NCBI GenBank assembly: GCA_035640475.1
Contig: DASQWC010000215.1
Span: 1,450-65,449, forward strand
Direction: 5' to 3'
From: Actinomycetota bacterium
GTDB lineage: Bacteria; Actinomycetota; JAICYB01
DNA length: 64,000 bases
Shown here: one piece after another, positions 1-64,000 of the stretch
Position numbering within the stretch: the stretch's first letter is position 1
Layout: every line of letters starts with the position of its first letter
Position numbers and translations under genes: made by a program
The notes under the pieces: generated by a model
Told to the model about the DNA's origin: nothing
Databases searched by the model: none
Seen by the model: the letters and a program-made list of their open reading frames with translations, nothing else

Positions 1-1306
1 CGACGTTGTCGGTCGCGTCCGGGTAGTCACCGATGCGCGTCGGGTCGCCGAGGCACACGAACAAATTGCGGATGCCCAGCGCGTGCCCGGCGAGCAGATC
101 TCCCTGAATGCGCAAGAGATTGCGTCCGCGAATTGGGAAATGAAGGATCGTCTCGATCCCGACGTGCTCGTGGATCAGCCGGGCCGGCGCCCACGGACTC
201 ATGCGCATGCGTGCCATTGGGCTGTCGGCAACGTTGATGACGTCGGCACCCGCGTCGAAGAGCGTTTCGGCTCCCGCGAGCATCTTCGCCGTCGAGGTGC
301 TGCGCGGCGGATCCATCTCTACGGTGACGACGAATTGCCCGGCGGCGAGCTTGGCGCCGAGCGCCGTCGTGGATGACGCCGTGTCGGCGCCGCCTTCCGC
401 CGGCGCGGCCGGGAGGATCTCCAGCAGCAGCTGGCGCGGTCCGGCCAGCGCCTCGGCCATCGACCGGATGTGCTCGGGGCCGGTACCGCAGCAGCCGCCG
501 ACGATGGACGCGCCGCTCGCCACGAACGCGCGCGCGTAGTCGCCCAAGTACTCGGGCGTCGCCGGGTACACGATCCGTTCACCGACACGCGCCGGCCCCC
601 CGGCATTCGGCATGGCGACGAGCGGCGTCGAGCCGACGAGGTCGCGCATCAACGTGATGATGCGAAGCACCTGCGCCGGCCCCTCCGAGCAGTTCACGCC
701 GACGGCATCGGCACCGAGCTCGACGAGGCGCGATGCGACGTTCTCCGGTGTCGAACCGAGGAGTGTACGGTCGTCTCGGGTGAAGGTTGCGGTCACGATC
801 ACGGCCAGATCGCACACCGACCGTGCCGCTTGGAGGGCTTCCTCCATCTCGATCAGGTCCGACTGCGTCTCGATCAAGATCAGGTCGGCACCTGCCGCAG
901 CGAGAACGCCGATCTGCTCGGCGTAGGCCTTCCGCGCCTGGCTCCGCTTGACGCGCCCATACGGTGCGAGCCGGACGCGCAACGGGCCGACCGATCCGGC
1001 CACCAGGACTCCGGCTTCCCGTGCGAGCTCGACGCCGCGCCGATTGATCTCATCCACGCGTCCCTCGAGGTCGAGCTTGCCGAGAGCGAATCGGTTCGCA
1101 CCGAATGTGTTCGTCTCGACGAGCTTCGAACCGGCGTCGGCGAACGCCCGGTGCACGGCGCGGACGACGTCCGGACGATCGAGGTTGAGGATCTCGACGC
1201 AGTCGTCGGGTCCGACGATGCCGCGCTCGATCAACGACGATCCGATCCCGCCGTCGGCGAGCAGAGGTTCGTCGGCGACGAGAGCGCGAAACTCTGCGCC
1301 GTTCAT
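1..1306 (-). CDS. bifunctional homocysteine S-methyltransferase / 5,10-methylenetetrahydrofolate reductase (YitJ-like); C-terminus lies outside the window
   Basis: Not in the ORF track because there is no stop in the window. Hand translation of the minus strand from ATG 1306-1304 stays open to position 1. It reads MNGAEFRALVADEPLLADGGIGSSLIERG...VNCSEGP...GGCCGTGPEHI (Hcy-binding domain Cys motifs), then FVVTVEMDPP...VINVADSPMARMRMSPW (MTHFR-like domain). Confidence 0.8.
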   Translation of the reverse strand, partial: MNGAEFRALVADEPLLADGGIGSSLIERGIVGPDDCVEILNLDRPDVVRAVHRAFADAGSKLVETNTFGANRFALGKLDLEGRVDEINRRGVELAREAGVLVAGSVGPLRVRLAPYGRVKRSQARKAYAEQIGVLAAAGADLILIETQSDLIEMEEALQAARSVCDLAVIVTATFTRDDRTLLGSTPENVASRLVELGADAVGVNCSEGPAQVLRIITLMRDLVGSTPLVAMPNAGGPARVGERIVYPATPEYLGDYARAFVASGASIVGGCCGTGPEHIRSMAEALAGPRQLLLEILPAAPAEGGADTASSTTALGAKLAAGQFVVTVEMDPPRSTSTAKMLAGAETLFDAGADVINVADSPMARMRMSPWAPARLIHEHVGIETILHFPIRGRNLLRIQGDLLAGHALGIRNLFVCLGDPTRIGDYPDATDNV

Positions 1307-1327
1307 GTCTCGATTATCGACCGCGGG

Positions 1328-2269
1328 CTACGAGGAGACGCCCGCAACCTCTTTCGGAAGCGGAAACCGGACGTCCTCATCGACGACCCGAACCTCTTCG
1401 ACCACGCTCGGCCCGAATCCGGTGAGGTAATCGAGAACACGATCTACGAGCCACTCGGGAGCCGACGCCGACGACGAGAGCCCGACAAGCTCGACTTCCT
1501 CGAGCCAAGCCGGATCGATTTGCGATTCGTCCTCGATGAGGTAGGACTGCGCGCCGTGCTGCTTTGCAACCTCAACCATGCGGAGCGAGTTCGACGAATT
1601 GGGAGCGCCGATGACCAGGACGAGTGGTGCGCGCCGTGCGAGGACCTTGACCGCGGCTTGCCTGTTTGTCGTCGCATAGCAGATGTCGGACTTCGTCGGT
1701 TCCTTGATGTTCGGGAATCGGCGTCGAAGTGTCGCGACGATCTCCTTCGTATCGTCGACCGACAACGTCGTTTGTGTGATGTACGAAACGTTGTCGGGGT
1801 CGGCGACCTCGAGCTCCTCGGCCTCCTTGGCATCTTGAACGAGCACCGTGCGTGTCGGCGCCTGCCCCATCGTCCCTTCTACTTCCTCGTGACCGGCATG
1901 GCCGATCAGCACGATGGTCCGTTCGCGCTTTGCGAACCGAATGGCTTCGACGTGCACTTTCGTGACGAGCGGGCACGTCGCGTCGATGAGGTGGAGATCT
2001 CGTTGTTTTGCCGTCTCGTAGACGGTGGGAGCCGAGCCGTGCGCGGAGAGCACGCAAATCGAGCCGTCGGGAACCTCGGTGACCTCGTCGACGAAGATCG
2101 CTCCCCGGCGCTCGAGTCCTTCGACGACGTGGCGGTTGTGGACGATTTGCTTACGCACGTAAATCGGGGGGCCGAAACGATCGATGGCCCGCTCGACGAT
2201 GTCGACGGCACGATCGACCCCCGCGCACCATCCGCGCGGAGCAGCCAAGAGAACGCGCTCCAAGGACAT
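1328..2269 (-). CDS. ispH: 4-hydroxy-3-methylbut-2-enyl diphosphate reductase
   Basis: ORF 1328..2344. MSLERVLLAAPRGWCAGVDRAV...HNRHVV...IDATCPLVTKVH...GHAGHEEVEGT are typical IspH/LytB motifs with the three cluster Cys. Start set at ATG 2269; the upstream 25 codons run into the repeat element. Confidence 0.93.
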   Translation of the reverse strand: MSLERVLLAAPRGWCAGVDRAVDIVERAIDRFGPPIYVRKQIVHNRHVVEGLERRGAIFVDEVTEVPDGSICVLSAHGSAPTVYETAKQRDLHLIDATCPLVTKVHVEAIRFAKRERTIVLIGHAGHEEVEGTMGQAPTRTVLVQDAKEAEELEVADPDNVSYITQTTLSVDDTKEIVATLRRRFPNIKEPTKSDICYATTNRQAAVKVLARRAPLVLVIGAPNSSNSLRMVEVAKQHGAQSYLIEDESQIDPAWLEEVELVGLSSSASAPEWLVDRVLDYLTGFGPSVVEEVRVVDEDVRFPLPKEVAGVSS

Positions 2270-2295
2270 AGCGCAACCAGCGTAAAGGCACCACC

Positions 2296-2428
2296 GCGCC
2301 GGGGGGTTCGGGGGGCCGCGGAGCGAAGCGGAGCCGCCGCGCAATTGGGGGGGTTCGGGGGGCCGCGGAGCGAAGCGGAGCCGCCGCGCGAAGCGCGGCC
2401 GCCCCCCGAACTACCCGGGAGCGCGCAA
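2296..2428 (-). repeat. GC-rich palindromic repeat element, copy A (reverse orientation, with an internal 46-nt tandem duplication)
   Basis: 2301-2342 and 2347-2389 are near-identical direct repeats (ggggggttcggggggccgcggagcgaagcggagccgccgcgc). The reverse complement starts ccattgcgcgctccc and ends ccccccgaaccccccggcgcg, matching the ends of copies B, C and D. Confidence 0.75.
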
Positions 2429-2481
2429 TGGGCCGCCGCAAGGCCCGCACCACGATCCGGACTCGTATGATCTTTCGGCAC

Positions 2482-3450
2482 ATGGCCCGTGCTACCCGGT
2501 CGTTCGATGCTTTTGCCGACGCGTTTGCGCGGATTACCGACTCCGTGGAATACGTCATCCAGGGCAAGCCCGACGCCGTCCGGCTTTGCGTCGTCGCCCT
2601 GTTCGCTGAGGGTCACGTCCTGATCGAGGACGTCCCGGGCGTCGGCAAGACGATGCTCGCCAAGGCCCTCGCGCGCTCCCTCGGCTGCTCGTTCCGCCGT
2701 ATCCAGTTCACCCCCGACCTCCTCCCCACCGACATCACCGGCGTCCGCGTCTGGGCTCGGCAGCGTGGAGGCGTCGAGTTCCGGCCCGGCCCGGTCTTCG
2801 CGCAGGTGGTCCTCGGCGACGAGATCAATCGCGCGTCGCCGAAGACACAGGCGGCGCTCCTGGAGTCGATGGAAGAGCGCCAGGTCACGCTCGACGGGCA
2901 CACCTATCCGCTCGAGCGTCCGTTCATGGTCGTCGCAACGCAGAACCCCATCGAGCACGAAGGGACCTACCCCCTGCCCGAAGCCGAGCTCGATCGCTTC
3001 TTGATGCGCGTGCGCATCGGCTACCCGGCTCCGGAGGCAGAAATCGACGTGCTGTCGATTCACGGCCTTCCCGGCCGCATCGACGATCTCGACGCAGTCG
3101 CGAGTGCCGCCTCGGTCCGCAAGCTCATCGATCAGGCCCACGAGGTGCACGTTGCCGATGCGATCAAGGGGTACATCGTCGACTTGCTCGGGGCGACGAG
3201 AGAGCACGATCACGCGTATCTCGGCGCGTCACCGCGCGCGGGACTGATGCTTCTTCGCGCGGCACGGGTCGCGGCGGCGTCCGATGCGCGCGCGTACGTC
3301 GTCCCCGACGACGTCAAAGAGCTGGCCGAGCCGGTCCTGTCGCACCGCATCATCCCGACCCCGGAAGCGCAGCTCGCCGGCGTGTCGGCTGAATCGGTCG
3401 TCGCCGACGCGGTGAGCCGAACGCCAGTGCCCAAGCCGGCCAGGGCGTGA
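2482..3450 (+). CDS. MoxR-family AAA+ ATPase
   Basis: ORF 2428..3450. AEGHVLIEDVPGVGKTMLAKALARS (Walker A) and ...ILGDEINRASPKTQAALLE... (Walker B / sensor) are present. ATG 2482 chosen; ATG 2467 and GTG 2428 are also in frame. Confidence 0.9.
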   Translation: MARATRSFDAFADAFARITDSVEYVIQGKPDAVRLCVVALFAEGHVLIEDVPGVGKTMLAKALARSLGCSFRRIQFTPDLLPTDITGVRVWARQRGGVEFRPGPVFAQVVLGDEINRASPKTQAALLESMEERQVTLDGHTYPLERPFMVVATQNPIEHEGTYPLPEAELDRFLMRVRIGYPAPEAEIDVLSIHGLPGRIDDLDAVASAASVRKLIDQAHEVHVADAIKGYIVDLLGATREHDHAYLGASPRAGLMLLRAARVAAASDARAYVVPDDVKELAEPVLSHRIIPTPEAQLAGVSAESVVADAVSRTPVPKPARA

Positions 3451-4655
3451 CCACTCGCGGGCGAACCCTGGCGGCCCTCGCCGCCTCGATGCTCGTCTTC
3501 GGACGGCTGGGCGGAATGCGCGAGCTGATCATGGCGGGCGCGTCGTTCGCGCTCGTGCTCGTCCTCGGCTTCTTGCTCGTGTGGCTTCGAGGAGGACGCG
3601 TGCGCGCACAGCGCAAGGTCGTTCCTGTGCAGGCGTTCGTGGGCGGGCGCGTCCGCGTCGAGCTCACGGTCGAAGCGGGCGGGCGCCTGGGGTTCGGACC
3701 ACTGCTCCTCGCCGATCGCGTGCCCCGTGCCGTCGGGCCGAGCCCACGCCTGGCTCTTCCCGGCGCCGGCCATGCACGCCGCCGTGCCGTCGCGTACACG
3801 ATCACACCCCGATTGCGCGGCCGATACACGATCGGTCCGCTGGAGCTCACGCACACGGATCCCTTCGGGGCCGTCCGGCGCCATGTGAACGCTCCCGGCG
3901 CGTCGCCGCTGCTCGTGCTACCTGCCTTCGAAGAGATCAATGCGCTGCCGACGGGCGTCCAGCGCATCGGCATCGTGAGGAACTCGCCGCTCGTCGGACA
4001 GGGCGACGAGTTCTATGCGCTCCGTGCGTACGAAGAAGGCGACGACCTCCGAAAGATCCATTGGCCGACGTCGGCCAAAATCGGCCAGCTCGTCGTCCGC
4101 CAGGAGGAATTGCTCGCGGAGCCGCGCGCGCTCATCGTTCTGGACACGACGGCGGCCAAGCACAAGGGACGCGGAGCCGCTTCGTCGCTCGAAGCCGCGG
4201 TCTCGGCGTGCGCGTCCGTGGGAGTCCTCGCGATCCGCCGGCGTATGCGCATCGACGTACTCACTCCCGACGGCCCGCTCCTGCGGCATCGAACGCCCTC
4301 GGAACGGCAGCTGCTGCACGCGCTGGCCGTCGTCGAGGCCAGCAAGCGACGCGGCCTGACCAACGCGCTCGAACGAACGGCGGGGCGTCCCGGCCGGGCT
4401 GCACTGGTCGTCGTGATCACGCCGGGCCTCACCAAGGACGAGCTGCGGGCGATGGCCTCTCGCGCGAAGGGCGCGGCGGCGGGAGCCGTCGTGCTCGTCG
4501 ACGCGTCGACGTTCGAGCGCAAAGCGCAACGAATCTCCCGGAGCGCGGAGGCCGACCTTGCCATGCTCTCGCTGCCGGTGATGCACCTGAGGGCAGGCGA
4601 CTCGTTCCGCACCGTTTGGAACGCTGGGGTCTACGGTGTCGCTCTGGCGAGATGA
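3447..4655 (+). CDS. DUF58 (vWA-like) protein, MoxR partner
   Basis: GQGDEFYALRAYEEGDDLRKIHWPTSAKIGQLVVRQEE is the DUF58 signature, with N-terminal TM segments. The GTG start overlaps the moxR stop (GTGA). Confidence 0.85.
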   Translation: MTTRGRTLAALAASMLVFGRLGGMRELIMAGASFALVLVLGFLLVWLRGGRVRAQRKVVPVQAFVGGRVRVELTVEAGGRLGFGPLLLADRVPRAVGPSPRLALPGAGHARRRAVAYTITPRLRGRYTIGPLELTHTDPFGAVRRHVNAPGASPLLVLPAFEEINALPTGVQRIGIVRNSPLVGQGDEFYALRAYEEGDDLRKIHWPTSAKIGQLVVRQEELLAEPRALIVLDTTAAKHKGRGAASSLEAAVSACASVGVLAIRRRMRIDVLTPDGPLLRHRTPSERQLLHALAVVEASKRRGLTNALERTAGRPGRAALVVVITPGLTKDELRAMASRAKGAAAGAVVLVDASTFERKAQRISRSAEADLAMLSLPVMHLRAGDSFRTVWNAGVYGVALAR

Positions 4656-6747
4656 CCCGAAGCCGTCGCCGGCGACACTCGCCTCGCTCGTCGCTGTCGC
4701 GCTCGTCGCCGTCGCAAGCCTGAGCCGGATCTTCGACGACCCGAAGTATCTGGCGTGGGCGTTGCCGGCGGTGGTGATCGGCGCGGTCTTCGCGTTCGCG
4801 TTCGGCCGCCGTTCGCTGGGCCTCGGCTTCGGACTGATGGCGGTCGCATGGCTGTTGACGTTGCCGGGCTTGTTCGTGCGCTCGGAAACAGATTCGGGCT
4901 TCCCAACTGCGCATGCGATCCGGACGGCATGGAAGCTCCTCGGCTCCGGGTTGTCCGACATTCCGAAGGCCGTACCGCCGCTGGAGACAGAGCCGCGCTT
5001 CATGATCCTCGTCTGGACGGCACTGCTGTTCCTCGGATTCCTCGGCGCCGCTTGGGTGGTCGTGCGCCGTCCGGTCGGCGCGATCGTCTCGGCCCTCGGT
5101 GTCGTGACGTTCACCGGATCACTCGGCGACGGCGGGGGGCGCTCGGCCTACGCAGTTGCCGCCGTCGCGGCGACCGGCGCGTTCTTCTTGGCCGAGGGCC
5201 GGCAACGCATCTCGCGATGGGCGTCGGGGCGCATCAGCGTGCCGGCATGGTTCGGCGTACCGACGCTGATGGCGGCGTGCGCGTTCGCGCTCGTCGCGCC
5301 GTTCGTCTTCGGCGACAAACCGCTCGTCGAGCTGCGCTCGGCCATCCGGCCGAGGCTCGTCATCATCAAACCGCTGTCCGACATCCGGCGACAGCTCAAG
5401 GTCGATCCGCCGATCGAGGTCATGCGCGTCGCGTCGGAGCGCTCTACCTATTGGCGACTGACGGCGCTCGACAAATACGACGGACGCGAGTGGGTGCTCG
5501 AAGCGCGGCCGCGACCGGTGCGCGACGGCGTCGTCCGGGCACCCGTTCCGCCGGCGACCGGCGAGATCCTCGAGCAGCGCTTCCGCCTCACGTCGCTGCT
5601 GTCGCCGTGGATGCCGGCCGCGTACGCAGCCCGATCGGTGGACGCACAGGCGACCGTGGAGCTCGACGAGCCGTCGCAAACCTTGTTGCTCCGCGACAGG
5701 ACGAGCCCCGGTCTGACCTACACGGTTCGATCGCAGCTGCCGCAGGTCACGTCGAATCTGTACGCGGTTGCCGGCGACGTGAGCGACGCGAACGAGAAGC
5801 TGCTGGGCGACATCGCACGGCCGCTGGTCGCCGGCGCCGCGACACCGCTCGACGCGGCTCGCCGGCTCGAAGCACACTTCCGGACGTACACCTACAACGA
5901 GGACGTCGAAGGTGGTCACTCGGTCCGGCGACTCCAGCAGTTCCTGAACGATCGCACCGGGTACTGCGAGCAGTTCGCCGCCACGATGACACTCATGCTT
6001 CGCGGCCTCGGCTACGATGCGCGCGTCGGCGTTGGGTTCCTGCCCGGTGCGTCGAGCGGAGGTGAGTTCATCGTCTCGACGCGTGAGGCACACGCGTGGG
6101 TCGAGGCCGACATCCCCGGGGCCGGATGGACGTCGTTCGACCCGACGCCGGGACGCGGAGATACGTCGCCGGCCCCCAACGAGACCGAGGAGTCGGAGCC
6201 GGCACCCGCGCCGCCCGCGCCTCAGCCGACCGAGATCCTCGAGTCGACGCCGGAACCGCAAGAATTTCCGTCCGATGTTCAACGACAAGAATCCGGCGTT
6301 CCGGCGGCCGTGATCTGGCTTTGCGTCGCGATCGCGCTCCTCGTTGTGATTCCCGTCGCCAAACGCGTGCGCCGGCACGTCCGAAGCGTCGGCGATCCCC
6401 CCGACGTGATCCTCGGTGCGTACGCGGAGCTCGTGGATCGTGCGCGGGAGCTCGGCTGGTCGGCCGCGCCGTCGGAGACACAACGCGAGTTCGTGCGCAG
6501 GACGACCGGGACCGACGGTGACGATATCGGTGTGCTCGCCGCTCGCGTGCTCTACGGGCCTCCGGGAGCGACGAAGCAAGAGGCAACGGCCGCGTGGTCG
6601 GCGCTCGATCGGACCGTGCGTGCGCTCCGTAATCGGGCGCCGATGTGGCGGCGCATCCTCGCTCCGATCGATCTCACGCCGTTCCTGCCGGAGCGAATGT
6701 TCAGGCGCGTTCGAGTGCGGCTCGGCAGCGCCCTGGCGCGAAGCTAG
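4636..6747 (+). CDS. membrane transglutaminase-domain protein (TgpA-like)
   Basis: Multi-TM N-terminus and a transglutaminase core GYCEQFAATMTLMLR...REAHAWVEADIPGAGWTSFDPTP (Cys/His/Asp), plus a late TM. The start overlaps the DUF58 gene by 20 nt. Confidence 0.85.
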   Translation: MSLWRDDPKPSPATLASLVAVALVAVASLSRIFDDPKYLAWALPAVVIGAVFAFAFGRRSLGLGFGLMAVAWLLTLPGLFVRSETDSGFPTAHAIRTAWKLLGSGLSDIPKAVPPLETEPRFMILVWTALLFLGFLGAAWVVVRRPVGAIVSALGVVTFTGSLGDGGGRSAYAVAAVAATGAFFLAEGRQRISRWASGRISVPAWFGVPTLMAACAFALVAPFVFGDKPLVELRSAIRPRLVIIKPLSDIRRQLKVDPPIEVMRVASERSTYWRLTALDKYDGREWVLEARPRPVRDGVVRAPVPPATGEILEQRFRLTSLLSPWMPAAYAARSVDAQATVELDEPSQTLLLRDRTSPGLTYTVRSQLPQVTSNLYAVAGDVSDANEKLLGDIARPLVAGAATPLDAARRLEAHFRTYTYNEDVEGGHSVRRLQQFLNDRTGYCEQFAATMTLMLRGLGYDARVGVGFLPGASSGGEFIVSTREAHAWVEADIPGAGWTSFDPTPGRGDTSPAPNETEESEPAPAPPAPQPTEILESTPEPQEFPSDVQRQESGVPAAVIWLCVAIALLVVIPVAKRVRRHVRSVGDPPDVILGAYAELVDRARELGWSAAPSETQREFVRRTTGTDGDDIGVLAARVLYGPPGATKQEATAAWSALDRTVRALRNRAPMWRRILAPIDLTPFLPERMFRRVRVRLGSALARS

Positions 6748-7727
6748 ACGCCGACCGGGCGGCCGTCCTCGATCTGATCGAGGTACTCCGACAGGCCGTA
6801 CCCGGTCTTGCCCTCCCACCGGTACTCGGTGAGCCCCTCGCCGATGCGTGTGACCTTTCCTTCGCGCCGGTTGCGCAGCGGAATGAACGACATGACCGAA
6901 CCGGTGATCTCGATCTCGCGGTCCGGCGTACGCGCGACACAGCGCAACGTCTCCTGATCGAACTCCTCCGACCACGATGTCTCGATCTGGGCGTCGACGA
7001 TCGGGGTGTAGCCACCTTTCTCGAAGACGACGCCCGACCGGCGCACCTTGCCGTCGCGACTCGCGATCACCGAGACCATGAACCCATCGTCCGGGCCCGC
7101 GTTGCACGTGAGCCACCGGTACCAGTACGGCGCCTGCCACGACCTCGGCCCCCACGAGTGATCGCGGAGTCCGAACCCGTCCACGTCCCACGCGTCGGCA
7201 CCGACGGCGACGCGTCCGGACGCGGCCACGTGCTGCTCGTAATGGCCCTTCGCGAACTGCATCGACTCGGGGACGACGTCGCCTTCGTCCCACTCGGGCT
7301 CGCCGCCCATCATCGGCGACAGACCCGTGTACGCGAGCTCCACCGTCGCATCGACGTGCGGCGCTTCCGTGAACGCCTTGCGCGGGTCCTTCATGGCCAG
7401 CGGGTCGCTGAGGACGGCGACCTTGCCGTCGTAGGTCACACGCTGCTTCTTGAACGGCTCGATCACCTCGAACCGCATCCCGCCCGCGTCGAAGGCGTCG
7501 TTGTTGTCGATGTGCGGACGCGCATACATGAACCCGACCGTTTCGTCCGGCAGATACAGGCAACACGTCATCTCGGCGTAGCGCTCGTTGGCACGGTTGC
7601 CGAGTCGGAACCATCCGCCGAGGTCGGCCTTCGGGTCGTAGACGTTGAAGTACATCGACTCGTTGAAGGTCTCCGCCTTTTCGAGCTCGTGCATGTACTC
7701 GTCCTGCGGTTCCAGTCGGATGCGCAT
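6744..7727 (-). CDS. conserved hypothetical soluble protein (family not recognised)
   Basis: ORF 6744..7829 with protein-like composition (MRIRLEPQDEYMHELEKAETFNESMYFNVYDP...). Start set at ATG 7727, which has GGAGGG 6 nt upstream. Divergent from the kinase gene. Confidence 0.6.
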   Translation of the reverse strand: MRIRLEPQDEYMHELEKAETFNESMYFNVYDPKADLGGWFRLGNRANERYAEMTCCLYLPDETVGFMYARPHIDNNDAFDAGGMRFEVIEPFKKQRVTYDGKVAVLSDPLAMKDPRKAFTEAPHVDATVELAYTGLSPMMGGEPEWDEGDVVPESMQFAKGHYEQHVAASGRVAVGADAWDVDGFGLRDHSWGPRSWQAPYWYRWLTCNAGPDDGFMVSVIASRDGKVRRSGVVFEKGGYTPIVDAQIETSWSEEFDQETLRCVARTPDREIEITGSVMSFIPLRNRREGKVTRIGEGLTEYRWEGKTGYGLSEYLDQIEDGRPVGV

Positions 7728-7768
7728 GCGTTTGCCCTCCGCGATCGGCTGTGTGACACGATACGCGC

Positions 7769-8830
7769 ATGAGTGAGCTCGAAGACCGCCTGACGAGCTT
7801 CTGCACCAAGCGCATAGGAATGCCGGCAACGATCTCGGAGCTCACTCGTCTCTCGGGTGGAGCGTCCCGGGAGATGTGGTCGTTCGCGATCCAATCCGAC
7901 GACGGCGAGCGCCGACTGGTTCTCCGTCGCGACCCGCCGGGAGCACCGGCGAAGAGTGATCGCGCAACAGAGGTCGAGATCCTGCGCATCGCGGCCGACG
8001 CCGGCGTGCCGGTTCCGAAGGTCGTGTGGACGGCCGACGCAGACGAGCTCGGCTCCCCCGGCTACTTCATGGAGTACGTGCCCGGCGAAACGATCGCCCG
8101 CCGCATCCTTCGCGAGGACGAGTACGCGAACGCTCGCAATGTGATGGCAGCGCAATGCGGCGACGTCCTCGGCAAGATCCACGCGATCGATCCGGACGAC
8201 CTCCGGGGACTACCGCGTCCCGAGCGCAAGCCGGCCGAAGCCGTCCTCGAGCAGTACGCGCAGTTGCTCGACTCCTTCGGTGAGCCGCATCCCGCCTTCG
8301 AGCTCGCGTTGCGCTGGCTCGCTCGCGAGACGCCCGCGACGGAGCGCATCACCGTCGTGCACGGCGACTTCCGGAACGGAAACCTGATCGTCGGCGAGGA
8401 AGGGCTCCGCGCGGTCCTCGACTGGGAGCTCGTGCATCTCGGCGACCCGTGGGAGGACTTGGCGTGGCTGTGCATGCGCTCGTGGCGGTTCGGGGGCCCG
8501 GGCGAGGTCGGCGGTTTCGGGAGCCGCGAGGATCTCTACATCGCGTACGAGGAGTCCTCCGGTGTGCCGGTCGACCGTGAGGCCGTGCACTGGTGGGAGA
8601 TCATGTCGAACGCGAAGTGGGGAATCATGACGATCGGCCAGGCCTTCACGCACCTGTGGGGCCATGTGCCCTCACTCGAGCTCGCCGCGATCGGGCGCCG
8701 CACGGTTGAAACGGAGTACGACGTTCTGAATCTCATGTTGCGCGCTCCCGCGCGCTCCCAGTTGATCGGGGGCGCTCCGCGCCCTTCGGGCGCTGCGCCC
8801 CCCGAACCCCCCGCGCCTGGAGTTACCTAA
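7769..8830 (+). CDS. phosphotransferase-family (APH/choline-kinase fold) protein
   Basis: VVHGDFRNGNLIV...AVLDWELVHLGDPWEDLAW gives the catalytic loop and metal-binding Asp of the APH fold. The last ~30 codons are encoded by repeat copy B. Confidence 0.85.
   Translation: MSELEDRLTSFCTKRIGMPATISELTRLSGGASREMWSFAIQSDDGERRLVLRRDPPGAPAKSDRATEVEILRIAADAGVPVPKVVWTADADELGSPGYFMEYVPGETIARRILREDEYANARNVMAAQCGDVLGKIHAIDPDDLRGLPRPERKPAEAVLEQYAQLLDSFGEPHPAFELALRWLARETPATERITVVHGDFRNGNLIVGEEGLRAVLDWELVHLGDPWEDLAWLCMRSWRFGGPGEVGGFGSREDLYIAYEESSGVPVDREAVHWWEIMSNAKWGIMTIGQAFTHLWGHVPSLELAAIGRRTVETEYDVLNLMLRAPARSQLIGGAPRPSGAAPPEPPAPGVT
8738..8816 (+). repeat. GC-rich palindromic repeat element, copy B
   Basis: ttgcgcgctcccgcgcgctcccagttgatcgggggcgctc...gctgcgccccccgaaccccccgcg. 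It is identical to copy C over a 38-nt left block and a 24-nt right block. Confidence 0.8.
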
Positions 8831-8831
8831 G

Positions 8832-9233
8832 GTGCAAGACAGACCTACGGCTGAAGAACTCCTGCAAGTTGCGCAGAACTTCTGCGAGCGAGATCTCCTG
8901 CCGAGTCTGTCCGGGCGCGTTCGGTTCCATGCACGCGTCTTGCAAAACATCCTCGGCATCCTCCAACGGGAGTGGACCGGCGAGGAGGACGCCGTCCGGG
9001 CCGAATGGAACCGCCTCCGAACACTCCTCGACAAGCACAGCGACGCTCCGCCGACTTACGGCGCAGTTCGCGACGAGGTCGTCGCATGGAACAAGGAGCT
9101 CGGCTCCCGCATCCGCGCCGGCGGCCAGGACGACCGATGGGACGAAACCGTCGCCGCCGTCTACGAGACGATCTTAGAGAAGCTTGCGATCGCGAACCCG
9201 CGTCACTCCGAGGCGGCTTCCTCGGACACCTGA
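8832..9233 (+). CDS. small helical protein (tentatively DUF6285-like), partner of the APH-like kinase
   Basis: ORF with a GTG start 1 nt after the kinase stop. MQDRPTAEELLQVAQNFCERDLLPSLSGRVRFHARVLQNILGILQRE resembles proteins usually encoded next to actinobacterial APH-like kinases (recalled from memory, not searched). Confidence 0.6.
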   Translation: MQDRPTAEELLQVAQNFCERDLLPSLSGRVRFHARVLQNILGILQREWTGEEDAVRAEWNRLRTLLDKHSDAPPTYGAVRDEVVAWNKELGSRIRAGGQDDRWDETVAAVYETILEKLAIANPRHSEAASSDT

Positions 9234-9613
9234 GCACGCTCGACGACCTGACCCCACCGCGCGAAGGGATCGTGCTCGGCACGTTTGCGTAGCGGATTCC
9301 GTCCGGTGAAGGCGGAGCGCAGCATCAGCGCCGTGAAGGCGCGCTGCCCGCTCGTCCGGAGCCCGATCCCGTGGAGCTCACGATCGACCGCGACGAGATG
9401 ACCGCCGCGGAGCCGCCAATACAACACGGCGAACCCTCCGATGGCACCGAGGATGCCGACCCAGCTGCCGCCGCCGGCAAGCAGGATGCCGTCCAGCACG
9501 ACGAGCCCGGCGAAGGCAAGAAGCCACATGATGCGTTCGGCTTCGGAGAACGCAGCGCGATCGATGGCGGCACGAAGCCGCCGCGCTTCATCCGGTGTCG
9601 GAACGTAGGGCAT
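9203..9613 (-). CDS. hypothetical membrane protein
   Basis: ORF with two predicted TM helices (IMWLLAFAGLVVLDGILLAGG, VGILGAIGGFAVLYW). Convergent 31-nt overlap with the previous gene. Confidence 0.5.
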   Translation of the reverse strand: MPYVPTPDEARRLRAAIDRAAFSEAERIMWLLAFAGLVVLDGILLAGGGSWVGILGAIGGFAVLYWRLRGGHLVAVDRELHGIGLRTSGQRAFTALMLRSAFTGRNPLRKRAEHDPFARWGQVVERAQVSEEAASE

Positions 9614-9625
9614 CCTGCGGGGGCG

Positions 9626-9988
9626 CTACTGGTCTCGCCGGCGCGTTCGCATTCGATCTTCGGCGCGCCGCCACGCATCCCGCAGCATCGTCGACGGCGA
9701 ACGGCCGACCGCAGCCAGGCTCCGGACCGAGCTGACGACACCGATGACCGACGCCAGCATCACCAGGAATCCCAGTACGCCGAGGATGAGATTCGTCGTG
9801 TAACCCAGCAGAAGAGCAAGCCCGGCGACGAACCCGAGGATGCTCAGACGGAGCGTACGCGACGCATTGCGTGTGGGTCGCGCTTCGGAGACCTGGCGAA
9901 CGAAATCGGGATCCTCAGCAGCGAGGTTCTTCTCGATCTCCGCGAGAATCCGCTGTTCTTGCTCGGAAAGGGACGGCTCGTCCGTCAT
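9626..9988 (-). CDS. DUF3040-type membrane protein
   Basis: MTDEPSLSEQEQRILAEIEKNLAAEDPDF followed by two TM helices is the classic DUF3040 layout. Confidence 0.75.
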   Translation of the reverse strand: MTDEPSLSEQEQRILAEIEKNLAAEDPDFVRQVSEARPTRNASRTLRLSILGFVAGLALLLGYTTNLILGVLGFLVMLASVIGVVSSVRSLAAVGRSPSTMLRDAWRRAEDRMRTRRRDQ

Positions 9989-10650
9989 CTGGCAGCAGTA
10001 TATCCCTCAACGCTCGCAACAACCTCTGGTGGAACGAGGCCGGTCAATCCGCCTCCGGCGAGCGCACGGCGCCTCACTTCTGTCGATGAGATGCCCATAG
10101 TTCGGTCGTCCGGAAACACGTCCGACGCGTCGAGCACGCGAACGTCGTCGCGATCGACTGCCGATCCTTCGCGCGGGACGACCAGGAAGGACAGCTCTTC
10201 GAAGGTTGCGGTGACGCCGCGCATGCCATCCGGATAGAAGGACGGATCGGCAAGCTGTGCGAGCTTGTCCGAGCCGATCACGAATGTCGGCTCGATGCCG
10301 TGCACCAGGCATGCGCGGCCAACGTCAAGGTACGTGCCCCGATTCGCGATGCCCAGTCCGAAGTGACGGACGACGGCAATCCGGTCGAGCAACTCGACCC
10401 GATCACGCGGAGGAATGAGCACGTCGCCTTCGCGCGCCAGCAGCTCCTTGGTGAGACACAACGCGCCGGGCAATCCCTCGGACCGGGACGCAGCATCGAG
10501 GATCGCGACGTGCGCGCGCGTCGGTGGGTCGAACGCGCCGAGCAGGAAGACGACACGGGAACCGTCCACCGGCCGGTGCCAGATGAACTGCGGCGGCCCG
10601 TTTGCGTCGAGAGAATCCCAGACGTTCAGGCTTGTCCCAGGCGGGACCAT
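9985..10650 (-). CDS. cytidylyltransferase-fold nucleotidyltransferase (NadD-like)
   Basis: ORF 9985..10797. VVFLLGAFDPPTRAHVAIL (HxGH-like motif) and ISSTEVRRR (SxxxxR) are present. Start set at ATG 10650. Confidence 0.65.
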   Translation of the reverse strand: MVPPGTSLNVWDSLDANGPPQFIWHRPVDGSRVVFLLGAFDPPTRAHVAILDAASRSEGLPGALCLTKELLAREGDVLIPPRDRVELLDRIAVVRHFGLGIANRGTYLDVGRACLVHGIEPTFVIGSDKLAQLADPSFYPDGMRGVTATFEELSFLVVPREGSAVDRDDVRVLDASDVFPDDRTMGISSTEVRRRALAGGGLTGLVPPEVVASVEGYTAAR

Positions 10651-11111
10651 TCGTTCGCAGCGCGGACGAGCTCGCCGTCCGTCCACTTGGCGAGCGGCTT
10701 CGTGAGCGGCACACTCGCCCCGACGACGCGAGAAGGCGGCGGGGGCTCGGCGAGCCCGCGCTTTCTGAGCTCGCCGATCAGCGGCGAGGCCTCCCACGCG
10801 TCCTTTGCGCGCTTGGCCTGCCGGCGCGCGTAGCCGGCGATCTGCGCCGCATACTGCTGCAGCTCGTCGTTCCCGAGGTCGGCAAGGTGGTCGATGAACG
10901 AGGGTGGCTGGGACGCGTACGCCTGGCGCGGAGCGCTCTCCAGACCCGTGGGGACCCGGATCTTCCGCGATCGGAGCAGCTCGGCGAGAGCGACGGGAAA
11001 CGACGCCTGCGGGTCGCGGAGCTTGCGAACGTTCGACCCGCCGCCCGCTGCTTGCGATTGCGAACGGCGCGGCGGTGGTTTGCGTCCCCGTCCAGTCATG
11101 ACCAACAGCAT
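10626..11111 (-). CDS. hypothetical protein
   Basis: ORF with reasonable composition (DHLADLGNDELQQYAAQIAGYARRQAKRAKDAWEASPLIGELRKRG) and a 25-nt overlap with the downstream gene. No motif recognised. Confidence 0.45.
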   Translation of the reverse strand: MLLVMTGRGRKPPPRRSQSQAAGGGSNVRKLRDPQASFPVALAELLRSRKIRVPTGLESAPRQAYASQPPSFIDHLADLGNDELQQYAAQIAGYARRQAKRAKDAWEASPLIGELRKRGLAEPPPPSRVVGASVPLTKPLAKWTDGELVRAANEWSRLGQA

Positions 11112-11227
11112 GCCCTATCCGGCCGTAAGGTTTCCGACCTCGGCGACTACAATTCGAAAGGCAGCGCTCGGGGGCGCATGCTAGGGAACGTCGCAGCCTC
11201 TGGGGTCGTTGTTCTTAGTGAGGCCTC

Positions 11228-12592
11228 ATGAAAACTCAACACGTTGCAGGGAGAGGTCGGCTTCTGCGCCTGTCGGCGGCCTGTATCGCCGGCATCGCGC
11301 TTGCGAGCCTGACGACCGGACTTGCCGGCGGGGCCACGGAAGACTTCATCGCTGGGAGCGGCAAAGCGTACGCGCAGGTCGTTCGCGTCGGACCGACGGC
11401 CGCGCGGCTGAGTCTGGCCCCGGTCATCGGACTGACGCTTGCCGACTTCACGGACACGGTCGCTCGTGGAGCGGCGGCGGACGCGGATCTCGCGGCCATC
11501 GGCGTCGCCAGTCCCTGCACCGACGCACAGGTGCCCAGAGTCAGGGTGTCATCGCAGGACAAAGATGCAGACAAGGGCGTGACCAACAGCTTCGCCGGAA
11601 GCCCCGGCTCGGGGATCGGAACATTGTTCGCGCGCGCGACGAAGTCGCCGTTTGCCGAGTCGCGCTTCAAGTTCGGCGACTTCGAGGTTCCCGGACTCAT
11701 GACGATCGGTGCGGGCGTCGGTTACACATCGAGCGGCATCGTGTCGAAGGGCATCCGGGAGTCGAAGGCCGTCGTCGACATCGCCGACTTCTCTTTCGGC
11801 GGGATGGTGACGCTCACCGGCCTGCATTGGGAAGCCGTCCAGCGGTCCAAAGGAGACGACAAGCCGAAAGTGACCGCACGCTTCGCGCTGCAGGGAGCGT
11901 CCATCGGCGCGCTTCCGATTCCGGTCTCGGATCTCGCCTCGGCCCTGCGGTCCATCAACGAGGCGATCGCACCGACGGGATTCTCCATCTCGCTTCCGGT
12001 CGACGACTCCGCCGCAGGAGTCGCGGCGATGTCGCCGCTCCAGATCCAGATCGCGAACTCGCCTCTCGGGCGCCAGTTCCTGGGCCCGATCCTCGCAGCG
12101 GCACAACCGATTCGTGAGCCGCTCGCCGACGAGCTGATTCCACTCCTCAAGCAGCCGAAGGAGATCGTCGGCGGCAACCCGAATGACTGCGATCAAACGA
12201 CGGTCCCCGACTTGAGCGTGGCCGTCCTCGCCGCGGATCTCGGGATCGGCGTTGCCGCCGGCTCCTCGGAGCTCCACATCGAGCTCGGCGGCGTCAACGC
12301 CTACACCGAAGGCCAGCGATTCGAGAATCCGTTCGGGTTCGGCGATTTCCGTCCTCCCCCGGCCGGGCGGCAAACGGTCTTCACACCGGGGACGCCCGGC
12401 CAACCCGGTGTCCCGGGAACACCGGGCGAGGAGGGTGTGCTCGCTGCGCAGCCCGGCGCCGGAGGGCAACGGACGATTCCCGGTGGACGAGGCGGCATCG
12501 CGCTCGCGGTCGGCATCGCGGGCCTCGCGGTAGCGGTCGCCCTCGCGGTCGCCGACTACCGGCGAATGAAGGCAACGCGCGCGGCAGCGTGA
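11228..12592 (+). CDS. secreted protein with C-terminal membrane anchor, function unknown
   Basis: N-terminal signal peptide (LLRLSAACIAGIALASLTTGLAGGA), a short Gly-X-Pro run, and a C-terminal TM plus basic tail (IALAVGIAGLAVAVALAVADYRRMK). First gene of the ABC operon. Confidence 0.7.
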   Translation: MKTQHVAGRGRLLRLSAACIAGIALASLTTGLAGGATEDFIAGSGKAYAQVVRVGPTAARLSLAPVIGLTLADFTDTVARGAAADADLAAIGVASPCTDAQVPRVRVSSQDKDADKGVTNSFAGSPGSGIGTLFARATKSPFAESRFKFGDFEVPGLMTIGAGVGYTSSGIVSKGIRESKAVVDIADFSFGGMVTLTGLHWEAVQRSKGDDKPKVTARFALQGASIGALPIPVSDLASALRSINEAIAPTGFSISLPVDDSAAGVAAMSPLQIQIANSPLGRQFLGPILAAAQPIREPLADELIPLLKQPKEIVGGNPNDCDQTTVPDLSVAVLAADLGIGVAAGSSELHIELGGVNAYTEGQRFENPFGFGDFRPPPAGRQTVFTPGTPGQPGVPGTPGEEGVLAAQPGAGGQRTIPGGRGGIALAVGIAGLAVAVALAVADYRRMKATRAAA

Positions 12593-12596
12593 TCAC

Positions 12597-12782
12597 ATGA
12601 CAGACGTCGAAGAACAGCAGAGCGACCGCAGGTCGACGGCTCGCCGTCTGATTCGCTCGTACGGACTCTTGATCCTTCTCGCGCTTGCCTTCCTGTTGAT
12701 GGCGCTGTTCGTCCGGGAGAAAGAGCGCACGGTGCCCGTCGAGAGCATGCCGCTGCCCGCCGAGATCACAGGCGCCCTATGA
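12597..12782 (+). CDS. small single-pass membrane protein
   Basis: 61-aa ORF with one TM (LLILLALAFLLMALFV). It starts 4 nt after the previous stop and overlaps the next start (ATGA). Confidence 0.5.
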   Translation: MTDVEEQQSDRRSTARRLIRSYGLLILLALAFLLMALFVREKERTVPVESMPLPAEITGAL

Positions 12783-14401
12783 GCACGGTCGCGGAGCAAT
12801 CGTCGGTCTCGCTGGCCCGGGTGCTGAAGGGGTACGGACCGCTGGTCGCGTTTGTCGTCCTGTTCGCCATGATGGCTGCCTTCCTTCCCAGCAAGCTCCG
12901 GACGGCGGATGTGGCGGCCGGCGGCTCGGCTCCCGGAACGGTCGGCGGCGGCGCAGGGTCGAAAGGCACGAAGGGTACGGCCGGGACCGCCGGCACCAAG
13001 GGAAGCAGCTCGACGATCGGCGGCCCCGTGGCTCCGGCAAAGGGCAGCTGTCCCGACCGCGACAAGCAGGTTCCCGGCGATCCCTACTCGCCGCCGTGCA
13101 TCGCGTTCTCCGGCCCGAACGGCGGCGCCACGTCACGCGGCGTCACCAAGGACGAGATCACGGTCTCCTTCCGCGTTCTGAACGAGAAGGGCTTCCAGCA
13201 GACACTCGCCGCGCTCGCAGGAGCCGAGATCGCCGACCGGCCGTCGGACATCAAGCGCACCGTGACGGCGTTCGAGCAGTACTTCAACGAGCGATTCCAG
13301 TTCTACGGCCGCAAGATCAAGTTCGCGTTCTACAACGGCCGCGGCTCCTCGACCGACGAGCTTCTCGGCGGCGGTCAGGCCGAGGCGCAAGCCGACGCGA
13401 TCCACGTCGCCAACACGATCAAAGCTTTTGCCGAGCTCAACGGAGCGACCGCGCCGTTTGCCGACGCGCTCTCGCGCCAGAAGACGCTGGCCTTCGGGAC
13501 GCCGTACCTCTCGCGCAAATGGCACGTCGAGCACAGGCCGTGGAACTGGAGCATCGCGACCGACTGCTCCATCGTGGCCGAGACGGCCGCTGAGTATTAC
13601 GTGAACCTGCTTGCGAACAAGCCGGCAAAGTGGGCCGGGCCGGGCCTGCAGAACAAGCCGCGCAAGCTCGCCGGGCTCTCACCGGAGAACCCGTGGTACG
13701 CCGAATGCCACGACGACTTCGAGACGGTCATCGAGACGCAGACCGGCCGCAAGCCCCCCGTTCGCGCCAACTACCGGCTCGACATCAACTCCATGTCGAA
13801 CCAGGCGGCGAATGTGATCGCGCGATTGAAGAGTGAGCAGGCGACGACGATCTTCTGCGGCTGCGACCCCATCTTCCCGGTCTTCCTGACGACCAAGGCG
13901 GCCGAGCAGAACTACAACCCGGAATGGGTCGTCGTCGGCGTCGCGCTCACCGATCACGACCTCGTGGGACAGCTCTACGACCAGGAACAGTGGTCGCGCG
14001 CGGCCGGCGTCAGCTACGCAGGTCCGATCACGCCGCTGCGCGCCGGCCTCGGTTATGCGGCGTACAAGTCGGTACGCAGCGACGAGCCTGCGTTCTCCGT
14101 CGAGATCATCTACGCGCAGATGTACATGCTCGCGCTCGGCATACAACTCGCCGGGCCGACCCTCACGCCCGAAACATTCGAGCAAGGGATGTTCACGTAT
14201 CCGGGCGGCACCGGTTTGTACGGAACGTGGGGCTTCGCACCGGGTGAATACACGCCGACACGCGACGCCACGATCCTGTGGTGGAACCCGGAGAAGATCT
14301 CCATCTACAACAACAAGAAGGGTGCATACGTCCTCGGGTACGGCGGGAAGCGGTTCGCCATCCATCACCTGCCGAAGGGCGAGCCAGACATCTTCAAGTG
14401 A
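12779..14401 (+). CDS. ABC transporter substrate-binding protein (type I periplasmic binding fold, Liv-like), membrane anchored
   Basis: N-terminal TM, a Gly/Thr/Lys-rich linker, then a large PBP-like domain. Sits immediately upstream of the Liv-type permease and ATPase genes. Confidence 0.8.
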   Translation: MSTVAEQSSVSLARVLKGYGPLVAFVVLFAMMAAFLPSKLRTADVAAGGSAPGTVGGGAGSKGTKGTAGTAGTKGSSSTIGGPVAPAKGSCPDRDKQVPGDPYSPPCIAFSGPNGGATSRGVTKDEITVSFRVLNEKGFQQTLAALAGAEIADRPSDIKRTVTAFEQYFNERFQFYGRKIKFAFYNGRGSSTDELLGGGQAEAQADAIHVANTIKAFAELNGATAPFADALSRQKTLAFGTPYLSRKWHVEHRPWNWSIATDCSIVAETAAEYYVNLLANKPAKWAGPGLQNKPRKLAGLSPENPWYAECHDDFETVIETQTGRKPPVRANYRLDINSMSNQAANVIARLKSEQATTIFCGCDPIFPVFLTTKAAEQNYNPEWVVVGVALTDHDLVGQLYDQEQWSRAAGVSYAGPITPLRAGLGYAAYKSVRSDEPAFSVEIIYAQMYMLALGIQLAGPTLTPETFEQGMFTYPGGTGLYGTWGFAPGEYTPTRDATILWWNPEKISIYNNKKGAYVLGYGGKRFAIHHLPKGEPDIFK

Positions 14402-16551
14402 CGGCTCTCGACACCGTGAACGAGCGGTTGCGGCTGGATCGCTTCTCGCCGAGCGTGCGCCGGACGGTCCTCACGGCGGCCGTCGCCGTACTCGCCGCCG
14501 CGCTGTGGGCGATCACGTCCATGATCTGGCCGAACTCGGCTCCCCTCGGCCTCGTGCTCCAGGGAGTGGTGTTCGGCACCGTCACCGGCCTGCTCGGTAT
14601 CGGGCTCGTCCTGATCTACCGCACGAACAAGATGATCAATTTCGCCTACGGCTCGATGGGCGGCGTTGCGGGTGTGCTGTCGGTGATGCTCTTCGTCGAG
14701 GCCGGGATGAACTACTACCTCTCGATGGCGATCGGCCTCGTCGTCGGTCTCGTCGTGGGCGGGGTCGTCGAGATCCTCGTCATCCGGCGATTCGCCAACG
14801 CGACGCGTCTGATCCTCACCGTCGCCACGATCGGGCTCGCACAAGTGCTCGGCGTCATCCAGCTCTACATCCCGACGTGGTTCGGCTCGGCCGGCATCGT
14901 CGGCGGCTTCGAGACGCCGTTCTCCTTCAAATTCGAGATCTCGCCGGTCACCTTCACCGGCGACCACCTCGCGATACTCGTCGCGGTCCCGCCGATCCTG
15001 TTCGGCCTCGCGTGGTTCATGCTCCGGACCGACGTCGGGATTGCCGTCCGGGCGGCAGCGGACAACGCCGATCGCGCATTGCTCTACGGCATTCCCATCA
15101 AGCGGCTGTCGACAATCGTGTGGGTCGTCGCCGGGGGCCTGGCCGGACTGACGTTCATTCTCAAAGCCCCGTTTGCGGGATCGACGTCGACAGCACTGGG
15201 GAGCATCTCGTCGCTGCTTCTGCCGGCGATCGCCGCCGCCGTCGTCGCGCAGATGGAGTCACTTCCGCGCGCGTTTGCAGCCGGTGTCGGCCTCGGCATC
15301 GTCGAGCAGGTCGTGTTCTGGAACACAAAAAAGGCGTCGGCTATCACCGTCGCGTTTCTCGGTGTAATCCTCCTGTCGCTGCTCCTCCAAAAGGAGAAGG
15401 TGTCGCGTGCGATGGAGCACGGCAGCACGTGGAGCTCGACGGGGATCATCCGCCCGACACCTGACGAGCTGAAGGACCTGCCGGAAGTTCGCTTCGCAAA
15501 GTGGACGCTCATCCTCGCCGGCTTGTTCGTCGCGATCTGGCTGCCCCTCCAGATGGAGGCCGGCGACGTGAATCTCATCGCCGTCGGGCTCGTGTGGGGC
15601 ATCGTCGCCGTCTCGCTCGTCGAGCTCACCGGGTGGGGCGGACACATCAGCCTCGGTCAGTTCGCGATCGTCGGAGTCGGCGCGATCGCCTACGGCAACA
15701 TCGTGATGCGGCACAACATCGACATGTTCGTCGTCCTCCTCTGCGCCGGTGTGGCCGGAGGGATCATCGCGCTGCTCGTCGGACTTCCGGCACTGCGCAT
15801 CCGCGGCCTGTTCCTCGCCGCGACGACTCTCGCGTTCGCCGCCGCGCTCGACGCGTTCTTCCTCAACCCGACGAACTTCCCCGACTACATCCCGGGAAGC
15901 GTTCCTCGGCCCACGCTCTTTGAGCGCTTCGATCTCGAAAGCGAGTGGGCGATGTACTACCTCACTCTCGCGTTTCTCGTCGTGACGATCCTGGCCGCAT
16001 TGGGAATACGGAAGGCTCGCGCCGGACGGGCACTGCTCGCCACGAGGGACAACTATCGCGCGGCCGGCGCGGCCGCAGTTCCCACCACGGCGGCGAAGCT
16101 CTCCGGCTTCGTTCTCTCCGGCGTCGTCGCCGGCATCGCCGGCGGCCTGTTCATCCTGATTCTCCGCGGCGCGCGCGCGGGCACCTTCCTGCCGGACATG
16201 AGTATCGAGGTGTTCTCGACGGCCGTGATCGGCGGCCTGGGCTCGATAGTCGGCGCGCTGCTCGGCGTGTTCTCGTTCCGGCTTCTCGAGCGCGTGCTCT
16301 CCGGTGAAGCGCGGCTCGCCGTCAGCGGCACCGGGCTCCTGCTCATCCTGCTCGTGCTGCCCGGCGGCCTCGGGCAAGCGGTCTTCGCGCTACGCGATCG
16401 ACTGCTGCGTCTCGTCGCGAGCCGGCGCGGGATCCTCGTGCCGAGCCTGGTCGCCGACCGCCGCGTCACGGAAGAAGAGCAACACGCCGATCAGTCGGCA
16501 ATGCTCTCGGGCGCCCTCGAGCCCGAGCCTGCGAAAGCGGGACGGCGATGA
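14398..16551 (+). CDS. branched-chain amino acid ABC permease, fused LivH-like + LivM-like halves
   Basis: ORF 14278..16551; about 20 hydrophobic segments in two permease halves. The GTG 14398 start overlaps the SBP stop (GTGA). Confidence 0.88.
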   Translation: MTALDTVNERLRLDRFSPSVRRTVLTAAVAVLAAALWAITSMIWPNSAPLGLVLQGVVFGTVTGLLGIGLVLIYRTNKMINFAYGSMGGVAGVLSVMLFVEAGMNYYLSMAIGLVVGLVVGGVVEILVIRRFANATRLILTVATIGLAQVLGVIQLYIPTWFGSAGIVGGFETPFSFKFEISPVTFTGDHLAILVAVPPILFGLAWFMLRTDVGIAVRAAADNADRALLYGIPIKRLSTIVWVVAGGLAGLTFILKAPFAGSTSTALGSISSLLLPAIAAAVVAQMESLPRAFAAGVGLGIVEQVVFWNTKKASAITVAFLGVILLSLLLQKEKVSRAMEHGSTWSSTGIIRPTPDELKDLPEVRFAKWTLILAGLFVAIWLPLQMEAGDVNLIAVGLVWGIVAVSLVELTGWGGHISLGQFAIVGVGAIAYGNIVMRHNIDMFVVLLCAGVAGGIIALLVGLPALRIRGLFLAATTLAFAAALDAFFLNPTNFPDYIPGSVPRPTLFERFDLESEWAMYYLTLAFLVVTILAALGIRKARAGRALLATRDNYRAAGAAAVPTTAAKLSGFVLSGVVAGIAGGLFILILRGARAGTFLPDMSIEVFSTAVIGGLGSIVGALLGVFSFRLLERVLSGEARLAVSGTGLLLILLVLPGGLGQAVFALRDRLLRLVASRRGILVPSLVADRRVTEEEQHADQSAMLSGALEPEPAKAGRR

Positions 16552-18200
16552 GCGACAACGGCTCGCCGTTCCTGCGCTGCACGAACCTCGACGTCGGCTA
16601 CGGGCCGGTCCAGGTGTTGTTCGGCGTCGACTTCGAGTGCGAGCAGGGCGAGATCGTCGCACTGCTCGGCACGAACGGCGCCGGGAAGTCGACATTGCTG
16701 AAAGCCATCTCCGGACTCTTGAAGCCGATGGCCGGGAAGATCGAGTTCAAAGGCGAGAACATCACCGGTATGGCCGCCAACCGGACGGCGGCTCTCGGCG
16801 TGCTGCAGATGCCGGGCGGCAAGAGCGTGTTTCCGACGCTCACCGTCGAAGAGAACCTGCGTCTCGCATCGTGGCTCTTCCGCGGCGAGAAGCAGCGCGT
16901 CGCCGAAGAGCTCGAGAAGGTGCTCGACATGTTTCCCCGTTTGCGAGAGCGCTACAACCAGATGGCCGGGAACCTCTCCGGCGGCGAGCAGCAGATGATG
17001 AGTCTCGCCGGAGTCTTCATGAACCAGCCGACGGTCCTCATGATCGACGAGCTCTCACTCGGCCTCGCACCGACCGTCGTCGGCGAGCTCATCGACGTCG
17101 TCCACCACGTGCACGATCAGACGGGCGTCACGATCATCGTCGTCGAGCAATCGGTCAACGTCGCGCTCACCCTCGCCAAGCGCGCGGCCTTCATGGAGAA
17201 AGGCGAAGTTCGTTTCGAGGGACCGACGGCAGAGCTCCTCGAACGCCCCGACATCCTTCGGTCCGTCTTCATCGCCGGCGCCAGCGCGTCCAGGGACGGT
17301 CAGTCGAACGGAAAGAAGTCGGCGAAGCGCAAACAGACAAAACGCAAGCGGCCGCCGGCCGACGCACCGGTCGTCCTCGAATGTATCGACGTATCAAAGA
17401 CGTTCGGCGGCATCCGAGCGGTCGATGAGGTAAGCATCCAGCTCAAGCGCGGCGAGATCATGGGACTCATCGGGCCAAACGGCTCGGGCAAGACCACGCT
17501 GTTCGACTGCATCTCGGGATTCCTGCCCATCGACGGCGGCCGTGTCATCGTCAACAACAAAGACGTCACCGAGCTCACGCCCCACGAACGCGCGCTGGCC
17601 GGGCTCGGGCGCTCGTTCCAGGAAGCACGGCTGTATCCGTCGCTGAGCGTGGCCGAAACGGTCGCCGTCGCGCTCGAGCGGCACCTCGAGTCCAAGGACA
17701 TCGTCGCCGCCGCGATGCACTTGCCCGCCACGTACGAATCGGAGCTCGCCGCATCGGTTCGCGTCGACGAGCTGATCGACCTGATGGGGCTGAATGCCTT
17801 CCGCGAGAAGCTCACCGGCGAGCTGTCGACGGGAACACGCCGCATCGTCGACATCGCATGCATCCTCGCGCAGGATCCGGAAATCGTCCTGCTGGACGAG
17901 CCGTCCGGTGGCGTCGCGCAACGAGAGACGGAAGCGCTGGGCCCGCTTCTGGAGCGCGTCCAGGAGTACACGGGTTGCTCGATCCTGATCATCGAACACG
18001 ACATGCCGCTGCTCACATCGATCTGCGACCGTATGGTTGCGCTCGAGACCGGTGCGGTCATCGCCGAAGGCACGCCGAAGCAGACCCTCAACCATCCGCG
18101 TGTCGTCGAGTCCTATCTCGGGACGAACGAGGCGGCGATCATGCGCTCGGGCGAGCACAAGGCCGGACGGCGTCTGCGCAGAAAGTCCCGGGCCCGCTAG
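16548..18200 (+). CDS. ABC transporter ATPase, fused LivF-like + LivG-like halves
   Basis: Two ATPase cassettes joined by a Lys-rich linker. The first has GTNGAGKST...LSGGEQQM...IDELSLGLAP. The second has GPNGSGKTT...LSTGTRR...LLDEPSGGV. Confidence 0.9.
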   Translation: MSDNGSPFLRCTNLDVGYGPVQVLFGVDFECEQGEIVALLGTNGAGKSTLLKAISGLLKPMAGKIEFKGENITGMAANRTAALGVLQMPGGKSVFPTLTVEENLRLASWLFRGEKQRVAEELEKVLDMFPRLRERYNQMAGNLSGGEQQMMSLAGVFMNQPTVLMIDELSLGLAPTVVGELIDVVHHVHDQTGVTIIVVEQSVNVALTLAKRAAFMEKGEVRFEGPTAELLERPDILRSVFIAGASASRDGQSNGKKSAKRKQTKRKRPPADAPVVLECIDVSKTFGGIRAVDEVSIQLKRGEIMGLIGPNGSGKTTLFDCISGFLPIDGGRVIVNNKDVTELTPHERALAGLGRSFQEARLYPSLSVAETVAVALERHLESKDIVAAAMHLPATYESELAASVRVDELIDLMGLNAFREKLTGELSTGTRRIVDIACILAQDPEIVLLDEPSGGVAQRETEALGPLLERVQEYTGCSILIIEHDMPLLTSICDRMVALETGAVIAEGTPKQTLNHPRVVESYLGTNEAAIMRSGEHKAGRRLRRKSRAR

Positions 18201-19345
18201 AGCGCGTATCGGTCAAGCAAACGGCGGGCGATCACCAGCCGCTGGATCTCGTTCGTGCCCTCGCCGATGATCATCAGCGGCGCATCGCGGTAGTACCGCT
18301 CGACGGGGAATTCGGCCGAGTAGCCGTAGCCGCCGTGCACACGCATCGCATCGACGGCAACCTCCCGGCACATCTCAGACGCGAAGAGCTTCGCCATGCC
18401 CGCTTCGAGATCGGCGCGCTCGCCGGCGTCCTTGAGCTCGGCCGCGCGGAGGTACAGCAGGCGCGCAGCTTCGATCTTCGTCGCCATGTCCGCGAGCATG
18501 AATTGGATCGCCTGGTGCTCCGCGATCGGGCGTCCGAACGTTTCGCGCTGCTGCGCGTAGCGAATCGCTGCGTCGAAGGCCGCTCGGGCGACGCCGACGG
18601 CGCGCGCGGCGATGTTTACGCGTCCGGTCTCGAGGCCGTCCATCACTTGGGCGAATCCGTTTCCCTCGTCGCCGCCGACCAGGCCGGAAGCGGGAACGCG
18701 GACGCCGTCCAGCACCAGCTCGACCGTGTCGACGGCTCGGTAACCGAGCTTGTCGATGTGCTTCGAGATGTCGAAGCCGTCGCCCTTCTCCATCAGCAGG
18801 CACGACATGCCGTGGTGCGAGGGCTCGATGTCCGGGTTCGTCTTCACGAGTGTCGCGAACACGTTGCCATGCTCGCCGTTCGTGATGAACATCTTGTTTC
18901 CTTGCACGACGTATTCACCGTCGATGCGGCGGGCCACCGTCCGGATCGCCTGAAGATCGCTCCCACACCCGGGCTCGGTGAGCGCAAGGCCCGACCTCCG
19001 CTCACCCGACGCGAGCTTCGGCAGCCATTCCGCTCGCTGATCGTCGGTTCCGTGCTTTCCAACGATGTGCGCGCAGATGAGGTGGGTGTTGAAGACGCCG
19101 GACAGGGACATGAAGCCGCGGCACAGCTCCTCAACGCACATCGCGTACGTGACGAAATCGAGGCCCATACCGCCGAAGGACTCGGGGATCGTCGCGCCGA
19201 AGAACCCCATGGCGCCGAGCTGCTCGACGAGTTCGGCCGGATAGACGTCGTCGCGCTCGAGTGCCGGCGCCGCCGGGATCACTTCTTTGTCGACGAACTC
19301 GCGAACGGTCCGGACGAGCTCCTCGCGGACCTCGGACGTGCTCAT
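18197..19345 (-). CDS. acyl-CoA dehydrogenase
   Basis: LTEPGCGSD..., ...DGEYVVQGNKMFITNG... and a C-terminal ...YEGTNEIQRLVIARRLL-type motif (IGEGTNEIQRLVIARRLL). Confidence 0.92.
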   Translation of the reverse strand: MSTSEVREELVRTVREFVDKEVIPAAPALERDDVYPAELVEQLGAMGFFGATIPESFGGMGLDFVTYAMCVEELCRGFMSLSGVFNTHLICAHIVGKHGTDDQRAEWLPKLASGERRSGLALTEPGCGSDLQAIRTVARRIDGEYVVQGNKMFITNGEHGNVFATLVKTNPDIEPSHHGMSCLLMEKGDGFDISKHIDKLGYRAVDTVELVLDGVRVPASGLVGGDEGNGFAQVMDGLETGRVNIAARAVGVARAAFDAAIRYAQQRETFGRPIAEHQAIQFMLADMATKIEAARLLYLRAAELKDAGERADLEAGMAKLFASEMCREVAVDAMRVHGGYGYSAEFPVERYYRDAPLMIIGEGTNEIQRLVIARRLLDRYAL

Positions 19346-19358
19346 GTGACCGCCCGGC

Positions 19359-20357
19359 TCACTCCCGCAGTATTTGCAGCTCGTCCCAGACCTCGGGACG
19401 AGTCGTCGTGAAGTCGTAGAGCCCGCCGCCGAGCGAGCCGCCCTCGCGTGCGGCGGCGACGTATGCGCCGACTTGCGCCTCGTCGGCCGATTCCCCGAGC
19501 CCGCCGATCACGTGAACGGGACGCCCCGTGAGCGCTCGAACTTGCTCGGCGTTCTGCTGGGTGAGATTCGCAGCCGTCGCCGGGTCTTTGCTGCGCGCCG
19601 TCCAATAGTTCATGGGCATGAAGACGTCGTAGAAGTCGCGCAAGGCCGCCCACGGGAAACCCGGCCAGCGCTTCTTGTTGTACTCCAGCGAGGTCGGCGG
19701 GATCACGATCGCCGCCAACGGATAGCCGGCGCCGACGGTTGTCCGCAGGCGCTGCGAGTACTCGACGGCCAGACGCGAGCGCGTCGAGTGGTCGGGCACG
19801 CCCTCCGTATATTCGATGTCCGCCCCGAACGCGTCGAAGCGGTTGCCGTTCGGCGAGACGTAGTTGATCGCCGTCATGCTCCGGCGAAAGTCGAGCTCAG
19901 GGTCCTTGAACGCCGGCGGGTACCAGGCAACAACGCGCATCCCGAGCGACTTGGCTTCGTCGAGCGCCGCCCCCATCGCAGTCGGGAACTGGATGTCGGC
20001 GGGCGAGCCGAACCGCGCCGACTCCAGATACAGCGTCTGGACACCATTCGACGCCATGTCACGCACGAGCGGGACCACGGTCGCCGGATCGTCGGTGTGA
20101 TCGAAGACATCGATCCACGACCCAAGACCGCGGAACGCCCCGACCGTCTCCGGCGGCGCGGCGAGTACGCGTTGCGGCGCCGCGCGCCGCGTCACGTTCG
20201 CCGCCGGCGCACCCGGCGTCGGGTCGGGTGTCAGAAGCGGGGGCGCCGTCGGCAAGGGGGCCGGGACGGGCGTGGAGACGATGCGCTGCGACGCGAGCAT
20301 GCGCGGCTGCGCGCACGCGCCGAAGCACAACAGGACCAACACGAGGGTCTTTCGCAA
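19359..20357 (-). CDS. lipoprotein, tentatively a TIM-barrel glycoside-hydrolase-like protein
   Basis: Lipobox LLCFGAC, a Pro-rich linker, then alternating beta/alpha-like segments (GVQTLYLES...GMRVVAWYP...). Family assignment is tentative. Confidence 0.5.
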   Translation of the reverse strand: MRKTLVLVLLCFGACAQPRMLASQRIVSTPVPAPLPTAPPLLTPDPTPGAPAANVTRRAAPQRVLAAPPETVGAFRGLGSWIDVFDHTDDPATVVPLVRDMASNGVQTLYLESARFGSPADIQFPTAMGAALDEAKSLGMRVVAWYPPAFKDPELDFRRSMTAINYVSPNGNRFDAFGADIEYTEGVPDHSTRSRLAVEYSQRLRTTVGAGYPLAAIVIPPTSLEYNKKRWPGFPWAALRDFYDVFMPMNYWTARSKDPATAANLTQQNAEQVRALTGRPVHVIGGLGESADEAQVGAYVAAAREGGSLGGGLYDFTTTRPEVWDELQILRE

Positions 20358-21371
20358 CTAGCTTCTAACCTCTAGCGTCTCGTTCGCGCCCGAGACCGAC
20401 AGTCCCGGCTCGGGTCCCCCGCCCACAACATAAATGCGTTTGCCGATTCTCGCTGCCGAAAGGCCGTGGCGAGGGGTCGGAAGCGGGTCGGATGACGACC
20501 ACCGGCGCTCGAACGGGTCGTACACCTCGACCTCCTCAAATGTTCCCGTGGGTTCCTCACCCCCACAGACGACCAGCCGCCCTCCGACGGATGCGGCCGC
20601 CAGCCCTCCGCGAGCCGTCGGCATGTCGGGACCGCGTCGCCACTCATGGCTCTCCGGGTTGTAGACATCGAGCCACGCCCGGTTCCGCGCGGGAGTCAGC
20701 TCCCGGCCCCCGACGACGAAGACCCGCCCGCCGACCGATGCGGCCGCAAGGTGATCGCGGGGACGCGGCAGTGGTGTCGAGGACGACCAGCGCCGCGCCT
20801 TCGGGTCGTAGATCTCGTGGGCCTTCACCAGCTTTCGCGGCTCTCCCTTCTCGCCCCCGGCTCCGCCGAGCGCATGGATCATTCCGCTCGAGACGGCAAC
20901 GGCCAGGGCTCCCCGCGCGCTCGGCATGTCGGGCTCGGCTCTCCACTCGCGTTCACCCGCCGCCCACGACCACGTGCGATCGGAAGCGCTTCCGTCCGAG
21001 CGGTAACCGCCGACGAGATACAGACGCCCGCCGACCGATGCCAGGGCGGCGTGATTGAGCGCCTCCGGCAAAGCAACGCCTTGCGACCACGTGTCGGCGT
21101 CCGGTGCGTACACCTCGACGCGCGCCGAGGTCGACCCGTCTCCGGCAAAGCCGCCGGCCACATAGACCCGGCCGTCGAGGACGGCTGCGGTTACCTCGGT
21201 CCGCGGCGTCGGGAGCGGCGCGCGCGTCGACCAGGCGGGACCGGGCGAGCAGCCGGCGACGAACAGCGACGCGACGAGGGTGACGCGCGGTGCTATGTGC
21301 CCGAGTAGGTGCCCGGCCGCTTTTCGAAGGCCGCTGCGACCGCTTCCTTCATGTCGTTGGAGGTGATGCAT
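20358..21371 (-). CDS. Kelch-repeat lipoprotein
   Basis: ORF 20358..21551 with repeated ...GGRxYVxGG...W... blades (GRVYVAGG, GRLYLVGG, GRVFVVGG, GRLVVCGG, KRIYVVGG) and lipobox LFVAGCS. The only in-frame start upstream of the lipobox is ATG 21371. Confidence 0.75.
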   Translation of the reverse strand: MHHLQRHEGSGRSGLRKAAGHLLGHIAPRVTLVASLFVAGCSPGPAWSTRAPLPTPRTEVTAAVLDGRVYVAGGFAGDGSTSARVEVYAPDADTWSQGVALPEALNHAALASVGGRLYLVGGYRSDGSASDRTWSWAAGEREWRAEPDMPSARGALAVAVSSGMIHALGGAGGEKGEPRKLVKAHEIYDPKARRWSSSTPLPRPRDHLAAASVGGRVFVVGGRELTPARNRAWLDVYNPESHEWRRGPDMPTARGGLAAASVGGRLVVCGGEEPTGTFEEVEVYDPFERRWSSSDPLPTPRHGLSAARIGKRIYVVGGGPEPGLSVSGANETLEVRS

Positions 21372-22099
21372 TTGATCTGCGCCTCGATCTCGCCGCGCAT
21401 CCCTTCCTCGAGCGAGACCTTTCCCGCCTTGGCGACGAGCGCCTTCGTGAAACGAATCGGCATCGGGGGGCGCGAAGCGAGGTCGAGCGCGAACGCCCGA
21501 GCCTCTTCGTCGAGGCGCTCGGGAGCAACCACGCGGTTCACGATGCCCCACGCGAGCGCTTCGTCGGTTGTGATGCGGTGGGCCGTCCAGATGAGCTCCT
21601 TCGCGCGCGCGGGACCGACGATCGGCGGCAAGAGCTGCGTTCCTCCGAGGTCGGGAACGAGGCCGTAGGTGATCTCGAAGACCGACATCGTCGCGCCCTG
21701 TGCGGCGAAGCGTATGTCGGCCGCAAGCGCGAGCTGGAAGCCGGCGCCGAGCGCGTACCCCTGCACGGCGGCGACGACGGGCTTGTCCATCTGCTGCCAG
21801 ATCGCGAAGCCGCCTTGTGCCGGGCCGGGATCCACGTCGGAGCGCTCGCCGTTGCCGCTCGGCTCCCGTGCCGGCGCCGAACCGAACGCTTGCAGCGATG
21901 CGAGGTCCAGACCCGAGCAGAATGCACGCCCTTCGCCGCGGAGCAGCACCGCCCGGATCTCTGCGTCGTCCCGAATGCGCTTACCCGCTTCGTACAAGCC
22001 GGCGAATACTTCTGGGGATACGGCGTTGAGCTTGTCTGGACGATTCAGGCTGACCGTCGCGAGACGGTCCGTGACGTCGACGCGAACGACATCGGACAT
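21293..22099 (-). CDS. enoyl-CoA hydratase/isomerase family protein
   Basis: VSLNRPDKLNAV...LRGEGRAFCSGLDL...GYALGAGFQLALAADIR crotonase motifs. Confidence 0.9.
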   Translation of the reverse strand: MSDVVRVDVTDRLATVSLNRPDKLNAVSPEVFAGLYEAGKRIRDDAEIRAVLLRGEGRAFCSGLDLASLQAFGSAPAREPSGNGERSDVDPGPAQGGFAIWQQMDKPVVAAVQGYALGAGFQLALAADIRFAAQGATMSVFEITYGLVPDLGGTQLLPPIVGPARAKELIWTAHRITTDEALAWGIVNRVVAPERLDEEARAFALDLASRPPMPIRFTKALVAKAGKVSLEEGMRGEIEAQIKCITSNDMKEAVAAAFEKRPGTYSGT

Positions 22100-22139
22100 A
22101 GTTTCCTCCCCGGTTGCCGGGGCCTAGGATATCGACCCG

Positions 22140-22940
22140 ATGCCCGTCTACAACGTCAACGGACTGGACATCAACGCCGACGTGACCGGTGACGGATTCC
22201 CGCTCATCCTCATCGCCGGCACCGGACTCCCGGCCGTGATCTGGGGCTTCCATGTGGGGTGGCTGTCCGAGCAGCGAAGAGTCGTCGCGTTCGACAACCG
22301 CGACATCGGTGCGTCGGGCTCTGCGCCCGGTGACTACACACCCACCGACATGGCGGGTGACGCCATCGGCCTCATGGACGCGCTCGGGATCGAGCGCGCC
22401 GACGTCGTCGGCTTCTCGCTCGGCGGAGCCATCGCACAGGAGGTCGCGCTCGCCGTCCCCGACCGCGTTCGCGGGCTCGTCCTGTACGCGACATGGGCGT
22501 CGACGGATGCGTGGCTCCGGCTGCGGTTCGAGGTCTGGGAACGGATCGCCGCCGCGGTGGCCCCGGATACCATCACCGACCTCGGCGCCCTCGAGCTGTA
22601 CACGCACCGCTTCTTCGCCGATCCGGCGCCGCTGGAGATGCTGCGTGCGTCGGCGCGCGCGGCTCCCAACGAGCGCGGACCAGACGGGTTCATCCGCCAG
22701 TGGCGCGCCGACCAAGCACACGACGCGCGCGACCGTCTCGGCGGGATCCGGTCGCCGACGCTCGTCGTAGTCGGCGATGAGGACGTCCTCGTGCCGCGGC
22801 GCTACTCCCAGGAGCTCGTCGAGCTCATTCCGGGAGCGAAGTTGCAGGTCATCGCCGAAGCGGGCCACGGGGCGCTGGTCGAGCGGCCCGACGCGTTCCG
22901 CGCCGTGGTTGAACCCTTCTTGAAGGAACTGGAGGGCTAG
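22140..22940 (+). CDS. alpha/beta hydrolase
   Basis: VVGFSLGGAIAQ nucleophile elbow (GxSxG) and a C-terminal ...EAGHGALVERPD with the catalytic His. Confidence 0.88.
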   Translation: MPVYNVNGLDINADVTGDGFPLILIAGTGLPAVIWGFHVGWLSEQRRVVAFDNRDIGASGSAPGDYTPTDMAGDAIGLMDALGIERADVVGFSLGGAIAQEVALAVPDRVRGLVLYATWASTDAWLRLRFEVWERIAAAVAPDTITDLGALELYTHRFFADPAPLEMLRASARAAPNERGPDGFIRQWRADQAHDARDRLGGIRSPTLVVVGDEDVLVPRRYSQELVELIPGAKLQVIAEAGHGALVERPDAFRAVVEPFLKELEG

Positions 22941-22985
22941 GTCAACATCTGGCAAGTGAACCTCGCCAAATCAACATATTGGGTT

Positions 22986-22991
22986 TATAAT
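22986..22991 (+). promoter_or_regulatory. candidate -10 hexamer (TATAAT) for a leaderless transcript
   Basis: A perfect TATAAT in a locally AT-rich patch. It ends 6 nt before ATG 22998, so the expected TSS coincides with the start codon. Confidence 0.4.
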
Positions 22992-22997
22992 CCGTCG

Positions 22998-23774
22998 ATG
23001 AGCCCGGGGCGGCGCGAAATTCTCGAAAAGGTGGCCCGCGGCGAGCTCACGCCCGAGGAGGCCGACGCGCTCCTCCGCGGGGCCGAGGAAGGGGCCGCCC
23101 CGGATCGGCCGGCTCCCGAGCCGACCTCCCCCGTCGCCAAGATCAAGGTCTCGGCCGGCTTCGGCGCAATCGTCGTGATCGGCGACGCTTCGGTCGCCGA
23201 AGCCGAGGTAGAAGGGCCGCACACCGCAACGGTGGAAGGCGACACGTTCCTCATCCGGGGCGACCTCGATCCGGTCCAGCCGGGCGGGTTTTCGATTCAC
23301 CTCGGCGCCCGAAGAATGCGTCATATGCGCGTCGGTGGACGCAGCGCGTCAAGCCTCCGCGTTCGGATGAACCCCGCGCTTGCTCTCGAAGCACGCCTGG
23401 ATGCCGGGCCACTCTCGATCTCGGACGTCAAGGGCCCGATCCGTGCTCGCTGCGCCGCCGGACCCATCACGATCGAGGATTTCTCCGGTCCGCTCGACGT
23501 CGCGGTCAACGCGGGCGCCGTACGCGCGATCGGTATCCTCACCGACGGCGAGTCGCGCATCCGCAGCGACGCGGGTGCAGTCCGCGTCGAGCTCGAGTCC
23601 GGGTCGAGCGTTCACATCGTCGCCGATGCGGCGCTGGGCAAAGTCGTTCTCCCCGGCTCCGAGGAACCGGAGCGCCGCAAATTCGGCTCCCGTCGCGAAG
23701 CAACCGTCGGCAACGGCGACGCAACACTGCGCGTGGAAACGGCCATGGGCAGCATCCACGTCTCGACGGCGTGA
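22998..23774 (+). CDS. SHOCT-like N-terminus + beta-strand-repeat protein (tentatively DUF4097-like)
   Basis: ORF 22956..23774. EILEKVARGELTPEEADALL, then repeated short beta-strand units (GPITIEDFSGPLDVAVNAGAVRA...). Start set at ATG 22998. Confidence 0.6.
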   Translation: MSPGRREILEKVARGELTPEEADALLRGAEEGAAPDRPAPEPTSPVAKIKVSAGFGAIVVIGDASVAEAEVEGPHTATVEGDTFLIRGDLDPVQPGGFSIHLGARRMRHMRVGGRSASSLRVRMNPALALEARLDAGPLSISDVKGPIRARCAAGPITIEDFSGPLDVAVNAGAVRAIGILTDGESRIRSDAGAVRVELESGSSVHIVADAALGKVVLPGSEEPERRKFGSRREATVGNGDATLRVETAMGSIHVSTA

Positions 23775-24133
23775 TGAACGAACGACGGTTCGCGCCGCGT
23801 TCGTGTCCCGTGTGCGGCGAGCGCCTTGCGCTGACACGACTCGGCTGCCCCGAATGCGACACCGAGCTCTCCGGAGTGTTCGAGGCCTGCGAGTTCTGCT
23901 CGTTGGACGCCGACGATCGCGACATGCTTCACGTCTTCCTGCGCTCGCGCGGAAACATGAAGGAGCTCGAGCGTCACCTCGGCGTGAGCTACCCAACCGT
24001 TCGCGCGCGCTTCGACAAGCTGCTCGCGCGCCTCGGCCTCGAATCCGAAGAAGAGCCCGACAGAATCGACCTGCTCGAAGCGTTGTCGAGAGGAGAGATC
24101 GATGTCGGCGAGGCCCTCGAGCGTCTCGAGTGA
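23771..24133 (+). CDS. DUF2089-type zinc-ribbon / HTH protein
   Basis: CPVCGERL...CPECDTEL zinc ribbon followed by NMKELERHLGVSYPTVRARF (HTH). The start overlaps the previous stop (ATGA). Confidence 0.75.
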   Translation: MMNERRFAPRSCPVCGERLALTRLGCPECDTELSGVFEACEFCSLDADDRDMLHVFLRSRGNMKELERHLGVSYPTVRARFDKLLARLGLESEEEPDRIDLLEALSRGEIDVGEALERLE

Positions 24134-24144
24134 GCTCGAGACGC
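24121..24144 (+). other. perfect 10-bp stem-loop spanning the DUF2089 stop codon
   Basis: gcgtctcgag / tgag / ctcgagacgc. The loop contains the TGA stop, and no U-tract follows. Confidence 0.5.
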
Positions 24145-24154
24145 TCACAGTGGC

Positions 24155-24176
24155 GGTTCGGGGGCGCAGCCCCCGG
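24155..24176 (-). repeat. partial copy (E) of the right arm of the GC-rich repeat
   Basis: ggttcgggggcgcagcccccgg is the reverse complement of the family right arm gctgcgcccc(c)cgaacc. Only about 20 nt is present. Confidence 0.4.
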
Positions 24177-24181
24177 TACAC

Positions 24182-24793
24182 ATGAGTGATACCGGGGCTC
24201 TTCGGGACGACTACCTCCCCTGGGCCGTCGACGCCCGCGACGTTCCGGAGGACGTCCGGACCGTCGTCCTCGGCTCCCGAGAGGGAACCGAACGCAGACG
24301 CGCGCTGGGCGCCGTCGTGTTCACCGACATCGTCGACTCCACGATGCTCATGGCCGAGCTCGGGAACCGGCGCTGGCGCGATCTCCTCGAAGCGCACAAC
24401 GCGCTCGTGCGCCGAGAGCTGCTCCGCTACGGAGGTTCCGAAGTCGATACGGCCGGCGACGGCTTCGTCGCGACCTTCGCGGGTCCGTCCGACGCGATCG
24501 CGTGCGCCCGCGCGGCGATCGAGGCCGTACGATGGATCGGCCTCGATCTCCGCGCGGGCGTGCACGCCGGTGAGTTCGAGCTCGTCGCCGAACGGCCGGG
24601 CCGTCCGAAGCCCAGCGGCCTGGCCATGAGCATCGGCGCACGGGTATGCGACCTCGCCGAGCCGAGCGAATTGCTCGCATCCGACACCGTTCGCCAGCTC
24701 CTCATCGGTTCCGATTACCAGTTCGAGGCGCGAGGGATTCACGCCCTCAAAGGAGTGCCGGGCGACTGGGTCTTGTACGCGGTCGACGGTTAG
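24182..24793 (+). CDS. class III adenylate/guanylate cyclase domain protein
   Basis: VVFTDIVDSTMLMAELG...GSEVDTAGDGFVATF...RAGVHAGEFE cyclase catalytic motifs. Confidence 0.85.
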   Translation: MSDTGALRDDYLPWAVDARDVPEDVRTVVLGSREGTERRRALGAVVFTDIVDSTMLMAELGNRRWRDLLEAHNALVRRELLRYGGSEVDTAGDGFVATFAGPSDAIACARAAIEAVRWIGLDLRAGVHAGEFELVAERPGRPKPSGLAMSIGARVCDLAEPSELLASDTVRQLLIGSDYQFEARGIHALKGVPGDWVLYAVDG

Positions 24794-25950
24794 ACGGGGT
24801 CCCTCTTCGGCAGCAGTCGCGCCATTCGCACCGCTTCCTTGCCGAACTTCCCTCGTACTTGCTCGACGGCAGCCTCGGCTTGGGCGAAGGCCGCCTTCCG
24901 CTCGAAGGTGAGTTGTTCGGTGACGCCGCCGGTCACAAATCCGGACGCCGTTACACCCAGCAGCCGCACCGAACGTCTGCCTCGCCGGAAGCGGTTGTAG
25001 GCTTCGGCGGCGGTCCGGAAGATCGTCCACACATCGCTGGTCGGCGTCGCCAGCGTGCACGAGCGCGTGATGGTCTGGTAATCGGCGAGGCGGATCTTGA
25101 CGGTGATCGTTCGCGCGCGGTGGCCGGCGTCAACGAGGCGGGACGCGACACGATCGGATAGACGCAGCAGCTCGGCTTCAATCGCCTCATCGGCGTCGAT
25201 ATCGCTCTCATAGGTCTCCTCCGCTCCCGTGCTCCGCGCGTCGCTTCTCGGCTCCACCGGGCTTGGGTCCTTCCCCCACGCCACGGCGGCGAGATGCGCG
25301 GCAGCCGCCGTCCCCACCTGCCGTCGCAGCACGCTCTCGGGTGTGTTCGCGAGCTCCCCGATCGTCGTGATCCTCAGCCGGCGCAATACGCCGGCGGTGA
25401 CGTCGCCGACGCCCCATAAGTCCTCGATGGGGAGGGGGTGCAGGAACGCAACGGGATCATCGACGACGAGAACACCGTCGGGCTTGGCTGCGCGTGACGC
25501 GATCTTCGCGACGAGCTTTGTCTCACCGCCCCCGACCGAGCACACGAGCCCGAGCTCATGACGGACACGTGCGCGGAGCTGCTCGGCGAGGTCGTGCGTC
25601 GTACCGTACAGGCGATGCGCGCCCGAGACGTCGCAGAATGCTTCGTCGAGTGAGATCGGCTCGACGGTCGGCGTGAACTCCCCCAGGAGCGATCGAAACA
25701 CCCTCGATGCCGACGTGTAGGACTCGAAAGTCGGTGGGACGAACACGGCATCCGGACACAACCGCTTGGCGCGTGCCGACGGCATTCCGTTGCGGACGCC
25801 TCTCTCGCGCGCTTCATACGAGCACGACAGCACGACGCCGCGACGTCCGGCGCCGCCGACGATCACCGGGCGGCCCGCGAGGGCCGGATCCTTGCCGCGC
25901 TCCACCGACACGTAGAACGCGTCGAGGTCGACGTGAATGATGTCCGCCAC
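24790..25950 (-). CDS. dinB: DNA polymerase IV
   Basis: MADIIHVDLDAFYVSVE...SCSYEARERGV...SLDEAFCDV Y-family polymerase motifs. Confidence 0.92.
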   Translation of the reverse strand: MADIIHVDLDAFYVSVERGKDPALAGRPVIVGGAGRRGVVLSCSYEARERGVRNGMPSARAKRLCPDAVFVPPTFESYTSASRVFRSLLGEFTPTVEPISLDEAFCDVSGAHRLYGTTHDLAEQLRARVRHELGLVCSVGGGETKLVAKIASRAAKPDGVLVVDDPVAFLHPLPIEDLWGVGDVTAGVLRRLRITTIGELANTPESVLRRQVGTAAAAHLAAVAWGKDPSPVEPRSDARSTGAEETYESDIDADEAIEAELLRLSDRVASRLVDAGHRARTITVKIRLADYQTITRSCTLATPTSDVWTIFRTAAEAYNRFRRGRRSVRLLGVTASGFVTGGVTEQLTFERKAAFAQAEAAVEQVRGKFGKEAVRMARLLPKRDPV

Positions 25951-25970
25951 GCCGAAAGCCTAGGCAGCCG

Positions 25971-26351
25971 CTACGACGCGGCTTCGAGATTGAACACGAT
26001 GCCGTCGGGGAGCCGGGCAAGCGCGTCCGCGTTGCGCTCGATCGCACCGACGACGTTCACGGGGACGACCGCGCGCGGTTCGTTGCCGCGGGAGGCCGGC
26101 GTGGGCCCGAAAAAGATCGCAATCGCCTGCCCTTCGACCCAGTAGCCGATCTCACCGACCTCCATGACGTCGCGAGCGTCGTCCTCTCGCTCGGCCATCA
26201 TCGACGGGACCGTGAAGTAGAACTCGTCGCCCCATCGCGCCGCTCGTCCCGCCACGGGAAGTTGCATCCACAGCATGTCTGCGGTCGGCGTGTCGCGAAG
26301 CCGAGCGAGAAGCTCGACATCGCCGGCGCGGATGCGCAGGCGCTTCGTCAC
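25971..26351 (-). CDS. cyclophilin-like-fold small protein (tentative)
   Basis: C-terminal part of ORF 25971..27350: VTKRLRIRAGDVELLARLRDTPTADMLWMQLPV...GEIGYWVEGQAIAIFFG. The GTG 26351 start overlaps the upstream stop (GTGA). Confidence 0.6.
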   Translation of the reverse strand: MTKRLRIRAGDVELLARLRDTPTADMLWMQLPVAGRAARWGDEFYFTVPSMMAEREDDARDVMEVGEIGYWVEGQAIAIFFGPTPASRGNEPRAVVPVNVVGAIERNADALARLPDGIVFNLEAAS

Positions 26352-27601
26352 CGCTGGACTTCGATCGGGCGCAGGACGAGTGAGGTGGCGCCGCCACCTT
26401 TCTCCTGGACCACGGCCAGGAAATCGCCCGACGGAGAGAAGGACACCGCGCACACGTTGGATCCGACCTCCGGCGACGCATCGGAGCCGTCGGCGCGCGC
26501 AATCCAGCCGTCGTCTACACCTTCGACCTTCGCGACGAACGCGATGAGGCTTCCGTCCGGCGACCACGACGCACCGTGTCCGGTGACGAGTCTGCGCCGT
26601 CCTCCGGACGCCGTCGATGCTTCGATCACGCCGTCCGCGCGCTCGACGGCAAGCAAGTCCGGACGAGAGGACCACGTGACACCGATCCCCGGTCCGGCCG
26701 CGGCAACCGAGCCGTTGACGGCGTTGAGGATGCGGACAGTCGGGGGGCCGGGCCCTCCTCGCGTGTTCGGATCGTTCTGCGAGATATAGGCGAGCCGATC
26801 GCCTTGCGGCGCCCACGACAGGCTCGACAGCAAGCCTCTCGCTTCGCGGACGGCGGTGACGGCGTCCTCGCCGTCGGGCCCCGCAAGACGTATCTCCTTG
26901 CGGTCCGCCGTCAGAATCGCGAGCTTGTCGCCGACCGGCGACCACGCGAGCTCCGATGCCTCGATGTTGAAGCGAATCGTCACGCCGTTGGAAGGATCGA
27001 CGACCGTTGTGCCGACGGCCAGCCTTCCGTCGGGCAGGAAGAGCGGCGGTCGGCAATCGGCGCCGCGCGCGATCTCCTTCGGCTGACCGACGGCGATCGC
27101 CTGAGGTACGACGCCGGCGAACGAGCGCGGCCGAGGTTTCGGTCCGACTTTGAACAACGTGATCCGATAGTTGCCGCGGACGAGAAAGTCGCCGTTCCCG
27201 TCCGGTCCGGCGCGGAGCACATACGTCGCCGGAACGATCTCGTCCGCGTTCGGGAAGGCCTGCGGGATCGGGTTCGACCTGATGCGATTCGGCGCTTGAC
27301 CCTCGCCGAGCCCAACGCAGTCGTTGATGGGACCCGTCGCGTCCGGGCACAGATAGACACGCACGCGCTGCCCCCGCTCGTATCCATGAAGCTCGAGGAA
27401 CGGGCTGATTCCGACCGGACCCGACGGCGGGATGGCTTGGACCTGCTCACCGAACAGACTCGACGTGCCGCCGCGCTCGAGGAAGCGGTACGCGGCTCCG
27501 AGCGAGGCGATGATCGAGATCAGAACGAGCGCGAGCTGGGCGATCAGCCGCCCGCGGCGCCGCCAGACTCCTCCGAGCAGACGTGAAGGCTGTGGGTACA
27601 T
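26348..27601 (-). CDS. membrane-anchored beta-propeller protein (TolB/PD40-like repeats)
   Basis: N-terminal TM (LIAQLALVLISIIASLGAA), then repeats such as LAWSPVGDKLA, LSWAPQGDRLAY, ASWSPDGSLIAF, VSFSPSGDFLAV. Confidence 0.7.
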   Translation of the reverse strand: MYPQPSRLLGGVWRRRGRLIAQLALVLISIIASLGAAYRFLERGGTSSLFGEQVQAIPPSGPVGISPFLELHGYERGQRVRVYLCPDATGPINDCVGLGEGQAPNRIRSNPIPQAFPNADEIVPATYVLRAGPDGNGDFLVRGNYRITLFKVGPKPRPRSFAGVVPQAIAVGQPKEIARGADCRPPLFLPDGRLAVGTTVVDPSNGVTIRFNIEASELAWSPVGDKLAILTADRKEIRLAGPDGEDAVTAVREARGLLSSLSWAPQGDRLAYISQNDPNTRGGPGPPTVRILNAVNGSVAAAGPGIGVTWSSRPDLLAVERADGVIEASTASGGRRRLVTGHGASWSPDGSLIAFVAKVEGVDDGWIARADGSDASPEVGSNVCAVSFSPSGDFLAVVQEKGGGATSLVLRPIEVQR

Positions 27602-27613
27602 CAGAATCCCCGC

Positions 27614-27889
27614 GTGACCATCGAGCTACAGTACAAAGGCGCCATGTCCTCCACACTGAAGATTCACGGACGAGTCCGCCGCAGCGGTGATCCGGTCGAA
27701 GGCGCCTATATCACGCTCAATCAAGGCGAGACGTTCATCGCCGAGCGCCGAACCGGTCCCGACGGCGGGTACGAGTTCCACACGACACCAGGAGATTGGG
27801 TACTCGTCTGTCGTGCAGCCGGATCCGACGCCGTCCGACGTGAGGTCTCGTCCGCCGCCGGGGAGCTCGAGACCAGCTTCGACCTGTAA
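27614..27889 (+). CDS. DUF1416-like (carboxypeptidase-regulatory-fold) small protein
   Basis: IHGRVRRSGDPVEGAYITLNQ...GPDGGYEFHTTPGDWVLVCRA. ATG 27644, with AAGG upstream, is an alternative start. Confidence 0.6.
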   Translation: MTIELQYKGAMSSTLKIHGRVRRSGDPVEGAYITLNQGETFIAERRTGPDGGYEFHTTPGDWVLVCRAAGSDAVRREVSSAAGELETSFDL

Positions 27890-27892
27890 CGC

Positions 27893-29047
27893 GTGACGAC
27901 AGCCAAGACCGTCGTCGTCATTCCCGGTGACGGGATCGGTCCCGAGATTTGGGCCGCCACGAGACCGGTTCTCGATGCGGCTCTCCAACACACGAGCGGG
28001 ACGACCGTCGTCTGGGACGAGTGGCCGGCCGGCGAGCGCGGGCTCGAGGAGTCGGGCGACCCGCTCCCGCGCACGACGCTCGAAGCCATCGGACGCCACC
28101 GCGTCGCGCTCAAAGGACCGCTGACGACACCCGTCGGCTCGGGGTTCCGCTCGATCAACGTGGCGCTGCGACTGCACTTCGACCTGTACGCGAACATCCG
28201 TCCCGTCCGCTGGCTGCCGGGCATCGCCACACCAGTCCGGCACCCGGAGCGCATCAATGCGGTGCTGTTCCGGGAGAACACCGAGGACGTCTACTCGGGC
28301 TACGAGCTCGAGCCCGGCACACCCGAGCTGCTCGCGCTCGCAGCGTTTTGCCGCGAACGATTCCGCTGGCCGATCCCGGCCGACGCGGGCGTCGGTCTGA
28401 AGCCGATCTCCGAGTCGGCGTCGAAGCGGCTCGTGCGCGCGGCACTGCGTTTCGCCGTCCGGGAGAAGCGGCGCTCGGTCACCCTCGTCCACAAGGGGAA
28501 CATCCAGAAGTTCACCGAGGGAAGGTTCCGCGCCTGGGGCTACGAAGTCGCCGTTGAAGAGTTCGCCGACACCTCGCGCATCGAAGCCGTCGACGTCGGC
28601 CCCGACGACGGCCGCGTGATCGTCCGCGATCTGCTCGCCGACGCCTTCCTCCAGGAGATCCTCATCAACCCAGAGCGCATCGACGTCATCGCAACGACGA
28701 ATCTGAACGGCGACTACATGTCCGAGGCACTGGCCGCACAGGTGGGAGGGATCGGCGTCGCTCCGGGAGGGAACGTGAACGAAGAAGCCGGCCGTGGGAT
28801 CTTCGAGCCCGCGCACGGCACGGCGCCGACACTCGCGGGACAGGACGCCGCCAATCCGATCGCCCTGATGCTGTCCGGCGCGATGCTGTTCGACTTTCTC
28901 GGGTGGCGCGATGCGGGAGACGCGGTGCGCAGCGCCGTCCACGACGTCGTCGACTCCGGAGTGGGCACCCCCGACCTCGGACTCGCCGAACACCTCGGAA
29001 CGAAAGCGTTCGGCGACCGCGTTACGGCCGCCGTCGGCTCAGCGTAG
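27893..29047 (+). CDS. icd: isocitrate dehydrogenase (NADP-type, isocitrate/isopropylmalate dehydrogenase family)
   Basis: VIPGDGIGPEI..., SINVALR..DLYANIRP, HKGNIQKFTEGRF (IDH-type rather than LeuB-type) and NLNGDYMSEALAAQVGGIG. Confidence 0.75.
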   Translation: MTTAKTVVVIPGDGIGPEIWAATRPVLDAALQHTSGTTVVWDEWPAGERGLEESGDPLPRTTLEAIGRHRVALKGPLTTPVGSGFRSINVALRLHFDLYANIRPVRWLPGIATPVRHPERINAVLFRENTEDVYSGYELEPGTPELLALAAFCRERFRWPIPADAGVGLKPISESASKRLVRAALRFAVREKRRSVTLVHKGNIQKFTEGRFRAWGYEVAVEEFADTSRIEAVDVGPDDGRVIVRDLLADAFLQEILINPERIDVIATTNLNGDYMSEALAAQVGGIGVAPGGNVNEEAGRGIFEPAHGTAPTLAGQDAANPIALMLSGAMLFDFLGWRDAGDAVRSAVHDVVDSGVGTPDLGLAEHLGTKAFGDRVTAAVGSA

Positions 29048-29602
29048 CTTCAGCGTCTCGGGCGACGGACCCGCGCGCGTCTGCTCGTAGGCATCGATGG
29101 CCGCCTCCGATGCGAGCGTGATCGCGATGTCGTCGAGGCCGTTGAGCAAGCGATGCTTGATGTCGGGGTCGATATCGAAGTGGACGACGCGGCCGCCGAA
29201 CGAGACGAGCTGCGCTTGGAGGTCGATATGGCATCCTTCGGCATTCATCAGGACTCTCACGTCTTCCTCGGGCAGCGAGATCGGGAGCAGCCCGTTCTTC
29301 GTCGCGTTGTTGTAGAAGATGTCGGCGAACGAAGGAGCAACGACCGCCTTGTAGCCGGCTTGCTGGATTGCCCACACCGCGTGCTCACGTGACGAGCCGC
29401 AGCCGAAGTTCCGCCCGGCGACGAGAACCTCGCCCTTCCCGAGCGTGATCTCGCCGTCGCGCACCCAGTCGTAGAACAGAAATTCGCCGAAGCCCGTGCG
29501 CTCGATGCGCTTCAAGAACTGCTTGGGAATGATCTGGTCGGTGTCGACGTCGGCCCGGTCGAGCGGCGCGACCTTCCCTTCTATGGTTCGGATCGCTTGC
29601 AT
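29039..29602 (-). CDS. leuD: 3-isopropylmalate dehydratase small subunit
   Basis: ORF 29039..29845. DVDTDQIIPKQFLK...LVAGRNFGCGSSREHA. Start at ATG 29602; the upstream in-frame extension is repeat copy C read in antisense. Confidence 0.92.
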   Translation of the reverse strand: MQAIRTIEGKVAPLDRADVDTDQIIPKQFLKRIERTGFGEFLFYDWVRDGEITLGKGEVLVAGRNFGCGSSREHAVWAIQQAGYKAVVAPSFADIFYNNATKNGLLPISLPEEDVRVLMNAEGCHIDLQAQLVSFGGRVVHFDIDPDIKHRLLNGLDDIAITLASEAAIDAYEQTRAGPSPETLKLR

Positions 29603-29623
29603 GTTGCGTACTCTTTTCGGCTC

Positions 29624-29702
29624 GTGCGCGCTCCCGCGCGCTCCCAGTTGATCGGGGGCGCTCACGCGGTCTTCGGCCGCTGCGCCCCCCGAACCCCCCG
29701 CG
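29624..29702 (+). repeat. GC-rich palindromic repeat element, copy C (in the leuC-leuD spacer)
   Basis: gtgcgcgctcccgcgcgctcccagttgatcgggggcgctcacgcggtcttcggccgctgcgccccccgaaccccccgcg. Confidence 0.8.
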
Positions 29703-29714
29703 AAGGCAGCTGCG

Positions 29715-31079
29715 TCATTCCCACTCGCGTATGTCGACAAAGTGCCCCTCGATCGCCGCTGCTGCGGCCATCTCCGGGCTGCACAGGTGCGTTCGCCCAC
29801 CGCGTCCCTGCCGGCCCTCGAAGTTCCTGTTCGACGTAGACGCACACCGTTCCTGCGGCTGCAAGATGTCCGGGTTCATGCCGAGGCACATCGAGCAGCC
29901 CGATTCGCGCCACTCGAATCCTGCCGCCGTGAACACCTCGTTGAGGCCCTCGGCCTCCGCCTCCGCCTTCACCTGCTGGGAGCCGGGAACGACCATCGCG
30001 CGCACCGTCGACGCGACCTTCCTGCCCGCGACCACCTTCGCGGCCGCACGCAGGTCTTCGATGCGCGAGTTCGTGCACGAACCGATGAACACGCGATCCA
30101 ACGAAATGTCCGTCATGGCCGTCCCGGGCTTCACACCCATGTAGATCAGCGCACGCTCGGCCGTCTCGCCGTCGGGCTGCGGCACGGAGCCCGTGACTTC
30201 GACGACCTGGCCCGGCGTCGTGCCCCACGTCACCATCGGCGCGAGACTCGACGCGTCGATCGTTTCCTCGCGGTCGAACGTTGCCCCCTCCTCGGTCGGC
30301 AGCTCGCGCCAGCGCGCCACCGCGTCACTCCATTCCTTCGGCACGGCGGGACGTCCCTCCAGGTATGAGAATGTCGTGTCGTCGGGCGCGATCATGCCGG
30401 CACGGCCGCCGCCCTCAATCGTCATGTTGCAGATCGTCATGCGGCCTTCCATCGACAGCGACTCGATGGCCGGTCCGGCATATTCGACGACGTGCCCGAC
30501 GCACCCATCGGTGCCGAGCCGTCCGATCGTGGCGAGGATGAGGTCCTTGGGTGTGACGCCGAAGCCGAGGACGCCCGAGTAATTGATGCGGAGCTGACGC
30601 GGCCGCTTCTGTACCAGGCACTGCGTCGCAAGCACGTGCTCCACTTCCGACGTTCCGATGCCGAAGGCCAGTGCACCGAACGCTCCGTGCGTCGCCGTGT
30701 GGCTGTCGCCGCAGACGATCGTCATGCCCGGCTGGGTGAACCCGAGCTCGGGTCCGATGACGTGGACGATGCCGCGCTTGTCCGAACCGACCGAATACAC
30801 CGGGATGCCGAACTCCTCACAGTTGCGCTCGAGCGCCTCGACCTGCTGTCGGGAAAGCTGATCGGAGATCTGCTGCGCGACGGGAATCCATTCCGTCGGC
30901 ACGTTGTGGTCGGCCGTCGCGACGGTTCGGTCCGGCCTGCGCACGCGACGACCGGTTATTCGCAGACCGTCGAACGCCTGCGGAGAAGTGACTTCGTGCA
31001 CGAGGTGCAGGTCGATGTAGATGAGACCGTCGGAGACCTCGTGCGTCTCCCAGATCTTGTCGAACAACGTCTTCGGCAT
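29715..31079 (-). CDS. leuC: 3-isopropylmalate dehydratase large subunit
   Basis: ORF 29715..31217. [15 protein letters not shown]...[14 protein letters not shown]...GDSHT...CSMCLGMN aconitase-family Fe-S motifs. Start at ATG 31079. Confidence 0.95.
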
Positions 31080-31657
31080 CAGGCCCTCCGCAACCCGGAC
31101 GTGACGACGGCGAGAAAGACCGCCGAGCGCTTGCCGGCGTTCTCGAAATGATGCGCGAGATCGGCGTCGAACGTCACCGCGTCGCCCTCCTCCAGCACGA
31201 ACCGATCCTCGCCGCATACGAGCGCGACGGTTCCGGTTTGCACGACGACCGTTTCCCGGCTTCCGGGCTCGTGCAGGGGCGGATCACCCGGACCGCCGGT
31301 CACAGCGCTCGGACGAAGCGTGTGCAGCGTGACGGAATGCGGCTGCCCGGGAAGCGGCGGCGTGAGCTCCTCGAAGCGGTGGCCGTCCCGGTGCACATCG
31401 CGTCGCTCCGCGCGTCGGACGAGCACGACGTGCGGCTCTTCGTCCAGCCGCAGCAGCCGCGAGAGCGTGAGATCGAGCCCGCCGGCGATCTTCGTCGCTA
31501 CGGCGAGGGTAGGGCTCGTCTCGCCGCGCTCGACCTGCGACAGCATCGGCGCACTGACGCCGGCCGTGCGCGCGAGCTCGCGCAGTGAGAGGCCTTTGGC
31601 CTCGCGCAGGCGCCGGACGCGCTCACCGAGCACGCTCGTCGTCTCGACAACGGTCAT
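31079..31657 (-). CDS. XRE-family HTH + cupin-domain transcriptional regulator
   Basis: [37 protein letters not shown] (HTH_XRE), then a C-terminal cupin ([16 protein letters not shown]). Its stop overlaps the leuC ATG by 1 nt (TGATG). Confidence 0.85.
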
Positions 31658-31662
31658 CGTCT

Positions 31663-31682
31663 GCGTATGCTATCACATACGC
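31663..31682. promoter_or_regulatory. perfect 7-6-7 inverted repeat, candidate operator
   Basis: gcgtatg-ctatca-catacgc lies 6 nt upstream of the regulator start codon (31657), in the 69-nt divergent gap. Confidence 0.4.
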
Positions 31683-31726
31683 TCGTTCGTCATCATTGGC
31701 AGCCCCCCGGGTGTACGGTCGTCGGC

Positions 31727-32737
31727 GTGGCCCTTCGGCTCGTGGCAGCGACCGGCGACTCGGTGGCCGTCGTAGACGGCGTGCCGGACCGTCCCAATGT
31801 GTCGATCGGCCTCGAGGGATCGGGCGCGCAATGCGTCGCCGTCGATTCGAACGATCCCGCCCGCATCGTGGCCGGAACGTTGGACCGCGGCATCTTTCTC
31901 AGCCGCGACGCCGGCCGGAGCTGGGACGACGTGACCGGTTCGATCCCCAACAAGCGCGTGCTGTCGGCCGCGTTCTCACCGTGCGACCAAAGCAACGGCC
32001 GATCGGTCATCTACGCGGGAACCGAGCCGTCCAGCGTCTACCGATCGCGGGACGACGGCGAGTCATGGGAGGACCTCGAGACGCTGCGTGAGCTACCGAG
32101 CGCCCCGACGTGGTCGTTTCCGCCGCGTCCGTGGACCCATCACGTGCGCTGGATTGCGCCGCATCACACGAACGCCCAGATCCTCTTCGTCGGCATCGAG
32201 CTCGGCGGCGTCCTGCGCACGCTCGACGGCGGCGCAACGTGGGACGACAGGCATCCGGAAGCGGTCATCGATCCGCACGTGCTCCGGACCCATCCGGTCG
32301 CAACCGACCGCGTGTACGCGGTCGGCGGCGACGGCATCTCGTTCTCCGTCGACACGGGTCACGGATGGCAGCGTGACGTCGACGGCATGGATCGGTTCTA
32401 CAGCTGGGGACTTGCCGTGGACCCCGAGGACCCGGAGCTCTGGTACGCGTCCGCGTCGACCGGGCCGATGCAAGCGCACGGCGACGGCGACGCGCAAGCG
32501 CGCCTGTACCGGCGGACCGCCCGCGCGTCGTGGCAGCCGCTCGATCTCGACGGCCTGGGCGGCGTGAGCTCGGCGCTGACGCGCATGCCCTACGCGCTCG
32601 CCGCGCCCGAGCATTCGACACTCGTCGTCGGGCTGCGCGACGGCGTCGTGCTTCTCACCCGTGACGCGGGTGAGACGTGGCACACGCCGAATGTCCGGTT
32701 ACCGGGCATCCTCGCGCTTGCCGTCGCGTCTGTGTAG
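31727..32737 (+). CDS. BNR/Asp-box repeat beta-propeller protein
   Basis: ORF 31667..32737 with repeated SxDxGxxW boxes (SRDAGRSWD, SRDDGESWE, TLDGGATWD, SVDTGHGWQ, TRDAGETWH). GTG 31727 chosen; the start is uncertain. Confidence 0.7.
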   Translation: MALRLVAATGDSVAVVDGVPDRPNVSIGLEGSGAQCVAVDSNDPARIVAGTLDRGIFLSRDAGRSWDDVTGSIPNKRVLSAAFSPCDQSNGRSVIYAGTEPSSVYRSRDDGESWEDLETLRELPSAPTWSFPPRPWTHHVRWIAPHHTNAQILFVGIELGGVLRTLDGGATWDDRHPEAVIDPHVLRTHPVATDRVYAVGGDGISFSVDTGHGWQRDVDGMDRFYSWGLAVDPEDPELWYASASTGPMQAHGDGDAQARLYRRTARASWQPLDLDGLGGVSSALTRMPYALAAPEHSTLVVGLRDGVVLLTRDAGETWHTPNVRLPGILALAVASV

Positions 32738-32802
32738 CGCGACCTGCTTCGCGAGTGACCCGTCTATCCTGGGTATAGCGTCTGAGAAGTGTCCGAGAAC
32801 CG

Positions 32803-33663
32803 ATGAGTACCGACGCACAGCCTCTGAGGATCGTCCAGCTCTCCGACATCCATTGCGGAGAGGTGACTTTCGACGCCAAGCGCATGGAGTCGATCGTCCA
32901 GGACGTCAACGAGCTGGCGCCGGATCTCGTCATCGTCGTCGGCGATCTGACGGCGGCCGGCTACGAGTGGGAGTTCGCCGAGGCCGCCGACTGGCTCGGT
33001 CAGCTCGAGTTCCCGATGGTGGTCGTCCCGGGCAACCACGACGCGCGCAACGTGGGCTACCTGCACTTCGAGCACTACTTTGGCGACCGCTTCTCGTCAC
33101 ACCGGATCGCCCTCCACGGTGGGCGTGCACAGCACATCGGTGCACCCGGCGTCACGGTTGTCGCCGTCGACTCATCGGAGCCCGACCTGAACGAGGGACA
33201 GATCGGACGCGAGCGTTACCCGTGGATCCGTGAGCAGTTCACGCATCCGGACGATCTGAAGATCTTCGTCATCCACCACCATCTCGTCGCGATCCCGGGC
33301 ACCGGACGCGAGCGCAACACGATCAACGACGCCGGCGACGTGCTTGCCGAGCTCTCGCAGCTCGGGATCGACGTCGTGCTTTCCGGACACAAGCACGTCC
33401 CGTACTTCTGGGGCATCACGGGTCTTCTCATTTGCAACTCGGGAACCGCAACGACCAAGCGCTTGCGCGGTCTCACGCCGTCGTCGTGGAGCGAGCTCGA
33501 GGTCGATGCTCAGTCGATCAAGGTGTACCTGCACTACGAGAACGGACGGCGCGAGCTCGCATGCGTGCGCAGCCGAGGAACGCGCGCCATGGTGCGAGAA
33601 GGCTTCTACATCACCGACGAGTTCCTCGCGACAAACCACCTGCTGCCGCCGCGTTTGCCTTGA
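32803..33663 (+). CDS. metallophosphoesterase
   Basis: LSDIHCG...VVGDLT...GNHD...HHH...GHKH calcineurin-like phosphoesterase motifs. Confidence 0.85.
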   Translation: MSTDAQPLRIVQLSDIHCGEVTFDAKRMESIVQDVNELAPDLVIVVGDLTAAGYEWEFAEAADWLGQLEFPMVVVPGNHDARNVGYLHFEHYFGDRFSSHRIALHGGRAQHIGAPGVTVVAVDSSEPDLNEGQIGRERYPWIREQFTHPDDLKIFVIHHHLVAIPGTGRERNTINDAGDVLAELSQLGIDVVLSGHKHVPYFWGITGLLICNSGTATTKRLRGLTPSSWSELEVDAQSIKVYLHYENGRRELACVRSRGTRAMVREGFYITDEFLATNHLLPPRLP

Positions 33664-33698
33664 CGTCGGTCGAACACCCCCGTACGCTCGTTGCGCTG

Positions 33699-33770
33699 AT
33701 GACGTACGCGAGCTGGTATTTCGGCTTTTTTGGCGCCCTGCGGCGCCCGGCCAGCGCGCGTCTGTCATAG
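33699..33770 (+). CDS. candidate leader peptide MTYASWYFGFFGALRRPASARLS (aromatic-codon rich)
   Basis: ATG 33699 to TAG 33770, which is the tail of track ORF 33432..33770. Six of codons 3-11 are Tyr/Trp/Phe. It lies between the upstream stop and a terminator in front of aroF. Confidence 0.55.
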   Translation: MTYASWYFGFFGALRRPASARLS

Positions 33771-33793
33771 CGGCAGAGCAAGCGAATCGGGAG

Positions 33794-33822
33794 CCCCGGG
33801 GCGAAGACCCGGGGTTTTTTTT
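33794..33822 (+). terminator. intrinsic terminator / attenuator hairpin
   Basis: ccccggg (33794-33800), loop gcgaaga, cccgggg (33808-33814), then T8 (33815-33822). The aroF ATG follows at 33833. Confidence 0.7.
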
Positions 33823-33832
33823 GTGAGGCAAG

Positions 33833-34891
33833 ATGGCGAAAAGGGGTGACATCGAGATGGTCGTCGTGATGGATACGAAAGCGCGATCCGCCGACATCGA
33901 ACGTGTCGTGCACGAGGTGGAGGCGGTCGGGGGCCAGGCCTTCGTGTCTCCGGGCAAGCTCCGCACTGTCATCGGACTCGTCGGCGATACCGCTCGGTTC
34001 ATGGAGCTGCCGCTCGCCACGCTGCCGCACGTCGAGCAAGTCATCCGCGTCGGCAAGCCGTACAAGCTCGTCGCCCGCGAGCTGCACCAGGAGGCGACGA
34101 TCGTGAACGTCGGCGGCGTCGCCATAGGCGAGGGAACCGTGACCGTCATCGCGGGACCGTGCGCGATCGAGAACGAGTCGCAAGCGCTCGAAGCGGCGCG
34201 CATGGCGCAGGAGGTCGGCGCCCACATTCTCCGCGGCGACGCCTACAAGCACCGATCTTCCCCGTACTCCTTCCAAGGACTCGCGAAGCGGGGCCTCGAG
34301 ATCCTCAAGCAGATGTCCATCGAGACGGGCATGCCGACCGTCACGGAGGTTCTCGAGCCCGGGGACGTCGAGCTCGTCGCCGAATACGCCGACATGCTCC
34401 GCGTCGGCACGCGGAACAGCCAGAACTTCCCGCTCCTGCGCGAGTGCGGCCGGTCCGGCAAGCCCGTCATGCTCAAGCGCGGCATGGCCTCCACGATCGA
34501 GGAATGGCTGATGGCGGCCGAGTACGTTGCCCGTGAAGGCAACAACGACATCGTGCTCTGCGAGCGCGGCATTCGAACGTACGAGGACGCCTACCGGAAC
34601 ACGCTCGACGTGTCCGCCGTCCCGGCGACGAAAGCACTGACGCATCTGCCGGTGATCGTCGACCCTTCGCACTCGGGCGGACGCCGCGAGCTCGTCGCTC
34701 CGCTGGCTCGAGCCGCCGTGGCGGCTGGGGCCGACGCGGTCATGATCGACGTCCATCCCGACCCCCGGACGGCTCTGTGCGACGGCCCGCAAGCCCTGAC
34801 GCGCGACGACCTGGCGGAGCTCTCCGGCGAGCTCTTCGCGATCGCCGAAGCCGTCGGCAAGAAGCCGGCAACACACGCGGCGCGGGGCTGA
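33833..34891 (+). CDS. aroF: 3-deoxy-7-phosphoheptulonate (DAHP) synthase, type I-beta with N-terminal ferredoxin-like regulatory domain
   Basis: An N-terminal ~70-aa domain (MVVVMDTKARSADIERVVHEVEAVGG), then IAGPCAIE...GDAYKHRSSPYSFQG...VGTRNSQNF...KRG...DPSHSGG. Confidence 0.9.
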   Translation: MAKRGDIEMVVVMDTKARSADIERVVHEVEAVGGQAFVSPGKLRTVIGLVGDTARFMELPLATLPHVEQVIRVGKPYKLVARELHQEATIVNVGGVAIGEGTVTVIAGPCAIENESQALEAARMAQEVGAHILRGDAYKHRSSPYSFQGLAKRGLEILKQMSIETGMPTVTEVLEPGDVELVAEYADMLRVGTRNSQNFPLLRECGRSGKPVMLKRGMASTIEEWLMAAEYVAREGNNDIVLCERGIRTYEDAYRNTLDVSAVPATKALTHLPVIVDPSHSGGRRELVAPLARAAVAAGADAVMIDVHPDPRTALCDGPQALTRDDLAELSGELFAIAEAVGKKPATHAARG

Positions 34892-34892
34892 G

Positions 34893-35894
34893 ATGCCGGG
34901 TCGCAAGGTCGCGCTCACGGGGATTCAGCCCTCGGGAACGCCGCACATCGGCAATTACCTCGGGATGATCCGGCCTGCCCTGGAGCTGGCGCGCGACTAC
35001 GACGCCTACTACTTCATCGCCGACGGTCACGCGCTGACGACCGTTCGCGATCCGCAGCTCCTGCGCGATCAGACATATGAGATTGCCGCCGTCATGCTCG
35101 CGCTCGGCCTCGATCCCGAACGCGTCGTCCTCTACAGGCAGTCGGACATCCGCGAGGTCTTCGAGCTGGCTTGGATACTGAGCTCCGTCACACCCAAGGG
35201 CCTACTCAATCGAGCCCACGCCTACAAGGACGCCGTCGCGGAGAACGAAGCCGCCGGGCGTCCTGCAGACGACGGCGTCTCCATGGGCTTGTTCTCGTAC
35301 CCCGTGCTGATGGCGGCCGACATTTTGATCGTCGACGCGAACGTCGTCCCAGTCGGCTCCGATCAGCGCCAGCATGTCGAGATGGCGCGCGACATGGCCG
35401 AGGCGTTCAATCGCGCCTACGGTGAGGTGTTCGTCCTACCCGAGCCTCTCATCGACGACTCGGTCGCGACGATCACGGGCCTCGACGGCCGCAAGATGTC
35501 GAAGAGCTACGGCAACGTGATCCCGATCTTCGGCTCGCCCGCCGAGCAGCGAAAGCTCGTCAAGAGGATCGTCACCGACTCGCGGCCCCCGGAGGAGCCG
35601 AAGGATCCGGAAACAGACAACCTGTTTCAGATCTACGCGAGCGTCGCCCCGCCCGAGCGCGTCGAAGCCATGCGCGAGCGGTACATCGCGGGCGGCCTGG
35701 GCTACGGCGAGGTCAAAGAAGAGCTGGCCGGCATCCTCGAGGACGTCTTCGCCGCGCCGCGCGATCGATACGATGCGCTCATGTCCGACCGCACTCGCAT
35801 CGAAGAGGTCCTCGCCGACGGCGCTCGCCGGGCGAGACAGGTCACGAACGCCGTCACGTCGCGGGCGCGCAAAGCCGTCGGGCTCGAGTCATAG
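34893..35894 (+). CDS. trpS: tryptophan--tRNA ligase
   Basis: GIQPSGTPHIGNYLG (HIGH) and GRKMSKSYGN (KMSKS). The start lies 1 nt after the aroF stop. Confidence 0.95.
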   Translation: MPGRKVALTGIQPSGTPHIGNYLGMIRPALELARDYDAYYFIADGHALTTVRDPQLLRDQTYEIAAVMLALGLDPERVVLYRQSDIREVFELAWILSSVTPKGLLNRAHAYKDAVAENEAAGRPADDGVSMGLFSYPVLMAADILIVDANVVPVGSDQRQHVEMARDMAEAFNRAYGEVFVLPEPLIDDSVATITGLDGRKMSKSYGNVIPIFGSPAEQRKLVKRIVTDSRPPEEPKDPETDNLFQIYASVAPPERVEAMRERYIAGGLGYGEVKEELAGILEDVFAAPRDRYDALMSDRTRIEEVLADGARRARQVTNAVTSRARKAVGLES

Positions 35895-35896
35895 CC

Positions 35897-36304
35897 GTGG
35901 CCGACCTCGTCGTCACACCGGACGGCATCGGCTACAAGCGGCGCAATCCGTGGGGCGTGTTCCTGCTGACCTTCATCACGCTCGGGATCTACGGGCTGGT
36001 CTGGTACTACAAAGTCAACAACGAGCTGAAGAACTTCGGCGTCCGCAACGACCCGGTGGTCGCGCTGCTCGCCGTGACGCTCGGCGCGACCGTCATCGTC
36101 CCGCCGTTCGTGTCCTACTACCGGACGGCCGCGCGCATCCAGAACGCGCAGGAGAACGCCGGTGCGAGCGAGCGCATGAGTCCGCTGGTCGGGCTCGTGC
36201 TGGTGATCTTCCTCAACACGTTCGCCTTCGTCTACTACCAGTCGCAGATCAACAAAGTCTGGGACGCGCTCGCATCACAGGGAGCGGACGTCCGACCCGC
36301 GTAG
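35897..36304 (+). CDS. DUF4234-type membrane protein
   Basis: RRNPWGVFLLTFITLGIYGLVWYYKVNNELKNFG is the DUF4234 signature. The GTG start lies 2 nt after the trpS stop. Confidence 0.7.
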   Translation: MADLVVTPDGIGYKRRNPWGVFLLTFITLGIYGLVWYYKVNNELKNFGVRNDPVVALLAVTLGATVIVPPFVSYYRTAARIQNAQENAGASERMSPLVGLVLVIFLNTFAFVYYQSQINKVWDALASQGADVRPA

Positions 36305-36314
36305 CGCGCGGCTG

Positions 36315-37532
36315 CTAGCGCATGAGCCGGCGGCGAAGACCGAAGCCGCCGAACGCCAGACCGAGACCGCCGATCACCGCCGCGCCGACTCCGGCACCCG
36401 TACGCGGAAGCTGAGGATTGTTCTTCTTCGCGATCGGGTCCTGGAAGTTACCGGCCGACAGCACCTCGGTGTGGACGAGCTCGACGCCGATGTTCGGCAG
36501 CGGCGCGCCCAGCAGGTTCAGCGCAACCGCGTCGGCCGTGGCCTTGGCGCACGCGTCGTAGCGAGCCAGATCACCGGCGCACGTCGTGTCGGTGAGGCCG
36601 CGCTCGGTCGCGATGCTCGTCGCCAGCGGCGTGCCGTCCAGGATCGAAAGATCCTGCGGCGCCGTGATGGTCTGGTCGATCAGTGCGTCATCCGCAGCCG
36701 GCGTGAGGAGGTTCAGCGCACGCACGTGGATAAGCGAGACGTCGGCGGTTGCTTCCGGCTTGCCGTCGACGAGCGCCGCCGCGGCCTTCGCGACGGCAAC
36801 TTCGATCGTCAGCACGCCGCCGAGCACGTCGATCGTCAACGCCGTGCCCGGCGACACCGAAGCGATGCCGGGCGTCGTCGACGTCACCGTGCCGTGATTC
36901 GGCGCAACGCTGATCTTGAGCAGCGGGGCCGAGCTGAGCTTGGACTGGATCGAGTCGATCACGCTGTCGACCTGACCCCGTGTCCCCTCGGGAAGTGCGG
37001 TGAGGACGCCCTGAACGGTGTCGAGGAACTCGTTGACCTGCGGCACGCTGTCCACGACGGCGTTCGTGAGTCGAATCTCCGCGAGCACCTCACCGGCCGC
37101 GTGGTCGGCCTTCGGCAGAGAGCCCATCGCGAGTGCGCAGCTGGCCAGACCGAGCTTGGCCGTCAGCAGAGGCGCAAGCGATTCCGGCGTCGAGATCGCG
37201 GTGACTTCGTCCTCGAGCTTCGGAGGAGCGCAGGAGACACTCGTGTCCGCGAGGCCGGGAATGACGACGCCGCGGGCGTCTGCCTTCGCGATCTGGTCGA
37301 GGATCTGGATGGGCGAGTGCTTGACCCGGGCGTATCCCGCCCGGCTCTCGCCGCCGCCGACCGTCAGCTCGAGGTCGCCGATGGTCACCTTGACGGCGTG
37401 GCTGCCCGCCGCACCGACGAACGATCCGAGATTCGGAGCCAGCTCGGCTCCCCCGGCCGGCATGACGCTGGAGCCCACCAACAGCACTCCGGCGAGGAAT
37501 GCAACAACGTAGGTACTGAGTCGCTTGCGCAT
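36315..37532 (-). CDS. LPXTG-anchored cell-surface protein
   Basis: ORF 36315..37580 with a signal peptide and a C-terminal LPRTG + TM + RRRLMR sorting signal. Start at ATG 37532, with GGGAGG upstream. Confidence 0.8.
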   Translation of the reverse strand: MRKRLSTYVVAFLAGVLLVGSSVMPAGGAELAPNLGSFVGAAGSHAVKVTIGDLELTVGGGESRAGYARVKHSPIQILDQIAKADARGVVIPGLADTSVSCAPPKLEDEVTAISTPESLAPLLTAKLGLASCALAMGSLPKADHAAGEVLAEIRLTNAVVDSVPQVNEFLDTVQGVLTALPEGTRGQVDSVIDSIQSKLSSAPLLKISVAPNHGTVTSTTPGIASVSPGTALTIDVLGGVLTIEVAVAKAAAALVDGKPEATADVSLIHVRALNLLTPAADDALIDQTITAPQDLSILDGTPLATSIATERGLTDTTCAGDLARYDACAKATADAVALNLLGAPLPNIGVELVHTEVLSAGNFQDPIAKKNNPQLPRTGAGVGAAVIGGLGLAFGGFGLRRRLMR

Positions 37533-37660
37533 GGAACGCCTCCCGCCTTGCGTAAAGTCGAGACACCCTACTCGACTCATCCAAACACCGCCACGCCGTC
37601 GTTAGCGGCTCTAGCAGCCAAAATACAACTCTTCGACCGCTTTGTAACTAGTATCGGGAC

Positions 37661-38716
37661 TTATCGCAGCGTCTTCAACGAACTCGCGAAGGCCGAGATC
37701 GCCCGGTCGACGTCCGAAGCAGCGATGTCCTTGTGGGTCACGAACCGGACGACCGGGCCGGGCAGGTTCAGACCGGCCAAGATTCCCTGCTCCTTGAGGA
37801 GCCCAAGGAGGACCGAATGGTCGATTCCGGCCGCCGCCGCGTCGAAGATCACCATGTTGGTCTGGACCCGATCCAGGGGCACGGTACCCGGCGGCGCCGA
37901 CGCCGCGAGGCCCTCCCCGAGGCGCCGGGCGTGCTCGTGGTCCGCGCCGAGCCTGTCGATCATGGTCTGGAGAGCCACGACACCGGCCGCCGCCACGACA
38001 CCGGCCTGCCGCAGCGCGCCCCCGAAGATCCGCCGGAAGAGCCAGGCACGCTCGATCAGTTCCCGCGAGCCGCACAGAAGGGAGCCCATCGGCGCTGCGA
38101 GTCCCTTGTAGAGGGACACCGTGATCAGTTCACACAGCGCCGAATAGTCGCTCGCTTTGGTTTGCGTCGCGACGCACGCGTTGAACAGGCGGGCGCCGTC
38201 GCAGAACAAGGGGACGCCGGCCGTGCGAGCGACGGCGGAGACGGAAGCAAACGCATCCAGACTCCACGTCGTCCCGCCCGCGCCGTTGTGCGTGTTCTCG
38301 ACCGCCACCATCGATGTTTGCGGCTGGAAGGGATCAGACGGACGAAGTGCCTGCTCCACGTCGGAGGGATCCAGCACTCCGGCGGCTCCGCGCAGCCCTC
38401 GAAGCTGGACTTGCGAAAGCACCGCCGAAGCGCCCGATTCGAAGTGGACGAGATGACAGTCCTGCTCGCAGATGACCTCCCCGCCCGGCGACGAGAGCAC
38501 CTTGAGCGCGATCTGATTCGCCATCGTCCCCGTCGGCACGTAGATGGCCGCCTCACACCCCAGGAGGTCCGCGGCGAGCTCTTGCAATCCGTTCACCGTT
38601 GGATCCTCGCCGTAGCAGTCGTCGCCGAGATCGGCCGCAGCCATTGCGCGCCGCATTGCTTCGGTCGGCAGCGTGACGGTGTCCGACCGGAGATCGATGA
38701 ATCCGTCGCTACTCAT
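37661..38716 (-). CDS. ltaE: low-specificity L-threonine aldolase
   Basis: ORF 37661..38797. [14 protein letters not shown]......[11 protein letters not shown]...........[11 protein letters not shown]. Start at ATG 38716. Confidence 0.88.
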
Positions 38717-39167
38717 CGGGGAGGGAGAAGATCCGTCTCGACAGGAGGTACCCGAGGAGCACGCTCGATGCGAGCAGGATCGCGGGTCCGGCCGCATTGC
38801 CGCGGCGCAGCATGATCACAGAAAGGAGCGCGAGCGTTCCGAGTCCCATGTTTCCCATGGCGATCACGAGCGCCAGTCCGCGCCCCCAACGCCGGCGCAG
38901 CCACAGCCCAACGGCAGCGGCGCCGGTGAACAGCCCGTAGGTCGCGAGGCCGGTGCGTATCTCGTTGTCCCCGAGCGCACGCACGAAGAGCACGGTGACG
39001 AAGATCGTGGTCCCGGCGAATAGGACGGCGGCCGCACGGAACGCAACGCGGCGCGCGTCAGCCGAAGAAGACTTCTGCAACGTCGTGAAGCTTCGGATCG
39101 AGCGTCTTGAGCTCGGCCGTTGCCTCTTCGATCGGGACGGTGACGACCTCGAGTCCGCGAAGCGCAA
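38709..39167 (-). CDS. hypothetical membrane protein (start uncertain)
   Basis: ORF with 3-4 TM segments. The listed ATG overlaps the pfk 3' end by 110 nt, and an in-frame TTG at 39080 would cut the overlap to 23 nt. Its stop overlaps the ltaE start by 8 nt. Confidence 0.45.
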
Positions 39168-40086
39168 CCATCACGCCGTACTCACCCCGGTGAACGGCGT
39201 CGATGGCGGCAACCCCGAAACGCGTCGCCAAGACGCGATCGAACGCTGTGGGTGTGCCGCCTCGCTGTACGTGACCGAGCGCGGTCACCCGTGTCTCGTG
39301 CCCCGTGCGCGCCTCGAGCTCCTGCGCGACGAGGTTGCCGATGCCTCCGAGCCGGACGTGCCCGAACGCATCGGTCTCTCCGGGCTGGACGACGATCGTG
39401 CCCTCCGCGGGCTCGGCCCCCTCGGCAACGACGACGATTGAGAAGTACCGCCCGCGGGCCGTCCGTTTGCGAATGTGCTTGGCGACCTTGTCGATGTCGA
39501 AGGGACGCTCGGGGACGAGAATGATGTCGGCGCCGCCGGCGATCCCCGCGTACGTCGCGATCCAGCCGGCGTGGCGTCCCATGACCTCGACGACCATCAC
39601 GCGATGGTGCGACTCGGCCGTGGTGTGCAGCCGGTCGATCGCTTCCGTCGCGATCTGCACGGCCGTGTCGAATCCGAACGTGTAGTCGGTGCCCGAGAGG
39701 TCGTTGTCGATCGTCTTCGGCACGCCGACGATATTGAGTCCCTCGGCCGCCAGCTTCGCGGCGGCGCCGAGCGTGTCCTCGCCGCCGATCGGAATGAGCG
39801 CGTCGACGTTGTGCGCCTGCAGGTTTTCGATAACACGCTGGGCGCCGTCATCGGTCTTGAAGGGATTCGTGCGAGACGTACCGAGGATCGTGCCGCCGCG
39901 CGGAAGGATGCCGCGCGTCGATTCGATCGAGAGCTCCTCGACGTCGGACTCGAGCGGACCGCGCCAGCCGTCCTTGAACCCGAGGATGACGTGGCCGTAA
40001 GTATCGATACCCTTGCGAACAATTGCGCGGATGACGGCGTTCAGCCCCGGCGCGTCGCCGCCTCCAGTCAACACACCTACACGCAC
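39058..40086 (-). CDS. pfkA: 6-phosphofructokinase (phosphoryl donor ATP or PPi not resolved)
   Basis: MRVGVLTGGGDAPGLNAVIRAIV...PIGGEDTLG...GVPKTIDNDL...MGRHAGW. Confidence 0.9.
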   Translation of the reverse strand: MRVGVLTGGGDAPGLNAVIRAIVRKGIDTYGHVILGFKDGWRGPLESDVEELSIESTRGILPRGGTILGTSRTNPFKTDDGAQRVIENLQAHNVDALIPIGGEDTLGAAAKLAAEGLNIVGVPKTIDNDLSGTDYTFGFDTAVQIATEAIDRLHTTAESHHRVMVVEVMGRHAGWIATYAGIAGGADIILVPERPFDIDKVAKHIRKRTARGRYFSIVVVAEGAEPAEGTIVVQPGETDAFGHVRLGGIGNLVAQELEARTGHETRVTALGHVQRGGTPTAFDRVLATRFGVAAIDAVHRGEYGVMVALRGLEVVTVPIEEATAELKTLDPKLHDVAEVFFG

Positions 40087-40158
40087 GGCACCACCCCGCT
40101 TTCAGGATGCGCCGTCGGGCGCCCCTTGTAACCGGCCGTTCATTCTCTCAAAGGTAGG

Positions 40159-40482
40159 GTGGACGTGATGACCCAGACGCCGCAGGACGTCGTCGCTTTG
40201 TACCTGCGTGCACAGAACCTCGAACAGGTGCGCCGCACCGACGAAGCCGTCGAGCTCTACGAGCACGCCGTCACGGCGGGATTCGATTCGGCGGGACCGT
40301 ACGATCGACTCATCGCCATCTACCTCGCGCGTGAGCAACATACCGACGTCGTCCGGATCGCGAGGGCCGCACTTGAGCACGTCCGCACGTTCGACGACAA
40401 GCGCGCGTCGTACGAGGCGCTGCTCGAAGACTCGAGCGACGCGCTCGCAAAGCAGCCCGACAGGCGGGGCTCCGAGTTCTGA
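40159..40482 (+). CDS. hypothetical helical (TPR-like) protein
   Basis: A 107-aa ORF directly upstream of glpK, with helical-repeat-like composition. ATG 40168 is an alternative start. Confidence 0.5.
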   Translation: MDVMTQTPQDVVALYLRAQNLEQVRRTDEAVELYEHAVTAGFDSAGPYDRLIAIYLAREQHTDVVRIARAALEHVRTFDDKRASYEALLEDSSDALAKQPDRRGSEF

Positions 40483-40486
40483 ACAC

Positions 40487-41977
40487 TTGACCAACGTCCT
40501 GTCGATCGACGCGGGGACGACCGGCGTCACAGCACTCGTCATCGGCGACGATGCGCGCGTACACGCGACCGGTTATCGGGAGTTCCCACAGCACTTTCCG
40601 CAGCCGGGGTGGGTTGAGCACGACCCCGACGAGATCTGGACGGCGACGCTCGGCGCCGTCGAGGATGCGCTGGGCGCCGGCGGCATCCGCATGAACGACG
40701 TCGCCGCCGTCGGTATCACGAACCAGCGTGAGACGGCCGTCGTGTGGGAACGCTCGACATCGCGGCCGATCGCCAACGCCATCGTGTGGCAGTGCCGCCG
40801 GACGGCTGCGCGCTGCGACGAGCTGCGAGCACAGGGAGCCGAACCCCGCATCAGGGAGCTCACAGGACTCGTCACCGACGCGTACTTCTCCGGAACGAAG
40901 GTTGAATGGCTGCTCGACAACGTGAACGGCGCTCGCGTTGCGGCCGAGCGAGGCGAGCTGGCCTTCGGAACCGTCGACAGCTGGCTCATCTGGAAGCTCA
41001 CCGGCGGCGCCGTGCACGCGACCGACCCGTCCAACGCGTCGCGCACGATGCTCTACGACATCAACCGACTCGACTGGTCGGGTGAGCTGCTCGAGCTTCT
41101 CCGCGTCCCGAAGGACGTCCTTCCGACCGTCGAGGCATCGAGCGGCCGTTTCGGTGTGACCGCGCCGGAGGCGTTCCTCGGCGGCGCGCTTCCCATCGGC
41201 GGAGTCGCCGGCGACCAGCAAGCAGCGCTGTTCGGCCAAGGTTGTTTTGCGCCCGGCCGGTCGAAGAATACGTACGGCACCGGCTCCTTTCTGTTGCTCA
41301 ACACGGGTTCCACGGCACCGTCCGCTCATGAAGGACTGCTCTCAACCGTCGCGTGGACAATCAACGGAAGGACCGACTATGCGCTCGAGGGATCGATATT
41401 CATCACCGGCGCAGCTCTCAACTGGCTCCGGGACGGACTCGGGCTCATCGACGACTTCTCACAAACCGAACCCCTCGCGATGTCGGTGCCCGACACCGGC
41501 GGCGTCGCATTCGTCCCCGCGTTCGTCGGCCTCGGCTCCCCGTACTGGGATCCGTATGCGCGTGGAACGATCATCGGCCTCACGCGAGGGACGACCAAGG
41601 CGCATCTCGTGCGAGCGGCCGTAGAAGCGATGGCCCATCAGTCCCAGGACGTCGTCGAGGCGATGGCGCGCGCCGTTGGATCGGCCCCCACCGAGCTCCG
41701 CGTCGACGGCGGCGCCGTCCGGATGGACCTGCTGTGCAAGCTGCAGGCCGATCTGTCCGGCATTCCCGTTCTCCGGCCGGTCGTCAGGGAGACGACCGCG
41801 CTCGGCGCCGCGTTTCTCGCCGGTCTTGCAGAAGGCGTGTGGAACGGGTTCGACGACCTCGAGCACGCCTGGGGGCTCGATCGCCGCTTCGAGCCGGGCG
41901 CGGACGTCGCGACCCGCGACGCCGATCGCGCGCGCTGGCGCAAGGCGGTGGAACGATCGCGGAACTGGGAAGGCTAG
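40487..41977 (+). CDS. glpK: glycerol kinase
   Basis: Part of ORF 40208..41977. LSIDAGTTGVTA...GWVEHDP.EIW...ITNQRETAVVWE...YFSGTKV.WLL. The in-frame TTG 40487 lies just after the upstream stop. Confidence 0.93.
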   Translation: MTNVLSIDAGTTGVTALVIGDDARVHATGYREFPQHFPQPGWVEHDPDEIWTATLGAVEDALGAGGIRMNDVAAVGITNQRETAVVWERSTSRPIANAIVWQCRRTAARCDELRAQGAEPRIRELTGLVTDAYFSGTKVEWLLDNVNGARVAAERGELAFGTVDSWLIWKLTGGAVHATDPSNASRTMLYDINRLDWSGELLELLRVPKDVLPTVEASSGRFGVTAPEAFLGGALPIGGVAGDQQAALFGQGCFAPGRSKNTYGTGSFLLLNTGSTAPSAHEGLLSTVAWTINGRTDYALEGSIFITGAALNWLRDGLGLIDDFSQTEPLAMSVPDTGGVAFVPAFVGLGSPYWDPYARGTIIGLTRGTTKAHLVRAAVEAMAHQSQDVVEAMARAVGSAPTELRVDGGAVRMDLLCKLQADLSGIPVLRPVVRETTALGAAFLAGLAEGVWNGFDDLEHAWGLDRRFEPGADVATRDADRARWRKAVERSRNWEG

Positions 41978-42693
41978 GCCGCGGCGACGGCGGGCTGCTC
42001 GGTCTTCGCCTTCTTTCCGGCGTACTCGTCGCGGTACTCCTGACCCGATAGACGGCAGATCTCGAACATCAGGCCGTCCACGAAGGAGCGCATGGCCAAC
42101 GGGTCCGACTCGACATCTTGCGTCGTGATCCGCATCGGCTCTCCGAAGCGGACGGTGACGTTGCCGCGCATGCGCGGAAGCTTCGCTTCCTTCGCCATGA
42201 TCTCGCGCGTCCCGATCAGCCCGACGGGAATCACGGGAGCCGACGCCTGCGCGGCCATCCGCGCGACGCCCGTCTTGCCCCGGTACAGGCATCCGTCCGG
42301 CGAGCGCGTTCCTTCCGGGTAGATCCCGAGCAGTCCCTCGCGGCTGAGCACGCGGAACCCGGCTTCGAGCGCTTGCTGCGCCTTCGCCGAGTCGTCGCGC
42401 TTCACAGGAATCTGTCCGACGAGATCGAAGAACCAGCGCGTCTTCCACGACTCCCAGTACTCGGCCTTGGCCAGATACGTGACACGCCGCGGAAGCGCCA
42501 GCGGGATGAACAAGGAATCGAGAAACGAGATGTGGTTCGCGGCGACGATGCCGTTGCCCGAAGCGGGCACGTTCTCAAGACCTTCGATGCGAACGTTGTA
42601 CAGCCGGTTCATGAGCCCGCCCAGGACGAGCTTGATGGCACGGTAAGCACCGCGGCTGTATTGCGGGAAGAGCTCCTCGACCGGTTCGCGCAC
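41974..42693 (-). CDS. 1-acyl-sn-glycerol-3-phosphate acyltransferase (PlsC family)
   Basis: VAANHISFLDS (HX4D block) and IYPEGTRSPDG. Confidence 0.88.
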   Translation of the reverse strand: MREPVEELFPQYSRGAYRAIKLVLGGLMNRLYNVRIEGLENVPASGNGIVAANHISFLDSLFIPLALPRRVTYLAKAEYWESWKTRWFFDLVGQIPVKRDDSAKAQQALEAGFRVLSREGLLGIYPEGTRSPDGCLYRGKTGVARMAAQASAPVIPVGLIGTREIMAKEAKLPRMRGNVTVRFGEPMRITTQDVESDPLAMRSFVDGLMFEICRLSGQEYRDEYAGKKAKTEQPAVAAA

Positions 42694-42720
42694 CCCTACC
42701 CCCTGTAGAACTAAGAGTGT

Positions 42721-43503
42721 ATGCCGCCGCCCAGGTTCCTACCCTCGACTGGCTACGACCAGGCCGACGCGAAGAAACGGACCCGGCCCGTCGTCAGAGC
42801 GTTACGACGCTCCTATCCGGAGGCCCGGACGGCCCTCACGCACCACGATGCGTGGGAGCTCTTGATCGCGACGATCCTGTCGGCGCAGTGCACCGACGAG
42901 GTCGTCAATAAGGTGACTCCGAGGCTCTTCGAGCGCTACCCGACACCCGAAGCGCTCGCGTCGGCCGGGCCCACCGATGTCGAAGCGATCATCAAACCGA
43001 CGGGATTTTTCCGTCAGAAGACCAGGTCGATCATTGCCACGTCGCGCGACATCGTCGATCGCTTCGGCGGTGACGTGCCGCGCACGGTCGCGGAACTCAC
43101 GACCCTGCGCGGTGTCGCGCGAAAGACCGCGAACGTCGTCCTCGCCAACTGTTATCCGCGGCCGCAATCCGACCACGGGATCTTCGTCGACACGCACATC
43201 AGGCGGATCAGCCAGCGGCTGGCGTTCACCGACCAGGAGGATCCGGTGAAGATCGAGCGGCAGCTCATGGAGTTGCTTCCGAAAAGCGCCTGGGTTGACG
43301 TCCCGCACGCGCTGATCCTTCTCGGACGCGGACCTTGCAAAGCACGCAATCCCGACCACGAGGCATGCCCGCTGCTGCGGTGGTGCCCTACGGGACTCGG
43401 TGCCCGGGCAGAAGGGGCGCCAGAACCTCTTGCAGCGACGGCCCGGAGACCTCGGCCAGCTCGCCGAACGCGCGCACGATCGGACGCTGCTCGCCGGGGA
43501 TAA
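42721..43503 (+). CDS. nth: endonuclease III
   Basis: LIATILSAQCTD..VN.V...LF......P........DVEAIIKPTGFFRQK (HhH-GPD), GVARKTANVVL, DTH. The Fe-S loop reads C-X6-H-X2-C-X5-C. Confidence 0.9.
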   Translation: MPPPRFLPSTGYDQADAKKRTRPVVRALRRSYPEARTALTHHDAWELLIATILSAQCTDEVVNKVTPRLFERYPTPEALASAGPTDVEAIIKPTGFFRQKTRSIIATSRDIVDRFGGDVPRTVAELTTLRGVARKTANVVLANCYPRPQSDHGIFVDTHIRRISQRLAFTDQEDPVKIERQLMELLPKSAWVDVPHALILLGRGPCKARNPDHEACPLLRWCPTGLGARAEGAPEPLAATARRPRPARRTRARSDAARRG

Positions 43504-44668
43504 TCGCCGCCGGATCGGCGTTGGACGCCCACAGCACGACGTCGCCGGGTGTCGCGTACACGGAGGCGGCAAGATCATCGATCTCCTGCTCCGTGCGCCC
43601 GAGCGACGGGATGACCGGGCCGATGTGACCGTGCGCAACCAGCGCGTCGTGCACGCTGCCGACCGCGAACGGGCGCGGGTCGACCATGCCGCAGCGAAAA
43701 CGGCGCGCCGCAACGGTGCCGGCACCGGCCTTCAGTCCGCCGATCGCCAGCGATGACCAGTCCTCGACACACACGACGGCACTGTCGTTGAGGATGCCGG
43801 TCGGACCGACGCCGACAGATAGGTCTGCCAGCACAACCGGTGCGTGGGAATTCCAAGCACGGACGCGCTCCTCGGTCTCACGCATCGAGGCCGGATCCCC
43901 CGAGTCGGCCTTCGCGAGCACGATCGCGTCGGCCCCCGCGATACGTCCGTCCACATCTTCGAGCGGCGGCCGCAAGACATCGATGACGACCAGATGCAGG
44001 TCGGCGACAACCCACGGCGCGGCAGCACCGCCGCCGTCCCATACAACTACGCCCCCCGCTCCGGCTTCCCGTGCTGCCGCGCGCAGGACGCCGTCGCCGT
44101 CGAGGCCCGTCGCGACCGGTATTCCCGTACCGGTGATCGGCGCGAGCTCCTCTCGCTCCTCGAGCGGCCGGGACAATGCCAGCTCCTCGGGTGAGCGGAC
44201 AACGGATGGGGCGAATCGTCCCCACAACAGCAGATTCGCGATCGGGTGCCGAGCGACGGCGACGGAGACGCCCGATGCACGCAGGGCGCGCGCGACCCTC
44301 CGCGTCGTTGCGGTCTTGCCCGAACCGGTCGAAAGCCCGCTGACGGCAACGACACGAACGCCCTCGGGTGCCGGGAGCACGTCCACCGACCTTGCGCTGA
44401 GCGGTTTCCCGCCCGCATCCGCCCACGCGACGATCAGCTCGAGCGTCGCGCGCTCACACGAGACGACGACAACTTCGTCGATATCGTCGGCGCCGGGCAG
44501 TGCATCGACGGGATAGACCGGGATGCCGGAGGGTGTGTGCGTGCGAAGGCCGAGGCCTTCGCACGCCAGAGCCACGACGCCGGTGGTCGTCGCCGCGGCG
44601 ACGAGCACCGACCCACCTTCACCGGCGATAAGCGTTCTCGTACCGTTCATCGAGTCGCTACGCTCCAT
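43388..44668 (-). CDS. P-loop NTPase of unknown function (tentatively cyclic-2,3-diphosphoglycerate-synthetase-like)
   Basis: 426-aa ORF with a Walker A-like VSGLSTGSGKTATT about 110 aa from the N-terminus. The family call is from memory of domain layout only. Confidence 0.5.
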   Translation of the reverse strand: MERSDSMNGTRTLIAGEGGSVLVAAATTTGVVALACEGLGLRTHTPSGIPVYPVDALPGADDIDEVVVVSCERATLELIVAWADAGGKPLSARSVDVLPAPEGVRVVAVSGLSTGSGKTATTRRVARALRASGVSVAVARHPIANLLLWGRFAPSVVRSPEELALSRPLEEREELAPITGTGIPVATGLDGDGVLRAAAREAGAGGVVVWDGGGAAAPWVVADLHLVVIDVLRPPLEDVDGRIAGADAIVLAKADSGDPASMRETEERVRAWNSHAPVVLADLSVGVGPTGILNDSAVVCVEDWSSLAIGGLKAGAGTVAARRFRCGMVDPRPFAVGSVHDALVAHGHIGPVIPSLGRTEQEIDDLAASVYATPGDVVLWASNADPAAIIPGEQRPIVRAFGELAEVSGPSLQEVLAPLLPGHRVP

Positions 44669-44687
44669 CCTGCTACTCTCGCCGAGT

Positions 44688-45470
44688 ATGTCCGAGCCGG
44701 TTCTCGTTTCTCTCGACGGTCACATCGCGACGCTCACGTTGAACGTGCCCGACAAGCGCAACGCGATGTCGGCCGAGATGACGGACGCGTTTCCGCGCGC
44801 CGTCGATCAACTCAAATCGCTGAGCGATGCGCGGGCGGTCATCGTCACCGGCGCCGGCGCGGCGTTCTGTGCGGGCGGAGATCTCGACTTCCTGCACACC
44901 GGAGAACGGGAAGTCACGGCGCTGCGCGAGAAGATGTCGGCGTTCTATCCCAGCTTTTCGTGCCTCCTCGACGTCGACGTCCCCACGATCGCCGCGATCA
45001 ACGGTCCGGCCATCGGCGCGGGACTGTGTCTCGCGCTGATGTGCGACCTGCGCGTGGCGGCCGCCGATGCTCCGTTGGGGATGACGTTCGTACGCATCGG
45101 ACTGCACCCGGGCATGCTCGCGACGGCGCTGCTGTCGCGAGCCGTGACCCAAACCTGGGCAACCGAGCTTCTGTACACGGGGAGAATCGTGACCGGGGCA
45201 GAAGCACTGCACATGGGCTTGGTCAACCGCGCCGTAACGAGCGATCGCGTGCTCCCCGAAGCGCACGCCCTCGCCGAGCAGATCGCATCCAACGCGCCGA
45301 TCGCGCTGCGCTACGTGAAGGAAGGCCTGCGGCTCCAGTTCCGTCAGCTGATGGAGCAGGCTTCAGCCTGGGAGACATTCGCGCAACCGGTCACGATGGC
45401 AACCGAGGACGTCCAGGAGGGACTTCGGGCCGTTCGCGAGCGGCGTCCCCCGCACTTCCAGGGGCGATAG
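44688..45470 (+). CDS. enoyl-CoA hydratase/isomerase family protein
   Basis: Part of ORF 44523..45470. TLNVPDKRNAM...VTGAGAAFCAGGDL...GPAIGAGLCLALMCDLR. Start at ATG 44688. Confidence 0.88.
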   Translation: MSEPVLVSLDGHIATLTLNVPDKRNAMSAEMTDAFPRAVDQLKSLSDARAVIVTGAGAAFCAGGDLDFLHTGEREVTALREKMSAFYPSFSCLLDVDVPTIAAINGPAIGAGLCLALMCDLRVAAADAPLGMTFVRIGLHPGMLATALLSRAVTQTWATELLYTGRIVTGAEALHMGLVNRAVTSDRVLPEAHALAEQIASNAPIALRYVKEGLRLQFRQLMEQASAWETFAQPVTMATEDVQEGLRAVRERRPPHFQGR

Positions 45471-45911
45471 CTACCCGGCGCGAGCGACGGTAAAGCGGAC
45501 GGTCGTCCCGCCTTCCGCGTTCGGACCGACTTCCGCGTCCGGAAAGAGCGACTGGATGATGTGGAGCCCGATACCGCTCTCCAGGAGGACGTCATCCGGT
45601 ACCACGCTGCGCTCCCCGTTTCCGCCGGAGCGCTCGAATCCGCCGCCGGCATCGATGACTTGAAACTCCACGCGTTGGTCGGCAGGCTGCACGATCACCC
45701 GGACGGGCATTGTGACGAGCGCATTGCCGTGCGCCTTGACGGCATTCGTGCACGCCTCGGAGATCGCGATCTTTACGTCCTGAACGACGTCCTCGTCGCA
45801 CCCGTAATAGCGCGCGGCGGCGCCGGCAAACAGGCGGGCCGTCGAGATGAAATCCGGCTCGGAGCTGAACTCGAGGCGGAACTGGTCCTCGCTAACTGCC
45901 GGTGCCACCAC
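45471..45911 (-). CDS. anti-sigma factor serine kinase (RsbW/SpoIIAB-like, HATPase_c)
   Basis: N-box ISEACTNAVKH-like (ISEACTNAVKAH), G1 VIDAGGGF and G2 ESGIGLHII. The GTG start overlaps the STAS gene stop by 1 nt. Confidence 0.85.
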   Translation of the reverse strand: MVAPAVSEDQFRLEFSSEPDFISTARLFAGAAARYYGCDEDVVQDVKIAISEACTNAVKAHGNALVTMPVRVIVQPADQRVEFQVIDAGGGFERSGGNGERSVVPDDVLLESGIGLHIIQSLFPDAEVGPNAEGGTTVRFTVARAG

Positions 45912-46261
45912 TACGACCCACCAGCCGACGCCACCCCGATTTCGCTCAGCGAGCCGTGGATGGTGAAAATGCGGTCGAGGCCGGTGATTTCGAGCACGCG
46001 ACCGACGGCGGGACGAATACCGGCGAGCACCATGGCGCCCCCGGCTTCGCGCAGCCGCTTGAGGGCGCCGATCAGCACGCCGAGACCGGTCGAATCCATG
46101 AACTCGACTCCCGTGAGGTCGATCGCGATGCGGTGGTTTCCCTGATCGATCAGGTCGTAGATACCGCGGCGCAATTGTGGAGCCGACGCGAGATCGACCT
46201 CACCTTGGAGGTGGACGACCATCCAGTCACCATCGGGTTTGGTGTGCAATTCGAACTTGAT
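45911..46261 (-). CDS. anti-sigma factor antagonist (STAS domain)
   Basis: Part of ORF 45911..46741. VVHLQGEVDLASAPQLR...IDLTGVEFMDSTGLGVLIGA (phosphorylatable Ser in DSTG). No ATG/GTG/TTG sits at a sensible position; ATC 46261 follows AAGGA by 5 nt. Confidence 0.75.
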   Translation of the reverse strand: MKFELHTKPDGDWMVVHLQGEVDLASAPQLRRGIYDLIDQGNHRIAIDLTGVEFMDSTGLGVLIGALKRLREAGGAMVLAGIRPAVGRVLEITGLDRIFTIHGSLSEIGVASAGGS

Positions 46262-46336
46262 ACTGTTCCTTTCGCGCGAGATACCCGGCGGCCGGATCCA
46301 GCAAACCGAGCCGAATCTACCTCGTGGGAGGGCCGG

Positions 46337-46768
46337 ATGGCAGCCTCGGTAGGAGAGCCACAGGTTGGATCGGTCGGGCGCGGGGTCATCCTGACCGTCC
46401 CGGCCCGACCCGATGTCGTCCAGGTCGTCCGGACGGTTGTCGGGAGCATTGCCTCCCGGCTCGGCTTCCCCTACGACCAGGTCGACGACGTGCGTCTTGC
46501 CACCAGTGAGATCGTCGCCCACCTGCTCGAGGAGAACCCGCCGCCCGAAGCTCTTGTCGTCGAGGTGCACGAGACGGAGACCGGCATCGAGGTCGAGGCC
46601 TCGCGCACGACGGGCACGAAGGCGTGGCCACCGACCGGAGCCCGGCACTCTCTCACGACGCTGATCTTGCGCGCACTCGCCGACGACGCGTCGTTCGAGC
46701 AAAGTGATCACGGCCCGGCGATCCGGTTCGCCAAGCGTCACGGAACGGGTGCCGCGCCCGTTCCATGA
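46337..46768 (+). CDS. degenerate RsbW-like anti-sigma factor paralogue (no recognisable ATP-binding boxes)
   Basis: Tail of ORF 45902..46768; ATG 46337 follows GGGAGG. The N-terminal helix region resembles RsbW (VVQVVRTVVGSIASRLGFPYDQVDDVRLATSEIVAHLLEE), but N/G1/G2 boxes are absent. The stop overlaps the sigma gene start (ATGA). Confidence 0.6.
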   Translation: MAASVGEPQVGSVGRGVILTVPARPDVVQVVRTVVGSIASRLGFPYDQVDDVRLATSEIVAHLLEENPPPEALVVEVHETETGIEVEASRTTGTKAWPPTGARHSLTTLILRALADDASFEQSDHGPAIRFAKRHGTGAAPVP

Positions 46769-47535
46769 CCCGGAGAAAGCCCGAAGCGCACGACCTCGAC
46801 CCCCAGGACTCCGAGGAACCCGCAGAGCTGTTCACCCGCGCCAAGACCGATCAGGCGGCGCTGGAGGAGATCGTCGGTCGTTATCACCCGCTGGCCGAGA
46901 GCCTCGCCCGCCGGTATCAGGGCTACGGGGAGCCGATCGACGATCTCGTGCAGGTCGCGAGTATCGGCCTGCTGAACGCCATCGATCGCTTCGACCCCGG
47001 CAGGGGTGTCGGCTTCGCAGCCTTCGCCACACCGACGATCGTCGGCGAGCTGAAGCGTCACTTCCGGGACCGCGGCTGGGCCGTGCGGATGCCGCGGCGG
47101 CTGCAGGAGAACACCCTCAAGTTCCGCCGGTCTCTGTCGGACCTGACCCAGAAGCAGGGCCGCTCGCCCACGGTCGCCGAGCTCGCCGAGGACACGGGCA
47201 TGAGCGAGGACGACGTCCTGGAGGCCGGTGACGCGCTCCTGGCGTACTCGACGACGTCGCTCGATGCTCCGGTCGGAGACGACGTCACGCTCGCGGACAC
47301 CCTTTCCGTCACCGAGTCCGACATCGAGGGGGCGGAGGGCTGGGCCGACCTCGGCCCCCACCTGGCCCGGTTGCCCGAGCGCGAGCAGCGAATCATCGCC
47401 CTGCGCTTCTTCAAAGGCCTGACCCAGACCGAGATCGCCGAGCTGGTCGGGGTGTCGCAGATGCACGTGTCGAGACTGCTGGCCAGGGCCCTGCGCAAGC
47501 TCCGCGCTGCCCTCTCCCCCGGCGGAGAGGTTTAG
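46765..47535 (+). CDS. RNA polymerase sigma factor, SigB/SigF (group 3) family
   Basis: DDLVQVASIGLLNAIDRFDP..G..F..FATPTIVGELKRHFRD..W.VR.PRRL (regions 2-3) and LTQTEIAELVGVSQMHVSRL (region 4.2). Confidence 0.9.
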   Translation: MTRRKPEAHDLDPQDSEEPAELFTRAKTDQAALEEIVGRYHPLAESLARRYQGYGEPIDDLVQVASIGLLNAIDRFDPGRGVGFAAFATPTIVGELKRHFRDRGWAVRMPRRLQENTLKFRRSLSDLTQKQGRSPTVAELAEDTGMSEDDVLEAGDALLAYSTTSLDAPVGDDVTLADTLSVTESDIEGAEGWADLGPHLARLPEREQRIIALRFFKGLTQTEIAELVGVSQMHVSRLLARALRKLRAALSPGGEV

Positions 47536-47578
47536 GAATAAAGCAACTGGGAATGTAGCTGGCAGCGTCTCATCGCGT

Positions 47579-47640
47579 GGGAGGGAGCTCGTTCCCGCGG
47601 GCTCCCTCCCCTGCCCCCTCTTCGGGGGCCTTTTTGTTCT
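47579..47640 (+). terminator. tandem hairpins, the second a canonical intrinsic terminator
   Basis: gggagggagc (47579-88) pairs with gctccctccc (47601-10). Then gccccc-tcttc-gggggc (47613-29) is followed by ctttttgttctt. Confidence 0.7.
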
Positions 47641-47660
47641 TGCGGGCCATTCTGGGCAGG

Positions 47661-47772
47661 CAATTGCGCGCTCCCGCGCGCTCCGCTCAGATCGGGGGCG
47701 CTCACGCGGCCCCCATTCGCGCCTCCGCTTCGCTCCGGCGTGGGGGCCGCTGCGCCCCCCGAACCCCCCGCG
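47661..47772 (+). repeat. GC-rich palindromic repeat element, copy D (longest)
   Basis: caattgcgcgctcccgcgcgctccgctcagatcgggggcgctcacgcgg...cgcctccgcttcgctccggcg...gccgctgcgccccccgaaccccccgcg. The middle segment matches the duplicated unit of copy A in reverse complement. Confidence 0.8.
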
Positions 47773-47808
47773 GAAACAGTTGCGTGAGGCGCGTGTCAGC
47801 ATCGATGG

Positions 47809-50220
47809 GTGACCTCTGAGTTCACAATTCCGACGCCCCTCCAGCTGCCCGTTGAGCGCCAGGGCCCCGACCACTGGCTCTTCGAGGCCGAGGACCGGAC
47901 GGTTCGGCTGTCGAACCTGGGAAAGGTGTACTGGCCCGGAGCCGGCTACACCAAGGGCGACCTGCTCGCGTACTACTACAACGTCGGCGAGCTGATCCTT
48001 CCGCACCTCGCCGGGCGTCCGCTGACGATGAAGCGGATGCCCGACGGCGTCGAGGGCCACGAGTTCTACGAAAAGAACGCCCCGTCGCACACGCCCGACT
48101 GGGTCCCCCGCTGTCTCGTGGAGACCACGGGCAGCCGCAACGACTTCCTGATGGCAGACGGCGTCGCCGCGCTGATGTACGTCGTGAACCTGGGCTGCAT
48201 CGAGTTCCATCCGCTGCATTCGCGCTGCGATCGCATCGACCTGCCCGACTACCTCTTCTTCGACCTCGACCCGAATCCCCCCATCGAGTTCGCCGACGTG
48301 CTCGCCGTTGCTCATCACGTGACGGCTGCGCTCGACGCGCTGTCGCTCCCGTATTACGCGAAGACGTCGGGGCGGCACGGCATGCAGATCTACGTTCCGA
48401 TCCTGCACGGACCGACGTATGAGGACGTCCGTAACTTCGTCGCGGCAATCGGGCGTGCGATCCGCGACGCCGATCCGGACCGGGTAACGATGGAACACGA
48501 CAAGTCGAAGCGCACCGGCAAGGTCTTCATCGACCACAACATGAACCGCTTCGGCGCCAACATCGCGGCCGTCTATTCCCTGCGACCGCGGCCCGAGGCA
48601 ACGGTCTCGACACCCCTGACGGTGGACGAGATCGCCGGCGGGACCGTCACGCCGGAGGACTTCACAATGGTGAACGTTCACGAGCGGTTCGCGCGCACCG
48701 GCGATCTGTTCGAGGGGCTGCAAACCAAACCCGTCGATCTTCGCCCGGCGATGGAAGCGCTCGGCCTGCCGGTCCCCGAGCTCGTCCCGGACGTCGGTGA
48801 GAAGCTCGCCGCCTACGATGCCAAGCGCGATTTCACGAAGACGCCGGAGCCCGAAGGCGGGTCGATCTCGGTGCACGGCTCGCGTTTCGTCATCCAGAAG
48901 CACGCCGCCCGGCGCTTGCATTACGACCTCCGGCTCGAGCGCGACGGCGTGCTGTGCTCGTGGGCGGTCCCCCGGGGACTTCCGACGGTGGCGGGCGAAC
49001 GCCGGCTCGCCGTCCGCACGGAGGACCACCCGATGGAGTACCTCGACTTCGAGGCGTGGATCCCGAAGGGCGAGTACGGCGGCGGAGAGATGCGAATCTT
49101 CGACCGCGGCACCTACGAGGCGCCCGAGTGGGAGCCCAGGAAGATCACCGTTCGCCTGCACGGCGAGCGCGTGCGCGGCGAGTACCACCTCGTCCAGACG
49201 TCACAAGGCTGGCTGATCTTTCTCTCGAAGCGATCGGCCGCCGAACAAGCAGCACCGCCGCCGCCCATGAAACCGATGCTCGCCGAGCCGGGTCATCGGC
49301 CTTTCGACGACGATGCGTGGACGTTCGAGCCCAAGTTCGACGGCGTGAGAACGCTCGCGTACGTCACAACCGACGGCACGACCCTGCACTCGCGTACGGG
49401 CCGCGACCAGACGGCGAGCTACCCGGAGCTAGGCAACCTCGCGACGTACGTCAACGCGATCAACGCGGTCATCGACGGCGAGATCGTCGTCCTCGACCGG
49501 GACGGCCGTCCCTCGTTCCAGATGCTCCAGCAGCGGCTCAACCTGTCGTCGGCGGCCGAGATCGCGCGCGCCCGCGAGCGGCTCCCGGCGCACCTATACG
49601 CCTTCGACATCCTGTGGCTGGACGGCGAGGACCTGACGCAGCTGCCGCTCACCGAACGGCGAGCGAAGCTCGCCGAGACCGTCACGGAGACCGGTCCCGT
49701 CTCGCTCACGTATTCGTCGGACGGCCAGGGCCGCGCCTTCTTCGAGGCCGTCAAGCAGCTCGGACTCGAGGGCATGATCGCCAAGCGTCTGGACAGTCAG
49801 TACGTCTCCGGACGGCGCACGAAGGATTGGCGGAAGGTCAAGGCGCTCCGGACGCAGGACTGCATCGTTCTCGGTTGGACGCCGGGGGGAGGATCGCGGT
49901 CTGACGCATTTGGAGCGCTGCTCGTCGGCGCATACCGCGACGGCGCGCTTGCGTGGATCGGCCAAGTCGGGACGGGCTTCACGGCGAAGCTCCTCGGCGA
50001 GCTCCACGACGTCCTGGCGCCGCTGGAGATCCCGGAGCCGCCGATCTCCGACCCCGAGCTCGGCGCCGTCCGCGGAGCTCACTTCGTCCGTCCCGAGCTC
50101 GTCTGCGCCGTCGAGTACCTGGAGATCACTGCCGGAGGAAAGCTGCGTGCCCCGTCGTTCAAAGGACTGCGTTCGGACAAAACACCGGACGAGTGCATAC
50201 TCGAAGAAGCAGCGATGTAG
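47809..50220 (+). CDS. ligD: ATP-dependent DNA ligase D (polymerase/primase - phosphoesterase - ligase)
   Basis: The Pol domain has LSNLGKVYWP..GYTKGDLL.YY...LPHL.GRPL...R.PDG. The PE domain has FVIQKHAARRLHYDLRLE. The ligase domain has FEPKFDGVR (KxDG). GTG start. Confidence 0.93.
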   Translation: MTSEFTIPTPLQLPVERQGPDHWLFEAEDRTVRLSNLGKVYWPGAGYTKGDLLAYYYNVGELILPHLAGRPLTMKRMPDGVEGHEFYEKNAPSHTPDWVPRCLVETTGSRNDFLMADGVAALMYVVNLGCIEFHPLHSRCDRIDLPDYLFFDLDPNPPIEFADVLAVAHHVTAALDALSLPYYAKTSGRHGMQIYVPILHGPTYEDVRNFVAAIGRAIRDADPDRVTMEHDKSKRTGKVFIDHNMNRFGANIAAVYSLRPRPEATVSTPLTVDEIAGGTVTPEDFTMVNVHERFARTGDLFEGLQTKPVDLRPAMEALGLPVPELVPDVGEKLAAYDAKRDFTKTPEPEGGSISVHGSRFVIQKHAARRLHYDLRLERDGVLCSWAVPRGLPTVAGERRLAVRTEDHPMEYLDFEAWIPKGEYGGGEMRIFDRGTYEAPEWEPRKITVRLHGERVRGEYHLVQTSQGWLIFLSKRSAAEQAAPPPPMKPMLAEPGHRPFDDDAWTFEPKFDGVRTLAYVTTDGTTLHSRTGRDQTASYPELGNLATYVNAINAVIDGEIVVLDRDGRPSFQMLQQRLNLSSAAEIARARERLPAHLYAFDILWLDGEDLTQLPLTERRAKLAETVTETGPVSLTYSSDGQGRAFFEAVKQLGLEGMIAKRLDSQYVSGRRTKDWRKVKALRTQDCIVLGWTPGGGSRSDAFGALLVGAYRDGALAWIGQVGTGFTAKLLGELHDVLAPLEIPEPPISDPELGAVRGAHFVRPELVCAVEYLEITAGGKLRAPSFKGLRSDKTPDECILEEAAM

Positions 50221-50247
50221 GGCAGGGGGAGGCGCCTGACCGACCAA

Positions 50248-52485
50248 TTGCACGACGTTGAGCATGCCGCGGTGCGTGTGCTTGCCGACGCACACACGGT
50301 CGACGAGGCCTATCCGCAGATCCTCGAGGGGATCTGCCGGGCCCTCGATTGGCAGGTCGGCGTGCGCTGGGTCGTCAGTCCGTCGCCGCACGGCGACCGG
50401 CTGCGCTGTGCGGAGGTCTGGCGCCGGGGCGACGACCCGCTCAGTCCGTTCGAGCGCGCGAGTCGGGCACTGCTATTCGAGCGCGGGATCGGGCTTCCCG
50501 GACGTGTGTGGGAGAACCGCCGGGCCGAGTGGATCAGCGACGTCGTCCAGGACCGGAACTTCCCACGAGCCAACGTCGCCGCCGAATCCGACCTTCACGG
50601 CGCCGTCGGCTTTCCGATCGTCGTCAACGGCGACATCTTCGCGGTCATGGAGTTCTTCTCACACAGCGCTCTTGAACCCGACGACGGACTGCTCGGCACG
50701 CTCGAGCGCATCGGGATACAAATCGGTCACTTCGTCGAGCGCGAACAGCTCGGCCGGCGGCTGGTCTTCCACGCGGCCCTGCTCGAGTCGCAGGGAGAGG
50801 CTGCGATCGACGGGATCCTCGTCGTCTCAACCGACGACAAGGTCCTCTATAGCAACCGGCGGTTCCTGGAGATTTGGGACGTCCCGGAGGAGCTCGTCGA
50901 GCCGGGCCGCGATCGCCGGCCGGTCGTCGAGCGTAAAGCCCGCCTGGCCGTGGATCCCGATTACTTCAAACGAATAACGCTCGCCGTCTTCGACGATCCG
51001 GAGGCGAGCAGGCGCGATGAGATCGCACTCGCCGACGGCCGGGTCATCGATCGGTGGACGGCTCCGGTCAAGGGCCCGGACGGCTCGCTTCTGGGCCGGG
51101 CGATGTACTACCGCGACGTCACAACACAGAAGCGGACCGAACAACGACTGCGCGAGAACGAGCGCTGGTACTCGTTCCTTGCGGAAGTGTCCAGCGTCAT
51201 GTCTCAAACGCTCGACTACCGCGCCAATCTGAACCGTCTCGCTCGTATGGCTGTGCCCATGCTCGCCGACTGGTGCGCGATCCACATCGTGGACGACCAG
51301 GGAGACATCGAGCCGGTTGCACTCGCGCACAGCGACCCGAACAGGCTCTCGCTCGCGCAGCGCTTACAGGAGACGTTCCCCGTCGACCCCAGCAGCGAGA
51401 TCGGTCTCGCGGCGGCAGTGAATTCGGGAACGCCGCTCTTGTTCGAGGAGATTCGCGACGACGTGCTCGAATCGGTAGCCCCGGACGCCGAGCAGTTCGC
51501 ACAGCTGCGATCGCTCGGCTTCACGTCGGCGATGGTCGTCCCGCTCGTTTGTCGTGACCGCGTCCTCGGGACACTGACTCTGCTCGCGTCCGATTCCGGA
51601 CGGCGTTACACGAAGGAAGATCTGCGGCTCGCCGAAGACTTGGCAGCCCGTGTTGCGTTTCCGATCGACAATGTTCGCCTCTACGAGCAGCACTCGCGAG
51701 TTGCGCAAACCTTGCAGGAGAGCCTGCTGCCGCCCGAGCTCCCCGAGATTCCCGGCATCGAGGTTGCCGCCCGATACCACGCGGTGATGCGCACAGCGGA
51801 TGTGGGCGGGGACTTCTACGACGTGTTCCCGGCGGGAGAGCGGAGCTGGGGCGTCGCGCTGGGTGACGTGAGCGGCAAAGGTGTCGAAGCGGCGGCGGTC
51901 ACCTCGCTCGCCCGGCACACCCTTCGCGCCGCGACGATGGCAAGCCAGCGGCCGTCGGAGATCCTGTCCGTGCTCAACGCTGCGCTCCTCGACCAGACGG
52001 ACCAAGACCGCTTTTGCACGGCCGTGTACGCGCTCGTCGAGCCACGCTTCGGTCACGTCAACGTGACCGTGTCGTGCGGCGGGCATCCGCTTCCGTACGT
52101 CGTCCGGTCCAATGGAGCGATCGAGGCGATCGCCGCCGAGGGAACCTTGCTCGGCGTAGTGGCTGATCCGCAGCTCACCGACATCTCCGTCGAGCTCGAC
52201 TTCGGTGACAAGCTGATCCTGTACACCGACGGAATCCTCGATGTCCGGCCGCGGGACTCTCGCTTCGGCCAGCCGCAGCTCGAGCAGTTGTTCGCTGCGT
52301 GCGCCAAACGCGGAGCGAACTCGGCGGCCGACCTCATCGAACGCCGGGTGCTCGAGCTCCAGGAGGGCCAGGCCCGGGACGATTTCGCCCTCATGATCTT
52401 CGGCGTGAGGACGTCGATCTTCCGGCGGGTCAGAAGCCCGCGCCTGTGGGCCCGCGGGACTCGAGACGACGACGCGCTGAGCTAA
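50248..52485 (+). CDS. GAF-PAS-GAF sensor fused to a PP2C/SpoIIE-type serine phosphatase
   Basis: C-terminal DVGGDFYDVF...GVALGDVSGKGVEAAAVT...LILYTDGI...DDFALMIF (SpoIIE/PP2C). Upstream GAF-like and PAS-like segments are present. The TTG start is uncertain. Confidence 0.85.
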   Translation: MHDVEHAAVRVLADAHTVDEAYPQILEGICRALDWQVGVRWVVSPSPHGDRLRCAEVWRRGDDPLSPFERASRALLFERGIGLPGRVWENRRAEWISDVVQDRNFPRANVAAESDLHGAVGFPIVVNGDIFAVMEFFSHSALEPDDGLLGTLERIGIQIGHFVEREQLGRRLVFHAALLESQGEAAIDGILVVSTDDKVLYSNRRFLEIWDVPEELVEPGRDRRPVVERKARLAVDPDYFKRITLAVFDDPEASRRDEIALADGRVIDRWTAPVKGPDGSLLGRAMYYRDVTTQKRTEQRLRENERWYSFLAEVSSVMSQTLDYRANLNRLARMAVPMLADWCAIHIVDDQGDIEPVALAHSDPNRLSLAQRLQETFPVDPSSEIGLAAAVNSGTPLLFEEIRDDVLESVAPDAEQFAQLRSLGFTSAMVVPLVCRDRVLGTLTLLASDSGRRYTKEDLRLAEDLAARVAFPIDNVRLYEQHSRVAQTLQESLLPPELPEIPGIEVAARYHAVMRTADVGGDFYDVFPAGERSWGVALGDVSGKGVEAAAVTSLARHTLRAATMASQRPSEILSVLNAALLDQTDQDRFCTAVYALVEPRFGHVNVTVSCGGHPLPYVVRSNGAIEAIAAEGTLLGVVADPQLTDISVELDFGDKLILYTDGILDVRPRDSRFGQPQLEQLFAACAKRGANSAADLIERRVLELQEGQARDDFALMIFGVRTSIFRRVRSPRLWARGTRDDDALS

Positions 52486-53426
52486 CGATCGGACCGGGCG
52501 TCGAGCGCGAGCAGCGCTGCGCCCACGATCCCGGCATCGGAGCCGAGCTCCGCCTTGCGCACCTCGGGAAGCGGACGCCGGTCGGAAGCCTCGACGCGCT
52601 CGCGCATCGCGGCGACGGCTCGTGTCTCGAGCAGATCCCAATCGTTGGCCACACCGCCTGCGATCGCGATGCGCTCGGGCTCGAGGATGTTCACGAGGGA
52701 CCCGAGTCCCCAGCCGACCCACGTGGCGAGACGCTCGACGAGATGTTCGGCGAACGCGTCGCCGTTGCGCGCCCCGCCCGTAATGGCCTTACCGGGAACC
52801 CGTCCGTCGACGATCAGATCGTTCAGCGCGCTGTCCGGCCTCGTCCCGAGCTCGGCCGTCGCCATCCGCTCGAGCGCGAGACCCGACGCGTACTGCTCCC
52901 AGCAGCCCTTGCGCCCACAGCCGCACGGCAGCCCGTCGGGATCGACCATCATGTGCCCGATCTCCGCAGCGCCCCCGTGCGCGCCGCGGTACGGGCGGCC
53001 GTCCACGACGAGACCGCCGCCGATGCCGGTTCCCAGCGTCACGCACAAGAAGTTTGTCGTCCCTTTGCCGACGCCGAAGCGATGCTCGGCCCATGCCGCG
53101 CAGTTCGCATCGTTGTCGAGGCGAGTCGGAAGGTGGACGGCATCCTGAACGAGCTCACACAGCCGGACGTCACGAAGACCGGTGTTCGGTCCGTACAAGT
53201 AGTGACCGGACTCGTAGTCCACGATCCCCGCCGCGCCGATACCAAGCCCAACGGCTCCCTCCGGCGCCAGCTGCTGAACGAGCTCACCGATCTGAGACAC
53301 GACCGAGGTCGGGTCGTCGATGTCGGATGGGAGCTCGCGGCGCTCGAGGATTCGGCCCTCGGATGAGACGACGCCGGCGGAGATCTTGGTGCCGCCGAGG
53401 TCGACACCGACGGCGACCGGCGTCAC
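52482..53426 (-). CDS. ROK-family glucokinase
   Basis: Part of ORF 52482..53648. VGVDLGGTKI..., NDANCAAWAE, TLGTGIGGG, GHMMVDPDGLPCGCGRKGCWEQYASG (ROK Zn motif). The GTG 53426 start overlaps the upstream stop (GTGA). Confidence 0.88.
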   Translation of the reverse strand: MTPVAVGVDLGGTKISAGVVSSEGRILERRELPSDIDDPTSVVSQIGELVQQLAPEGAVGLGIGAAGIVDYESGHYLYGPNTGLRDVRLCELVQDAVHLPTRLDNDANCAAWAEHRFGVGKGTTNFLCVTLGTGIGGGLVVDGRPYRGAHGGAAEIGHMMVDPDGLPCGCGRKGCWEQYASGLALERMATAELGTRPDSALNDLIVDGRVPGKAITGGARNGDAFAEHLVERLATWVGWGLGSLVNILEPERIAIAGGVANDWDLLETRAVAAMRERVEASDRRPLPEVRKAELGSDAGIVGAALLALDARSDR

Positions 53427-53692
53427 TTGCGACGGGTCGTCCGTCGAACGGGAATCTGCTGCACCGTCGCCTGTTTGCGGGCACCCGAGCTGCGCTCCTC
53501 CATGATGTTGAGGAACGCGTCGAGCCCCTCGATCATGCTTTTGAACGCTCCGAGCAGCTCGCGCCCGGCGCGGATCAGGTGCTCGGTCGCCTCCGGCGCC
53601 GCCCCCTGGACGGCCATCGACGCCGTCCCGATCGGGCACGCGTAGCACTCGGGGACGTACTGGCGCGCCTCGCCTTGCGACTTGTCAGCCAT
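53423..53692 (-). CDS. small conserved-looking protein with a CYACPIG motif
   Basis: An 89-aa ORF sandwiched between the ArsA-like and glucokinase genes by 8-nt and 4-nt overlaps. No family recognised with confidence. Confidence 0.55.
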   Translation of the reverse strand: MADKSQGEARQYVPECYACPIGTASMAVQGAAPEATEHLIRAGRELLGAFKSMIEGLDAFLNIMEERSSGARKQATVQQIPVRRTTRRK

Positions 53693-54860
53693 GGTCTTCT
53701 CCTTCGAACACGATTTTGAGCAGTGGACCTTCGAACGCTGCGTCGACGATGTGCCGCCGGCGCAGCGATTGCGGAAGCATGATCGACCGGCGATACGAGC
53801 CGACCGTCACGATGAGGTCGTCCTCCTTCCGCGAGAGATCGAATCTGTCCTCCGCATACGGCAGCCGAAGCTCGAGCACCATTCGGCCGCGCCCGTCGCT
53901 GTGTACCCGCATCGGCTCGTCCGAATGCAGGACCGCCTTCGGATCCACGCCTTCGTAGACCTCGGTGCAGAGTTCGGCGAGGAGCTCCTGCCCCACCATC
54001 TCTTCTTCGTAGAGTCGGGACGTCAGAACGGGGACCGGCGCAAACGACTCGCGAATCGTGTCGAGGTGCGCGGCCTGGATCTTCTTCCACTTCGCGAAGT
54101 AGGGATCCTCGACGGTTTCCGGCAGTAGTCGGTTGGCGACGACGGCGTCGACGCGGTAGCCGAAAAGCGCGAGATACGTGAACAGACGCCGCGCCTCCGC
54201 GATGACCATCTTCTCCGGGTTCACAACGATCCGAATCGACGAGTGGGACCCGTCGGTGAGGATCCGGCCCACCTGATCGAGGTTGGTATAGAGACGCTCG
54301 ACTGCTTTGTAGACACGGTCGCTCGCCATCGGCATCGATGTGACGCGCTCGAGGACGGGCCGGACGACCTTCACGACCCGACGCTCGATGGGAAAGACAC
54401 GCTCGATGTACCACCGCGCGATCTCCGGCAACGAGAGCAAGCGCAGCGTTTCCGCGGTTGGTGCGCAGTCGACGACGATGCAATCGAAGTTGCCCTCGTC
54501 CGCGTGCCGGCGAAGGTCGGTGAGGCTGAAGACCTCCTCGATCCCCGGAAGCGCGATGATCTCCTCGGCGGCTACCGGATCGGCGCCCGCCCACGATAGG
54601 AACTCCGTCATGAACTGCTGGATGTCGCGCCACTGCTCTTCGAGCCGCTGTTGTGCATCGATCTGCTGGGCGAACAATCCGGGTGAGATCTCCGTCAATT
54701 CAGACGCGATTTCCGACTCAAAGGCGTCGCCCAGACTGTGCGCGGGGTCGGTCGACATGACGAGCGTTCGCGCGCCCTGGCGCGAGATTCCGAGGGCGGT
54801 TGCCGCGGCGACGGAGGTCTTTCCCACGCCGCCTTTACCTGTGAAAACGATGATGCGCAC
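53685..54860 (-). CDS. ArsA/GET3-family P-loop ATPase
   Basis: ORF 53685..54890. IIVFTGKGGVGKTSVAAATA...STDPAHSLGDAF...VVDCAPT. GTG 54860 (giving MRIIVF...) is preferred over ATG 54890. Confidence 0.85.
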   Translation of the reverse strand: MRIIVFTGKGGVGKTSVAAATALGISRQGARTLVMSTDPAHSLGDAFESEIASELTEISPGLFAQQIDAQQRLEEQWRDIQQFMTEFLSWAGADPVAAEEIIALPGIEEVFSLTDLRRHADEGNFDCIVVDCAPTAETLRLLSLPEIARWYIERVFPIERRVVKVVRPVLERVTSMPMASDRVYKAVERLYTNLDQVGRILTDGSHSSIRIVVNPEKMVIAEARRLFTYLALFGYRVDAVVANRLLPETVEDPYFAKWKKIQAAHLDTIRESFAPVPVLTSRLYEEEMVGQELLAELCTEVYEGVDPKAVLHSDEPMRVHSDGRGRMVLELRLPYAEDRFDLSRKEDDLIVTVGSYRRSIMLPQSLRRRHIVDAAFEGPLLKIVFEGEDHG

Positions 54861-54927
54861 GCAGAAATCCCGTCGTGAAGTGGGCCCCAAGTATAGAAGG
54901 GCGCCGATGTTACACTCCCGGTGTCAC

Positions 54928-55677
54928 ATGGACATGCGCATCGATGAGCTGGCACAACGCGCGGGCGTTCCGACGCGCACGATTCGCTATTACACGCAGC
55001 AGGGTCTGCTGCCGTCGCCGCGGCTCCGAGGCCGCGTCGGCTATTACGACGAGGGCCACCTCGACCGTCTTCGGCTGATCAAGGAGCTCCAGGAGAAACG
55101 CTTCCTGCCGCTCAGCGTGATCCGGTCGGTCGTGCGTCACTTCGAAGCCGGCGCCGATCTCGAGACGATGCTCGCACCGCTGGACTGGGTCTTCCAGCCG
55201 CGCTGGGACGCGGCGCTCGAGCATCGCGACTTCACGCGCAGCGAACTCGCGAAGACGGCGGGCGTCGACGCCTCGGTTGTCGACGCGGCCGAAGAAATGG
55301 GGTTCCTGTTCCCGGTCGGACGCGGCCGCGATCGCCGCTACACAGCGGATGACGTGCAGATGCTCGGCGTCGCAAAGCGGTGGCTCGATCTCGGGATTCC
55401 CCGCGATCTCGGCAAGCTCTACCGAGAAAGCCTCGACGCAATCTCGAAGATGCAGGTCAAGGCCTTCAACGAAAGTGTCGCCGCGCCGCTGGCCGCCGAG
55501 GAACATACGCCGGAAGAGACACAGCGGTTACTTCTGGAGGGCTACCGGGAGATGTCGAGCGTGTTCCAGCAGCTCGTTGCGCTCCTCCATCGCAAGGCCC
55601 TGCAGAACGCGGTCGAGTTCTTCGCCGACCACGAAGACGCTCCTAGCGAGCCTCCACGCGACGCTTCAGCTCTTTGA
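54928..55677 (+). CDS. MerR-family transcriptional regulator (apparently two MerR-like HTH segments)
   Basis: Tail of ORF 54340..55677. MRIDELAQRAGVPTRTIRYYTQQGLLPSP...GYYDEGHLDRLRLIKELQ, then a second similar segment, TRSELAKTAGVDASVVDAAEEMGFLFPV...RRYTADDVQML. Confidence 0.85.
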   Translation: MDMRIDELAQRAGVPTRTIRYYTQQGLLPSPRLRGRVGYYDEGHLDRLRLIKELQEKRFLPLSVIRSVVRHFEAGADLETMLAPLDWVFQPRWDAALEHRDFTRSELAKTAGVDASVVDAAEEMGFLFPVGRGRDRRYTADDVQMLGVAKRWLDLGIPRDLGKLYRESLDAISKMQVKAFNESVAAPLAAEEHTPEETQRLLLEGYREMSSVFQQLVALLHRKALQNAVEFFADHEDAPSEPPRDASAL

Positions 55678-56089
55678 GCGCGACGCGCGTGATCTCACGC
55701 GCGGCACGGGCCTTCACAAACCCGGGCAACGGAAGGCGTCCTGGATCGATCGCGAGGTTGTAGGTCACGTGGGTGCGCCCGTCGGACTCCTCGAGCGCGT
55801 AGGAACCGCGCACCTCCTTGAGATCGCCTTCGACGTAATCCCACGAGATCCCATGTGGTGAGTAGCTGTAGCGAAGGACGTAGCGAACTTCAGGCAGGGG
55901 CCCCGGAGACACGCGGAACTCGACGGTAGCCGCCCGGCCGTCGTCGTCCCGCTCGAGGATGCGCGCTTCCTTCACGGAGCGAGCCCATTGCGGATACGAC
56001 TCGAAATCGCACAGCACTCCGAGCACCTGGTCGGTGCCGGCATCGACGTCGATGTCGCTCGCGACCGTCTCCGTCACGCGTGCACCCAC
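55643..56089 (-). CDS. SRPBCC (polyketide cyclase/dehydrase-like) family protein
   Basis: 148 aa. VLCDFESYPQWARSVKEA...V.F.V......V.Y.L.Y... is the typical START/Bet v1-like pattern. Confidence 0.8.
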   Translation of the reverse strand: MGARVTETVASDIDVDAGTDQVLGVLCDFESYPQWARSVKEARILERDDDGRAATVEFRVSPGPLPEVRYVLRYSYSPHGISWDYVEGDLKEVRGSYALEESDGRTHVTYNLAIDPGRLPLPGFVKARAAREITRVALKELKRRVEAR

Positions 56090-56835
56090 GCCTGCCCGGT
56101 CGAGCGGTAGTAGGAACCCACGTTCACGATGCGCGTCGGGCCGACCTGCGTCTCTGCAACCTTCGGGTTGTGCACGTGCCCGTAGTACATGTGCGATGGG
56201 CGGTGCCGAGCGATGTACTCGAGGAGCGCTTCGCTCCCCGGCTCATTGAAGTCGGCGATGACGTCGTAGGTCAGGTCCTCGATGGCCGGCGGCACGTGGG
56301 CGCAGAGAACATCGACCGGGCCGAGGCCCGCGACCTTCTCCGCGTATGCGTCGAGCCGGACTTCGCCCGGGATCCCGACTTTCGGGAGGCCGCCGCCGAC
56401 GAATCCGTACCGAATGCCCTCGAACGTGATCACCTCGGCGTCGGCGAATCGAACACCTTCGGGCAGGTACTTCCGGATCAGATCGGGAACGTCGACGTTG
56501 CCGAAGGTGACGACGACGTTGGTCGGAACTTCGGTACAGAAGGCCTCTGTCGCCTTGTCGATCTGGGTGAAGAACAGAGTGCGCAGCTCCTGCTCGCGGC
56601 CCGCCGAAACCTTCCGGAGAACCTCACGAGACTCATCGAACTTTCCCTCGGCGCGAAGCGACGACCAGGCGCGGACGGCTTCGGAGCCGTAGACCTCGGC
56701 GAGGATGCCTCCGGCATTCTCATAGTCGATGACGTTGATCAGATCGCCGAGAAGCAGGAGCACGTCGCAGGACGCCGCCTCCGAACGAACGGTTTCGAGG
56801 TCTCCGTGAACGTCGGCGATCACCTTGACGCGCAT
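56074..56835 (-). CDS. metallophosphoesterase
   Basis: ORF 56074..57024. MRVKVIADVHGD...LLLGDL...GNVD...CAHVPP...GHVH. Start at ATG 56835. Confidence 0.8.
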   Translation of the reverse strand: MRVKVIADVHGDLETVRSEAASCDVLLLLGDLINVIDYENAGGILAEVYGSEAVRAWSSLRAEGKFDESREVLRKVSAGREQELRTLFFTQIDKATEAFCTEVPTNVVVTFGNVDVPDLIRKYLPEGVRFADAEVITFEGIRYGFVGGGLPKVGIPGEVRLDAYAEKVAGLGPVDVLCAHVPPAIEDLTYDVIADFNEPGSEALLEYIARHRPSHMYYGHVHNPKVAETQVGPTRIVNVGSYYRSTGQAWVHA

Positions 56836-56875
56836 CGTCGCGATGGTACCAACCGGTCCCGATAAGCTGGCGCCG

Positions 56876-57265
56876 ATGCAACGCATCGCTTTCGTTCTGC
56901 TCGCCGTCGCAGCATTGCTCTCGTCGTGCAGGCATGACACCCAGACTGTCGCCGAGCGCGCGCAAGCGATCGAAGCGCAAGTGTGGTCTCCGTACTGCCC
57001 CGGACGATTGCTCATCGATTGCACGACCAGTCAGGCGCGCGAATTGCGAACCGACATCGTCCGGAGGCTGCAGCGCGGAGACTCGACCGCTCGAGTACTC
57101 GACTGGATACGGCTCAATCACGGTCAGGAGGCGCTGGCCCGGCCGAGCTCGGGTGCCGTGTGGGCCGTCCCGATCGCGTTGTTGTTCATCGGAGCGATCG
57201 TCGTGGCGTGGCTCATCAGACGGTGGTCGCGCTCGCCGGCGCGGTCGGCGAACCCGACCGCATAG
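56876..57265 (+). CDS. CcmH/NrfF-like protein with a variant Cys motif
   Basis: ORF 56825..57265. Signal/lipobox-like LLAVAALLSSC, then IEAQVWSPYCPGRLLIDCTTSQARELRTDIVRRLQRGDS...VLDWI and a C-terminal TM. Start at ATG 56876. Confidence 0.65.
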   Translation: MQRIAFVLLAVAALLSSCRHDTQTVAERAQAIEAQVWSPYCPGRLLIDCTTSQARELRTDIVRRLQRGDSTARVLDWIRLNHGQEALARPSSGAVWAVPIALLFIGAIVVAWLIRRWSRSPARSANPTA

Positions 57266-57275
57266 ACTCGGCCGC

Positions 57276-57902
57276 GTGAAAATCGCATTCCTTCTCTACG
57301 ACAACATGACGGCGCTCGACATGATCGGGCCGTACGAGGTGGTCGGACGGCTCCCGGGAGCCGACGTGCACTTTGTCGCAGTGGAGCCCGGCGTGAAGCG
57401 CACCGACCAGAACCTCGGCCTCACAGCCGACGAGGCGATCGACGATGTGTCGTCGCCGGACATCGTCGTCGTCCCCGGCGGCGACGAGCGCGGCCCCGCG
57501 TCCGACGAACGTCTGCTCGACTGGCTCCGCTCGGCCCACGAGACGACGACGTGGACCACGTCGGTCTGCACCGGCTCCCTGATCCTCGCGGCGTCGGGAA
57601 TTCTCAAGGGATTGAAGGCCACGACGCATTGGTTCGCCATGGATCGGCTCGCCGAGTTCGGTGCGACACCGGTGTCCGAGCGAGTCGTCGAGGACGGAAA
57701 GGTGATTACCGCCGCCGGCGTCTCCTCCGGTATCGACATGGGACTGACCCTCGCCGCGCGCGTCGCCGGCGAGGATTTCGCGCGCGGAATCCAGCTCGGG
57801 ATCGAGTACGACCCGCAGCCTCCGTTCGACGCCGGCTCGCCGGACAAGGCTCCGCCTGAGCTCGTCGAGGTACTGCGCGGCTACTACACGAACCGGGTCT
57901 AG
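57276..57902 (+). CDS. DJ-1/PfpI-family protein
   Basis: Tail of ORF 56934..57902. KIAFLLYDNMTALD..GP.EV......VVPGG......SVCTGSLILAASGIL (nucleophile-elbow Cys). GTG 57276 start. Confidence 0.85.
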   Translation: MKIAFLLYDNMTALDMIGPYEVVGRLPGADVHFVAVEPGVKRTDQNLGLTADEAIDDVSSPDIVVVPGGDERGPASDERLLDWLRSAHETTTWTTSVCTGSLILAASGILKGLKATTHWFAMDRLAEFGATPVSERVVEDGKVITAAGVSSGIDMGLTLAARVAGEDFARGIQLGIEYDPQPPFDAGSPDKAPPELVEVLRGYYTNRV

Positions 57903-57920
57903 CTCGGGAAAGGAGCAACC

Positions 57921-58349
57921 ATGCCCGTCCGTTCAGCTGAAGCCGTTTGGGAAGGCGACCTCCAGGACGGCAAGGGCACGCTTCGTCTCGGAAGCGGCGC
58001 CTTCGATGGCCAGTACTCGTTCTCGTCGCGCTTCGAAGAAGGAACTGGGACGAATCCCGAAGAGCTGATCGGAGCTGCGCATGCAGGTTGCTTCTCGATG
58101 GCGCTGGCTGCGGCATTGGCTCGCGAAGGACACACCCCGACGCGCGTCCAAACGACCGCCAGGGTAAAGCTCGAGAAGGTCGGTGACGCGATGACGATCA
58201 CCGGCAGCGCACTGGAGTGCGAAGGCGAGGTCCCCGGCATCGACGAGGCGACGTTTCTCGAGTTCGCCGAGAACGCGAAGAAGAACTGCATCGTCTCGAG
58301 AGCTCTCGGCGCTATCGAGATCACGCTCGCCGCGAGGCTGGTCTCCTAG
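57921..58349 (+). CDS. osmC: OsmC-family peroxiredoxin
   Basis: TNPEELIGAAHAGCFSMAL... and ...AKKNCIVSRAL carry the two conserved OsmC cysteines. Confidence 0.9.
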   Translation: MPVRSAEAVWEGDLQDGKGTLRLGSGAFDGQYSFSSRFEEGTGTNPEELIGAAHAGCFSMALAAALAREGHTPTRVQTTARVKLEKVGDAMTITGSALECEGEVPGIDEATFLEFAENAKKNCIVSRALGAIEITLAARLVS

Positions 58350-59818
58350 CCAGTGAGCAGCGCCGTCAGCTCGCGAACGTCGTCCAGCTCTTCGATGCGC
58401 TGAACGGCATCGAGCGCGTCCTTCCCCCGTGATTCATCGCCGGAGAAGTTCGTGAGGAACTTCTCTCGAACGAGAGCGGTCGTCTCGTCCCACGGCCGTC
58501 CGGCGCCGCCCAGCGGGATGTCCTGGAGCTCGGTGTACTCGGCCCCCGCGGTCGTCCGGAGCGTCACCTCGGTCGGGAACGTCATGACGTAATCCTCGAA
58601 CGACCGGCCGGCTAGCGTCTGGCCGCCGAGCAGTGAACGAACCGACACGCTCCCGCGTTCGCCGATCTCGCCGGCGCGCTTGTCCATCTCCGCGTCGTGC
58701 GACATCTGCACCTTTGCCGCGACGGCCTCGATCGCCTCGCGGTTGGCGTCGAGATACTTGTGTGACAGGAACTCCGGACCGAGCGCTCCGGCGTTGAGCA
58801 TCACACCGAAGGACAACGCCACCGAGAAGTTGATCGAGATCGGCTCGAGGCGCTCGTCCGAGCGATACGTCTGCGCGAAGCCTTCCATGCCCGAAGTCAG
58901 AAGCCCGCAGCGCACGGTGATCTCGCCGACCTCTTCCGGCGCCGGACGCCGTCCGTTGTCGGCTTCGAACCGCCGGGAAATCTCAGTGAACGCATCCACG
59001 GCGGTGTCGATGTACGCGCACCCCGGGACGACCTTGTAGCACAGCGAGTCGGTGACCCAGGCTTCTCCCAGGCCCGTCAGCATCCAGCCGAAGTTCTGTT
59101 CGTTGAACCTGCGCAGGAAGCCCTGGCGGTCCTCGAGGATCGACTGGTTGCCCGTCCAGCCGCGGGCGGCGAGCTCGGCGGCGCGGCAGCCGTCGATCGT
59201 CGTCGAAGCGGGGATCATCAGCTTCGAGTCCGGGCCCATGAAGGCGGGCATGAGCGGATAGGGCGGCTGCGTGAAAGCGACGCCGATGGCATTGGCCATT
59301 CGTCCGGCGTCCAGACCGACGAAGCGGCCGGCGACGCAGGCTCCTTCGAGGAGGTGGATGTAGGACCACATCTGTCCGTTCTGGGGGCCGAGTAGCAGCG
59401 CGCCGCCGAGCCGTCCACCGACCTCGTTGCCGACGGTGATCGCCGTGAGCACGTCCTTACCCGACGCGCCCTCGAGCTCGCCGTACGCGAACGCGGCGCA
59501 CACGGCCGAGTGTCCGGTGTGCCCGAAGCAGAGGTAGTCGTCGAAGTCGAAGGCAACCGAAGCGATGGTGTTCGCGAAGATCGCGTTGTGCCGCGGGAGC
59601 TTGTCTCCGCCGACGAAGACCGTCGACTCGCCCGGACCGCCCCACGACCGCGCGACCTCGGCCCCCGACATGGCGCCTTCCGAATGACGGCCGGCATGAA
59701 CGGCGCCGAGAACGGACAGGATCTGCGCTTTCGTCTTGTCGTGCAGCCGGGCCGGGATGTCGGCGTAGCCGAGCGTCGACGACCACTCGGCGATCTGTCG
59801 CGTCGCGCCCTCTGCCAT
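58346..59818 (-). CDS. MmgE/PrpD-family protein (2-methylcitrate dehydratase-like)
   Basis: 490 aa with the typical N-terminus IAEWSSTLGYADIP...HDKTKAQILSVLGAVHAG and overall PrpD-like length. Confidence 0.88.
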   Translation of the reverse strand: MAEGATRQIAEWSSTLGYADIPARLHDKTKAQILSVLGAVHAGRHSEGAMSGAEVARSWGGPGESTVFVGGDKLPRHNAIFANTIASVAFDFDDYLCFGHTGHSAVCAAFAYGELEGASGKDVLTAITVGNEVGGRLGGALLLGPQNGQMWSYIHLLEGACVAGRFVGLDAGRMANAIGVAFTQPPYPLMPAFMGPDSKLMIPASTTIDGCRAAELAARGWTGNQSILEDRQGFLRRFNEQNFGWMLTGLGEAWVTDSLCYKVVPGCAYIDTAVDAFTEISRRFEADNGRRPAPEEVGEITVRCGLLTSGMEGFAQTYRSDERLEPISINFSVALSFGVMLNAGALGPEFLSHKYLDANREAIEAVAAKVQMSHDAEMDKRAGEIGERGSVSVRSLLGGQTLAGRSFEDYVMTFPTEVTLRTTAGAEYTELQDIPLGGAGRPWDETTALVREKFLTNFSGDESRGKDALDAVQRIEELDDVRELTALLTG

Positions 59819-59872
59819 GAGTCTGGAGACTAGCGCGGCGTAGTATCTACGCGCCCAAGACGAGGAGGAGCT

Positions 59873-60349
59873 TTGCCGCTACCCCGTTCGGTGCTTCGGA
59901 TGAGCGACGATGAGCTCGAGTCGTTCCTGCAGCGCGAGCGCACCGTCCGGCTCGGCACGGTGTCTCCGGACGGCGCACCGCACGTCGCGCCGCTTTGGTT
60001 CGTCTGGGACGACGGAACGATGTACTTCAACTCGCTCAAGCGCTCGCGGCGCGGCCGGGATCTCGCCCACGGCTCTCGTGTCGCGGCGTGTCTTGACGGC
60101 GGCCACGAGTACGGTGAGCTTCACGGCGCAGTGTTGTATGGAACGCTCCGCCCGCTGGACGATCCAGACCTGAGCGCTCGCGTGCGCAAGCTCTTCGGCG
60201 AGAAGTACTGGAACGGCATCGATATCCCAGAAGTGAAGAGCCACACCTGGTTCGCGTTGAAACCCGACGAGATTGTGTCGTGGGATTTCAAGAAGATTCC
60301 GCAGGGACGTGACCGGCGGCTGCAAGCCACGAAGGAGGAAGGGAAATGA
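59873..60349 (+). CDS. pyridoxamine 5'-phosphate oxidase-fold (PPOX-class, probably F420/FMN-binding) protein
   Basis: MSDDELESFLQRERTVRLGTVSPDGAPHVAPLWFVWDDGTMYF is the PPOX split-barrel signature. Confidence 0.85.
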   Translation: MPLPRSVLRMSDDELESFLQRERTVRLGTVSPDGAPHVAPLWFVWDDGTMYFNSLKRSRRGRDLAHGSRVAACLDGGHEYGELHGAVLYGTLRPLDDPDLSARVRKLFGEKYWNGIDIPEVKSHTWFALKPDEIVSWDFKKIPQGRDRRLQATKEEGK

Positions 60350-60867
60350 TGCGACGACTACTCGGCGCCCTCGTGCTGCTCATGGCTCTCGCCGCGTGCG
60401 GCCGGGAAGGAAACCTCGTGGGGACGACGGTGGCGTCGGCGCCGCCGGAGACCACAGCTCCCGCGGAGACAGCTGCGCCGACCGAATCGCCGACCGCGGA
60501 GCCGACGTCGAGTCCCCAGGCCACCCAGACCGCCCCTTCGGAGACGTCGAGTGCGGCACCCGGCGCCGCCAATGCGGGCATCTTCGGAAGCGTCGTCGCC
60601 CGGCCCTCGTGCCCGGTCGAGGAAGCGAACAGCCCCTGTCCGGAACGGCCCGTGCCCGATGCCGAGGTGACGGCCAAGCAAGGTGACGACGTCAAGGGGT
60701 CGGCCCGGACCGACTCCAACGGCAAGTACACGCTCCGTCTCGCACCGGGGACCTACACGGTGACGGCGAGCTCGCCGTCTGTGATGAGCTGCGACACCCA
60801 CGAGGTCACCGTGCGGGACCATCAGTACACGCCGGTGCGGATCACCTGCGATACGGGGATTCGCTAG
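60346..60867 (+). CDS. lipoprotein with a carboxypeptidase-regulatory-like domain
   Basis: Lipobox LMALAACG, a Pro/Thr/Ala/Glu-rich linker, then VTAKQGDDVKGSARTDSNGKYTLRLAPGTYTVTA. Confidence 0.7.
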   Translation: MMRRLLGALVLLMALAACGREGNLVGTTVASAPPETTAPAETAAPTESPTAEPTSSPQATQTAPSETSSAAPGAANAGIFGSVVARPSCPVEEANSPCPERPVPDAEVTAKQGDDVKGSARTDSNGKYTLRLAPGTYTVTASSPSVMSCDTHEVTVRDHQYTPVRITCDTGIR

Positions 60868-62276
60868 GCGATCGTTACCGAGCGCGTGGTCATGTAGCCG
60901 GGCGTCTGTTGCATGGCGCGGCCCTGGGGCGAGTACTGCTCGGACGTGTGCGACGGTCCGAGGTCGACGCCGATCCGCAGGCGTCCGCGTGAGTCGGCGC
61001 GCGCGACCTTCGTCGCTCCACCGCCGATCTTGTAGCTGCGGCCCGGACGGTACAGCGGCGCGGTCGTGACGGTTGCCCTGCCCGAGCCCGTGAGCGTGAA
61101 GCCCTTGGGCGAGACGTTCGTCATGTCGAGAAACTCACTCGTCTCACGGGCGACGGCGACGTCGTAGCCGTAGACCGAGAACGAGGGCGCGATCGAGCGG
61201 AACCGGAAGGGAAAGCGCGGGCGGGACGCCACGACGGGGAGTGAAGACCGCATCGGCTTGGCGAGGTGCTCGTAGAAGACCGGCAGGTGCTTTTCGAGCA
61301 ACCACTTCGGCCACCAGCGCCACGCATGGCCGCCCTCGTCCTCGCTGTAGGTCAGCCCCCCGGTGTGACCGATGGCTTCGAGCCGGTCGCGCAGGTACTG
61401 GTTGTCGAATCGAAAGGCTTGCTCGAACCCCCACGAGGCGCAGAGGTCGATCGACGCGTCGCTCGAGCAGGTAGCGCCCCAGTTGACGACGAGATCGAGG
61501 CCATCGAGGTTCGGCGCGAGCTCGACCGGGACGTTGCCGTAGTAGTACGTGCCGGCCTCCTGTGCTTGCAGCCCCGCCGCTATCGGCGTACCGAGGCCGC
61601 CGAACGAACGGCCCCCGACGTTGCCGGACATCGACCCCGCCGCGACGAACCGGTCGGGCGCTTTGGCCGCGTAGTGCAGCGCCCCGTAGCCGCCGTTGGA
61701 CAATCCGGCGATCGCGCGGCCCCGGCGGTCGGCGATCGTGCGGAAGTGATGATCGACGTACGGCATGACGTAGTCGAGGACGTAGCGCTCATTGAGGATG
61801 GTCCTGTCGTAGCTGTCGTACCACTGCGCGTCGCGGCCGTCCGGCATGACGACGATGAGCGCGTTCCGCGGGTCCTTCTTCGTCAGCGTGTCGATCATCG
61901 ACCTGATGCCGCCCAGCGACACCCAAGCCGCCTGGTCACCGCCGCCGCCGTGGAGCAGATAGAGAACGGGGTAGCGGAGGCCGCTGCGCACGTAGTTCGG
62001 CGGAAGGTAGACGCACACGCCCGACTGGAACGCGAGCGAGCCGTCCGGCGCGAGCGGCCCGCGCGGAAGACGCCGAATGACGAGCGAGCCTTTCGTCGCC
62101 TTCAGCTTGTCCTTGCACGCTTTGATCGGCGGTTGGTGCCCGGGGTCGTTGAAGGTGTTGCGGCCTTGTGCGCCGTTGTCCTGCTCCTTCGGCAACTCGT
62201 CGTGATCGGCGCCGGCCGGTGGAACGAACAACGACACGGCCAGCGCGACGGCCAACGGCAGCAAGCGACGCCTCAT
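60864..62276 (-). CDS. secreted esterase-family alpha/beta hydrolase (esterase D / putative esterase type)
   Basis: ORF 60864..62294. Signal peptide, YPVLYLLHGGGGD..AW, and GLSNGGYGAL (GxSxG). ATG 62276 is preceded by GGGGAGG. Confidence 0.8.
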   Translation of the reverse strand: MRRRLLPLAVALAVSLFVPPAGADHDELPKEQDNGAQGRNTFNDPGHQPPIKACKDKLKATKGSLVIRRLPRGPLAPDGSLAFQSGVCVYLPPNYVRSGLRYPVLYLLHGGGGDQAAWVSLGGIRSMIDTLTKKDPRNALIVVMPDGRDAQWYDSYDRTILNERYVLDYVMPYVDHHFRTIADRRGRAIAGLSNGGYGALHYAAKAPDRFVAAGSMSGNVGGRSFGGLGTPIAAGLQAQEAGTYYYGNVPVELAPNLDGLDLVVNWGATCSSDASIDLCASWGFEQAFRFDNQYLRDRLEAIGHTGGLTYSEDEGGHAWRWWPKWLLEKHLPVFYEHLAKPMRSSLPVVASRPRFPFRFRSIAPSFSVYGYDVAVARETSEFLDMTNVSPKGFTLTGSGRATVTTAPLYRPGRSYKIGGGATKVARADSRGRLRIGVDLGPSHTSEQYSPQGRAMQQTPGYMTTRSVTIA

Positions 62277-62306
62277 GAGCCTCCCCGCTCTCAACGCGAG
62301 CAGATT

Positions 62307-62870
62307 CTAGACGCGCGCCTCGTTCCGCCGCTGCAGGATCACGTCGACCGTCTCCTCGGGTGTCTGATCGGACGTGTCGAGCCAGAGTCCGATTCGCGGT
62401 GTTCTCTCGCGGAGCTCCTCGTCGAGACCTTCGATCGACCAGCTGCCCGGTCGGTACGCAGTCTTTGCACGCCCGGCTTCGCGCGCTGCGACCACATCCG
62501 GTCTTGGTACCAGGACAACGACGTGCAATGGGCGAAATCGGATTCGCTCGACGAACCTCGTCAGGTAATCGCCGTACACGTTGTCCTGAACGATCGTGAC
62601 GTACCCGGCATCCGCGAATGCATCCGCAGTCTGTGCCGCAAGCCGATAGCGCAGATCGAGCTGCTCGAGCGCCTCGGGACCGGCATTGGGCTCCATTGGA
62701 ATGCGGCCGACAACGAACATCTGACTGAACACGTCGCGTACGTGCGCAGATCTTGGAAAGCGCTGCGCGAGGCATTGCCCGATCGTGGACTTGCCCGATG
62801 CTTGGATTCCCGTAATCAGAAAGACGGCGCCTTCGCCGTCACCAGTCGCACGGGGGCGCGTACGCGCCAT
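62307..62870 (-). CDS. P-loop kinase-like protein (small AAA/NTP-kinase fold)
   Basis: ORF 62307..63089. AVFLITGIQASGKSTIGQCLAQRF is a Walker A. Start at ATG 62870, just downstream of the moeB stop. Confidence 0.7.
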   Translation of the reverse strand: MARTRPRATGDGEGAVFLITGIQASGKSTIGQCLAQRFPRSAHVRDVFSQMFVVGRIPMEPNAGPEALEQLDLRYRLAAQTADAFADAGYVTIVQDNVYGDYLTRFVERIRFRPLHVVVLVPRPDVVAAREAGRAKTAYRPGSWSIEGLDEELRERTPRIGLWLDTSDQTPEETVDVILQRRNEARV

Positions 62871-62875
62871 CCTGA

Positions 62876-64000
62876 TCAGTAAACGGGAATGGAGGGATCG
62901 ACCTCTTGCGCGAAGGCGTTGATGCCGCCGGCGAGATTCTTCACCTTCGAGTAACCGATTGAGTTCAGGAACTGCGTCGCCTGTGCGCTCCGTGCGCCTG
63001 TGCGGCACACGACGACGATGTCGTCGGCCGTCGAGAGCTCGTGCACGCGGTTCACGACCTCGTTCATCGGCATGAGCTTGTAGTCCCACGGCAGCGTCGA
63101 GATCTCGAGCTCGAAGGGCTCGCGCACGTCGACGAGCACGGGCGGCGTGTCGGTCTTCATAAGCGCGGCGAGTTCCTCGGGCGTGACGGCCGGCACAACG
63201 CCCTCGATCTCCGGCTCGGCCCCCCGGATCCCGCAGAACTCCTCGTAGTCGATGAGCTCGGTCACGGTGGGGTTCTCACCGCAGATCGGGCAGGAGGGAT
63301 CCTTGCGCACCTTGATGGACTTGAACTCCATCTCCAGCGCGTCGTAGAGCTTGAGCCGTCCGATGAGCGGACTTCCTCGCCCGATGAGGAGCTTCACAGC
63401 TTCCGTCGCTTGCACCGAGCCGATCGTCGCGCACAACACCCCGAGGACACCCCCCTCCGCACAGGACGGAACCATGCCCGGCGGCGGCGGCTCCGGGTAC
63501 AGGCACCGGTAGCACGGTCCGCGCTCGGCCCAGAAGACCGAGACCTGACCCTCGAAGCGGAAGATCGATCCCCACACGTACGGCTTACCGAGCAGTACGC
63601 ACGCATCGTTGACGAGGTAGCGTGTGGGGAAGTTGTCGGTTCCGTCGACGATCAGGTCGTAGTCCTTCAGGATCTCGAGCGCGTTGGACGAGTCCAGCCG
63701 CGTCTCGTGCAGGACGACGTTCACGTTCGGGTTGATCTCGGCGATCGAGTCGCGTGCCGACTCGGCTTTCGAGCGGCCGACGTCGGACTGTCCGTGGATG
63801 ATCTGTCGCTGGAGGTTCGTCTCGTCGACGACGTCGAACTCGACGATGCCCAGCGTCCCGACGCCGGCGGCGGCGAGGTACATCGCGACCGGGGAGCCGA
63901 GGCCGCCGGCACCGATGCACAACACCTTGGCCGCTTTCAGTCGCGTCTGGCCCTCCATCGCGACCTCGGGCATGATCAGGTGCCTCGAGTAGCGACGGAC
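62876..64000 (-). CDS. moeB: MoeB/ThiF-type adenylyltransferase fused to a C-terminal rhodanese domain (MoeZ-like); N-terminus outside the window
   Basis: VLCIGAGGLGSP..., CYRCLYP...PSCAEGGVLG, CPICG, and a C-terminal rhodanese VVVCRTGARS. The frame stays open upstream of the listed Met (..VRRYSRHLIMPEV..), so the gene continues past 64000. Confidence 0.9.
   Translation of the reverse strand, partial: VRRYSRHLIMPEVAMEGQTRLKAAKVLCIGAGGLGSPVAMYLAAAGVGTLGIVEFDVVDETNLQRQIIHGQSDVGRSKAESARDSIAEINPNVNVVLHETRLDSSNALEILKDYDLIVDGTDNFPTRYLVNDACVLLGKPYVWGSIFRFEGQVSVFWAERGPCYRCLYPEPPPPGMVPSCAEGGVLGVLCATIGSVQATEAVKLLIGRGSPLIGRLKLYDALEMEFKSIKVRKDPSCPICGENPTVTELIDYEEFCGIRGAEPEIEGVVPAVTPEELAALMKTDTPPVLVDVREPFELEISTLPWDYKLMPMNEVVNRVHELSTADDIVVVCRTGARSAQATQFLNSIGYSKVKNLAGGINAFAQEVDPSIPVY

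Follow-up and report, generated by a model that had tools for sequence, protein, structure and literature searches.

A putative leader-peptide attenuator mixing Trp, Tyr and Phe codons upstream of an actinobacterial aroF-trpS operon

How is an aromatic amino-acid operon transcribed when the gap in front of it holds a short ORF crowded with aromatic codons, followed by a hairpin and a T-run? We addressed this question for the aroF-trpS-DUF4234 operon of an actinobacterial window, by which we mean the whole 64-kb stretch of DNA analyzed. The host organism is represented by metagenome assemblies only. Ribosome-mediated attenuation is a textbook mechanism, and our analysis suggests, with a probability of roughly 85%, that this operon is controlled by a ribosome-mediated (leader-peptide) transcription attenuator. 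Pfam assignments (Metallophos, DAHP_synth_1 with DAHP_snth_FXD, tRNA-synt_1b and DUF4234) agree with the gene identities that an earlier note had proposed, and re-measurement returned its values for the gap between the upstream stop codon and the aroF ATG (169 nt) and for the two spacers within the operon. The complete regulatory unit is contained in 33660–33832; its parts and the surrounding genes are listed here in order.

33663, + strand: last base of the stop codon of the metallophosphoesterase gene (Pfam Metallophos), the upstream neighbor
33660–33665, + strand: −35 box TTGACG of the leader promoter, overlapping the phosphoesterase stop codon
33683–33688, + strand: −10 box TACGCT, of the actinobacterial TAnnnT type, separated by 17 nt from the −35 box and by 10 nt from the leader ATG
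33699–33770, + strand: leader ORF MTYASWYFGFFGALRRPASARLS, 23 codons plus TAG (33768–33770), from translation
33705–33731, + strand: control codons Y3 TAC, W6 TGG, Y7 TAT, F8 TTC, F10 TTT and F11 TTT
33793–33822, + strand: intrinsic terminator from folding, with stem 33793–33800 / 33808–33815, a 7-nt loop and U8 at 33815–33822
33825–33828, + strand: aroF Shine-Dalgarno sequence GAGG
33833–34891, + strand: aroF, encoding a type Iβ DAHP synthase whose N-terminal regulatory domain is ferredoxin-like (Pfam PF00793, DAHP_synth_1, and PF18152, DAHP_snth_FXD)
34893–35894, + strand: trpS, tryptophanyl-tRNA synthetase (tRNA-synt_1b), 1 nt after aroF and in the same transcription unit
35897–36304, + strand: DUF4234 gene, 2 nt after trpS, the final gene of the transcription unit

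Re-reading the mini-ORF confirmed both its limits and its aromatic content, as six of codons 3–11 specify aromatic residues. This density is the sole case among the 113,377 stop-free 9-codon windows in six frames of the 64 kb, and the aromatic share in five neighboring CDSs is 7%. The two self-complementary GC segments described earlier were also found in place, namely GGCGCC-CTGC-GGCGCC at 33732–33747 and CTGTC-ATAGC-GGCAG at 33762–33776, the latter spanning the stop codon.

The earlier note had proposed a search of related genomes, and there the mini-ORF is kept together with the hairpin whatever gene lies upstream. An aromatic mini-ORF with a GCCCCGGG..CCCGGGGC hairpin precedes a type Iβ DAHP synthase gene at 115 of about 150 usable loci, drawn from many actinobacterial orders, and 14 distinct sequences of the window's own clade carry the unit (enzyme identity 77–90%). 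The upstream genes vary and include Metallophos, DUF1996, AP_endonuc_2 and a minus-strand PPK2, with strands taken from called genes; GC3, which left strands indistinguishable in high-GC DNA, was dropped. The attenuator had been assigned to aroF-trpS as a pair. Its association with DAHP synthase is the conserved part of that claim, whereas the trpS link is peculiar to the window's subclade, within which aroF-trpS synteny is kept.

Several features of the family suggest that the leaders are translated. Trp, Tyr and Phe are all present in 85 of the 103 distinct leader peptides, and the rare codons TTT and TAT make up 48–49% of leader Phe/Tyr codons compared to 2% in the adjacent enzyme CDS. In an alignment of 57 sequences (A2), Phe, Tyr and Trp swap at the aromatic positions, the stop codon is confined to one column, and the triplet columns from leader codon 5 through the stop are gap-free or gapped by whole triplets, except for three mid-ORF triplets (alignment columns 46–54) with partial-codon gaps in a few rows. 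We read the triplet-gap pattern, the swapping and the codon bias as signs of translation. The peptides share a plan (M-x3-5, an aromatic run, G, ..R-P.. and a basic tail), which the window leader fits, as it does in position and order of parts, and it has WYFGFFGALRRP in common with the leader peptide of locus L175 (MKAFARWYFGFFGALRRPGVR). Main-class leaders conserve an internal R-P / G-P motif and a C-terminal (L/M)(R/H)-UGA, and some subclasses terminate in P-A or R-P. Outside the aromatic run the peptides diverge strongly between classes, and the tail is more conserved than the assigned RNA pairs explain.

The earlier note had reasoned that the operon can be transcribed only through the terminator. 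There is indeed no room for a second promoter after it, with 10 nt (GTGAGGCAAG, including GAGG) between the T8 run and the aroF ATG, as stated before. What that account overlooked is the dedicated leader promoter (TTGACG-17-TACGCT) over the phosphoesterase stop codon, and the unit is therefore not supplied solely by phosphoesterase read-through. TTGAC occurs at the equivalent position in window-clade relatives, the promoter boxes and start codon are conserved in alignments, and in main-class leaders the end of the TAnnnT box lies 7 nt from the ATG/GTG. In the window, transcription would start at about 33695, and the leader mRNA is probably (nearly) leaderless because this position is only a few nucleotides before ATG 33699, which has no Shine-Dalgarno sequence.

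The terminator reported earlier folds as CCCCGGG(G)/(C)CCCGGGG at −18.1 kcal/mol. Its core GCCCCGGG/CCCGGGGC is invariant in 57/57 aligned loci while the stem base shows compensatory changes, and the bases flanking the invariant CCCGG:CCGGG core match lineage by lineage (GCG/CGC, CGG/CCG, CGA/TCG and GGG/CCC). A consensus promoter/terminator scan called neither element at the leader region. We rejected this null as a false negative, as direct folding shows the hairpin plainly; the likely causes of the miss are G-U pairing that prolongs the stem into the U-tract and a −10 box that agrees with TATAAT at only 3/6 positions.

A terminator that serves as a switch calls for a competing structure. 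The earlier reader had seen no convincing antiterminator, but folding with the aromatic codons masked yields one, a pairing of 33734–33750 with 33787–33803 that competes with the terminator. The folding results define the following elements.

33699–33768, + strand: P1, a 'protector' fold of the ribosome-free leader (−36.8 kcal/mol, z −3.8), pairing 33699–33704, 33706–33710 and 33712–33717 with 33763–33768, 33757–33761 and 33750–33755, respectively
33732–33737 / 33742–33747, + strand: cap hairpin of P1, GGCGCC/GGCGCC
33734–33750, + strand: antiterminator 5' strand (codons 12–18, GCC CUG CGG CGC CCG G)
33787–33803, + strand: antiterminator 3' strand UCGGGAGCCCCGGGGCG, comprising the terminator base, its 5' arm and first loop bases
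33761–33779, + strand: inner hairpin of the antiterminator, UCUGUC/GGCAGA, around the stop codon

In the ribosome-free RNA the ORF folds on itself as P1 and the terminator forms; P1 takes up the 5' arm of the inner hairpin, and the aromatic codons sit within or beside the P1 5' strand. None of 200 shuffles was as stable as P1. The antiterminator pairing appears in transcripts that end before the terminator 3' arm, with a ribosome on codons 3–8 or with none.

Comparative evidence bears on both states. P1 with the terminator is 85% paired across A2, compared to 32–48% when the partners are slid, with 13 compensatory pairs and a covariation score reached by 0/500 shuffles; in the window clade it is 73.5% paired, and its 15 compensatory pairs exceed the 8.9±1.8 obtained from shuffles. 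For the main-class antiterminator the paired share is 83%, versus 24–46% slid, but compensatory pairs number just three; its inner helix GGUCGC/GCGACC, the analogue of 33761–33779, is 86% paired with two. Leaders also interact more strongly with their own terminators than with those of other members, both across the family (cognate −13.5 versus chimeric −10.4 kcal/mol, Wilcoxon p = 5e-13) and in the window (−22.8 versus −10.8 kcal/mol). The exact antiterminator register of the window is not conserved columnwise in its own clade (47% paired versus 41–43% slid), where the sole shared part is the core (G)CGCCCGG:CCGGGCG(C). Thus covariation argues for the ribosome-free fold of self-folded ORF and terminator and, less strongly, for the antiterminator. 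RNAalifold on MAFFT alignments recovered just the terminator and a short portion of P1, since indels separate the classes, and we therefore counted pairs per named structure in the alignments.

Folding calculations also constrain how such a switch could work. At equilibrium, with the aromatic codons masked in full transcripts, the terminator was lost in just 6 of 115 sequences, and in the window only with a stall at F8. The switch must therefore be kinetic, a process on which full-transcript masked folding is uninformative, and we used transcripts cut before the terminator 3' arm instead. In these the antiterminator is the minimum-energy fold even without a ribosome, so the model depends on P1 forming first.

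Together the locus holds a post-promoter ORF, a run of control codons, an intrinsic terminator, a predicted antiterminator that would exclude it and a protector fold that stalling on the aromatic codons would open. Conservation and the competing fold thus lend support to the reading of the earlier note, attenuation by the ribosome through a mixture of Trp, Tyr and Phe codons, and we propose that it works as follows. RNA synthesis would begin from the boxes at 33660–33665 and 33683–33688, and the leader would be translated from its (nearly) leaderless mRNA. With charged Trp-, Tyr- and Phe-tRNAs abundant, the ribosome would pass codons 3–11 and reach the stop codon, with 33734–33750 being unwound or recaptured by the P1/GGCGCC fold. 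The terminator would form next, and the transcript would end 10 nt short of aroF. Scarcity of any one of the three charged tRNAs would presumably stall the ribosome on the aromatic codons at 33705–33731, where it would occupy the P1 5' strand (33699–33717) and, at later codons, the first GGCGCC arm as well. The released 33734–33750 could then pair with 33787–33803, aided by the inner hairpin over the stop codon. If the terminator 5' arm were captured in this way before the 3' arm is synthesized, RNA polymerase would continue into aroF.

Searches of databases and of the window itself found no catalogued relative. The Rfam comparison suggested earlier for a known leader or T-box matched no family: neither the window region nor any of ten related loci gave a gathering-score match (Trp_leader, Phe_leader or others), and there was no T-box match even at E ≤ 10 in 33000–34500 or at gathering score in the ten loci. 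The sub-threshold Rfam matches are unrelated small RNAs that arise by chance and are driven by the terminator. The leader peptides matched no NCBIfam or Pfam family, and in the openly accessible literature we found no prior description of a leader family before type Iβ DAHP synthase. A covariance model (R1) built from 57 main-class members, excluding the window, matched the window at 33743–33823 on the + strand (25.7 bits, E = 5e-5), mostly by aligning the terminator and spacer and skipping the 5' domain. Held-out classes scored 20–98 bits, and the nearest relatives of the window, L001 and L002, fall below E = 0.01. The only other R1 match in the 64 kb falls on the opposite strand of this palindromic hairpin (9.7 bits, E = 0.78), and by this model the window holds no second copy of the element. 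A fixed-spacing hairpin search of the window returned zero matches, missing even the element itself because its loop length differs.

We weighed attenuation against other explanations of the same features. The hairpin might merely terminate the phosphoesterase gene, the mini-ORF being a chance frame; it does lie 130 nt past that gene's stop on the same strand, and spurious ORFs abound in high-GC genomes. Yet ORF and hairpin accompany the DAHP synthase gene behind unrelated genes, one of them on the minus strand, at more than 100 loci, a conserved promoter separates the upstream gene from the ORF, and only 1 of the 113,377 codon windows is this rich in aromatic residues, which leaves this explanation close to negligible. 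A switch that works without translation, whether as a riboswitch, as a T-box-like sensor of tRNA or through a bound protein, would suit an RNA with strongly conserved sequence and alternative helices, but it gives no account of why the frame, the start and stop codons and the class of the aromatic codons are conserved, and it has the Rfam result for the window region and ten related loci against it, T-box included; we consider it extremely unlikely.

Explanations that accept the peptide fare little better. Sensing of a free amino acid or small molecule by the nascent peptide in the exit tunnel, as in TnaC, instead of sensing of tRNA charging, is highly improbable. The conserved R-P / G-P and (L/M)(R/H)-UGA of the main class and the P-A or R-P subclass endings are what would recommend it, whereas a run of control codons with rare synonymous codons is a signature of charged-tRNA sensing, the peptides are strongly class-specific outside that run, and the locus has an intrinsic terminator overlapped by an antiterminator, not a Rho-dependent layout. 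Finally, the ORF could be an independent small-protein gene (e.g. for a hydrophobic micropeptide) with its own terminator, aroF being expressed by constitutive leakage; a variant has the ~125-nt RNA or its peptide acting in trans, for which rnTrpL/peTrpL in Sinorhizobium, attenuator products with trans functions, provide precedent (PMC6614838, PMC7968998). The excess conservation of the peptide tail over the assigned RNA pairing speaks for a small protein, but free exchange of Phe, Tyr and Trp and a preference for rare TTT and TAT would be surprising in a structural peptide, the exclusive folds overlapping the terminator 5' arm would have no role, and the exclusive association with the aromatic entry enzyme suits a sensor. 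We regard this explanation as very unlikely, and a trans function could in any case accompany attenuation, not replace it.

Attenuation by the leader peptide thus remains the preferred reading, and as such the leader is a further case of a known kind of attenuation, from a family absent from Rfam, Pfam and NCBIfam; no existing concept is overturned. Tentatively, and with slightly more doubt than belief, we suggest a large, ancient and uncatalogued actinobacterial family in which a leaderless leader reads Trp-, Tyr- and Phe-tRNA charging at one attenuator with a nearly invariant terminator core before type Iβ DAHP synthase, in which the peptide tail may bring in a nascent-chain or release-factor component, and from which the window lineage captured trpS. 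If trpS was indeed captured by an aromatic switch, a lack of Phe or Tyr would raise tryptophanyl-tRNA synthetase as well. Many actinobacteria beyond Corynebacterium probably control transcription of the first shikimate-pathway enzyme by such leaders, and one RNA device would integrate three aromatic end products atop the enzyme's allosteric domain. Because the family is missing from the three databases, its mini-ORFs and terminators escape annotation in thousands of genomes. More than 100 natural attenuator variants are a resource for studying the coupling of leaderless translation to termination and for aromatic amino-acid biosensors.

The window enzyme, of type Iβ with a ferredoxin-like domain, differs from the AroF of Corynebacterium glutamicum, which is an E. 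coli-like type Iα enzyme. In the nearest comparable system, C. glutamicum aroR-aroF, the available descriptions place a leader with Phe-Tyr-Phe upstream of aroF (PMC11802643, PMC4046766, PMC7356990), and a primer contains the AroF N-terminus MSSPVSLEN (PMC7356990). The earlier note knew of no mixed-aromatic leader before aroF-trpS; before aroF itself, aroR is such a precedent in the accessible accounts (PMC11802643, PMC4046766). Both systems, as far as aroR is described there, have an actinobacterial mixed-aromatic leader right in front of a DAHP synthase gene, and ribosome stalling is reported to raise read-through in C. glutamicum, like the mechanism proposed here. Compared by description only, the aroR motif is F-Y-F without Trp, unlike the leaders reported here, most of which combine all three residues. 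In C. glutamicum only Phe limitation, and not Tyr limitation, is reported to have affected aroR-aroF (PMC11802643), so sensing of three amino acids is not guaranteed here.

The enterobacterial leaders trpL, pheL (pheA) and pheM (pheST) have the same architecture, with control codons in a leader ORF, a 1:2 protector, a 2:3 antiterminator and a 3:4 terminator, and pheST likewise places a tRNA-synthetase gene under leader control. Each of these senses a single amino acid through a Shine-Dalgarno-led leader, whereas the window leader mixes three, is (nearly) leaderless and precedes the entry enzyme of the common pathway. Among actinobacteria, the Streptomyces leader peptides trpL1 (trpE), trpL2 (trpS), ilvL and leuL are also leaderless (PMC1262725, PMC8079986) and share TAnnnT promoters, a short leader and GC-rich conserved segments with triple pairing; they serve other genes with other control codons. 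Some Streptomyces also have trpS under leader control, which in the window occurs only with trpS as a passenger of aroF. For the Phe/Tyr genes of Actinobacteria, a 2005 survey detected no RNA element that is conserved (PMC1262725). The uORFC-13-1 motif of Acholeplasma, proposed from comparative data only and located exclusively upstream of aroF (PMC8632094), similarly has an upstream ORF with Phe codons right before a terminator; that motif is U-rich, limited to Phe and found in Mollicutes, and no sequence kinship with the actinobacterial family is expected.

The DNA ahead of the aroF-trpS-DUF4234 operon is predicted to be a leader-peptide attenuator of classical mechanism, and judging from its relatives it probably belongs to a large unannotated family. 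An earlier note had proposed that the leader and terminator before aroF, the type Iβ DAHP synthase gene, form an attenuator, and conservation, codon bias and mutually exclusive folds support this reading. Its sequence description (mini-ORF, aromatic codons, GC segments, hairpin with T8, spacing) also matched exactly on re-inspection. By Pfam, a Metallophos gene lies upstream of the leader, and downstream are DAHP_synth_1 with an N-terminal ferredoxin-like domain, a class I W/Y tRNA synthetase and DUF4234, the last two after spacers of 1 and 2 nt.

Features of the element (window positions)
33660-33665, +, -35 box TTGACG, overlapping the stop codon of the upstream gene
33683-33688, +, -10 box TACGCT, of the actinobacterial TAnnnT type, 17 nt after the -35 box and 10 nt before the leader ATG
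33699-33770, +, leader mini-ORF from ATG to TAG, reading MTYASWYFGFFGALRRPASARLS
codons 3, 6, 7, 8, 10 and 11 of the mini-ORF, +, aromatic codons TAC, TGG, TAT, TTC, TTT and TTT
33732-33747, +, self-complementary segment GGCGCC-CTGC-GGCGCC
33762-33776, +, CTGTC-ATAGC-GGCAG across the leader stop codon
33793-33800 / 33808-33815, +, terminator GC hairpin, -18.1 kcal/mol by folding
33815-33822, +, T8 run after the hairpin
33833, +, aroF start, ten nt after T8 with GAGG between

From the promoter boxes, which the earlier description did not include, we infer the transcription start of the leader. No Shine-Dalgarno sequence precedes the leader ATG in the window; in the largest leader class the end of the -10 box and the ATG/GTG are 7 nt apart, matching leaderless-mRNA geometry. 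Because the element has its own promoter, with TTGACG/TAnnnT boxes found again in relatives, it is a self-contained unit rather than the end of the phosphoesterase gene. A consensus promoter and terminator scan of 32500-36500 returned zero sites; this was a false negative, as TTGACG-17-TACGCT and the hairpin with U8 are present and direct folding shows the hairpin. Scans of this type miss sites in actinobacterial DNA of high GC content.

We scanned one-genome-per-species contigs and metagenome contigs for the enzyme, yielding 160 loci, Actinomycetota without exception, and added 15 through protein search and contig look-ups (enzyme identity 77-90%). Among about 150 loci with sufficient upstream sequence, in 115 the enzyme gene is preceded by an ORF of 17-27 codons rich in aromatic residues and then a hairpin with core GCCCCGGG..CCCGGGGC. 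Carriers include Streptosporangium, Nonomuraea, Microbispora, Actinomadura, Spirillospora, Nocardiopsis, Glycomyces, Nocardioides and Longivirga, along with MAGs of Frankiales, Mycobacteriales and Nanopelagicales. Mini-ORF and hairpin are thus kept together, as the attenuator reading called for, and they stand behind differing genes (Metallophos, DUF1996, AP_endonuc_2, minus-strand PPK2); therefore the leader unit goes with the enzyme gene. At four loci where the aromatic-ORF filter gave no leader, the main-class covariance model matched at the expected position with 24-26 bits (L031:2841-2958, L050:1362-1482, L095:1411-1493, L013:2895-2949); they could represent degenerate variants or variants with different coding.

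Leader peptide classes
main class, MRQQFWFWFGYRPGSRTVARQTLR and variants
second class, MxxxWYGFPDRDSRSGAC
third class, ..FFYGG..PA
window's own clade, 14 distinct sequences, for example MKAFARWYFGFFGALRRPGVR at locus L175

A trpS gene behind aroF is confined to the window's subclade (34893-36304 in the window, DUF4234 gene included; loci L001, L002, L161-L165, L169, L171, L172 and L175), usually with the DUF4234 membrane-protein gene next, and occurs at 2 of 132 loci in a broad sample; other lineages have leader and aroF alone. Directly after the window's operon, a 421-aa convergent ORF (36315-37580, -) has no Pfam match; the convergent neighbour in relatives is a Beta_elim_lyase/aminotransferase-like gene.

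Several features point to translation of the leaders. In the 57-sequence main-class alignment, gaps within the ORF are whole triplets, apart from partial-codon gaps in a few rows at three mid-ORF codon columns, and the stop codon is confined to one column. The leaders have an aromatic residue at codon positions 5-9 and 11, but which one it is varies (for example F42/Y14/W1, W33/F16, Y29/F28). Of 103 distinct peptides, 102 contain F, 100 Y, 89 W and 85 all three. Across the leaders of loci L001-L175 and the window, the aromatic positions are dominated by rare codons ending in U: TTT makes up 48% of Phe and TAT 49% of Tyr codons, versus 2% each in the adjacent DAHP synthase genes. An apparently selected aromatic class with putatively slow synonymous codons is the pattern expected of attenuator control codons. 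In the window, six aromatic residues in nine codons is the sole such case among 113,377 stop-free windows (six frames, 64 kb), and the run is not explained by composition. The main-class tail R-T-V-A-(R/C)-Q-x-(L/M)-(R/H)-UGA is highly conserved (alignment columns 49-78, e.g. L009:2827-2856), and its Leu codon alternates CTG/TTG/ATG, which is conservative at the peptide level. Within this stretch the assigned RNA helix is only 61-68% paired, and assignable RNA pairs appear to account only partly for this conservation; the nascent peptide or its release may also have an effect.

Folding yielded three structures that share strands and are mutually exclusive. In ribosome-free RNA, a protector (P1) pairs 33699-33717 with 33750-33768 under a GGCGCC hairpin cap (-36.8 kcal/mol, z -3.8), and the terminator forms alongside it. 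With the aromatic codons masked, mimicking a stalled ribosome, 33734-33750 would capture 33787-33803, supplying the antiterminator that the earlier note could not identify; it also appears in transcripts that end short of the terminator 3' arm. These 15 bp cover the terminator base, 5' arm and first loop bases and stack on the stop-codon hairpin (-43.3 kcal/mol). At equilibrium, full transcripts with a masked ribosome lost the terminator in just 6 of 115 sequences, so the decision must be kinetic. Cut transcripts prefer the antiterminator even without a ribosome; the model therefore requires that P1 would fold before it.

Comparative data support these folds, the antiterminator less strongly. 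The ribosome-free fold is 85% paired in the main class versus 32-48% with partners slid, with 13 compensatory pairs and a covariation score matched by 0 of 500 shuffles; in the window clade pairing stands at 73.5%, and there are 15 compensatory pairs versus 8.9±1.8 in shuffles. The main-class antiterminator is 83% paired versus 24-46% slid, with only 3 compensatory pairs. Leaders pair better with their own terminator region than with another sequence's (-13.5 versus -10.4 kcal/mol, p = 5e-13; window -22.8 versus -10.8), and lineage-matched bases flank an invariant CCCGG:CCGGG core. The window's exact antiterminator register showed no column-by-column conservation within its clade. CCCCGGGG is itself palindromic, which gives the leader and the two terminator arms several possible pairing registers. 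The terminator core (33793-33815 and more than 100 related loci) is essentially invariant over many actinobacterial orders, an unusual degree of conservation for a terminator stem. The main-class covariance model scored held-out classes at 20-98 bits and found the window element as the only strong match in 64 kb (E = 5e-5), chiefly through terminator and spacer.

Rfam 15, searched for a known leader as the earlier note had proposed, Pfam and NCBIfam yielded no matching family, and a literature search, with several relevant subscription papers outside its reach, found no description of a leader family before type Iβ DAHP synthase. The kind of regulator is already well known; the family itself is without annotation. 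Leaderless leaders are known in Streptomyces ahead of trpE, trpS, ilvB and leuA (PMC8079986, PMC1262725), a 2005 actinobacterial survey reported nothing for Phe/Tyr genes (PMC1262725), and an upstream ORF with Phe codons has been proposed before aroF in Acholeplasma (PMC8632094). The predicted mechanism is that of classical leader-peptide attenuators. The earlier note knew of no described mixed-aromatic leader in front of an aroF-trpS operon, but for aroF there is precedent in C. glutamicum, the nearest described case, where the aroR leader before aroF carries Phe-Tyr-Phe and has been shown to respond to Phe, not Tyr (PMC11802643, PMC4046766).

Follow-up and report, generated by a model that had tools for sequence, protein, structure and literature searches.

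How small palindromic repeats without a dedicated transposase move, MIRUs and CGTC-type REPs among them, is a long-standing question. In BIMEs (enterobacteria) and BOX elements (pneumococci), a small set of modules is combined in differing numbers and arrangements. The enterobacterial BIMEs have been described as modular mosaics (PMC2817692). MIRUs, whose description is traced to Supply et al. 1997 (as described in PMC3184786, PMC12548453), are 40-100 bp long, occur in 40-50 copies at intercistronic positions, and have tetranucleotide direct repeats, GC-rich inverted repeats and ORFs coupled by -4 overlaps (PMC3184786, PMC12548453). REPs and REPINs are short, GC-rich imperfect palindromes in intergenic DNA that form clustered and nested mosaics; their abundance is lineage-specific, and some copies supply stop codons or sit in the ends of ORFs (PMC2817692, PMC3116915, PMC3733652). 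CGTC REPs, palindromes with a short unpaired tail that are common in Alphaproteobacteria, 'apparently lack a dedicated transposase'; their stems of 8-9 bp begin with A/T pairs and close on loops of 4-5 nt (PMC3733652).

The repeats considered here come from the genome of an uncultured soil actinobacterium, a Solirubrobacterales-like MAG (G000) of 3.29 Mb and 66% GC. The window, that is the whole 64,000-nucleotide stretch that was analysed, is contig C215:1450-65449 of this assembly, and the nearest relatives of its leuC are found in Solirubrobacterales/Thermoleophilia MAGs. The assembly is fragmented (218 contigs) and 5.5% contaminated, so that element copies and partner genes may be missing from it. 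Pairs among contigs C149, C177, C110, C3 and C94 are 86-90% identical across 1.6-2.1 kb and carry an intein-containing ribonucleotide reductase and a subtilase; consistent with the contamination value, these near-duplicates suggest that the bin includes another strain or species. Genes were called with a crude codon-score caller made for this analysis, which over-extends ORFs. What, then, is the hairpin-forming repeat that recurs in this window? The evidence makes it likely that copy D, on which the analysis centres, belongs to a lineage-specific family of short, non-coding, modular, hairpin-forming repeats, a selfish DNA of REP/MIRU-like character that spreads in an uncultured order of Thermoleophilia by inserting in intergenic spacers and stop/start junctions.

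The original prediction recognised one element at five loci of the window, with shared left and right ends. The five loci are real (copies A, B, C and D as described, the fifth within 24121-24189) and the ends are shared as stated. Read from its leftmost part, the element consists of the L module TGCGCGCTCCCGCGCGCTCC, which is a 6-bp hairpin (GCGCGC-TCCC-GCGCGC), the linker CAGTTGA, the left arm TCGGGGGCGC, TCAC, an apical hairpin centred on GC-TTC-GC, a T, the right arm GCGCCCCCCGA, the C-rich tail ACCCCCCGCG and a conserved extension GAAnCAGTTGCGAnATTGCt. The right end had been correctly seen as conserved but was placed too early, as the element continues for ~20 nt through GAAnCAGTTGCGAnATTGCt. 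The two arms pair with one C bulged, and this complementarity, together with compensatory changes in the apex, agrees with the claim that each copy can form a hairpin. The whole is composite and 75-135 nt long, and subfamilies are split by the apical part into a canonical type, a D type with CCCAATTCGCGCCTCCGCTTCGCTCCGGCGTGGG, an A type and a GGGGGGGCAACACGGCGCCCCCCC type. Copy D (47661..47792, plus strand), placed in the long subfamily by its sequence and by repeat families D2/D4, is the 79-nt unit with ~33 bases added at the apex. On the plus strand its L hairpin module (47665-47684) is followed by the linker (47685-47691), the left arm (47692-47701), an extended apical hairpin (47706-47750) that holds the extra module ATTCGCGCCTCCGCTTCGCTCCGGCGT (47715-47741), the right arm (47752-47762), the tail (47763-47772) and, from 47773, the conserved right extension GAAACAGTTGCG. 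The genome has three further copies of this long subfamily (C24, C135, C192).

Copy A (2296..2428, minus strand) is a rearranged representative of subfamily 2 that has one half of an L module and combines a GGGGGGCGGCCGCGCTTCGCGCGGCGGCTCCGCTTCGCTCCGCGGCCCCCCGAACCCCCC body with an exact tandem duplication of 47 nt (2301-2342 / 2348-2389; 42-nt units, 100% identical, 47 nt apart), and its left end GCGCGCAATG adjoins the moxR ATG at 2428. The relation proposed between its duplicated unit and the extra segment of copy D is borne out by CTCCGCTTCGCTCC, which the two have in common. Modules duplicate and nest among copies: there are three tandem units with a period of 64-68 nt in C26 and two each with a period of 59 nt in C194 and C119, and L modules are repeated in C23 and in locus L089 of G004, a genome of the sister genus. 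A CRISPR-like array was rejected as an explanation of the tandem units, which are whole element modules, most copies being dispersed singly. The boundaries of the L-bearing form are fuzzy. Many copies have ARTTGCG-like words at both ends, and TTGCG-like words flank the form with no clear target duplication of fixed length. An inverted L module is present at the right end in only two of ~36 copies (C44:22283-22407 and C12:1-67), which total ~125 nt and have a 19-nt terminal inverted repeat (TIR; TTGCGCGCTCCCGCGCGCT...AGCGCGCGGGAGCGCGCAA); the remaining ~34 end in GAAnCAGTTGCGAnATTGCt and have no right TIR. The TIR-bearing copy in C12 (C12:1-200 of G000) lies immediately upstream of a tRNA-Trp(CCA)-like gene.

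Further copies outside the window had been anticipated, and BLAST and nhmmer returned 39 significant ones in the genome. The L module has 36 genome matches at up to 2 mismatches (25 exact), while its reversed pattern has none at that threshold and three at 3 mismatches; GCGCCCCCCGRACCCCCC has 28 exact matches against 0 for the reversed control. These controls rule out chance GC-rich matches. The R module matches 48 times at up to 2 mismatches, its reversed pattern being unusable as a control with only 2 bases different from R. Merging leaves 64 distinct loci across the genome, whose ends are conserved and whose middle varies, a density at which 1.25 are expected per 64 kb. Six of the 64 lie within 300 nt of a contig end, regions that make up 4% of the genome, and the repeats may contribute to contig breaks in MAGs. 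Nearly all 36 L-module matches fall between predicted gene bodies, in line with the intergenic preference that had been proposed, and many copies are no more than 20 nt from a gene's 3' end. The original placement of all copies at gene boundaries needs one correction, as copy B has replaced the stop codon of a kinase gene. An orientation bias had also been considered. The L-bearing copies show none with respect to adjacent genes (10 same, 11 opposite, 6 convergent, 4 divergent). This speaks against the family being primarily a terminator or stabiliser. Genes between inverted copies are ordinary housekeeping genes.

The predicted fold was examined in an alignment of 17 distinct canonical copies from two genera, in which 98.5% of cells are paired, compared with 40-58% in slid controls. 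The 10-bp main stem (G5/C6) has no compensatory change, and seven of its ten pairs do not vary at all. By comparison, four of the six pairs of the apical stem are changed on both sides (GCGCCC/GGGCGC, GGGCGC/GCGCCC, GGCGGC/GCCGCC, GCTCGC/GCGAGC). Compensated, double-sided cells number 16, against 5.0 +/- 1.6 in shuffles (0/500 shuffles reach 16), and all four compensated pairs belong to the apical helix. As DNA, copy D folds at -44.6 kcal/mol (z = -2.6); z-scores across copies range from -3.7 to +0.4, unremarkable and uninformative values for a composition of 66% GC. The sequence had not been recognised as a named family. Rfam covariance models agree, with 0 matches in the window at gathering score and a best match overlapping copy D (E <= 10) of 15.7 bits against a cut-off of 51.

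What does an insertion of this kind do to its neighbours? Two hairpins outside the element (47581..47639, plus strand) follow a SigB-like sigma-factor gene, and the second of them is an intrinsic terminator (GCCCCCTCTTCGGGGGC + CTTTTTGTTC). Textbook terminators of this type, with a T-run, are uncommon in a 66% GC actinobacterium. With this separate terminator upstream, copy D lies after it and 36 nt before ligD; a promoter-like site was looked for in the copy and none was found, and in this position it is probably inert. Copy B (8738..8831, plus strand; canonical 79 nt at 8738-8816 and a decayed right extension) lies in a tighter place. It replaced the stop codon of an APH-kinase ORF (window 7769-8830), which consequently reads on for 30 codons (LRAPARSQLIGGAPRPSGAAPPEPPAPGVT) and stops at a TAA one base before the GTG of a DUF6285 gene; the decayed right extension provides the GGAG, the TAA and the spacing to this GTG. 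The kinase homologues in three related genomes (G003, G007, G008) end at residue ~323-325, at a coupled TGATG-type stop/start junction. Copy C occupies 29624-29702 (29603..29714 with its surroundings, plus strand), between leuC, whose stop is at 29715-29717 on the minus strand, and leuD, whose ATG is at 29612. Frames read directly from the sequence on the gene strand show an 18-codon ORF that runs from an ATGA overlap at the leuC stop to a GTGA, the GTG of which shares its frame with leuD; a variant of the chain with 20 codons starts at a GTG 7 nt before the leuC stop. Such chains of overlapping ORFs are left by the L-bearing form in some copies only, and copy D has none. Selfish insertion could in this way be tolerated in tightly coupled operons (leuCD, kinase/DUF6285), through a mini-ORF relay or a protein tail. 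For annotation the consequence is over-extended ORFs: the kinase would automatically be made ~30 aa too long, its tail being copy B (+30 codons), and leuD would receive a false long start.

The leuC/leuD junction also illustrates how the copies compare with empty sites. In most of 31 relatives the two genes overlap or are at most ~10 nt apart; here they are separated by 95-112 nt. Eight orthologous places carry an element in G004 and none in G000. Sequence comparison of these sites shows the copies to be insertions, which supports the REP/MITE-like, mobile reading of the original prediction; all filled/empty comparisons are between genera and hence silent on recent movement. In G004 no fewer than 25 copies were counted, which match the consensus query at 96-100% (some at 100% across 90 nt) and lie beside genes that are just 72-84% identical to those of G000. 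By this measure the copies are shown to be far more alike than their flanks, even across genera. The leuCD site is occupied in both genera, but by different subfamily bodies. In two other Actinomycetota MAGs (L018, L029) the leuC-leuD junction holds different repeats (a GCGGGGCCGGAGGCCCCGC hairpin and GGCAGCTGGCAGCTGGCAG repeats), and the junction seems to be a recurrent landing place. The distribution of the family is narrow. The order is represented by ten genomes: six are free of copies, two carry a single one, and two are rich in them, with 28 and 19 exact R words. When 185,579 species genomes were searched, the L module with its linker was found beyond the own genome only in G004, and the L module alone also in G003 and in three unrelated single matches; a plasmid collection searched for the element gave no match.

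The fifth locus of the window introduces a second form. The sequence at 24155-24176, taken for a partial copy, is indeed related, but its sequence, ORFs and family-2 architecture place it in an L-less sister form, as a degenerate copy with a true span of 24121-24189 (plus in gene orientation). Here a hairpin CGTCTCGAG-TGAG-CTCGAGACG lies over the stop codon (24131-24133) of ORF 23771-24133, followed by GGTTCGGGGGCGCAGCCCCCGG and the ATG of the next ORF at 24182, and a 20-codon ORF runs from a GTG at 24130 to a TGA at 24189. About 26 loci have TTGACCGGGGGCGCTGCGCCCCCCGGACCCCCCGCG and then a second hairpin with no L module. The sister form is co-oriented with genes and its layout on the gene strand is X ... 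x5-x1 R-TGA-GC nnn GC-TCA-Y x1'-x5' (2-5 nt) CGCGGGGGGTCCGGGGGGCGCAGCGCCCCCGGTCAA RTGA ... Y, where the core is ~36 nt long and palindromic. The resulting hairpin of 9-12 bp stands over the upstream stop codon. In all 11 ATGAGC-loop-GCTCAT hairpins of the genome the core follows, and in 10 of these an ORF of 138-991 aa stops at the TGA, whereas none of 20 other GC-nnn-GC hairpins has the core. The ~55 variable stem positions are all complementary; the 3' arm of the hairpin is an inverted copy of the last codons of the upstream gene. From the ATG of the ATGA overlap runs a relay ORF of 19-25 codons (20 in six copies; MSxAHxxxAGGPGGAAPPVK), the TGA of which overlaps the start of gene Y in 8 copies, while 3 copies are fused to Y in frame; the downstream ORFs begun at the relay RTGA are 104-1094 aa long. 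In the 20-codon relays the RTGA words are 59 nt apart, equal to the tandem period of C194 and C119, a spacing that is constant across arms of different sequence and slightly unequal length.

How does a gene's own end come to be copied into a repeat? Filled and empty sites of the sister form were compared for G006/G000, for G008/G000 at the rplL end and for five G004/G000 sites. Empty sites have the 5' arm, which is the native end of gene X, and have neither the 3' arm nor the core, both of which are new DNA in the filled partners. The native targets are RTGA overlaps, often RTGAsCGAa, and RTGA is duplicated in every case, with an apparent duplication of 4 to ~21 nt. Native terminators were rejected as the origin of these family-2 hairpins, as a 3' arm would not fit into the overlapping stop/starts of the empty sites, and every ATGAGC-type hairpin of the genome has the core. 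The 26-nt core GGGGGCGCTGCGCCCCCCGGACCCCC recurs exactly in several Paracoccus isolates and in Phaeovulum (L135-L172); a single Paracoccus MAG has 20 or more such places. There, 25 aligned copies define a repeat of ~50 nt, TTGCGTCCCGCGryGGCC-core-CGC, with the core in the centre; several loci lie shortly after a stop codon and some are orthologous across species. The common core could reflect either transfer or convergence.

Judged by arrangement, the closest analogue of the family is the MIRU rather than the classical GTAG-tagged REP, a likeness that is one of layout only. Both have Actinomycetota hosts, tens of copies per genome in the intercistronic spacers of operons, filled and empty sites with a tetranucleotide direct repeat, GC-rich inverted repeats and tandem arrays; in both an internal ORF overlaps the stop and start of its neighbours (-4) and relays translational coupling, and for neither is a transposase known. 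The ORF chain is present in the sister form (8 copies and 3 fusions) and in copy C, and arrays that would behave as VNTRs are present in C26, C194, C119 and copy A. Unlike MIRUs, the elements described here have a much stronger G5/C6 hairpin, and their L-bearing form has no orientation bias and is found outside operons too. We know of no report of MIRUs in which a hairpin arm is an inverted copy of the last codons of the upstream gene; this flank-derived arm is a new trait of the present family. With REPs and REPINs it has in common all the general traits given above, down to copies that supply stop codons or sit in ORF ends. It differs in having no unpaired GTAG and no RAYT in its own genome, and its copies are single composite units of 75-135 nt, not head-to-head dimers. 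REPs are palindromes of 20-40 bp; the palindromic core of the sister form measures ~36 nt, and the element to which copy D belongs is the longer composite. A palindrome with a short unpaired tail and no dedicated transposase recalls the CGTC REPs (PMC3733652), and the sequence ahead of the Paracoccus relative, TTGCGTCCCGCG, has CGTC within it. However, the stem here has 10 bp, all G/C but for one T-A; it is interrupted by one bulge and closes on a 1-nt loop or nested hairpin, and the Thermoleophilia copies have no CGTC tag. The 17 aligned copies and those of family 2 have neither GTAG nor CGTC next to the stem. Identity with GTAG/CGTC REPs was therefore rejected on the missing tag, the different stem rules and the missing RAYT (PMC3733652). 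Like BIMEs and BOX elements the family is modular (L module, core, GC-TTC-GC hairpin, CTCCGCTTCGCTCC module, right extension), and its tandem units of 47 to 68 nt can be likened to their mosaics, but sequences and hosts are unrelated and there are no known binding proteins here.

A RAYT/IS200-like or other transposase had been thought possible elsewhere in the genome. Own-genome searches (PF01797, PF01385, PF01548, PF04986 and self-BLAST) yielded neither a RAYT nor another identifiable partner. RAYT (PF01797) had 0 matches, with controls positive in 6 of 14 genomes; no TnpB, IS110 or IS91 was found in the assembly (PF01385, PF01548, PF04986); and self-BLAST gave no multi-copy IS, only strain-mixture duplicates at ~86-90%, such as the ribonucleotide reductase. 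RAYT (PF01797, Y1) was also absent from four core-bearing Paracoccus genomes, and searches of the own genome, G004 and the 185,579 species genomes gave no IS with the element ends. The IS110 and IS91 loci of G004 contain no element modules, and its transposases do not adjoin any. As the genome is a fragmented MAG, the absence of a mobiliser is weak evidence. The one RAYT-like ORF seen in G004, truncated and sub-threshold (L173; G004:C543:3-236, minus strand), sits where a 1.7-kb contig ends; the GTAG-type hairpin (GTAGGTCGGGTTAGCGGAGCGTAACCCGACG) in front of it has no relation to the element. The ORF was rejected as a partner on account of this hairpin and the small contig, which may be mis-binned.

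Such a family could move and persist in the following way. The conserved hairpin core would serve as a handle for a mobilising activity acting in trans, which is missing from the assembly or unrecognised in it. After or during insertion, intrastrand template switching at quasi-palindromes, seeded by the GC-TTC-GC or GCGAAGC mini-hairpins, would keep the pairing and extend it into the flank. That hairpin arms arise, are homogenised and grow by template switching of this sort is known (PMC8794818, PMC13100816, PMC7202029), and GCGNAGC is an extraordinarily stable DNA mini-hairpin (PMC13037366), so that a route to flank-derived arms is plausible. The surviving copies would be those that leave neighbouring genes expressed, as coupling relays, as harmless tails or at sites behind a terminator. 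A more specific and tentative proposal, which we regard as possible but doubtful, is that core insertion is mechanistically coupled to flank copying and that the same machinery is at work in two phyla. The element would land on an RTGA overlap (with RTGAsCGAa preferred) and duplicate RTGA; a GCGAAGC-type fold-back, or a hairpin on the cleaved target end, would then prime synthesis, the product being an inverted copy of the last codons of the upstream gene. With an arm copied from the flank, each copy would build its own 9-12-bp stop-codon hairpin and leave the 59-nt relay-ORF unit. If true, it would add a way of mobilisation for which REPs, MITEs and MIRUs offer no described precedent, and the exact 26-nt core of Paracoccus would mark the same machinery across two phyla. 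The clean filled/empty pairs, the preferred target at stop/start overlaps and the flank-made arm that this family offers make the mechanism of movement constrained and testable.

Other readings account for part of these data. The copies could be classical MITEs, deletion derivatives of an IS moved by DDE cut-and-paste with the L module as TIR. The copies in C44 and C12 with their 19-nt TIR, the ARTTGCG-like words at both ends of many others and the existence of filled and empty orthologous sites, which is a MITE trait, would all suit this. It is nevertheless an unlikely origin. A typical MITE has TIRs on most copies, whereas here the right one is absent from ~34 of 36 and the sister form has none of any kind; no parent IS with the same ends turned up in the own genome, in G004 or in the species genomes, and no target duplication of fixed length could be made out between the fuzzy boundaries. 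A host cis-regulatory RNA (3'-end stabiliser, attenuator or terminator), recruited repeatedly and with its hairpin under selection as RNA, would explain the compensatory changes of the apical stem, the co-orientation of the sister form with its 9-12-bp hairpin over the upstream stop, and the many copies within 20 nt of a 3' end. We give this reading little credence. The L-bearing family is equally frequent in both orientations and is found in divergent spacers too, a T-tract is missing from the element and the genuine terminator ahead of copy D is separate from it, housekeeping operons have sites occupied in one genus but vacant in another, and neither Rfam nor the weak fold z-scores lend it support.

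Conservation of the 10-bp stem and tail over 17 distinct copies in two genera could alternatively mean that G5CGC-T-GCGC6 is a dimer site at which a host protein (nucleoid-associated, Xer-type or another recombinase) binds or recombines DNA, and the 26-nt core in Paracoccus is what would be expected of a site for a conserved protein. This we consider very improbable, since no candidate protein was identified, the copy-number expansion and nesting look selfish, and the distribution is patchy, with many copies in 2 of 10 genomes of the order and none in most, a poor fit with a conserved host function. Selfish, REP/MIRU-like insertion remains the preferred reading of the family, its orthologous sites and its sister form. 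The small hairpin of the L module is also seen in an unrelated phylum: Paenibacillus sp. HB172176 (L180, ~4700-5100) has a tandem array of ~50-nt units that contain CGCGCTCCCGCGCGCTCCC, which is the same hairpin.
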